Origin: a virus | Length of the DNA stretch: 11,376 nucleotides | Virus genome (UHGV): UHGV-0146776 | Direction: 5' to 3' (one strand) | Part shown: piece after piece, positions 1 to 11,376 of the stretch | How positions within the stretch are numbered: position 1 is the first letter of the stretch | Layout of the letters: each line of letters begins with the position of its first letter | Position numbers and translations under genes: made by a program | Notes under the pieces: generated by a model | The model's database searches: none | Seen by the model: the letters and a program-made list of their open reading frames with translations, nothing else | Told to the model about the DNA's origin: nothing

Positions 1-35
1 GTCGCCAGTGCCAGATTGCGGATATTTTTAGACAT
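1..35 (-). CDS. N-terminal fragment of the next tail gene (tail assembly chaperone-like by position only); continues beyond the window start
   Basis: Minus-strand GGAGG (45-49) sits directly after the major tail stop. ATG at 44..42 is too close to it; in-frame ATG at 35..33 has about 9 nt spacing. Reading frame MSKNIRNLALA... runs off the window edge. Function is inferred only from lambda-like gene order (V followed by G). Confidence 0.4.
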   Translation of the reverse strand, partial: MSKNIRNLALA

Positions 36-49
36 AGATTTCATCCTCC

Positions 50-754
50 TTAACTGACAGTTACGGTGCAGGAAGTGGAGGTCACCTTATTAATCGGGCT
101 TGCTGAATCAGAAACCTCACAGGTATACGCACCGGCATCTCCGGATGTCACGGAGGCCTTGTTGAAAGTTGCCGATGTCTGCCCGGAAACTGGAGAGCTG
201 CCTTTCTTCCAGACATATGAATAAGGAGGCACACCACCTGATGCCTCAACAGACATATTCAGCGTTTCACTGGCAGAAACCTGTAGTGTACTTTTCAAAT
301 CAGAGAGGAGTTTCAAAGGTTCAGTGGTCAGAGAGGGCTTTCCTTTCAGGCGCAGGGAAAATGTGGCGGCAACAACACCGTTGGTTCCCACAGACCAGGT
401 ATGCTGGCGAACTTCTGCCATAAAGGTAAATCCATTTCCTGACGGGAAAATAACTTTGAAACCGTATGTGGTGTCGTTGTCATAAGCACTACGCAACGCG
501 TTCTGGGCAGCGTTGAGATAAAAGTTTCCTGACATGGAAATCTCTGAAGCAGCCCCAAGACCGTTGATATTCTCCTGCTCGGTAGAACACAGCGTAGTGA
601 CATCAATATCCTGTTTCTGCCCGGCGGTAAACTGAACCTCTTTAATCGTACAGCTCAGTTCAAGAAAACTGGCAGAACTCAGCATTTCTGCCGTTACCGG
701 TGCAGACGAGATCATGACTTTGGTCTGCTGAGAACGTTCAAAATTAGAGGACAT
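50..754 (-). CDS. Phage major tail protein with C-terminal Ig-like (Big_2-type) domain
   Basis: Track ORF 50..805, trimmed to the internal ATG at 754..752, which is preceded by AGGAG with about 6 nt spacing. The longer N-terminal extension would run through the intrinsic terminator hairpin. C-terminal ~90 aa (GGVPPYSYVW...AGAYTCEV...) looks like an Ig-like domain as on lambda gpV-type tail tube proteins. Position is downstream of the head-tail joining genes. Confidence 0.8.
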   Translation of the reverse strand: MSSNFERSQQTKVMISSAPVTAEMLSSASFLELSCTIKEVQFTAGQKQDIDVTTLCSTEQENINGLGAASEISMSGNFYLNAAQNALRSAYDNDTTYGFKVIFPSGNGFTFMAEVRQHTWSVGTNGVVAATFSLRLKGKPSLTTEPLKLLSDLKSTLQVSASETLNMSVEASGGVPPYSYVWKKGSSPVSGQTSATFNKASVTSGDAGAYTCEVSDSASPINKVTSTSCTVTVS

Positions 755-766
755 ACTCGTCTCCTG

Positions 767-792
767 AAAATAAAAAACCCGCCAGCGGCGGG
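767..792 (-). terminator. Rho-independent terminator-like hairpin (minus-strand sense) between tail terminator gene and major tail gene
   Basis: Plus strand reads aaaataaaaaa-CCCGCC-agc-GGCGGG. On the minus-strand transcript this is a perfect 6-bp GC stem with 3-nt loop followed by UUUUUUAUUUU. The plus-strand sense has no U-tract after the stem. Confidence 0.5.
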
Positions 793-813
793 TGGGTAAA
801 ATCATTAACGACC

Positions 814-1158
814 TCAGGCTATTACCTGAAATTCAAGCGTAGCTCTGCTCAGACGGGAATCAGGATCATAACCCTGAGTTTTAGAAATAACGGATGGTGC
901 CAGTTCCCTTACCGCATCAAGCGCCTGCTCACGGATATCATCTGCGTCATCAGGAGCCGTTGCCCAGATATCAATCTGCACGGTAATTCTGGATTCAGCC
1001 TGACCATCAAGCACATCAGACGCGATGTCAGACACCACTGAAAACACCAGCCATGGTGGAGATACCGCAGGCTTTCCCTCCGTCAGCGGGACCACATAAG
1101 GATAAACCTGCCCTCCGGCCAGTTGGGACAGAAGAGCATACAGCGTGGCTTCTCTCAT
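814..1158 (-). CDS. Tail completion / tail terminator-like protein (HK97-type head-tail joining region)
   Basis: 114-aa ORF with ATG start overlapping the upstream gene stop (ATGA at 1155-1158). Size and position immediately upstream of the major tail gene match the tail terminator slot. The function call is positional rather than motif-based. Confidence 0.65.
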   Translation of the reverse strand: MREATLYALLSQLAGGQVYPYVVPLTEGKPAVSPPWLVFSVVSDIASDVLDGQAESRITVQIDIWATAPDDADDIREQALDAVRELAPSVISKTQGYDPDSRLSRATLEFQVIA

Positions 1159-1604
1159 TTACTCAGCACCCTATCAATAGCCTGATTCATATGCTTCATG
1201 GCAACCTGTGCTGCCAGCTCCTCTGTCGTATCAAAGGCCGGGCGAATGAACGGATGGGCAGGCATATTGATAGTCCCCAGCTCCACGAAACGCCAGTAAA
1301 ACGCGTTTCGCGGATCGCTGGCTTTCATGCTGTTATCACTGTTTCCGGTTCGCAGATTCCGCCCACGAATGTGGACACCAGAGATAATTTCACCACGACG
1401 CCGTGAACGCTGAGTCAGAATAACCACGTTTTTCTTCAGTTTTCCGGTTCGCTCTGGCGCATGGTCAATAACCGCCTCCCGGATAACCTCTGCACCGGCA
1501 CGGGAGGCATCGCGAAGCACCTTATTACTCTCTGCTCTGCTGAGAAGTTCCAGATCTCTTGCAATATCCGCCAGGCCAGAAAAATCCAGACTAAAATCCG
1601 TCAC
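1155..1604 (-). CDS. HK97 gp10-family phage protein (head-tail joining / tail component)
   Basis: Track ORF 1155..1625 begins with TTG and has no SD. The in-frame GTG at 1604..1602 overlaps the upstream TGA (GTGA) and is preceded by GAGAGGTGG. C-terminal region (AFYWRFVELGT...HPFIRPA) resembles the conserved signature of HK97 gp10-family proteins. Confidence 0.7.
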   Translation of the reverse strand: MTDFSLDFSGLADIARDLELLSRAESNKVLRDASRAGAEVIREAVIDHAPERTGKLKKNVVILTQRSRRRGEIISGVHIRGRNLRTGNSDNSMKASDPRNAFYWRFVELGTINMPAHPFIRPAFDTTEELAAQVAMKHMNQAIDRVLSK

Positions 1605-1939
1605 ATTCCACCTCTCTGGCTGCAAAGTATTTCAAGCCTGGAGGATCGTGCGTCCGGGATCGGCGGCCCGTCGATATTCAGAATGGCTCCCTTGAATGCC
1701 CCGGTCAGCACTTTCAGTCGTGAGGCGGCCGTCACATCGCGCCGGAATCGCATCCAGACTCTTACTGTTGTCTGCGCGGTTTCCGCACCGCCCGATATAC
1801 GTTCCCGCCCACTGATCCCCTTAACCTCTGCCCATACCGTAGCCCCCTCTTTCAGGGTTTCCTCCGGGTGACCGGAAGGGGTACGGGAGGTCGTAATATT
1901 CAGAATAACCACGCGATCACGTAATCTTCCTGCCTGCAT
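1601..1939 (-). CDS. Head-tail adaptor / head closure protein (Phage_H_T_join-like)
   Basis: 112-aa ORF with ATG at 1939 preceded by AGGAGG at 9-10 nt. Size and position after the gp6-like connector fit the head closure slot. Confidence 0.7.
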   Translation of the reverse strand: MQAGRLRDRVVILNITTSRTPSGHPEETLKEGATVWAEVKGISGRERISGGAETAQTTVRVWMRFRRDVTAASRLKVLTGAFKGAILNIDGPPIPDARSSRLEILCSQRGGM

Positions 1940-1948
1940 GAAATCCTC

Positions 1949-2254
1949 CTATGTTCCGGGATGAAACCGATACATTCGGAGTCCGGTATAGAAAAAATCA
2001 GGTACAGCATCCTGCATTTCCCTGTTCTCGTACCAGTAGCCAACCAGTTGCATAAGACGCAACTTTATCAGCGGTGTTATTACAAGCCCGGTCGTATCCT
2101 GATCAGGAACAGTTTCATCGTGAAGTGTCCGGTTTAAAAACTTTTCAGCCTCTTCTCTGGCTGCTGCCAGATACATCATAAGAAGTGCATTCTCCTGTTC
2201 ATTGTCATCATCAATCCGGCACTGAACACGAAGCTCTTCCAGAGTAGGCATCAT
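1949..2254 (-). CDS. Head-tail connector protein (phage gp6-like)
   Basis: 101 aa starting MMPTLEELRVQCRIDDDNEQENALLMMYLAAAREEAE, which matches the N-terminal signature of gp6-like head-tail connectors (L..L..RID.DD...L....AA). AGAGGT SD lies upstream of the ATG. Confidence 0.8.
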   Translation of the reverse strand: MMPTLEELRVQCRIDDDNEQENALLMMYLAAAREEAEKFLNRTLHDETVPDQDTTGLVITPLIKLRLMQLVGYWYENREMQDAVPDFFYTGLRMYRFHPGT

Positions 2255-2265
2255 TTGGGCTACCT

Positions 2266-2454
2266 CTATGAATGCTGTTTTTTAGCCTTATCAGATACCC
2301 GTGCAACAGGTGTTCTCTTATCAGAAACAATCCCTGCTGCAGTGGCAATTTCACGTACCCGTTCGGGTAATTCTTTATCTTCATACTCACCAGCACGAAT
2401 GATCTCAACGCGCATACCGTCCGGTGACCATTTCAGATCTTGTTTCAGGATCAT
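2266..2454 (-). CDS. Hypothetical small protein (62 aa) between major capsid and head-tail connector genes
   Basis: Track ORF 2266..2517 begins with TTG overlapping the capsid gene 3' end. The first ATG (2454..2452) is preceded by AGGTG at about 8 nt and lies just downstream of the post-capsid stem-loop. No recognisable motif. Confidence 0.4.
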   Translation of the reverse strand: MILKQDLKWSPDGMRVEIIRAGEYEDKELPERVREIATAAGIVSDKRTPVARVSDKAKKQHS

Positions 2455-2474
2455 GATTCTTGCACCTGTCAGAA

Positions 2475-2498
2475 CAGGGGCGCAATTCAGCGCCCCTG
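2475..2498 (-). other. Perfect 9-bp inverted repeat (stem-loop) immediately 3' of the major capsid gene
   Basis: CAGGGGCGC-aattca-GCGCCCCTG at 2475-2498, a few nt after the capsid stop (2504-2506 on minus). The following minus-strand sequence is UUCUGAC, only weakly U-rich, so this is a partial terminator or mRNA-stabilising hairpin rather than a strong terminator. Confidence 0.4.
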
Positions 2499-2503
2499 AG
2501 TGA

Positions 2504-3709
2504 TTACGCCGCTGCAATCTTCAGCAGTTTGATGGCCTGCGAATCGACCAGCATGCCGCCGGTGCGCTTGGTGGTATAAAAACCGACAAACGGTTTATTG
2601 GTGTACGGATCACGCAGAATGCGGGTACCGATACGGTCAACGATGGTGTAACCCCGTTTGAAGTTACCAAATGCAATAGCTTTCGCATCAGCGGCGATAT
2701 CCGGCATCTGTTCGTTTTCAGCGATACCGTAACCCGCCAGAGAGGACGGTTGCCCCAGCTCCAGCCCCGGACGCCACAGATAGTTACCCTCGGTGTCTTT
2801 CAGCAGACGGATGGCAAACAGGCTGTTGTTGTTCATCATGAACTTCGCGCCAGTGCGGTGTGCCTTACGCAGCGTGTAAATCAGTTTGATAATGGCGTCT
2901 GCGGTCACCGTCGTCGCTTCACCGGATACAATATGCTGAAGTTTACCGAACGCACGAACCTTATCGGTTTCATCGGTGGATTCATACACCAGGAACCCTT
3001 TTGGCTTCTTAGTGCCATCACCGGTGGTAAAGGCAATTTCTTCCTGTTCGGCAAATTCGGTCGCCAGCTCGCTGTTGATCCAGGCCTCCACGTTGAAGAA
3101 GGCATCATCCAGCATTTTCTGAGTGGCCTGCGGGTTACCGTAGATTTCCCCCATGAGAGGTTCAATCAGCTCCAGTCTGGAGGTGGCAGTCTGGGATCGC
3201 GTATCCGTTTCCCCCACCCATCCGGAAGCCGTACCGCCCAGATTCACCAGTTTTTTGTAGTCGGAACCGCCAACGGTGATCACCGTGGCTTCCTGACGCA
3301 TCACCACTTCATCTTTAAGCAGGTTGAGAATGTTGCGATCCAGCGCTTCCGGCACGGCATAGCCACCGTCTTCATCGGTGCCCACCTGCAATGCCTTACG
3401 CTCCAGATCGCGCAGACCGTCTTCACGGCCTTTACGCAGGAAGCACACAAACGCCTCTTTATGCTCGGTGGCCAGTTTATTTTGCGCACCACCTGCCGGA
3501 CGTTTCAGCTCAAGCAACTCTTTTTCAAGATCGCTTTTGAGGTTTTCCAGCTCGCTGAGTTTCCCGTTCAGGGTTTCCACCTGCCCGGCAAGTTTGCCTT
3601 TTTCCTGCTCAATCGCATCCACGCGCTTGTCGTTCTTTGCTTTGAAGTCGTCAAACTTCTGCTGCAGCTCCTGCGCGACCTGTTCCACATCTTTAATATC
3701 AACCGCCAT
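2504..3709 (-). CDS. Major capsid protein, HK97 family, with N-terminal delta (scaffolding) domain
   Basis: 401 aa. The N-terminal ~100 aa is a heptad-rich coiled coil (EQVAQELQQKFDDFKAKNDKRVDAIEQEKGKLAGQVETLNGKLSELENLKSDLEKELLELK), followed by a ~300-aa body typical of HK97-fold capsid proteins. It sits directly downstream of the prohead protease with no separate scaffold gene. Confidence 0.9.
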   Translation of the reverse strand: MAVDIKDVEQVAQELQQKFDDFKAKNDKRVDAIEQEKGKLAGQVETLNGKLSELENLKSDLEKELLELKRPAGGAQNKLATEHKEAFVCFLRKGREDGLRDLERKALQVGTDEDGGYAVPEALDRNILNLLKDEVVMRQEATVITVGGSDYKKLVNLGGTASGWVGETDTRSQTATSRLELIEPLMGEIYGNPQATQKMLDDAFFNVEAWINSELATEFAEQEEIAFTTGDGTKKPKGFLVYESTDETDKVRAFGKLQHIVSGEATTVTADAIIKLIYTLRKAHRTGAKFMMNNNSLFAIRLLKDTEGNYLWRPGLELGQPSSLAGYGIAENEQMPDIAADAKAIAFGNFKRGYTIVDRIGTRILRDPYTNKPFVGFYTTKRTGGMLVDSQAIKLLKIAAA

Positions 3710-3723
3710 CGTATTTCTCCTGA

Positions 3724-4374
3724 TTAGAAGTTCAGATTTTTCAGTGCATTCAGTGCAGAGCCCACATCCTCAGCGTCGCGCAGGGACAGTGCGCCATAGC
3801 CCCCGGCCATGAATGCTTTGGCCTGGGTACGGGAGAGTCCGACATCACGCAGGACTCTTTCGATTTTTTTCTGTTCGGGGATTTCCCCGCGGGCCAGTGC
3901 GTTCTTGACGTCGCTGATCCGCGCCTCGTCGTTAGACGGGAACGTCACCAGGCTGACTTCCCAGAGGTCGATTTCTTTCAGCAGAAAGGCTTCTTTGCTC
4001 CGGTCGTATTCCCAGTCTTTCAGGACGTACCCAATAGAAAGGCCGGTTAACGAACCGGCCTTCATGTGTGCATGTGCGCGTTTTGCGAGGGGATCATCAT
4101 CAATAAGCAACCGTCCCCTGACGTAAAGCCCGACATCGTCTTCCTTCATTTCGGTGTAAACACCGATGGGTTCATCCATGCGGTGCTGCCAGAGCAGCGC
4201 AGGTAACGCTTTTCTGTCACTCCACGCCCGCAGGGAAGCAGCAAATGCCCCGGACATCACCACATCATCGTGGCTGTCCTTTACACCAAAGACGGAGCCA
4301 TACCCTTCAAACTCACCGGAGTCACTGACAGATTTCAGACTCAGCGGTACATCAAGACGTTGTTTCGTCTGCAT
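3724..4374 (-). CDS. Prohead (capsid maturation) protease, HK97 family
   Basis: Track ORF 3724..4410. The ATG at 4410 has no SD and would overlap the portal gene by about 59 nt. The ATG at 4374..4372 is preceded by AAGGA at about 8 nt and does not overlap. Sequence GSVFGVKDSHDDVV...SIGY is consistent with the HK97 gp4-type protease, and the position is between portal and capsid. Confidence 0.8.
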   Translation of the reverse strand: MQTKQRLDVPLSLKSVSDSGEFEGYGSVFGVKDSHDDVVMSGAFAASLRAWSDRKALPALLWQHRMDEPIGVYTEMKEDDVGLYVRGRLLIDDDPLAKRAHAHMKAGSLTGLSIGYVLKDWEYDRSKEAFLLKEIDLWEVSLVTFPSNDEARISDVKNALARGEIPEQKKIERVLRDVGLSRTQAKAFMAGGYGALSLRDAEDVGSALNALKNLNF

Positions 4375-5593
4375 TGGCGTTATCCTTCTGCTTACCGGCT
4401 TTACTGCCATCGGAGGGTTTCGTGGTCATGTTCATCGGTGTGAGATAGACATCACCACCGGGACGCGGATTCATATCTTCCAGGTCGCGGCAGTCATTGG
4501 GAGAGTAAATTCCCCAGTTAATCCCGGTGGCGTAGGCTTCAAAACGGGACTTCATATCCCCGCGCAGTAACGCCCCGGCGTTAAATTTGGCGTAATAAAC
4601 GCCCTGCTTACTTTTTCGTACCAGTCCGGTGTTGATCCGCTGTTCGATGCGGGTCAGATACGGCACCAGTGAATAGTTGATAAATCCGAGCCCCAGTTCT
4701 TCGATATTGTTGAAGGTGGCGCGATCGGTGTTCTGCACCATGTGCAACGGTACCCGGAACAGACGACAGATTTCTTCAAGCTGAAACTTGCGGGTTTCCA
4801 GGAACTGGCTGTCCTCGGCGTTCAGCGCCATCGACTTCCAGTCCAGCCCCATCTCAAGGATCATCGGGCGGTGAGCATTGCCAAGCCCGGTGTGACGCTC
4901 CTCAAAATCTTTCTTCAGGCGCTCATAAGCCTGATCTGACAGCGTCTGCTCTGTACGCAACACACCCGACGTCACCGCGCCATTGCTGAACAGTCTGGCC
5001 CCGTGCTCTTCGGTCGCTGCCGCCAGCGATATTGCCTCGCGGGCATAGGCGATGGGATTCAGCCCCACCAGTCCGTCCAGCGTCAGCGTGCGCACATGCC
5101 AGATATCCTCCTGGCTCAGTACATCCGTGGAGCCATCCGGGAATGTGACCTGATAGACCGGCTCCCAGCTACTGTTAAGCTTCGGTACCACACAGCCGGG
5201 ATCGACGGGCAGCAGTTCAGCCACTTCGCCAAATGCTTTCACTTTGTAGGCGTAAAAGTTTCCCCGCAGGCACAGACAGGTGACCACCAGCTCCCAGAAC
5301 TCCTGCGGCGTCATATAGCCATTGGGATGCGTGGAGATCAGCTTATGCAGACGTTCGCCAGCGGCTCTCTGCTTCAGACTGCCGTTCAGGTGATACAGGT
5401 TGCAGGGCAACATCCCGACCGACTCCGCCAGCACCCTGACACAGGAAAAAACCGCCGTCAGTCGCATGGCCCGCTGGCTGCTGATCTGCTTTCCGGTATA
5501 GGTGTCGTAGGACAACCCGATAGCATCCGCCAGCTCTGCTGGCGTGGTCACCGGTGCGTCACTTTTTCGTTGAAATAATCCCGAAAAGAACAC
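4352..5593 (-). CDS. Portal protein, HK97 family
   Basis: 413 aa with GTG start at 5593, preceded by GGAGGT at 5-6 nt and overlapping the stop of the upstream small ORF (TAGTG). Size and position between terminase large subunit and protease fit a portal. Confidence 0.85.
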   Translation of the reverse strand: MFFSGLFQRKSDAPVTTPAELADAIGLSYDTYTGKQISSQRAMRLTAVFSCVRVLAESVGMLPCNLYHLNGSLKQRAAGERLHKLISTHPNGYMTPQEFWELVVTCLCLRGNFYAYKVKAFGEVAELLPVDPGCVVPKLNSSWEPVYQVTFPDGSTDVLSQEDIWHVRTLTLDGLVGLNPIAYAREAISLAAATEEHGARLFSNGAVTSGVLRTEQTLSDQAYERLKKDFEERHTGLGNAHRPMILEMGLDWKSMALNAEDSQFLETRKFQLEEICRLFRVPLHMVQNTDRATFNNIEELGLGFINYSLVPYLTRIEQRINTGLVRKSKQGVYYAKFNAGALLRGDMKSRFEAYATGINWGIYSPNDCRDLEDMNPRPGGDVYLTPMNMTTKPSDGSKAGKQKDNANADETTS

Positions 5594-5775
5594 TATTTAC
5601 CTCCGCCGACAGACGACTGTGTACGGTCGAGATATCGCGCCACCAGCCACGACCAGAACAGACACAACGCCCCGGCAACAACAAACCCCGCCGGGGGATA
5701 AATCAGCCAGGCACCATACGCCAGCAAAAGCGCCCCCAGCACGCCCACCAGAGGCGCGAGAATCAGCATGATCAT
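5593..5775 (-). CDS. Small hydrophobic protein (60 aa, two predicted transmembrane helices), function unknown
   Basis: ATG at 5775 preceded by GAGGT. The stop overlaps the portal GTG start and the portal SD lies inside its last codons (VGGGK = GUC GGC GGA GGU AAA). Sequence [49 protein letters not shown] is almost entirely hydrophobic. Confidence 0.5.
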
Positions 5776-5786
5776 AATTACCTCAG

Positions 5787-7520
5787 TTAAAGCGAGCGGA
5801 TCCCATAGGACTCAATGTGGTCAGACAGCGTGTCTTCTTTCTCGTACAGCATGGCTCTGCCAACCGCCATAATCAGCGCAACTGCACCATCGATTTTGTT
5901 TTCCGCCTGCTCTTTGACGGGCTTCACCACATCATCGTTACCCGGAATGGTTTTGCCGACCACGTTGCCGATACACCAGGTCATGATGGGATTGCCATCA
6001 TGATGAAAGCGCCCCGATTCAATTGCCGCTTCCAGCTCTTTCATCGGGTCGGACATGTTGGTGTAGTTCTGAATGATAGTGATGGGGTTCAGGTCTTCAT
6101 CAGCAAGGTCATGTGACAACCCGGTCGCCCCGAAGGGGTCGATGGGTGACTCACTGACCGGGCTGATTTTGTTCGCCGCTTTGGCCTCCTCGAGGATGTA
6201 GCGATAATCCACCTCCGCACCATCGGTAACGGTCAGAACGCCCATTTCCACCCATTTCTGAAAGCGTTCGGCTGTCCGTCGATCTTCATTTTTCTCGACG
6301 CTGTACACCGTGTCATACGGTACCCAGAAACGCGGGGCCACACTGTAGTAATGCGTTTTACCGTCAATCTCGCGGGTATAAAGTCGCGCCATGCTGTTCA
6401 TATCCAGCTTACGCGCCAGGTCAAAGGCCAGAATGCACGGCTGCCCCTCGAACTGCTCAAGGGTCAGTGATTTATCCTCGCAGCTCTGCCAGCTCACCAG
6501 GTTGAAATACGCCGAACGCGCCGACACCCAGATATTGAGGTGTTTTGTTTTAAAGACGTTTGCCAGACGGGCGTTATTTTTCGCACGCTGCTGCTGACTT
6601 AACAAAAATTCGCGATAAACCGACACGCCAATATTCGGGTTAGCTTTTTCCAGCACCTGCGGGTCGGTCCAGTCATCGCCTTCGTCAACGGTATAGATGA
6701 TCCCGAACAGTTCATCGTTGGGTACCGACCCGTTGAGCATCTCGATAACTTCCCGTCGCTTGTCGTAGCACGGCCCCTCAATGTTGTACCCGGCAGTAGT
6801 AATGGCCCACATCAGTGGCTGACGTCGCGCCCCCATCCCGGTAAGCATCGTGGTGTAAAGCGCATCGGTGGCGTGCTCGTGATATTCATCCACCACCGCA
6901 CAGTGGGGTGATGAACCATCACCGGGGTTACCGATCAGCGGTTCAAACCGCGCGCCATCCTCCGGACGATTCATGTTTGAGGCGTTAACCTCAATCCCGA
7001 ACGCTTCCGTCAGCATGGGTGTGCGTTTACACATCAGTCTTGCCGGACGAAAGACTTCCCATGCCTGTTTCTCCGTCGTGGCACCGGAATACACTTCCGC
7101 GCCGAACTCGTTATCACAGGCAAAACAATACAGGGCGACACCGGCAGAGATTGCTGATTTGCCGTTCTTACGGGGGATTTCGGTATACACCTCCCGGAAG
7201 CGGCGCAGCCGGGTGCCTTTATTGACCCAGCCAAACGCACAGCAGATCACAAAGAGCTGCCACGGCTCCAGCGTGATGGGCATCCTCTTGAATGCCCACT
7301 CACCCTTGGTGTGCGGCAACAGCTGAATAAATTTGGCGGCCCGTTCAGCCAGGTCCTTGTCGAAGCGGTAACGAAACGACTTACTTTTTTCCGCCATCAG
7401 GTCATCAAGATGGCGCTGGCAGGCCTGAATCACAAACTGGCAGGCCACAATCTTTCCGCGCACGACATCCCGGGCATACTGATTGGCAGCATTTACGTTG
7501 GGGTAAGATTTCCGGCTCAT
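5787..7520 (-). CDS. Terminase large subunit (ATPase/nuclease)
   Basis: 577 aa. Walker A-like [14 protein letters not shown] near the N-terminal third. ATGA overlap with the upstream terminase small subunit gene at 7517-7520. Position is directly upstream of portal. Confidence 0.9.
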
Positions 7521-8011
7521 GATTCGATAATTTTCAGAAACGGGTTAGTGGCTTTCTTCTTCCCCGCCAGGCCAATCAGACGCTGACGGCTGCTGGGGTC
7601 GAGTCCGAGCATTGCCCCCGTACTGCTCATCTCGGACTCCTGTTCTTTTTTGGCGGTCAGCTCCGGATTTTTGACCATGCCGCCCATTGCGCCGGTGATG
7701 GTGTTGCCCTGTATGGCAATATTTTTCACGGCACGTCGCCAGAACTCATAGGCCACGCACCACCGCTCAAGCACCGCGAGGTCAGTCACGCACAGCAGGC
7801 CCTGACCGCAGAGTTCTTTGGTTGTCAGTTGCCACATGATCGTGGCGAGAGGGAGATCTTCTTCAGCGAACCACTCCGGTGGCTCAACACCTTTGATGGG
7901 CGTAAAAACGGGTTCATCTTTGTTCAGGGCTCGCTTGCCGGGGTTTCCGGCCAGCGCCTTGCGCGCCGTTGGCTTGGGGCGACGCCCGGAACGCCCCGCC
8001 GTTCCAGCCAT
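7517..8011 (-). CDS. Terminase small subunit (P27-family-like)
   Basis: Track ORF starts with GTG at 8020; the ATG at 8011..8009 is preceded by AGGAG at about 8 nt. Basic N-terminus ([13 protein letters not shown]). Sits between HNH endonuclease and terminase large subunit as in HK97-type packaging modules. Confidence 0.7.
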
Positions 8012-8020
8012 ATGCGGCAC

Positions 8021-8136
8021 TCCTGGTTAAATTTCATTTTTCGCGGGTATAAAAAAACGATGGGGCGGGCAGTCCGGAAGACGTCAGGCTGCAGGGATTT
8101 GACCCGCCCCTCCCCTCAGACAGTTGAGAATTATTA
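8021..8136. other. Putative cos / packaging-site region containing a GC-rich 8-bp inverted repeat
   Basis: Non-coding gap between HNH stop and terminase small start. GGGGCGGG (8062-8069) and CCCGCCCC (8103-8110) flank a 33-bp spacer containing GACGTC and CTGCAG palindromes; the adjacent run of seven A (8051-8057) is a U-run for minus-strand RNA. Position matches where HK97-like phages carry cos. Cleavage site not determinable from sequence. Confidence 0.3.
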
Positions 8137-8487
8137 TCACTTTAACCGTTCACGGGCCGTCTTCGCCTTATGACACGGCCAGCACAGACTCTGCAGATTA
8201 CTGTCAGCATCAGTGCCGCCATGCGCTTTAGGGATGATGTGGTCAACAGTTTTCGCCTCACGCACCACACCAGCACGCAGACATAACTGACACAGGCCTT
8301 TGTCACGCTTCAGAACACGCACGCGGATAACATCCCACTTCGAACCATAACCGCGCTGATGACGGGATTGTCCAGGTTTGTATTGCTTCCAGCCTTCGCT
8401 TTTGTGGCTTTCGCAGTAGCCTGACGGGTCCGTGGTTGTAGAGCGGCAGCCGCGAACACGGCAGGCTTTTGGGATTCTAGGGGGCAT
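8137..8487 (-). CDS. HNH endonuclease (terminase-associated)
   Basis: 116 aa with Cys-rich N-terminus (CRVRGC...CESH) and HNH core VDHIIPKAHGGTDADSNLQSLCWPCHKAK. Located immediately upstream of terminase small subunit. Confidence 0.85.
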   Translation of the reverse strand: MPPRIPKACRVRGCRSTTTDPSGYCESHKSEGWKQYKPGQSRHQRGYGSKWDVIRVRVLKRDKGLCQLCLRAGVVREAKTVDHIIPKAHGGTDADSNLQSLCWPCHKAKTARERLK

Positions 8488-8537
8488 ATAAAAAATTTAT
8501 AATAAGTAAAATAATAAAGAAAAATGCTCAAAGGCAA

Positions 8538-9092
8538 TTATCTTGACTCAAATACAAATCTAGAAGAGATGAGCTTATCAAGCATTTTCATAAGTAAATC
8601 CTTACTCTCACCACCATTTATATATTTATTAAAGTTAGACTCGAACTCATGCCAAACTTTTTCTAACTCAGTATTATCAAATAAGTGCTCTGTCGCAAAC
8701 CATGAAGACTGGCAACAATCGAAAATACTCAAAAGTTCATCAAATCTTTTAACATTCTCTTCTCCCAACTCAATTTGCTGACTAATAAGATCTACATCTT
8801 TAAATAGCCATTTCGCAATAACTTGCTCTCGTTCATCATTGAGTTGCTCGGGGTCAATATTGACAGGCATAAATAATAGAGCTGTCTTTAATTTCTTTAA
8901 TGCATTCCTAAAATCTATTTTTACTTTTGTTTTCTCTTGTTCCCGCCACGTAAACAATGCCTTGAACGCCAAAAACAAAGTAACAATAGTAGCTCCAGCA
9001 CTCACCCAAGATGCAATCATTGCCCAACAAGCCCACTCAGCAGCAGCACGGTTTGCTACAAGTGTCTCATATGCAATATAATTTTCGTTCAT
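8538..9092 (-). CDS. Hypothetical membrane-anchored protein (184 aa) in AT-rich island; candidate moron / exclusion or defence protein
   Basis: Long ORF in DNA that is about one-third G+C on sampled lines, where chance ORFs are rare. ATG at 9092 preceded by GAGGT. One N-terminal hydrophobic segment (about residues 16-47), then KALFTWREQEKTKVK, then an acidic helix-prone ~135-aa domain. No family-level motif recognised. Confidence 0.75.
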   Translation of the reverse strand: MNENYIAYETLVANRAAAEWACWAMIASWVSAGATIVTLFLAFKALFTWREQEKTKVKIDFRNALKKLKTALLFMPVNIDPEQLNDEREQVIAKWLFKDVDLISQQIELGEENVKRFDELLSIFDCCQSSWFATEHLFDNTELEKVWHEFESNFNKYINGGESKDLLMKMLDKLISSRFVFESR

Positions 9093-9098
9093 TTTTAC

Positions 9099-9116
9099 CT
9101 CACTGTTAATAGTGAG
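9099..9116 (-). promoter_or_regulatory. Dyad symmetry element overlapping the ribosome-binding site of the island gene
   Basis: CTCACT-gttaat-AGTGAG: 6-bp perfect arms around a 6-bp spacer with a central TTAA. On the mRNA the 3' arm overlaps the GAGGU SD of the 8538..9092 gene. Confidence 0.3.
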
Positions 9117-9169
9117 AGTATTGTAACTAAAAGCATAATAACTAGAACAGTCAAATAATAATATTTCAC

Positions 9170-9448
9170 CTAATGAATATTATTATTCAAATGCAGATTG
9201 AACTTTTGCTCTCCTAACCTACGAAGATCAGACTTATCACGGTTACATAGCCCCAGTGCTGATAGCAGACTTACATTCAAACTAAGACTATCCCCATAAG
9301 TCAGAGGATTGGGTATAACTGGCTGTGGAGTTTCAGCGAGCAGGTTCGTCGGTAACGGCATCGTTGGAACCTGCACGTATACTGTCCGCGTACTTCCGCA
9401 ACCGGTCAGCAGCGACATCAGGCACAGGGCGTGAAGCACAATCATCAT
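9170..9448 (-). CDS. Outer-membrane spanin (Rz1-like lipoprotein, o-spanin), overlapping the i-spanin gene
   Basis: Alternative frame inside the Rz gene and extending past it. Internal Met start gives MMIVLHALCLMSLLTGCGS, a signal peptide with lipobox LLTGC, followed by a Pro-rich segment (VQVPTMPLPTNLLAETPQPVIPNPL). Start codon choice (9448 versus 9514) and the C-terminal extent are uncertain. Confidence 0.6.
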   Translation of the reverse strand: MMIVLHALCLMSLLTGCGSTRTVYVQVPTMPLPTNLLAETPQPVIPNPLTYGDSLSLNVSLLSALGLCNRDKSDLRRLGEQKFNLHLNNNIH

Positions 9449-9725
9449 CCGCAACAGCCACTTTGATATCTTCCTGGGTTCTCTGTGACTCCAGTGCGAT
9501 CTGCTGTTTTGCATGTTGATTCGCCTCCTGAATGATGTTCGTTATTGCCATAGTACGCAGAACATTCGCGGTGATAGCCTCAGTAGAATCAGCTCGCTGT
9601 TCCGCAGCATCAGCACGCTTCTGCTCCTCCAGAAACTTTCCATGATAGTGATTCGCTGACCAGACAAGACCACCAGCGACACAAGCAATAAACGTTAAAA
9701 TGAGCGCCCAATAACTCATCTTCAT
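9333..9725 (-). CDS. Inner-membrane spanin (Rz-like, i-spanin)
   Basis: 130 aa with N-terminal TM helix (SYWALILTFIACVAGGLVW), then a charged coiled-coil-like periplasmic domain. ATGA overlap with the endolysin stop. Contains the lipoprotein ORF in another frame. Confidence 0.75.
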   Translation of the reverse strand: MKMSYWALILTFIACVAGGLVWSANHYHGKFLEEQKRADAAEQRADSTEAITANVLRTMAITNIIQEANQHAKQQIALESQRTQEDIKVAVADDDCASRPVPDVAADRLRKYADSIRAGSNDAVTDEPAR

Positions 9726-10336
9726 ACCAGCAGCGCCGCCCGCGCCTTGTTGTATCGGACCTTACGATCCTCAATACCGTTCAAACCGCCGTTAATGATG
9801 CGCGTAACACGGTTAATATCGGCACCGTAGATCATGCAACCTTTAGAGGTGTAGAACCATGCAGCTGAGCGCGCCGCCTGTAGTTCCTGTTCCAGTTGTT
9901 CAGGTGAAGTCACCAGATCTAACTTCAGCGCCGCGCCACAGATGCGATAATTATGGAGGCCAGTGATTTGAATTAATCCTCTACCACGATATTTCCAGCC
10001 ATCACCTGGTGCTTTGTTACCCAGTCGGTTGCTATACACCAGATTGGCAATAGCATCCTGACGAGCTGCATGTCCGGATGTTCTGCCAAGGGCATCAGCC
10101 TGCTGCTGTGTGATCCTCTTTCCGAACGTCGCCACAAGCGCAGATGGTGTGTAGTTAAGATTTTCAACTACGGCGCTAAACCCCATCGACTCATGGCCTG
10201 CCTGAGCGATAAACATTGCCTGATCCGCTGGTGCTGTAATGCCGAATTCCTTCATCGCCGCATCAATGTGCGGAAACCAGCGCGCAGCCAGCCCGGCGCT
10301 AATACCAGCCGCCTTTTGAAATAATTGTTGGTTCAT
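9722..10336 (-). CDS. Endolysin, glycoside hydrolase family 19 (chitinase-like lysozyme)
   Basis: 204 aa. Motif KYRGRGLIQITGLHNY is characteristic of GH19 catalytic domains. ATG at 10336 overlaps the upstream stop (TAATG) with GAGG SD. Flanked by membrane proteins upstream and spanins downstream. Confidence 0.85.
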   Translation of the reverse strand: MNQQLFQKAAGISAGLAARWFPHIDAAMKEFGITAPADQAMFIAQAGHESMGFSAVVENLNYTPSALVATFGKRITQQQADALGRTSGHAARQDAIANLVYSNRLGNKAPGDGWKYRGRGLIQITGLHNYRICGAALKLDLVTSPEQLEQELQAARSAAWFYTSKGCMIYGADINRVTRIINGGLNGIEDRKVRYNKARAALLV

Positions 10337-10617
10337 TAGTGCCTCAGATGATCAACCAGACGTGCAACGTTGCCTCTGACGGCCACCAGCACGGAAAGAA
10401 AAATAGTATTCGCCACGATAATGGGCCATGAGGAATGGGGATAAATCCCACAGAGATAGGCCAATGGAACAGCACTGTATGTAACAGTAATCAGCCAGGC
10501 TAAACGTGAAACCCAAGGACGATGCCGCGAATCACCACGACGATAAAACATCAGAGTAATAACAACACAAGCACATAACAGCGCATTTATAGTTGCTGTC
10601 GGGTCATTTAGCTCCAC
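10336..10617 (-). CDS. Small 3-TM membrane protein in lysis cassette (putative holin or antiholin partner)
   Basis: 93 aa with GTG start at 10617 preceded by GGAGGT at about 4 nt, overlapping the last 14 nt of the upstream holin gene. Three hydrophobic segments. Stop overlaps the endolysin start. Confidence 0.55.
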   Translation of the reverse strand: MELNDPTATINALLCACVVITLMFYRRGDSRHRPWVSRLAWLITVTYSAVPLAYLCGIYPHSSWPIIVANTIFLSVLVAVRGNVARLVDHLRH

Positions 10618-10990
10618 CTGAACCTCCCCGGCGCGTTATGAGCGCCACCAGCGAGCCGATATCCTGATTATTCAGGAATGTCAGGATTTTAACGGCTAAA
10701 GCAGAGACGATTACGGCACCAATAGCATCCAGAGGTTTATCACTGTATCCGGTCAAGTTCGCCAGCTTGGAGCCAACCAACCCAGAGCATAGGATCCCGG
10801 CAATATATGACACGATAAAATATGCCAGTCGGCGTGATGCACTCAGATCTGCTGCTGTTGCTATGTAGAATACAGCCCCTGCAAATGCGCCAAATACAAC
10901 GCCGTAATCAGTTCCGGTCAGCAGTCCATAAACACTGGCACCCGTCAGGGCACCACCAGCCAGCCCAGTACCGGAAATCGGATCGGACAT
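10604..10990 (-). CDS. Putative holin (Gly/Ala-rich multi-TM membrane protein)
   Basis: 128 aa with ATG at 10990 preceded by AGAGGGG. Multiple hydrophobic Gly/Ala-rich helices and a charged C-terminal tail (RRGGSGGAK). First gene of the lysis cassette upstream of the endolysin. Family not recognised with certainty. Confidence 0.6.
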   Translation of the reverse strand: MSDPISGTGLAGGALTGASVYGLLTGTDYGVVFGAFAGAVFYIATAADLSASRRLAYFIVSYIAGILCSGLVGSKLANLTGYSDKPLDAIGAVIVSALAVKILTFLNNQDIGSLVALITRRGGSGGAK

Positions 10991-11068
10991 TTAGCCCCTC
11001 TTAATTGCTGTTGGTCCTCTCAGATATGAGGGGAAGGGATCTTAATGACAGTCTGTTTATTATTTCAG

Positions 11069-11326
11069 TCAAACACTACCCTGTTGATGATTTCTCAGAA
11101 GCGAACTTGACTCCCAAGGGAAACTCAACTTTCCGTTAAAACCACCAGCAGACATTCGTTCAATTTCCACAGAAATATCACTGAGCCGTTCTTCAAGCTC
11201 TGCTTTTTCTTTTACCAGACGGTTATAGCGGCTTAGATGAAGCTTTTGCTGCTCCAGCCAGTCTTCAAGCTGTTCAACAGTCATACCAGGGTTAAAAAAA
11301 TATGGCTGCTGCTTTTCGCCCTGCAT
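11069..11326 (-). CDS. Hypothetical 85-aa protein, first gene after the tR'-like terminator
   Basis: Track ORF starts with TTG at 11347 inside the terminator. The ATG at 11326..11324 is preceded by GGAGGT at 5 nt. Central segment is charged and coiled-coil-like (EQLEDWLEQQKLHLSRYNRLVKEKAELEERLSDISVEIERM). No family recognised. Confidence 0.6.
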   Translation of the reverse strand: MQGEKQQPYFFNPGMTVEQLEDWLEQQKLHLSRYNRLVKEKAELEERLSDISVEIERMSAGGFNGKLSFPWESSSLLRNHQQGSV

Positions 11327-11340
11327 TATTGACCTCCAGA

Positions 11341-11370
11341 AAAGCAAAAACCCCGCCGAAGCGAGGTTTG
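11341..11370 (-). terminator. Rho-independent terminator (minus-strand sense), candidate tR'-like late terminator
   Basis: Minus-strand RNA reads CCUCGC-UUCG-GCGGGG: a 6-bp stem with one G-U pair (extendable to 9 bp by flanking A/U), a UUCG tetraloop, then UUUUUGCUUUU. In the plus-strand sense the same stem has a C-A mismatch and no U-tract. It lies a few nt upstream of the SD of the 85-aa gene. Confidence 0.55.
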
Positions 11371-11376
11371 TTATGA

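Follow-up and report, generated by a model that had tools for sequence, protein, structure and literature searches.

The small open reading frame (ORF) between the terminase large subunit (TerL) and portal genes in the window, by which we mean the whole 11,376-nucleotide stretch of viral DNA analyzed here, is ymfR, whose product we take, with a probability of roughly 0.8, to be a membrane hairpin that is expressed late and whose translation is coupled to that of the portal. Across Proteobacterial phages, ymfR forms one unit of inheritance with the portal gene and not with the TerL gene, and that it is a real protein-coding gene maintained by selection is, in our judgement, practically certain.

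The product of the ORF is 100% identical to YmfR of Escherichia coli K-12 (b1150, cryptic prophage e14), and its significant match to the PHROG 502 profile (E=2.5e-28 over residues 1-55, with a profile of 58 positions) places it in the YmfR/PHROG 502/IPR020297 family. The gene is therefore already named and annotated, and not new; the preliminary description of this DNA did not recognize the ORF as a named protein. The K-12 protein, identical in sequence to that of the window, corresponds to L37 of phiP27, SfII_03 of SfII and Sb3 of ST64B, which occupy an equivalent slot, and the gene is annotated in these phages (as sb3 in ST64B) and in SfI with the label membrane protein. In K-12, where the product is called an 'IPR020297 domain-containing protein', ymfR is flanked by the remnants of a terminase gene (ymfN) and a portal gene (beeE) in a decayed prophage, whereas in the window it accompanies an intact head, packaging, and lysis module. 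About a quarter of complete E. coli genomes (1373 of 5426) carry the gene. It is often missed in phage records, such as those of SfIV, SfV, and PY54. Some GenBank records label it 'head-tail joining protein W'. Lambda gpW, however, is a soluble protein that resembles YmfR only in being encoded between TerL and the portal; YmfR lacks a Pfam match to it and is a predicted hydrophobic hairpin with a GRAVY of 1.22, and the label is a positional misannotation. In the literature searched, including the genome papers of SfII, SfIV, and ST64B, we found no functional statement on ymfR, b1150, or IPR020297, and no function for small membrane proteins encoded between terminase and portal genes. Scans of YmfR against Pfam and NCBIfam returned only subthreshold matches to generic membrane families, a profile search of the PDB returned no relative at E<=1, and a Foldseek comparison of its AlphaFold2 model with viral structures returned only uncharacterized small proteins, none at E<=0.001.

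The ymfR coding sequence (5593..5775, minus strand; 60 codons plus TAG) runs from an ATG at 5775..5773 to a TAG at 5595..5593 and, as the preliminary description had it, fills the gap between the TerL and portal genes. Its Shine-Dalgarno (SD) sequence GAGGT (5780..5784, minus strand) lies 4-5 nt 5' of the ATG and begins 2 nt past the TerL stop codon (TAA, 5789..5787), and GAGG is invariant in the upstream regions of 20 ymfR orthologues. At the distal end, the stop codon of ymfR and the GTG start codon of the portal gene (5593..5591) have one base in common in the sequence TAGTG (5591..5595, minus strand), which is TAATG or TGATG in relatives, and the portal SD sequence, GGAGG (5600..5604, minus strand), is embedded in ymfR codons 58-59; both features had been read correctly from the start. 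Because these two codons constitute the portal SD, the C-terminal Gly-Gly of YmfR is conserved. The portal gene (4352..5593, minus strand; 413 amino acids) belongs to the HK97 family (PF04860, E=1e-107 in the Pfam scan) and is the constant downstream partner of ymfR, while the TerL gene (5787..7520, minus strand; 577 amino acids; PF03354 and PF20441 in the Pfam scan) is its usual, though not obligatory, upstream neighbor. The whole forms an operon of the order HNH-TerS-TerL-X-portal-protease-capsid, in which ymfR takes the place of X.

It had been suggested that this ORF could be either a small moron or a nonfunctional reading frame in a G+C-rich spacer. The G+C content of ymfR, 0.56-0.57, is not unusual beside the 0.49-0.63 of the neighboring genes, and the notion of a G+C-rich spacer can be dropped. 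By consensus scanning, which provides weak evidence, no promoter-like site was found between the TerL codons and the ATG of ymfR, and the number of such sites in the region was at chance level. In K-12, ymfR was upregulated by about 4.5 log2 together with the other e14 genes under treatment with LP-600, and the SOS response was induced as well (PMC10012262). Unremarkable composition, the missing promoter-like site (a weak scan), induction with the e14 genes, and the strict synteny described below all speak against a moron.

The same gene shows the signature of purifying selection in its own frame, where pN/pS is 0.42, the lowest value, compared with 0.98 and 1.69 in the two shifted sense frames. 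Selection is not uniform along the gene, the hairpin core having a pN/pS of 0.28 and the tail (residues 48-57) a near-neutral value of 0.83, and pairwise dN/dS ranges from 0.1 to 0.4. Conservation of the protein extends down to about 35-40% identity, with its motif kept across very different nucleotide sequences and G+C contents. These observations, together with a fixed position in more than 100 loci, refute the view that the ORF is nonfunctional, a spacer, or an RNA element only, to which we assign next to no chance. Two kinds of observation could be cited for that view. Firstly, ymfR harbors a small RNA stem-loop, CGCGCC-tctggtg-GGCGTG (5740..5758, minus strand; codons 6-12), in which enterobacterial orthologues show covariation at one synonymous-site base pair and which, in the clade of the window, extends to a terminator-like hairpin (5757..5730, followed by TTTT); the SfII record annotates a terminator inside the gene. 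The long stem and the T-run are, however, confined to the E. coli/Shigella clade, only the shorter stem being conserved, and we rejected the SfII-annotated terminator as a conserved element. Secondly, some database copies are frameshifted, L015 among them, a pattern that, with the spacer retained, had been named in advance as evidence against the gene. Most of these copies are singletons that represent about 1-7 contigs, as against up to about 1000 contigs for each intact cluster. Furthermore, PGAP has annotated a coding sequence under all 24 of the full-length ymfR matches sampled in complete E. coli genomes.

The YmfR family comprises 376 clusters at 50% identity in the representative library, nearly all of 45-80 amino acids, and in a larger database its profile recovers at least 1824 clusters at 90% identity, made up of proteins of about 60 amino acids with the motif G..YGAW..PAG[FY]..G; members occur on at least 563 IMG/VR contigs. 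Searches of GenBank phages by tblastn with divergent members were poorly productive, one query returning nothing and the other adding only Azospirillum phage Cd, probably as a consequence of low-complexity filtering that masks helix 1. Loci were collected with a profile made from a tighter subset of members, the 46-member alignment being too divergent. In all 18 true genome loci (a 19th match, L024, was a false positive and was left out), and in every sufficiently long locus among 80 viral loci, ymfR lies directly upstream of a same-strand portal gene of the HK97 family. This order is kept in phages of alpha-, beta-, and gammaproteobacteria, and in Nitrobacter, Aliamphritea, and a Sphingomonadales genome it was borne out by independent gene calls with Pfam labels. 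Among 76 distinct members, the stop codon of ymfR and the start codon of the portal gene overlap in 69, by 1 nt in 64 and as ATGA in 5, and a further 2 have no gap between the genes. Where an extra gene is inserted between the TerL gene and ymfR (L028, L030-32, L036-37, L039, and L052), ymfR stays with the portal gene.

Sequence divergence follows the same pattern. YmfR identity tracks portal identity (rho 0.60, partial 0.52) more closely than TerL identity (rho 0.38, partial 0.16), and in mosaic pairs with similar portals and different TerL proteins YmfR is 62% identical, whereas in pairs with similar TerL proteins and different portals it is 36% identical, which is the baseline. Such coinheritance is also expected simply from the overlapping stop and start codons and the embedded SD sequence, which make the two genes hard to separate. 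Hundreds of phage genomes have ymfR directly upstream of, and translationally coupled to, the portal gene, and its product is therefore likely to act with the portal rather than to be a stray addition.

In the preliminary description, the TerL and portal genes of HK97-type modules were taken to be neighbors as a rule. This is true of HK97 itself, in which no gene lies between them, and is not true of a large group that includes P27, SfII, SfV, PY54, phiE125, D3, Azospirillum phage Cd, and Sfi21, all of which have an ORF of about 55-65 amino acids with two helices in this slot. The loci fetched with the HK97 portal as the query were only relatives 96-100% identical to it, and all of them were without a ymfR-like gene; HK97-type portals, therefore, do not generally need one. 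The members of the large group are related to YmfR to different degrees. The small ORF of SfV (PHROG 7105; unannotated in the reference record) and gp3 of phiE125 (PHROG 502), 53-61-amino-acid two-helix proteins encoded between TerL and a portal about 28-35% identical to that of the window, are only distantly related to YmfR in sequence, with bit scores of 23 and 27, respectively, against the YmfR family profile and E values of 5.7e-6 and 5e-15 against PHROG 502. On the other hand, orf3 of Pseudomonas phage D3 (PHROG 4810) and orf59c of Streptococcus phage Sfi21 (Pfam DUF1056), with 54-59 amino acids and two hydrophobic segments, are analogues of YmfR in position and architecture only: D3 orf3 has no detectable sequence relationship to it (E=0.22 against the family profile), and DUF1056 (PF06341), which orf59c itself matches at E=7e-10, was rejected as a remote homologue, given an hhalign probability of 0.2% and no PF06341 match to YmfR at E<=1.

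That the ORF encodes a small membrane protein with two helices, as first proposed, agrees with its hydropathy, the first charged residue being R47, and with the AlphaFold2 model (mean pLDDT of 84), which predicts a hairpin of helix 2-25, turn 26-28, and helix 29-56. The predicted transmembrane helix 1 (residues 2-25; 5701..5772, minus strand) carries G14, G21, and W23, and the predicted transmembrane helix 2 (residues 29-47; 5635..5691, minus strand), which in the model runs on to residue 56, carries G30 and G35; these five residues are invariant in 46 diverse members. Between the helices lies a short uncharged turn, Y-P-P (residues 26-28; 5692..5700, minus strand), predicted to be periplasmic, in which P28 is at least 90% conserved, and the protein ends in a short tail, predicted to be cytoplasmic (residues 48-60; 5596..5634, minus strand), that is near-neutral except for its terminal GG[K/E/D]. 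The core motif of this hairpin of about 60 amino acids, G..L.[SA][YF]GAW[LM][IV]Y.PAG[FY]I..G, is shared across the family, as is a turn of 3-5 uncharged residues between two hydrophobic helices. With family means of 2.06 Lys plus Arg in the N-terminal tail, 0.03 in the turn, and 0.76 in the C-terminal tail, positive charge lies on the N- and C-terminal sides, and an N-in/C-in topology is therefore predicted. Some family members (P0152, P0163, P0184, and P0244) have a tandem-duplicated hairpin; no fusion of the hairpin to a portal, sought as Rosetta-stone evidence, was found among the top matches listed, all of which have at most 122 amino acids.

The degree of conservation in the hairpin bears on the idea that ymfR is mainly a translational device, which would deliver ribosomes to the portal start codon, and whose nascent membrane-targeting hairpin would draw the ribosome with its mRNA to the membrane or set the level of portal translation, the mature peptide having little function of its own. 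The stop/start overlap and embedded SD sequence are kept family-wide, the SD sequence accounts for the C-terminal Gly-Gly, and the stem-loop, with its one covarying synonymous pair, lies 15 nt past the start codon in enterobacterial members, hinting at regulation of translation. However, five invariant Gly/Trp positions and a PAG[FY] turn in proteins of only 35-40% identity, as well as a hairpin core at a pN/pS of 0.28, are not what such a device would lead one to expect, since any hydrophobic hairpin would suffice for membrane targeting, and the tandem-duplicated members suggest a structured, self-associating protein. We consider this explanation quite unlikely.

The function that we propose for YmfR, tentatively and at odds somewhat short of even, is that of a late inner-membrane partner of the portal or of procapsid assembly, by analogy with gp40 of T4. 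HK97-type phages are not known to have an assembly step that is membrane-bound. The T4 portal protein gp20 assembles on the inner membrane and needs the membrane chaperone gp40 as well as host YidC (PMC9958956, PMC4493910), and gp40, a phage-encoded membrane protein that cooperates with the portal when head assembly begins, can serve as a model for YmfR by function alone, the two differing in size and gene position. In the proposed mechanism, (i) YmfR would be made late in infection, in an amount tied to that of the portal through translational coupling; (ii) it would insert in the inner membrane, resembling as it does the small hairpins that YidC/SRP insert; and (iii) it would act with the portal, most likely as a membrane site or chaperone for initiation of the portal ring or procapsid, or, alternatively, by placing portal synthesis at the membrane. 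Replacement of ymfR in K-12 gave no phenotype (PMC9145139), which says little because e14 is defective. Counting against a role with the portal, the N- and C-terminal tails, which are the parts able to touch a cytoplasmic portal, are short, variable in length, and near-neutral. The conserved residues lie in the predicted membrane part and periplasmic turn, which, judged from sequence, would point to packing of the protein with itself, or to a partner in the membrane or the host, more readily than to direct binding to the portal.

The same distribution of conserved residues, with variable cytoplasmic tails, is consistent with a host-directed accessory membrane protein of the late operon, which would act in superinfection exclusion, in blocking DNA entry, on membrane potential, in lysis timing, or in antidefense, and would have no part in head assembly, the place beside the portal gene being a stable genomic niche. 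Small inner-membrane proteins from structural operons can indeed be exclusion proteins, as exemplified by gp15 of HK97; PHROG 502 (annotated as 'membrane protein') is filed in the PHROGs category 'moron, auxiliary metabolic gene and host takeover'; and HK97-type phages without ymfR are viable. The genomic evidence runs the other way, as strict synteny with the portal gene and an overlap in about 93% of distinct members are unlike the sporadic distribution of morons, the gene has neither a promoter-like site nor a difference in composition, and its expression is not constitutive but rises together with that of the lytic genes. With regard to lysis, holins, endolysin, and spanins are all provided for elsewhere in the window (two holin-family genes, an endolysin gene, and Rz/Rz1 at 9170..10990, 3.4 kb from ymfR). 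Class II holins and pinholins are, like YmfR, small proteins with two transmembrane helices; YmfR was nevertheless rejected as one of them, being encoded outside the lysis cassette, with the portal and not an endolysin as its coupled partner, and no holin family match to it was found in the Pfam, PHROG, and NCBIfam scans. Overall, we hold an accessory role of this kind to be somewhat unlikely.

If YmfR were instead carried in the virion as a minor constituent or ejection protein, at or within the portal vertex, and left it on infection to contribute to a DNA conduit across the inner membrane, its coexpression with the portal in matching amounts and its hydrophobic hairpin, which is like those of channel-forming peptides, would be accounted for. 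Its hydropathy and almost complete lack of soluble surface make carriage in the capsid unlikely, though, and neither a solved structure with a YmfR relative nor, in the literature searched, virion proteomics reporting YmfR was found. In myo- and siphoviruses with HK97-type heads, moreover, membrane passage is the task of tail proteins, and we regard this explanation as very unlikely.

A bolder extension of the proposed partnership with the portal is that the YmfR-family hairpins and their nonhomologous analogues (such as D3 orf3 and, in Sfi21-like phages of Gram-positive hosts, DUF1056) may be an unrecognized core part of HK97-type head assembly, forming an inner-membrane oligomer or a YidC-engaging adaptor that, owing to translational coupling, would be made one for one with the portal and would nucleate or position the dodecameric portal at the membrane; the tandem-duplicated members would then reflect self-association of the hairpin. 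We consider this extension unlikely.

To conclude, ymfR as a feature is an ordinary annotated gene, and the comparative picture, in which thousands of Proteobacterial phage sequences show the gene for a membrane hairpin linked to the portal gene and other lineages have analogues, is one that we did not find in the literature searched. For annotation, the gain is immediate, as portal starts are miscalled where ymfR is missed or mislabeled. If YmfR acts with the portal, there would be a membrane step in the head assembly of a very large group of temperate phages, and if the reading as a core part is true, procapsid assembly that starts at the membrane, as known to date for T4 (gp40/gp20), would prove widespread in temperate phages.

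All genes in the window are encoded on the minus strand. Between the genes for the terminase large subunit (TerL; 5787..7520, 577 aa, PF03354 and PF20441) and the portal protein (4352..5593, 413 aa, GTG start; PF04860, E=1e-107) lies an ORF of 60 codons on the same strand, running from an ATG at 5775 to a TAG at 5595..5593. Its Shine-Dalgarno (SD) sequence, GAGGT (5784..5780), is located 4-5 nt upstream of the ATG and immediately 3' of the TerL stop codon; the SD serving the portal GTG, GGAGG (5604..5600), is contained in codons 58-59 of the ORF, and the final base of the TAG is the first G of the GTG (TAGTG). The product is hydrophobic (GRAVY 1.22, with R47 as the first charged residue), and AlphaFold2, using a 46-sequence alignment, modelled it as a helix (2-25), a turn (26-28) and a second helix (29-56) with a mean pLDDT of 84. 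The ORF, both SD sequences, the TAGTG overlap and the hydrophobic product of the preliminary description were all recovered in the sequence, but the spacer is not unusually G+C rich as had been claimed (0.56-0.57 versus 0.49-0.63 nearby).

The feature itself is already known. Judged by sequence, the product is YmfR, a protein named but uncharacterised, since ymfR (b1150) of the cryptic E. coli K-12 prophage e14, flanked by remnants of a terminase gene (ymfN) and a portal gene (beeE), encodes an identical protein and PGAP (NCBI) uses this name at the same junction in complete E. coli genomes, where the TerL-ymfR-portal arrangement is present in 1373 of 5426. The product matches PHROG 502 ("membrane protein"; E=2.5e-28), and its membership in the YmfR/PHROG 502 family held on every count; Pfam and NCBIfam scans returned no family. 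Around the ORF, nucleotide identity is 96-99.8% with Shigella phages SfII, SfIV and SfI, Salmonella phage ST64B and related E. coli phages, and 90% with Stx-phage phiP27; records from this set carry the ORF as SfII_03, Sb3 (ST64B) or L37 (phiP27), annotated as a "(putative integral) membrane protein". The SfIV records carry no feature over the identical ORF, and a 190-nt "gap" in Yersinia phage PY54 (NC_005069) holds an unannotated 65-aa homologue at 2295..2492. Four GenBank records (ON470603, ON470584, ON470580 and PQ793804) label the ORF "head-tail joining protein W", for which we found no sequence or fold support and which seems to have been carried over from lambda by gene position. A 5.6-kb contig named "MAG: Bacillota bacterium" and the 1764-bp record OR844959 ("Enterococcus phage Efm 3-10") match the TerL-ymfR-portal region of E. 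coli/Shigella at 96-100% identity and most likely reflect contamination or mis-binning, not Gram-positive occurrences.

That the ORF might be non-functional, as the preliminary description had allowed, or a pure RNA element, is refuted by the data, leaving such a reading next to no probability. Pairwise dN/dS was 0.1-0.4, with synonymous sites often saturated, in a set of 17 orthologues (from Escherichia, Klebsiella, Mangrovibacter, Scandinavium, Citrobacter, Serratia, Yersinia phage PY54, Martelella and an Alcaligenaceae MAG). With shifted frames as a control, pN/pS was 0.42 in the ymfR frame versus 0.98 and 1.69 in the two alternative sense frames; within the gene it was 0.28 for the hairpin core (residues 8-47) and 0.83 for the tail (residues 48-57). 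A single-sequence search returned 167 clusters, of which the large ones (up to ~1000 contigs each) are intact 60-mers and the frameshifted variants are mostly singletons; disruption in relatives, named in the preliminary description as the sign against a real gene, was thus not borne out. A second, decaying copy in Shigella flexneri SFBU0723 has a 1-nt deletion and a frameshift after residue 27, next to intact TerL and portal genes; in E. coli ECGI0523 and ECDA1023, ymfR is intact, the TerL match starts at residue 200 and the portal match ends at residue 139. All three are decaying prophages. A family profile retrieved 376 clusters, nearly all of 45-80 aa, from 1.84 billion representative proteins, and at least 1824 clusters from a 5.8-billion-sequence database. 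In 46 members with 34-52% identity to YmfR, G14, G21, W23, G30 and G35 are invariant and P28 almost so, giving the signature G..L.[SA][YF]GAW[LM][IV]Y.PAG[FY]I..G. Because Lys and Arg gather in both tails and not in the turn (family means of 2.06 in the N-tail, 0.76 in the C-tail and 0.03 in the turn), the predicted topology is a hairpin with both ends in the cytoplasm (N-in/C-in) and a very short turn in the periplasm. Four representatives of 102-122 aa (P0152, P0163, P0184 and P0244) are tandem duplications of the whole hairpin with a GAW..PAG motif in each half, which would fit self-association.

To evaluate the linkage, we compared 18 true genome loci (a 19th match, L024, proved false), 80 IMG/VR contigs out of at least 563 with a match, and several reference phages, locating TerL, the ymfR relative (the small gene) and the portal gene with HMMs built iteratively from the fetched loci. 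In every locus long enough to judge, an HK97-family portal gene lies directly downstream of the small gene and on its strand. Gene calls made independently, with Pfam labels already assigned, gave the order HNH - Terminase_4 - TerL - small gene - Phage_portal - protease - Phage_capsid in Nitrobacter, Aliamphritea and a Sphingomonadales genome. The stop of the small gene overlaps the portal start by 1 base in 64 of 76 distinct members (TAATG, TGATG or TAGTG) and by 4 bases (ATGA) in 5; the remainder comprise two with zero gap, others with gaps of up to 15 nt, and SfV with an 11-nt overlap. The family also ends in a conserved GG[E/D/K], because the portal SD occupies the final codons. TerL is usually directly upstream, yet in eight IMG/VR contigs (L028, L030-L032, L036-L037, L039 and L052) 0.3-2 kb of other sequence separates it from the small gene, which remains beside the portal gene. 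In L028 and L030 the automatically called start lies further upstream and gives a 124-aa ORF; this may reflect an error of the call or a genuinely longer N-terminus.

Inheritance follows the same partner. Across the 56 unique loci in which none of the three genes is truncated, small-protein identity correlated with portal identity (Spearman 0.60, partial 0.52) and more weakly with that of TerL (0.38, partial 0.16). Where portals are similar (78%) but TerL is unrelated (35%), as in 179 mosaic pairs, the small proteins were 62% identical, versus 36%, the background level, in 31 reverse pairs. SfV (NC_003444) is an example: it encodes a TerL 97% identical to that of the window up to residue 566, followed by a different two-helix ORF (2289..2450, 53 aa, unannotated; PHROG 7105, E=3e-22, and weakly PHROG 502) and by a portal that shares just 28% identity with the window's. 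As this ORF overlaps the annotated SfV portal start at 2392, the annotation probably places that start wrongly.

The preliminary description took TerL and portal genes of HK97-type modules to adjoin as a rule; this holds for HK97, whose slot has no small hairpin ORF, but not in general, because phiE125, D3 and Sfi21 also have a small ORF there. PhiE125 gp3 is a family member (PHROG 502, E=5e-15). D3 orf3 (2107..2271; PHROG 4810) and Sfi21 orf59c (2424..2603; Pfam DUF1056) both lie in this slot between TerL and an HK97-type portal gene; their products have ~54-59 aa and two hydrophobic segments, and homology to YmfR was not detectable for D3 orf3 (family profile E=0.22) or DUF1056 (hhalign probability 0.2%). 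This suggests that small membrane hairpins ahead of HK97-type portal genes are either a recurrent feature or a very old one.

No sigma-70-like site was found upstream of ymfR, and the number of such sites over 4.3 kb was at chance level. A terminator-like hairpin followed by TTTT (5757..5730, minus strand), annotated as a terminator in SfII, lies inside the ORF; its long stem and T-run were not found in the other clades compared. The simplest reading of these results places ymfR in the late structural operon, and its induction along with the rest of e14 by a drug treatment that also elicits an SOS response (PMC10012262) fits this. Within codons 6-12, 15 nt past the ATG, a stem-loop (CGCGCC-tctggtg-GGCGTG; 5740..5758, minus strand; 6-bp stem, 7-nt loop) has 98.3% of cells paired in 20 distinct enterobacterial orthologues, versus 34-53% in slid controls, and none of 500 shuffles matched its covariation score. 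The synonymous third positions of codons 7 (Ala/Thr) and 11 (Gly) form GC in 8, CG in 6, UA in 5 and GU in 1; the other pairs are largely forced by conserved T/A-P...G-V codons, so the evidence for the stem comes from this single covarying pair. The element may control translation.

Together, these data show that ymfR is a selected gene for a predicted membrane hairpin, probably co-transcribed and translationally coupled with the portal gene, and co-inherited with it. The preliminary description was therefore right about a membrane protein; its moron alternative is not supported, since neither an own promoter, a sporadic distribution nor deviant composition was found. A holin likewise finds no support in location or family membership. 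The window contains a complete lysis cassette elsewhere (holin families PHROG 198 and 217, endolysin and Rz/Rz1). Between the spanin genes and the HNH endonuclease gene, a typical accessory-gene place at the lysis/packaging boundary, lies a 184-aa ORF (8538..9092, minus strand; PHROG 6169, unknown function, E=1e-74) with a hydrophobic stretch near its N-terminus.

From selection, coupling, co-inheritance and the separate lysis cassette, we infer that YmfR would be made late, as an inner-membrane protein in quantities tied to those of the portal, and would act together with it. Most plausibly it would help portal rings or procapsids to initiate, as a membrane site or chaperone, or locate portal synthesis at the membrane; we give this specific role, argued by analogy, a probability of roughly 35%. 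A precedent is T4, in which the phage chaperone gp40 and YidC of the host take part in portal assembly on the inner membrane (PMC9958956, PMC4493910). Several observations speak against this role: (i) the tails on the cytoplasmic side are short, differ between members and evolve almost neutrally, and conservation lies within the bilayer and turn, as would suit self-packing or a partner in the membrane or host; (ii) HK97 itself has no such gene; and (iii) the overlapping stop/start and SD signals alone would hold ymfR and the portal gene together. Among the alternatives, a host-directed accessory membrane protein is somewhat less probable than the portal role. A mere translational coupling or targeting device is unlikely, as the conserved motif speaks against it, and a virion or ejection component is quite improbable.

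In the searchable literature, ymfR figures only as a neutral integration site, in e14 deletions or in e14-wide drug induction, and we found no report that throughout so large a family the gene is obligately linked and translationally coupled to that of the portal, or that other lineages have analogues. This family-wide linkage and the analogues make a membrane step in HK97-type head assembly worth cheap genetic testing.

Follow-up and report, generated by a model that had tools for sequence, protein, structure and literature searches.

A known cos packaging site of the SfI/SfV/phiP27 type between the HNH endonuclease and small terminase genes of a prophage

In the DNA analyzed here, a stretch of 11,376 nucleotides (nts) from the virus genome UHGV-0146776 (hereafter the window), the gap that separates the genes of the HNH endonuclease and the small terminase very probably contains, at 8027-8115, the cos packaging site of a temperate phage of the SfV/phiP27 type with an HK97-like head module. 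The element belongs to the HNH-associated cos sites of phages with HK97/P27-type terminases, and specifically it is the SfI/SfV/phiP27 site. This site is already known: it was mapped in SfI, the phiP27 record annotates it, and it had been postulated for SfV. Its presence here is a correct and ordinary finding and no new system. The original prediction, made from the letters of the DNA, had placed a cos site with terminase binding elements in this gap, and that claim is supported by the mapped end of SfI, the annotation of phiP27, the ends of four deposited records and a conserved block at +15 to +35. Here and below, signed positions are counted from the nick on the gene strand, with 8061 as +1 and the 5′ direction as negative.

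The minus strand is the coding strand for all genes of the locus. The HNH endonuclease gene (8137-8487, minus strand; 116 amino acids; Pfam PF01844, E = 2e-16; phrog_144) encodes the packaging accessory nuclease upstream of cos. On the other side of the gap lie the gene of the P27-family small terminase, terS (7517-8011, minus strand; 164 amino acids; PF05119, E = 1.5e-20; phrog_83), and that of the large terminase with its ATPase and nuclease (TerL; 5787-7520, minus strand; PF03354 and PF20441). Past the TerL gene, Pfam matches identify a portal protein, an S78 prohead protease and a capsid protein of the HK97 family, and holin, endolysin and spanin genes are located upstream of the HNH gene. 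By these matches, the window has the HNH-terS order at the head of an HK97-like head module, and of 67 related loci, 63 have an HNH homologue just upstream of their terS gene. The start of terS is the ATG at 8011 and not the GTG at 8020, as judged from the SfV annotation, in which terS starts at position 68, and from a good Shine-Dalgarno sequence (AGGAG) at 8020-8024; therefore, the true HNH-terS gap is 8012-8136.

The position of the cohesive end comes from phage SfI. When SfI virion DNA was sequenced outward from the HNH and terS genes in run-off reactions, 10 nts, 5′-TGCCCGCCCC-3′, were missing compared with the prophage, and these were named the cos site (PMC3636060). The window has a single copy of these 10 nts, at gene-strand positions 8071-8062, and the cohesive end at 8062-8071 (TGCCCGCCCC on the minus strand, GGGGCGGGCA on the plus strand) is identical to the mapped end of SfI. 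In addition, the phiP27 record annotates a "cos-site" on the homologous 10-mer CGCCCGCCCC. Alignment to deposited genome ends, which had been suggested as a check on the predicted cos site, gave a consistent result: in four deposited records (SfI, Edwardsiella phage EPP-1, Burkholderia phage phi644-2 and HK97) the genome is opened at the counterpart of the bond 8062|8061, with the homologous 10-mer last and the base equivalent to 8061 first. The records of SfV, SfIV and SfII begin elsewhere in the gap (8078, 8078 and 8136, respectively), the start of the first two being 17 nts upstream of the mapped end, so that a deposited end need not be a true terminus. Headful packaging from a pac site was rejected, because the genome ends of close relatives are defined, and the literature treats these phages as cos packagers, unlike Sf6 and SfX (PMC3636060, PMC3851460).

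The serotype-converting Shigella flexneri phages SfI, SfV, SfIV and SfII have the same HNH-cos-terS order and the same cohesive end TGCCCGCCCC as the window, and their DNA is 98-100% identical to it over the matched parts of the gap. SfV and SfIV are 100% identical over the 119 bp common to their records and the gap region, and SfI and SfII are 98% identical over the terS-side part covered by their records, in a comparison of 1.2 kb. The differences are small: position +1 is G in SfI and A in the window, the spacer of SfV and SfI reads CTGTGACC where the window has CTGCAGCC, and SfV lacks the extra AT-rich gene that the window carries between the spanin genes and the HNH gene. Among 5426 complete E. 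coli genomes, the site was found in 1129, approximately a fifth, and always where an annotated HNH gene stands next to that of a P27-family small terminase. Identity to isolated phages suggests that the copy in this prophage is active in packaging. Many E. coli prophages are defective, and only 11 kb of the element is visible, so that the region might be the decayed or inactive remnant of a cos site in a defective prophage. This is unlikely, however, since the isolated E. coli phage SKA5 matches the site and its surroundings with 100% identity over 241 bp, the nearly invariant columns of the family alignment all carry the consensus base in the window, and the HNH, terS, terL, portal, protease and capsid open reading frames are intact with full-length family matches.

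To define the extent of the cos site, relatives were collected by searching species-representative genomes with an alignment of three TerS sequences of the P27 type, which gave 67 loci from Enterobacterales, Burkholderiales, Pseudomonas, Aeromonas, Azonexus and Roseomonas. From these, 64 distinct upstream regions were anchored on the motif CCGCGAA, which is thus conserved by construction. The 64 regions align without gaps, and conservation is confined to 89 bp at 8027-8115 (-54 to +35 from the gene-strand nick). From 8116 to the stop codon of the HNH gene it falls to approximately 0 bits, so that the cos site is separated from that stop codon by a non-conserved linker, 8116-8136, whose columns each carry 0.0-0.25 bits in the 64 relatives. 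Read along the gene strand, the site opens with the G-rich block and a variable spacer, continues with GGAC|YGCC and the overhang, and closes with a T-run and CCCGCGAAAAATGAAATTTAA.

The upstream block (8093-8115, minus strand; -54 to -32) reads GGGGAGGGGCGGG-TC-AAATC-C-CT, its conserved parts being GGGGAGGGGCGGG at 8103-8115, AAATC at 8096-8100 and CT at 8093-8094. G8107 is invariant, G is found at 8108 in 62 and at 8109 in 61 of the 64 relatives, and the AAA at 8098-8100 is conserved; the same block is present in HK97, Bacillus phage Gamma and GVE2. In lambda, cosQ is an upstream-side element, located where the translocating motor reaches the next cos, and the upstream block resembles it in placement, which would be the side of motor arrival. 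The variable spacer (8076-8092; -31 to -15) has the lowest conservation within the site, 0.05-0.8 bits. It is followed by the nearly invariant GGAC|YGCC (8068-8075, gene strand) at the left edge of the overhang, where A8073, C8072 and G8070 are each conserved in 63 of the 64 relatives. On the far side of the overhang, the A:T tract (8050-8057, minus strand; +5 to +12) consists of T7 and then A on the gene strand and corresponds to the run of seven A that had been noted in the gap, which is indeed present at 8051-8057. T is conserved in 54-63 of the 64 relatives at 8051-8055, and either A or T is found at the two positions closest to the nick.

The nicking region, cosN (8059-8075, minus strand), reads GGAC|TGCCCGCCCC|ATC on the gene strand. 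The nicks would fall at 8062|8061 on the minus strand and at 8071|8072 on the plus strand, the second being placed by the 10-nt length of the overhang. A local dyad, GAC-N10-GTC, surrounds the overhang with GAC at -13 to -11 and GTC at +1 to +3, and both strands would therefore be nicked immediately 5′ of GT. The GTC side is the weaker one; the window itself reads ATC, and A is found at +1 in 13 of the 64 relatives.

As to the polarity of the ends, the SfI paper reports a "gap" and leaves the polarity unstated (PMC3636060). Both SfI run-off reads copy the template to its 5′ end, and the 10 nts are missing from both, so that the 5′ ends should be recessed and the overhangs 3′. The ends of HK97 are 10-nt 3′ overhangs (PMC9410871, PMC11331095), and phage VarioGold was assigned 10-nt 3′ ends, CGATCGGTTC, by PhageTerm read-start analysis (PMC9658991); the VarioGold end resembles the overhang of the Burkholderiales loci found in our search for relatives. 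By analogy with HK97 and VarioGold, and from the design of the SfI run-off experiment, the cohesive ends here are most likely 10 nts long and 3′-protruding. With these positions, the annotation of the window can be fixed with high confidence as a packaging site cut at 8061|8062 and 8071|8072 with a functional extent of 8027-8115, which is of use for defining prophage genome ends and for reading termini in the sequencing of induced lysates.

Which nuclease makes which nick was considered from the specificity of related HNH enzymes. We take the endonuclease ABB55436 of Bacillus phage Gamma to be N.phiGamma. The HNH protein of the window is 35% identical to this endonuclease (record DQ221100.2), and it matches the HNH nickase of GVE2 (PDB 5h0m, PMC5304195) over its full length with E = 2.6e-12. 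In HK97, the HNH protein gp74 stimulates cos cleavage (PMC9410871, PMC13595911). N.phiGamma and N.phiE2 nick CG|GT, which is AC^CG when written on the opposite strand, N.phi105 nicks YG|GTY, and related enzymes nick SG|GT (PMC3592412). The plus strand at the overhang edge reads GGCR|GTCC, which is the SG|GT form and lies exactly at the inferred second nick, and the same strand of HK97 has CG|GT at the overhang edge. At the junction of phage Gamma, GTAC|CGCCGCCCC|, the motif AC^CG lies exactly at the boundary of the 9-nt cos given in the annotation, and phi105 has a RAC^CR site one base off its annotated 7-nt cos.

Tentatively, these matches suggest that GGAC|YGCC (8068-8075) could be the nicking site of the HNH protein itself, although we hold this to be somewhat less than an even chance. 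The HNH protein would nick one strand in a sequence-specific manner, TerL would cut the poorly conserved other strand 10 nts away, and the G-rich block, which keeps a fixed distance in phages from Bacillus to Burkholderia, would be a docking or termination element. Against this assignment, gp74 of HK97 and lactococcal HrdP behave as non-specific nucleases in vitro, and gp74 enhances cleavage only at high terminase concentration. If it is true, it settles the assignment of nucleases to strands, which is described as open in papers of 2024-2026 (PMC11331095, PMC12967558).

The most conserved block of the site is CCCGCGAAAAATGAAATTTAA (8027-8047, minus strand; +15 to +35), and it is the candidate binding site of the small terminase. 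The TerS of HK97 binds a 15-bp site at +15 to +29, where it recognizes, by DNA shape, a G:C pair adjoining an A-tract of 9 bp, and it stalls the motor at cos (PMC11331095). The block of the window is built of CCCG, CG and an A-tract, with the junction at approximately +20/21 compared with +22/23 in HK97, and it is near-identical in phages of Burkholderia, Edwardsiella and Shigella. Judged by position, motif and conservation, CCCGCGAAAAATGAAATTTAA is most likely the small-terminase site. No sequence similarity between the TerS of the window and HK97 gp1 could be detected (hhalign probability 0.2%), and the prediction is therefore made by analogy and not by homology; a PDB search with the TerS profile gave zero matches, and HK97 gp1 has no Pfam match. 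The variant of the block tracks the N-terminal arm of the neighboring TerS, CCGCGAAAAATGAAATTT occurring with GRSGRRPKP and CCGCGAAATTAAAAATT with PGRGRKPKP. This match fits recognition by TerS, but since it comes from essentially two clades, linkage alone could explain it.

Taken together with what is known of HK97, the packaging of concatemers would proceed as follows. Terminase, composed of TerS and TerL, would work with the adjacent HNH protein, and two staggered nicks would flank TGCCCGCCCC (8071-8062), one at 8062|8061 on the gene strand and one at 8071|8072 on the opposite strand, to give 10-nt cohesive ends, most likely 3′-protruding. TerS would most likely bind CCCGCGAAAAATGAAATTTAA (8047-8027), 15-35 bp inside the new left end, comparable to the +15 to +29 of HK97 TerS, and the G-rich block at 8093-8115 would add another conserved element on the side of motor arrival.

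The features from which the cos site had originally been proposed are present in the gap. The 8-bp inverted repeat consists of GGGGCGGG at 8062-8069 and CCCGCCCC at 8103-8110, which are perfect reverse complements separated by a 33-bp spacer, and the spacer contains the palindromes GACGTC (8080-8085) and CTGCAG (8089-8094). Nevertheless, these bare sequence features are not beyond chance. A repeat of this kind arises in 4.6% of shuffled copies of the gap, and approximately 14 further independent 8-bp inverted repeats with spacers of up to 60 nts are found in the 11-kb window. The spacer palindromes are also at the level of shuffled sequence (best stem 3 bp versus 3.2 expected), and across the family the excess of palindromes is slight, 11 of 500 shuffles reaching the observed total, and mostly due to the Burkholderiales sequences. 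That the region is real is shown by conservation among the relatives and by mapped virion ends, and not by the repeat.

When the arms were compared among the 64 relatives, the eight arm pairs were Watson-Crick in 53% of the cells in register and in 52-55% after a shift of 1, 3 or 4 columns; only 6 relatives kept the perfect 8-bp repeat. Covariation was absent at 8106/8066, the sole arm pair that varies on both sides. A conserved pairing was therefore rejected, and the repeat as a supporting structure for cos does not hold up. The left arm is part of the cohesive end itself and the right arm lies inside the G-rich block; the repeat is therefore a by-product, the coincidence of two separately conserved G:C-rich elements, and not a pairing element. 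GACGTC and CTGCAG were likewise rejected as signals, since GACGTC lies wholly and CTGCAG mostly in the least conserved columns of the site, both are absent from SfV, SfI and phiP27, and they occur at chance level, so that as supporting detail for cos they fall away as well.

The repeat could also be a functional DNA element of two-fold symmetry, either a cruciform or inverted sites at which one dimeric packaging protein recognizes GGGGCGGG on either strand. Both arms are inside conserved blocks, and a G-rich block upstream of a C-rich overhang on the same strand is a general pattern in HK97, Gamma, phi644-2 and enterobacterial phages. We consider this quite unlikely, however, because the complementarity of the arms is not kept in the relatives and the local GAC-N10-GTC around the overhang is the more convincing dyad. 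In addition, the upstream block of phi105 is C-rich (CCCCCCACCC) while its downstream AAATCCCT keeps its orientation, which argues against strictly inverted sites. It is very improbable that the repeat and the U-run form an intrinsic terminator or RNA hairpin that ends the lysis/HNH transcript of the minus strand before terS; a terminator of minus-strand transcripts had been offered as an alternative for the gap. Although the gene strand has the order GGGGCGGG, 33 nts, CCCGCCCC, AUCG and U7, and the T-run is conserved in the relatives, a terminator scan of 7700-8700 gave 0 sites because the loop is 33 nts and the U-run begins 4 nts after the stem, folding of the gene-strand RNA gives no stability beyond that of shuffled sequence (-25.4 versus -26.7 kcal/mol, z = +0.46), Rfam has no match at 7900-8300 with E up to 1, the pairing among the relatives is as described above, and in lambdoid phages late transcripts must read through cos into the head genes. 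No promoter was found in the gap.

The comparison has a modest by-product that may be of some value for work on HK97-type packaging, namely a cos architecture that is conserved without gaps across phyla together with a match of the conserved nick site to the specificity of HNH nickases. The details concern how far the site extends, the dyad around the overhang, the candidate TerS block and the agreement with HNH nickase specificity, all obtained by comparative inference and not amounting to a new system. The Stx2e phage phiP27 (NC_003356, cos-site at 21806-21815) has the same architecture and spacing, with the G-rich block GGGGAGGGGCGGGTCAAATCCCTGCA, GGGAC|CGCCCGCCCC|GTC, an A:T tract and CCCGCGAAA. 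Its TerS is also of the P27 family but only 49% identical to that of the window, and its downstream block is the other variant, CCCGCGAAATTAAAAATTT, which goes with the PGRGRKPKP N-terminal arm.

HK97, with gp74 as HNH protein, gp1 as TerS and gp2 as TerL, likewise has cos between the HNH and terS genes, with a 10-nt overhang after GAC|CG. As in the window, a G-rich block and TCAAATC are located approximately 40-55 bp upstream, and a junction of G:C with an A-tract is located approximately 20 bp downstream, where HK97 TerS binds. Unlike the window, its overhang is CGCCGCCAAA, the CCCG/A-tract junction is shifted by approximately 2 bp, and gp1 has no detectable similarity to the P27-family TerS.

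The cohesive ends of lambda are 12-nt 5′ overhangs, and its packaging uses repeated R sites, an IHF site and a Nu1-type TerS, with no HNH protein. The lambda cos (cosQ-cosN-cosB) follows the same logic as the site described here, with a nicking site, a TerS site on the terS side, an upstream element and fixed ends (PMC3851460). A lambda-type cos was rejected for the window: the mapped relative SfI has a 10-nt end, R-site repeats are absent and no direct repeats were found in 7990-8170, the TerS is of PF05119 and not of the Nu1 type, and an HNH protein is present.

Similar blocks are found in Bacillus phages and in GVE2. The cos region of phage Gamma, GGGTAGGGGCGGGTCGAAA...CCGTAC|CGCCGCCCC, has the G-rich block of the window at the same distance of 44 nts to GAC|, and Gamma and phi105 both combine a TerS of the P27 family with a characterized HNH nickase, N.phiGamma and N.phi105. 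They differ from the window in having Firmicute hosts, annotated overhangs of 9 and 7 nts, respectively, and the TerS-side motif at a different distance; in phi105, the upstream block is C-rich and not G-rich. Nevertheless, phi105 keeps TTAAATCCCT, and its downstream CCCTAAATGAAAATT resembles the block of the window. In GVE2, GGGTAGGGGCGG...GGGAC CGGCGG follows the stop codon of the HNH gene.

The conserved downstream block, which lies at 8027-8047 in the window and is the candidate TerS site, occurs in two variants, AAAAATGAAATTT and AAATTAAAAATT, among the relatives carrying a P27-type TerS (loci L012-L078, 30-100 nt upstream of terS). When the type of the TerS N-terminal arm was read from the first 20 codons of terS in the same loci, variant AAAAATGAAATTT was found to correspond to the arm GRSGRRPKP and variant AAATTAAAAATT to the arm PGRGRKPKP, and both block/arm types are present in Enterobacterales as well as in Burkholderiales. 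The small terminase of Edwardsiella phage EPP-1 (L006:48-653) has an internal tandem duplication of approximately 37 residues, which is absent from all other relatives and is either real or an assembly artefact.

The G-rich block and the GAC|CG nick motif of this cos site are also found in Firmicute phages whose TerS belongs to the P27 family and which encode an HNH protein as well. This comparison used the genome ends of Bacillus phage Gamma (DQ221100.2; L081+L079), GVE2 (L080:130-200) and the genome ends of phi105 (L084+L082). The G-block of Gamma starts 44 nt before GAC|, as it does in the window, whereas the upstream block of phi105 is C-rich, unlike the G-rich block of the window.

In the spacer from -34 to -12, counted from the gene-strand nick, some relatives, mostly Burkholderiales, carry palindromes with stems of 5-6 bp centred near -23 (L054, L057, L060, L032, L051, L069 and phi644-2). 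Their sequences differ, as in GAGGCGTCGCCTC and AGGCGATCGCCT, and across the whole family the spacer palindromes showed a small excess over shuffles (11 of 500); the spacer of the window is without such a 5-6-bp-stem palindrome. A second, imperfect inverted repeat of 12 nt, with 83% complementarity, was observed in the window at 7992-8003 and 8056-8067, its arms falling in the start of terS and in the cohesive-end region. In terS, the Arg/Gly-rich N-terminal arm is encoded by codons that are G-rich in their own right (GGCGGGGCG), and base composition probably accounts for the second repeat.

Between the spanin genes and HNH, the window contains an AT-rich island (8490-9160), where the GC content is 0.31-0.38 versus approximately 0.52 in the surroundings. 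Its single ORF (8538-9092, minus strand, 184 aa) had no Pfam match and matched phrog_6169 ('unknown function') with E=1e-74. Because Shigella phage SfV has just 27 nt at this place, the ORF looks like an inserted moron-type gene.

The database records of SfV (NC_003444) and SfIV (NC_022749) start 17 nt upstream of the mapped cohesive end, corresponding to window position 8078, and that of SfII (NC_021857) starts immediately after the HNH stop codon, at 8136. None of these records therefore begins at the physical end of the genome. The record of Salmonella phage 118970_sal3 (KU927493.2 / NC_031940.1) is 77,375 bp long, roughly double the length of its relatives, and contains two matches to the query; the assembly may be a dimer or a concatenation. 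Another record, the 5.6-kb contig JAEWTL010000102.1 (L012), is labelled 'MAG: Bacillota bacterium' and carries a terS 99% identical to that of the window; its cos region is almost identical as well, and the contig probably represents a fragment of an enterobacterial prophage assigned to the wrong bin.

Follow-up and report, generated by a model that had tools for sequence, protein, structure and literature searches.

A moron, in the Juhala/Hendrix definition, is extra DNA between genes that are adjacent in relatives, which has an atypical base composition, its own promoter and its own factor-independent terminator, and which is expressed from the repressed prophage. Fold-back inhibition is known from IS10/Tn10, where it reportedly silences only those read-through transcripts that are initiated externally (Davis, Simons and Kleckner 1985). 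Of the morons described to date, gp15 of HK97 is credited with superinfection exclusion (Cumby et al. 2012, as cited in PMC11364771), while the P22 gene for SieA is flanked by genes 16 and 9, and its product combines three TM segments with the motif FxRYPxEAxxFNK on the cytoplasmic side (PMC10883804). The Tai defence genes are also morons and in most cases lie on the upstream side of the packaging module; lysogens express them, and their expression falls under Q-driven late transcription (PMC11364771).

Here, we describe a locus in the virus genome UHGV-0146776, of which one stretch of 11,376 nucleotides (the window) was analyzed. Every gene in the window lies on the minus strand, in the order two holin-like ORFs, GH19 endolysin, Rz, Rz1/LysC, ORF184, HNH, P27-type small terminase, large terminase, portal, protease, and capsid. 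ORF184 begins 77 nt after Rz1, ends 50 nt before HNH, and is co-directional with the late operon. Like gp15, it is a single-gene late-operon insert of atypical composition in an HK97-like phage and encodes a small, probable inner-membrane protein, and gp15 is annotated with its own terminator. However, gp15 has only 62 aa and is located between tail genes, whereas ORF184 has a large, predicted cytoplasmic four-helix bundle, and hhalign gave a probability of 0.14% for homology between the two. SieA resembles ORF184 as an inner-membrane protein from a late-operon moron, and it is expressed from the prophage with its conserved motif in the cytoplasm, but ORF184 has a single TM segment and membership in the SieA group was rejected (hhalign probability 0.85%), as was homology to P22 SieB (0.09%). 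The Tai protein of phi80 (TaiEcA/orf63) is encoded in the same lysis-to-packaging niche, upstream of the packaging genes. The two have a location in common rather than membership in one system, since TaiEcA is a soluble protein of 204 aa and is divergently transcribed, whereas ORF184 is membrane-anchored and co-directional with the late operon; the hhalign probability for homology was 0.1%. The Gifsy defence protein GiPD474 was also considered as a relative and found to be unrelated in both size and location.

An earlier reading made solely from the sequence of the window (hereafter the sequence-only reading) had placed an AT-rich island at 8488-9170 between G+C-richer flanks that encode Rz1 and an HNH protein. 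The contrast in composition was confirmed by computation, with a G+C content of 0.331 in the island compared with 0.52-0.57 in the flanks (0.565 at 7500-8487 and 0.515 at 9244-10300), and Pfam matches identified both flanking genes as proposed (Table 1). The proposed start of the island also held, but its end did not. Homology to phage SfV ends at 8488 and resumes only at 9243, so that the final ~24 codons of Rz1 belong to the foreign DNA as well; the G+C content is the same whichever of the two ends is used. A comparison with vB_EcoM-689R6 placed the breakpoints at 8511 and 9227, and the 168-aa cargo of that phage has no homology to ORF184. It had been suggested that the junction between Rz1 and HNH might normally be short in relatives, and indeed only 26 bp separate the Rz1 stop from the HNH start in SfV, while empty sites occur in E. 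coli prophages. The island is thus extra DNA between genes that are otherwise adjacent. At the three codon positions, ORF184 has G+C contents of 0.44/0.32/0.32, compared with 0.58/0.53/0.55 for the HNH gene. We consider it very likely that the island is an acquired accessory cassette.

Table 1. Features of the island and its borders in the window (positions in nucleotides unless marked as residues)
Feature	Position	Strand	Basis and remarks
Island (AT-rich foreign segment)	8488..9243		G+C drop and SfV homology breakpoints; stands in place of the short Rz1-HNH junction of relatives
HNH gene	8137-8487	-	Pfam HNH, E=2e-16
Spacer from ORF184 stop to HNH start	8488..8537	-	50 nt, AT-rich, without a G+C-rich terminator hairpin
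ORF184	8538..9092	-	184 aa; ATG 9092-9090, GAGGT 9101-9097, TAA 8540-8538
ORF184 predicted domains	residues 1-19, ~20-48, 49-75, 76-184		N-tail, TM segment, basic juxtamembrane helix, four-helix bundle; hydropathy, charge, AlphaFold2
SD hairpin	9096..9120	-	GAGGT (9101-9097) paired with an upstream anti-SD arm; -9.1 kcal/mol, z=-3.96, equally stable fold in 1 of 200 shuffles
-10-like hexamer TACAAT	9120..9125	-	Directly adjoins the hairpin at its 5' arm; candidate own promoter, without a recognisable -35 in the window copy
TATTATGCTTTT	9129..9140	-	Counterpart of GATAATGCTTTT in homologs, the end of the 42-nt palindromic element; upstream-region comparison
AT-only palindrome AATAATAATATT-cattaggtga-AATATTATTATT	9154..9187	-	Straddles the Rz1 stop codon; perfect 12-bp arms; weak fold, -10.7 kcal/mol, z=-1.8
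Rz1/LysC gene	9170-9514	-	Pfam LysC, E=5e-16; match covers residues 35-103 of 114
Rz1/LysC final ~24 codons and stop, island-encoded	9170..9242	-	SfV breakpoint at 9243

The coordinates of the minus-strand ORF, together with its ATG and GAGGT, were as the sequence-only reading had given them, and its argument that a 555-nt ORF is unlikely to arise by chance also proved sound. The longest open frame of the island spans 213 codons, a length reached by none of 2,000 dinucleotide shuffles (mean 68.5 +/- 16.7 codons, maximum 163). ORF184 matched PHROG 6169 over its full length (E=1.3e-74, residues 15-183 on profile positions 2-165 of 165), a group without functional annotation. A word-indexed search recovered 13 close relatives from Citrobacter, Enterobacter, Kluyvera, Klebsiella, Kosakonia, Serratia, and Salmonella, while a full profile search recovered distant relatives from Enterobacterales prophages, comprising 122 cluster representatives of 130-200 aa with conserved motifs, and a scan of genome contigs added just one locus. 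Among homolog pairs, synonymous sites were saturated (pS 0.7-0.85) with pN of about 0.2, and dN/dS was 0.09-0.12 where measurable. A ratio of about 0.1 indicates that ORF184 is a real gene under purifying selection, thus refuting the view that it is a chance or degenerating reading frame in AT-rich junk. That view could appeal to the missing family annotation and to phage record 118970_sal3, in which the copy is split into two ORFs, but given the shuffling result, the selection, the many cluster representatives, and the quality of the structural model described below, we assign it a negligible probability. As the sequence-only reading had anticipated, no family with an assigned role could be found. 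Pfam, NCBIfam, and PADLOC gave no significant match to ORF184, no relative was found in the PDB, and a literature search returned no match for the protein accession. On the profile evidence, ORF184 is a member of an uncharacterised family.

The domain layout of the encoded protein, likewise proposed beforehand as one N-terminal hydrophobic helix followed by a basic stretch and an acidic helical domain, was borne out by hydropathy, charge, and AlphaFold2 alike. The N-tail has a net charge of -2 and residues 49-75 a net charge of +5, while residues 76-184 are acidic (pI 4.5) and all-helical. An AlphaFold2 model built from a 36-sequence alignment (pLDDT 90.7, pTM 0.71) has helices at residues 3-73, 81-97, 101-133, 142-158, and 164-176, with the hydrophobic segment contained in the long first helix. 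By the positive-inside rule, the acidic N-tail and the positive charge directly after the TM segment would favor an N-out/C-in orientation, and the predicted topology therefore has a periplasmic N-tail and a cytoplasmic bundle. Overall, ORF184 is likely to be an inner-membrane protein with one TM helix. Its periplasmic portion would comprise at most 20 residues, and the N-tail is missing in many family members. Conservation within the family is highest in the TM segment and juxtamembrane helix (0.50-0.55), where W49, Q52, K56, and F61 are almost invariant, and drops to its minimum (0.27) in the first half of the bundle. The best Foldseek hit in the PDB had an E-value of 0.64, a search of the BFVD viral structures returned solely a fragment of the same gene, and a PDB-sequence profile search returned nothing; as modelled, the fold is a generic four-helix bundle. 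Two candidate identities were rejected. The profile of SLATT, a 2-TM effector domain, scored 16.4 bits against a cut-off of 41 and gave any match at all in just one of 36 family members, while CARF_TM, the sole match in PADLOC-DB 2.0, reached only E=0.021 and did so over the TM region.

We compared the genomic surroundings of the family members. Close homologs likewise lie between the spanins and the small terminase, in backbones whose packaging genes are unrelated, namely DUF1441(Nu1-like)/GpA, Terminase_2/Terminase_3 with Mu-F, and P27/HNH. Distant members follow either the spanins or a Rha-like gene, separate the major tail gene from a downstream tail gene (PHROG tape-measure match), or adjoin a soluble GT2 glycosyltransferase. 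In every locus, the G+C content of the family gene is below that of its flanks, so the island and all homolog loci share a base composition unlike that of the surrounding phage genes. The 485-aa GT2 glycosyltransferase found in four loci (L047, L052, L054, and L191) was rejected as part of a functional unit, since the two genes have diverged independently (e.g. 78% vs 36% identity), differ in G+C content (0.56 vs 0.40), and are separated by a terminator. A sister family (P0013, P0098, and others) matches ORF184 in roughly 12-30 nt of 5' UTR and in the opening ~30 codons but continues into an unrelated C-terminal domain. One of its members, P0013, occupies exactly the same slot in a Serratia prophage whose relatives hold ORF184 homologs. 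PADLOC-DB 2.0 gave no match for the family members P0018 and P0078, for P0013 and P0098 with their alternative C-domains, or for the alternative cargos described below.

The island was present in 28 of 5,426 complete E. coli genomes, whereas its flanks were present in 1,324, and it is thus absent from about 98% of related prophages. All 28 copies are single-copy and chromosomal, with 99.1-100% identity in 27 of them, and a plasmid search found no copy of the island. Its carriers include ETEC H10407, APEC, and other animal-associated strains. In a spread sample of related prophages, the Rz1-HNH junction was either empty or held a GrlR-family gene, a 145-aa ORF, a 168-aa ORF, or an opposite-strand ORF pair; none of these alternative cargos matches a known defence family. 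The junction is therefore a cargo hotspot with at least five alternative cargos as well as empty sites. In ETEC H10407, where ORF184 is ETEC_RS31260, the island is 99.9% identical to that of the window, but the adjoining lysis genes encode a lambda-family holin and GH24 endolysin instead of the window's GH19 cassette; it thus accompanies more than one lysis system. This bears directly upon the idea that ORF184 is a lysis accessory protein, such as an antiholin-like protein or a modulator of spanins or holins. Its membrane anchor, its position directly downstream of Rz/Rz1 in most loci, and the fact that the island supplies the Rz1 C-terminus would all suit such a role. We nonetheless regard it as improbable, because the same island accompanies different holin and endolysin types, occurs in just 28 of about 1,324 related E. 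coli prophages, and has homologs with their own terminators, while distant family members reside between tail genes or after Rha and the short periplasmic portion is dispensed with in many of them. From the insertion relative to SfV, the distribution among genomes, the hotspot, and the atypical composition, which together uphold the earlier suggestion of a horizontally acquired accessory module, we can conclude that the island is well supported as a moron, i.e. a horizontally exchanged single-gene cassette in the cargo hotspot that separates spanin from HNH/terminase genes in this SfV/HK97-like E. coli prophage.

We also examined the signals that might govern expression of the cassette. The SD of ORF184 is predicted to pair with an upstream anti-SD arm (Table 1), and this hairpin is conserved. 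Across 12 homolog loci, 90% of cells were paired, compared with 44-54% when the 3' partner was slid, and compensatory changes were found in four of the seven pairs, giving a covariation score that none of 500 shuffles reached. The cassette thus has the conserved stem sequestering the ribosome-binding site that characterizes fold-back inhibition. Directly before the stem lies the -10-like hexamer, and in the 12 loci a TAnAAT box is invariant or nearly so, ending 0-2 nt before the stem. One locus (L007) has GTGACA-17-TAAAAT at the same place, with 10 of 12 matches. Homology between loci extends upstream to about 45-50 nt before the ATG. From the position of TACAAT, the predicted +1 is at about 9113, seven nt after the hexamer, which would place the 5' arm of the hairpin at -6 to +2 of the putative promoter. 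Consequently, own-promoter transcripts should lack the arm and read-through late transcripts should contain it; the former would be translatable, while the latter would be poorly translated. This arrangement resembles that of IS10, in which a stem sequestering the ribosome-binding site likewise has its 5' arm upstream of the element's own start, except that IS10 carries a transposase gene rather than a phage moron, and the start for ORF184 is predicted from its -10-like box. It should be noted that most homologs have a second candidate -10 (TGTGATAAT, within the 42-nt element described below) further upstream. Transcripts from TGTGATAAT would include the whole hairpin, which would then act as a constitutive translational damper rather than as a read-through filter.

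At the other end of the cassette, terminators directly follow the stop codon in three homolog loci (L004, L007, and L010) and were recognized visually in L037-L048 and L191. The homologs thus support a classic moron layout of promoter-like box, gene, and terminator, as far as can be judged from sequence features. For the window copy, a promoter scan found no full promoter at the -10-like box and no -35, a terminator scan found none at 8488-8537, and hence no factor-independent terminator of its own was detected; Rfam gave no match in 8300-9400. ORF184 may therefore be transcribed mainly or only in the late operon. The same observations open the way to a different reading, in which ORF184 is made from the Q-dependent late transcript and serves the phage in its lytic cycle (it might counter a host defence, alter the membrane ahead of lysis, or stop progeny from re-infecting doomed cells), while the SD hairpin keeps its dose low. 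The close, co-directional spacing between Rz1 and HNH fits such a late function, as does the fact that a hairpin of -9 kcal/mol would reduce rather than abolish translation. Conversely, a purely late gene would have no need of the terminators and promoter-like box that bracket the homologs, and neither the absence of ORF184 from nearly all related prophages nor the residence of family members in non-lysis slots is expected of one. We therefore consider a late function unlikely. Insulated expression of the cassette from its own promoter is possible, and we put its chances at slightly less than even.

Most ORF184 homologs are preceded by a 42-nt element, GGCATTACAGC-AGGCATTCAcTGAGTGCCT-GTGATAATGC. 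It is a near-perfect palindrome with a predicted RNA fold of -25.7 kcal/mol (z=-6.3), and its 3' arm, TGTGATAAT, is an extended -10 motif. Its variants include three perfect palindromes with different outer arms, while overall covariation is modest. In the window, the AT-only palindrome stands where the homologs have AGGCATTCAcTGAGTGCCT, and on sequence comparison it is a diverged copy of the core of the element (ATTCAyTnrGTG). A pattern scan of viral contigs located the element at no fewer than 120 loci, nearly all of which had it in full. Among the matches listed, at least 105 distinct sequences follow it, with diverse ORFs, among them HNH genes, genes for lipoprotein-like proteins, and many unknown ORFs. 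The late strand carries the element, which often begins at the stop of the gene before it. It follows the lysis genes in mEp390 and ZF40, while phi80 carries it directly before its tai region (44305-44337, preceding taiEcA/atiEcA). We found no description of the element in the literature. Sequestration of the SD does not appear to be a general feature of the cargo behind it, as mean MFE was -7.6 vs -7.8 (p=0.58) and the SD-paired fraction was 0.56 vs 0.49 (p=0.02). The element may serve as a regulated promoter, as a signal for RNA processing or stability, or as a handle for recombination.

Considered as a whole, the locus is best explained as a moron with its own expression logic that encodes a membrane-tethered anti-phage factor serving the lysogen, an explanation that we advance tentatively. 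It is favored by the moron layout, the hotspot, the combination of a membrane anchor with a variable cytoplasmic surface and an exchangeable C-domain, and the precedent of Tai in the same niche. An anti-phage role for ORF184 itself, argued from these analogies and already proposed in the sequence-only reading, is plausible but somewhat short of an even chance. ORF184 would then block a step at the inner membrane, resulting in superinfection exclusion; alternatively, it would sense a phage product via its variable cytoplasmic bundle and act via its conserved membrane-proximal part, resulting in abortive infection. The low G+C content counts against this reading, since H-NS silencing of a 33% G+C island is likely in the lysogen, and so do the missing homology to any known defence or exclusion protein and the lack of a recognisable -35 and terminator in the window copy. 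The same moron architecture would serve a lysogenic-conversion factor outside of defence, in which a membrane-tethered cytoplasmic protein alters host physiology (envelope stress, division, transport, or host colonisation) in the manner of bor, lom, or DicB-type prophage genes. The hotspot is shared with a GrlR-family regulator cargo and the carriers include ETEC H10407, APEC, and other animal-associated strains, both of which speak for such a factor. However, the bulk of ORF184 is predicted to be cytoplasmic with almost no periplasmic exposure, which makes surface roles like those of Bor and Lom unlikely, and it has no similarity to any regulator or enzyme; we judge conversion outside of defence to be rather unlikely. 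A bolder version of the anti-phage reading would have ORF184 found a new single-protein membrane-tethered family, with the TM/juxtamembrane part as effector and with the cytoplasmic domain, a four-helix bundle in ORF184 but unrelated in the sister family, as a sensor open to exchange. It would further posit a wider, undescribed cassette system, in which the 42-nt element punctuates the lysis-to-packaging interval in temperate phages of enterobacteria and precedes >100 different accessory genes, acting as a promoter/operator under regulation, a processing signal of the RNase III type, or a handle for recombination. This combined proposal is speculative, and we consider it unlikely.

A co-varying hairpin over the ribosome-binding site that abuts a -10 box would be a simple way to keep a moron silent in read-through late transcripts and thereby spare its own phage. 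The 42-nt element, if not already described, is a possible sequence tag for accessory cargo in temperate phage genomes. Prophage morons are a main reservoir of undiscovered phage-exclusion and defence genes, and the island, a compact example of about 750 bp with a single gene, occurs in lineages of pathogenic E. coli that include ETEC H10407 and APEC. As ORF184 is unrelated to every catalogued system, a positive plaque assay would add a new defence or exclusion family.

A 42-nt palindrome is conserved upstream of most ORF184 homologs, and a pattern scan of viral contigs recovered this element (GGCATTACAGC-AGGCATTCAcTGAGTGCCT-GTGATAATGC) at no fewer than 120 loci (L071-L190). It lies on the late strand within the interval between the lysis and packaging genes, and its start frequently coincides with the stop codon of the gene before it. 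Among the matches listed, it is followed by at least 105 distinct sequences containing diverse ORFs. As RNA, the element folds at -25.7 kcal/mol (z=-6.3), and, judged by its sequence, TGTGATAAT in the 3' arm resembles an extended -10 box. Our literature search found no description of the element. Copies also occur in named phages and, in diverged form, in the window (see the table).

The Rz1-HNH junction of E. coli prophages was found to accommodate at least five alternative cargos, which include a 106-aa GrlR-family protein, a 145-aa ORF, a 168-aa ORF, and an opposite-strand ORF pair (111 and 189 aa). The GrlR-like cargo matched Pfam GrlR just below threshold (24.4 bits vs. a cut-off of 26.8, E=3e-5), and the remaining cargos at this junction yielded no family match. 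A soluble GT2-like glycosyltransferase of ~485 aa (PHROG 1579) is also found repeatedly in the stretch that separates the lysis genes from the HNH/packaging genes, and it assorts independently of the ORF184-like gene. In both of the loci checked (L191 and L052), it is followed by a ~196-aa ORF, and its G+C content in L191 is 0.56, which is typical of the phage backbone. Elsewhere, the ETEC H10407 prophage that carries the island has a KAP-family NTPase gene, encoded on the other strand, just upstream of its holin/lysis cassette; this gene is likely another accessory insert. Between its large terminase and portal genes, the window also contains a strongly hydrophobic 60-aa ORF, the equivalent of which is annotated as a "membrane protein" in the Salmonella phage 118970_sal3 and as hypothetical in H10407.

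Coordinates of the elements and genes (L-numbers are compared contigs or genomes)
Feature	Sequence	Positions
42-nt element	phi80 (JX871397)	44305-44337
42-nt element	mEp390 (NC_019721)	36409-36440
42-nt element	ZF40 (NC_019522)	21747-21780
42-nt element, diverged	window	9154-9187
Alternative cargo	L064	939-1944
Alternative cargo	L065	881-1201
Alternative cargo	L066	916-1353
Alternative cargo	L067	846-1352
GT2-like glycosyltransferase	L191	1799-3828
GT2-like glycosyltransferase	L047	1561-3120
GT2-like glycosyltransferase	L052	5819-7908
GT2-like glycosyltransferase	L054	5633-7090
GT2-like glycosyltransferase	mEp390	36724-38181
KAP-family NTPase	L062 (ETEC H10407 prophage)	5325-6656
60-aa ORF	window	5593-5775 (-)
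ORF184-like gene	118970_sal3 (L001)	6539-7092
ORF184-like gene	118970_sal3 (record)	76310-76861
Sister family	L063	5001-5534

The 77-kb record of 118970_sal3 (NC_031940) contains two copies of the ORF184-like gene: an intact one, and one at the Rz-HNH junction that is broken into two ORFs. An attR is annotated within the structural region of the record, which suggests that it represents two prophages joined together.

ORF184 also has a sister family (proteins P0013, P0098, P0107, P0115, P0126, P0128, P0133, and P0134). The 5' UTR hairpin is common to both, as are the initial ~30 codons, which encode the N-tail and the start of the TM segment. The sister C-terminal domain is unrelated to that of ORF184 and has no Pfam match. 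Since the two families have a common 5' portion, unrelated C-terminal domains, and the same slot between lysis and the small terminase gene, the mosaic breakpoint must lie inside the gene itself.

Follow-up and report, generated by a model that had tools for sequence, protein, structure and literature searches.

A small late-operon gene identified as the orphaned half of a convergent two-gene prophage cassette, possibly a lytic-cycle antagonist of its lost partner

Some prophages encode both a defence or accessory protein and, antisense to it, a small protein that opposes it. [quoted passage not shown] 2024, PMC11087260). The two are carried on opposing transcripts, a "noncontiguous operon" in which induction reverses the balance, and an incoming phage can evade Tha by means of Ith (PMC11087260). 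In coliphage phi80 and relatives, the lysogen makes TaiEcA, a tail-assembly inhibitor whose gene opposes the Q-dependent late operon; it is neutralised by AtiEcA, a small (76-aa) late-operon protein, and cognate pairs bind (He et al. 2024, PMC11364771). Expression of Q reduces the level of TaiEcA, and phi80 lacking ati acquires IS insertions in tai (PMC11364771). The gene described here belongs to an arrangement that resembles both systems, and each is compared below at the point where the evidence bears on it.

The stretch of DNA analysed (the window) comprises 11,376 nt of the virus genome UHGV-0146776. An 85-aa gene at positions 11069..11326, on the minus strand, is identified by its sequence relationships as the small member of a conserved two-gene prophage cassette. 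Its coding sequence runs from an ATG at 11326-11324 to a TGA at 11071-11069 (85 codons) and is preceded, across the 5-nt spacer CAATA, by the Shine-Dalgarno sequence GGAGGT (11332..11337, minus strand; read from the sequence), which is kept in homologous loci. Immediately upstream lies an intrinsic, tR'-like terminator (11338..11369, minus strand), made up of a hairpin of 9 pairs, 5 of them G-C (11369-11348), and a U tract (11347-11338). It abuts the ribosome-binding site of the ORF, its tail, TTGCTTTTCT, running into the Shine-Dalgarno sequence. An earlier note made from the sequence had described an 85-aa ORF right after a terminator, with a strong GGAGGT at 5 nt and an end some 78 nt from the holin gene. 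All of this is there, on the minus strand (the note gave no strand), and the gap between the stop codon and the holin ATG (10990) is exactly 78 nt. The ORF has no room for a promoter of its own, because the U tract of the terminator directly meets the Shine-Dalgarno sequence; no terminator belonging to it follows in the window. An alternative TTG start at 11347, giving a 92-aa ORF, was rejected: it lies in the terminator U tract, lacks a Shine-Dalgarno sequence and is not conserved. Scanning the window end and SKA5 against Rfam yielded only sub-threshold matches (STnc180, istR, rsmX/RsmY), which were set aside as chance matches driven by the terminator hairpin. The G+C content of the ORF is 43.8%, below that of its neighbours (window, 51.4%).

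The window is a single long minus-strand late operon with the 85-aa ORF first. The next gene downstream is the first of two holin genes (10604..10990, minus strand; Phage_holin_8, PF16931, E = 1.2e-34). After the holins come genes for a GH19-type endolysin, Rz with an Rz1-like LysC, a 184-aa protein without known function, an HNH endonuclease and the small and large terminase subunits, followed last by portal, protease, major capsid and head-tail genes. Antiterminator Q and pR' are just beyond the window end. In Escherichia phage SKA5, which is 99.4% identical over this stretch, Q (PF03589) ends 150 nt upstream of the small ORF's ATG and a promoter-like site (TTGCAT-17-TAGGAT) lies about 55 nt upstream of the terminator, so the hairpin stands where tR' would be expected. 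As judged from this layout, the orphan 85-aa gene is no more than the leading ORF on the late transcript that depends on Q.

The encoded protein is small, charged and helical with no transmembrane segment. AlphaFold2 returned a single long amphipathic helix (residues 17-60) flanked by disordered tails (mean pLDDT 77.6), and neither a transmembrane segment, a signal sequence nor a secreted- or membrane-type fold was found. The earlier statement that it belongs to no recognised family is correct as regards named families: scans against Pfam, NCBIfam and PADLOC gave noise only (crAss001_48, E = 0.063; acylphosphatase, E = 0.15), and a Foldseek search of the model against the PDB yielded zero matches. 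The protein does, however, match phrog_3501 ("unknown function") over its full length (E = 1.2e-54; residues 1-84 on positions 1-84 of an 85-position profile). A sequence search of the PDB retrieved designed coiled coils only, a composition effect. Searching 5.8 billion proteins produced 59 clusters, from Enterobacterales only and each named "hypothetical"; a profile of the ORF run against 1.84 billion representatives found 32 proteins, small relatives only, none of which connects to any named family. In the alignment, the N-terminal motif QQPYFFNPGMTxEQLEDWLxQQK is strongly conserved and is followed by the helix and then by a variable, poorly constrained tail. Pairwise dN/dS values among diverged homologues range from 0.14 to 0.5 (Nei-Gojobori). 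Over codons 1-56/60, pN/pS was 0.15 in one clade and 0.11 in another (44:26 and 8:3 synonymous to non-synonymous changes, respectively), both significantly below neutral; in the tail it was about 0.9. By these measures of selection the ORF is a genuine protein gene and not a chance reading frame.

Missed in the earlier reading was that the ORF is half of a convergent, overlapping two-gene cassette. ORF maps show that nearly all of the diverged homologues face, on the opposite strand, a convergent gene of ~145-180 aa whose 3' end extends over the last ~70-95 nt of the small ORF. The product of this partner is all-helical and falls in the ECs1072 family (NCBIfam NF033230, a hypothetical equivalog; phrog_5286, unknown function), with no match in Pfam or PADLOC. 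In none of the 87 fetched loci that have a homologue of the small ORF is the partner missing altogether: it is full-length in 32 and a truncated remnant in 55. The convergent overlap is also present in the E. coli loci L087, L090, L091 and L089 and in phage SfIV, and in ST64B a 144-aa partner gene, unannotated, lies opposite sb50. Literature searches on ECs1072, sb50 and the NF033230 and phrog families found no functional study, and none on the pairing, the overlap or a role. ECs1072 itself is among the genes with a significant expression change in untreated (not deliberately induced) cultures of O157 Sakai (PMC2241611), which is weak evidence for the antagonist reading given below.

The likeness to Tai/Ati is one of gene arrangement alone: in each case an enterobacterial lambdoid prophage carries a larger gene against the Q operon, with a small gene (there the antagonist) within the operon. 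A large gene antisense in the Q late operon is seen in ST64B, L087 and L090, convergent and not divergent; it is destroyed in the window. The phi80 genes are divergent, overlap at their 5' ends and lie after Rz and before the packaging genes, whereas those of the cassette converge, overlap on the 3' side and are found between tR' and the holin gene or next to a cI-like repressor. TaiEcA has 204 aa, as against ~145-157 aa for most full-length ECs1072-family proteins, and the comparison of the cassette proteins with TaiEcA and AtiEcA gave no homology (hhalign probability 0.4% and 0.5%). Locus L067 offers a natural parallel to the IS insertions in tai, its partner gene being disrupted by an IS element. 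With Tha/Ith the likeness is again at the level of the genes, a lysogen-expressed accessory protein being paired there with a small protein encoded in overlapping antisense. The bacterial phylum is a different one, and no sequence relationship is expected. In the partner alignment R40, H72 and H73 are invariant and R55 and R87 nearly so; inspection of the invariant columns disclosed no conserved HEPN motif (R-x4-6-H), unlike the situation in Tha, which is a HEPN RNase.

The transcription signals of the two cassette genes are of different kinds. An extended -10 element (TGnTAnnnT) is located 41-49 nt before the partner's ATG in 13 of 16 loci. The partner's intrinsic terminator, a hairpin with a T run, is embedded in antisense orientation within codons ~38-48 of the small ORF, in the stretch encoding EKAALEERL. 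In partner-bearing loci it folds as AGCCGC, loop and GCGGCT followed by TTTTTC (54-nt segment, -10 to -17 kcal/mol), and its stem varies by lineage (AGCCGTTCC/GGCGGCT in ST64B, AGCCGCT/AGCGGCT in L087); the ST64B hairpin was also listed as terminator-like. It is kept in most of the partner-bearing loci examined and absent in L071, L088, L089 and L091. Because it has its own conserved -10 element and its own terminator, the partner looks like an autonomous transcription unit, and in the relatives it fits the strict definition of a moron. The small ORF, with neither a promoter nor a terminator of its own, does not. It is sited directly downstream of a major lytic promoter, either pR' with its terminator behind Q or a pL-like promoter beside a cI-like repressor. 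The hairpin and GTTTTTGCTTTTCTGGAGG on its 5' side are kept, with stem variants, behind several different Q genes in most loci. From this arrangement it appears that the small ORF can only be transcribed by polymerase that starts at the lytic promoter and passes through the terminator. Lysogenic and lytic expression would be mutually exclusive, as with Tha/Ith; ith differs in having its own constitutive promoter, within the cI operon, whereas the small gene here depends on pR'/Q or on the pL-like promoter.

The cassette occupies two kinds of site. In the first, three Q families are found upstream of it (PF03589 in SKA5, PF06323 in E. coli L087 and PF06530 in L090) and at least four holin/endolysin types downstream (Phage_holin_8, P22 gp13-like, Phage_holin_2 and others). 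Relatives carry tRNA genes in the same slot between Q/tR' and the holin gene, and so do Stx phages. The earlier designation of this interval as a moron slot stands in so far as it is an accessory slot; the 85-aa gene within it is not a free-standing unit. In the second kind of site, found in SfIV-like phages and in L089, the cassette lies beside a cI-like repressor with no lysis gene nearby. Here the small ORF (68-78 aa; unannotated in SfIV) comes just past the repressor's terminator and follows a pL-like promoter (TTGACA-16/17-(C)ATAAT) with operator-like repeats. The SfIV gene product gp36 is homologous to the partner (hhalign probability 97.7%). The direct match of the SfIV-type small ORF to the window ORF is weak (hhalign E = 4e-4, probability 35%); P0085, a close relative of the SfIV-type ORF, was found by the ORF profile among the 1.84 billion representatives (E = 5e-4), and the synteny of the SfIV-type pair is that of the Q-linked pair. 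The position of the SfIV-type cassette, between the cI-like repressor and the leftward early genes, is the rexAB/sieB slot. The sieB/esc locus of P22 offers a further parallel, esc being a phage-encoded escape function against the phage's own exclusion gene. The rexAB and sieB genes are co-directional with cI or stand alone, though, and esc, an in-frame internal product, is no counterpart of the convergent small gene; we know of no sequence relationship between the cassette and lambda rexAB or P22 sieB-esc. At a query cover of at least 80%, the SfIV-type cassette is present in 402 of 5,426 complete E. coli genomes. The orphan form occurs in 107 of them, annotated "hypothetical protein" every time, and the L087-type cassette in one only, which makes it a rare variant. 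Further versions exist in Salmonella (ST64B), Klebsiella, Citrobacter, Enterobacter and more distant Enterobacterales.

No intact convergent partner is present in the window. In its place is a plus-strand pseudogene fragment of an ECs1072-family gene (NF033230/phrog_5286; 11040..11139), corresponding to partner residues ~83-143 of 144 with a 22-codon internal deletion. The fragment has no start codon and no promoter, the N-terminal ~60% being gone, and its final 71 nt overlap the 3' end of the 85-aa coding sequence. The plus-strand ORF 11005-11139 aligned to the partner alignment with an hhalign probability of 98.3% (E = 1.5e-14) and a 22-residue gap. Breakpoint and deletion were read from a DNA alignment of the window with ST64B and 118970_sal3. 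Partner homology ends and the holin leader starts at 11039..11040 (…cattaaga, then tcccttcccctc…), a recombination breakpoint common to phages of the Salmonella phage 118970_sal3 / ST64B-DT104 type. The ST64B-DT104 form of this region described in print is consistent with it, since the DT104 "SB5051" primer (PMC3901673) matches the window's holin. On the other side, nucleotide similarity to ST64B stops at the tR'-like hairpin (query 167-470). The junction of a 66-nt deletion lies at 11068..11069, right after the stop codon of the 85-aa ORF and between CTGAAA direct repeats; locus L003 retains the 66 nt. The partner's terminator survives as a degenerate relic (11183..11215, plus strand) antisense to codons 38-48 (KEKAELEERL). 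It is broken by a GCC GCC to GCA GAG change (A43E) that marks the orphan clade, and no local hairpin forms at the site (54-nt segment, -6.5 kcal/mol). The alignments document a sequence of events in which the partner's promoter and first ~60% were replaced by the holin cassette through recombination, after which 66 nt were lost and the terminator decayed. The 78-nt spacer, together with the ORF's 3' end, is accordingly what is left of the ruined partner gene, which makes the 85-aa gene an orphan.

What the cassette does can be approached from its wiring. We tentatively favour, at somewhat less than even confidence, the reading in which the 85-aa gene is the small half of the cassette, orphaned here, and acts as a lytic-cycle antagonist of a lysogen-expressed accessory or defence partner. 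In the lysogen, constitutive expression would supply the ECs1072-family protein as an accessory product, probably an exclusion or anti-phage factor. On entry into the lytic cycle, a transcript begun at pR' or pL would run antisense across the partner gene, and the same transcript would concurrently yield the small helical protein, which might bind the partner and neutralise it, sparing phage development from self-harm. The small protein would probably serve to switch off the partner in the lytic cycle, rather than being the product of a lysis or toxin-like gene. In support of an antagonist is the selection acting on that portion of the ORF beyond the partner's transcript (pN/pS 0.11-0.15), and this role also fits both the classical defence and moron slots of the cassette and the IS-disrupted partner of L067. 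Linkage alone would explain the co-occurrence of the two genes, and conservation of the small ORF in the EKAALEERL stretch may be due in part to the partner's terminator and not to protein function. In the orphan state the small protein would be a leftover drifting to loss or, alternatively, an escape factor acting in trans against ECs1072-family proteins of resident prophages; the escape role of Ith is the rationale for such a copy.

A more far-reaching version of this proposal, which we consider rather doubtful, is that ECs1072 and the small protein constitute a new, non-homologous defence and self-immunity system and that the SKA5-type orphan is retained as an anti-defence gene, which would permit growth on the many E. 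coli and Salmonella lysogens with intact cassettes. Its distinctive wiring would consist of the convergent 3' overlap, the terminator of the defence gene hidden within the antidote coding sequence, and an antidote that is the very first ORF behind pR'/tR' or pL. If the antagonist role holds, the cassette would be a non-homologous variant, with its own wiring, of the known prophage arrangement of defence and antisense self-antidote. It would be the third, unrelated case of a lysogen-expressed prophage protein with an antisense-encoded lytic-cycle antidote, and the first such pair in which late-gene or pL-like lytic promoters directly control the antidote. Natural experiments would then be available in the deletion derivatives, the IS-disrupted partner and the frameshifted orphans. 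Only the orphaned half of the cassette is found in the window, yet it leads to a common and testable cassette; both gene families have so far been catalogued solely as "hypothetical", yet the cassette is common in E. coli genomes.

Variation within the orphan clade bears on whether the window ORF still has a function. This partner-less clade comprises 53 loci in 18 haplotypes, its members being 92-100% identical in protein sequence, and only a few nucleotides out of 258 separate the window lineage from that of 118970_sal3. Substitutions in the clade number 6 synonymous, 12 non-synonymous and 2 nonsense, and 4 loci carry frameshifts. The frameshifts fall in a T7 homopolymer at codons 9-11 (YFF; 11294..11300, minus strand), which is T6 in L053-L055 and T8 in L056. 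Degenerate copies in near-identical prophages had been named in the earlier note as something that would speak against its reading, and these frameshifted and nonsense copies bear out that doubt in part. In the tail (codons 61-85), 7 non-synonymous changes and 2 stops stand against a single synonymous one; in codons 1-60 synonymous and non-synonymous changes are equal at 5 each, for a value of ~0.26 (hand calculation), marginally below neutral. The counts are small. They suggest that the tail of the orphan ORF is free to drift, with some copies decaying, and that the core may be under some continuing constraint. It is quite conceivable, if still short of probable, that the ORF in the window is a functionless relic, the survivor of a recent partner deletion, translated from the late mRNA without consequence. 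The nonsense and frameshifted copies, the drifting tail and the decay of the embedded terminator are what such a relic would display, and there has been little time for its loss, given the few nucleotide differences and the high protein identity within the clade. Against this, 49 of the 53 copies are intact, and the strong Shine-Dalgarno sequence and the first position in the late operon have been retained; the value for codons 1-60 adds a mere hint of constraint. Proteins of the Ith kind, moreover, help an infecting phage in trans (PMC11087260).

Alternatively, the two genes may be a functional pair unconcerned with defence and counter-defence. The partner would be a regulator or a toxin-like or addiction factor, and the small protein its co-factor, adaptor, activator or antitoxin-like companion, left without a target in the orphan. 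Although we regard this as unlikely, a regulatory or other paired function is a serious rival, since there is no homology to Tai/Ati, no HEPN motif and no PADLOC match; the known defence models are, in short, not matched. The strict co-occurrence and overlap of the genes would suit any such pair, as would the placement of the cassette exactly at the promoters that decide lytic expression, and the partner bears a weak resemblance to the helix-turn-helix of DnaA domain IV that could point to a regulator. The convergent layout, however, is unlike that of type II toxin-antitoxin operons, and no toxin or antitoxin family of Pfam, NCBIfam or PADLOC was recognised in the cassette. Both genomic sites (the rexAB/sieB position and the Q-S position) are classical places of exclusion and defence morons, and the overlapping-antisense prophage pairs that have been proven experimentally are pairs of defence and anti-defence (PMC11087260, PMC11364771).

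The antagonist reading may finally be set against the role first proposed for the ORF, that of a lysis-timing or holin-modulating accessory, or of a Stx-like lysogenic-conversion moron, expressed with or ahead of the late genes. The site between tR' and the holin gene had suggested it; the G+C content below that of the neighbouring genes and the tRNA genes that relatives, like Stx phages, carry in the slot are in keeping with it. We now hold both versions to be very improbable. A part in lysis timing finds no support in the company the ORF keeps: it travels with the ECs1072 gene and not with any holin type, preceding at least four of them, and the SfIV and L089 copies, next to a cI-like repressor, are remote from lysis genes. 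Expression in the lysogen, as required of a conversion gene, is excluded because the ORF has no promoter of its own, and the protein has none of the membrane or secretion features listed above. Scarcely credible is the notion that the frame is kept only through what the opposite strand carries there (C-terminal codons of the partner and its terminator) and encodes no functional protein: the last ~24 codons do overlap the partner coding sequence, codons 38-48 do encode its terminator and the tail has a pN/pS of ~0.9, but codons 1-37, beyond that terminator, hold the best-conserved motif together with many synonymous changes, the start codon is kept along with the strong Shine-Dalgarno sequence, and distant homologues at 30-50% identity retain the frame.

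As to annotation, the pre-holin "intergenic" DNA of SKA5-, 118970_sal3- and ST64B-DT104-type phages is a pseudogene fragment. The small ORF itself is not consistently annotated by PGAP. A palindrome, TGGGATCCCA, supplies the W-D-P codons in both cassette proteins.

In relatives (e.g., the aligned loci L002, L058 and L059), the small gene (phrog_3501; 85 aa in the window) and its ECs1072-family partner (NF033230/phrog_5286) converge with overlapping 3' ends, and the overlap contains a 10-nt palindrome, TGGGATCCCA. Read on either strand, the palindrome encodes Trp-Asp-Pro, a tripeptide present in both proteins. At the corresponding position in the window (approximately 11108-11117), it is broken and degraded to TGGGAGTCAA. 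On the late strand of ST64B (L002, 3177-3196, minus strand), the interval separating the holin gene from the antisense partner gene holds a second terminator-like hairpin; L063 and L006 have equivalents, which likewise lie upstream of the promoter of the partner gene. Terminators therefore bracket intact cassettes on the late strand; in the window, the deletion has removed the second hairpin.

In a further related locus, L067, the ECs1072-family gene is interrupted by an IS-type transposase ORF of 307 aa (+359 to +1282, counted from the small ORF), and only its last 35 or so codons remain. This is a natural parallel to phage phi80, where the tai gene is inactivated by IS insertions once its small antagonist gene, ati, has been lost (PMC11364771). 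The tai/ati genes of phi80 occupy a slot upstream of the packaging module. In the window this slot is filled by a 184-aa ORF (8538-9092, minus strand), with Rz/Rz1 on one side and the HNH and terminase genes on the other, and the ORF is therefore a candidate accessory or defence gene. Its G+C content is very low (35.5%, against 51.4% for the whole window) and its N-terminal segment is hydrophobic. The ORF matches phrog_6169, a family of unknown function; no Pfam match was obtained, and PADLOC returned only CARF_TM at noise level (E 0.021).

Some relatives have tRNA genes flanking the cassette in the Q-to-holin interval (L066, 941-1250; L075, 3741-3895; L073 and L080, 2864-2939), as Stx phages likewise do in this interval. 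The tRNAs are Met-CAT, Thr-TGT, Gly-TCC and Arg-TCT, together with one odd tRNA. No tRNA genes are found within the window. Here, two holin-family genes of different families lie in tandem (10336-10990, minus strand): first Phage_holin_8 (128 aa), then Phage_holin_3_7 (93 aa). The two overlap by 14 nt and are possibly a holin/antiholin pair.

The intact ECs1072-family gene of ST64B (NC_004313; 144 aa, locus positions 3281-3715, record positions approximately 36438-36869, plus strand), opposite sb50, is missing from the annotation of both the GenBank and the RefSeq records. Relative to the conserved 85-aa start, sb50 as annotated (119 aa) appears to be extended at its 5' end across the terminator. 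Also lacking annotation is a 68-aa ORF (MHKTEPKIVAPGYTNEEIYEWM...) in phage SfIV (L088, NC_022749; locus positions 2754-2960, minus strand), convergent with gp36. It lies directly 3' of a pL-like promoter that adjoins the cI-like repressor gene gp37 and is accompanied by repeats of an operator-like motif, ATGTACCCA. Equivalents of this ORF are labelled "hypothetical protein" by PGAP in many E. coli genomes.
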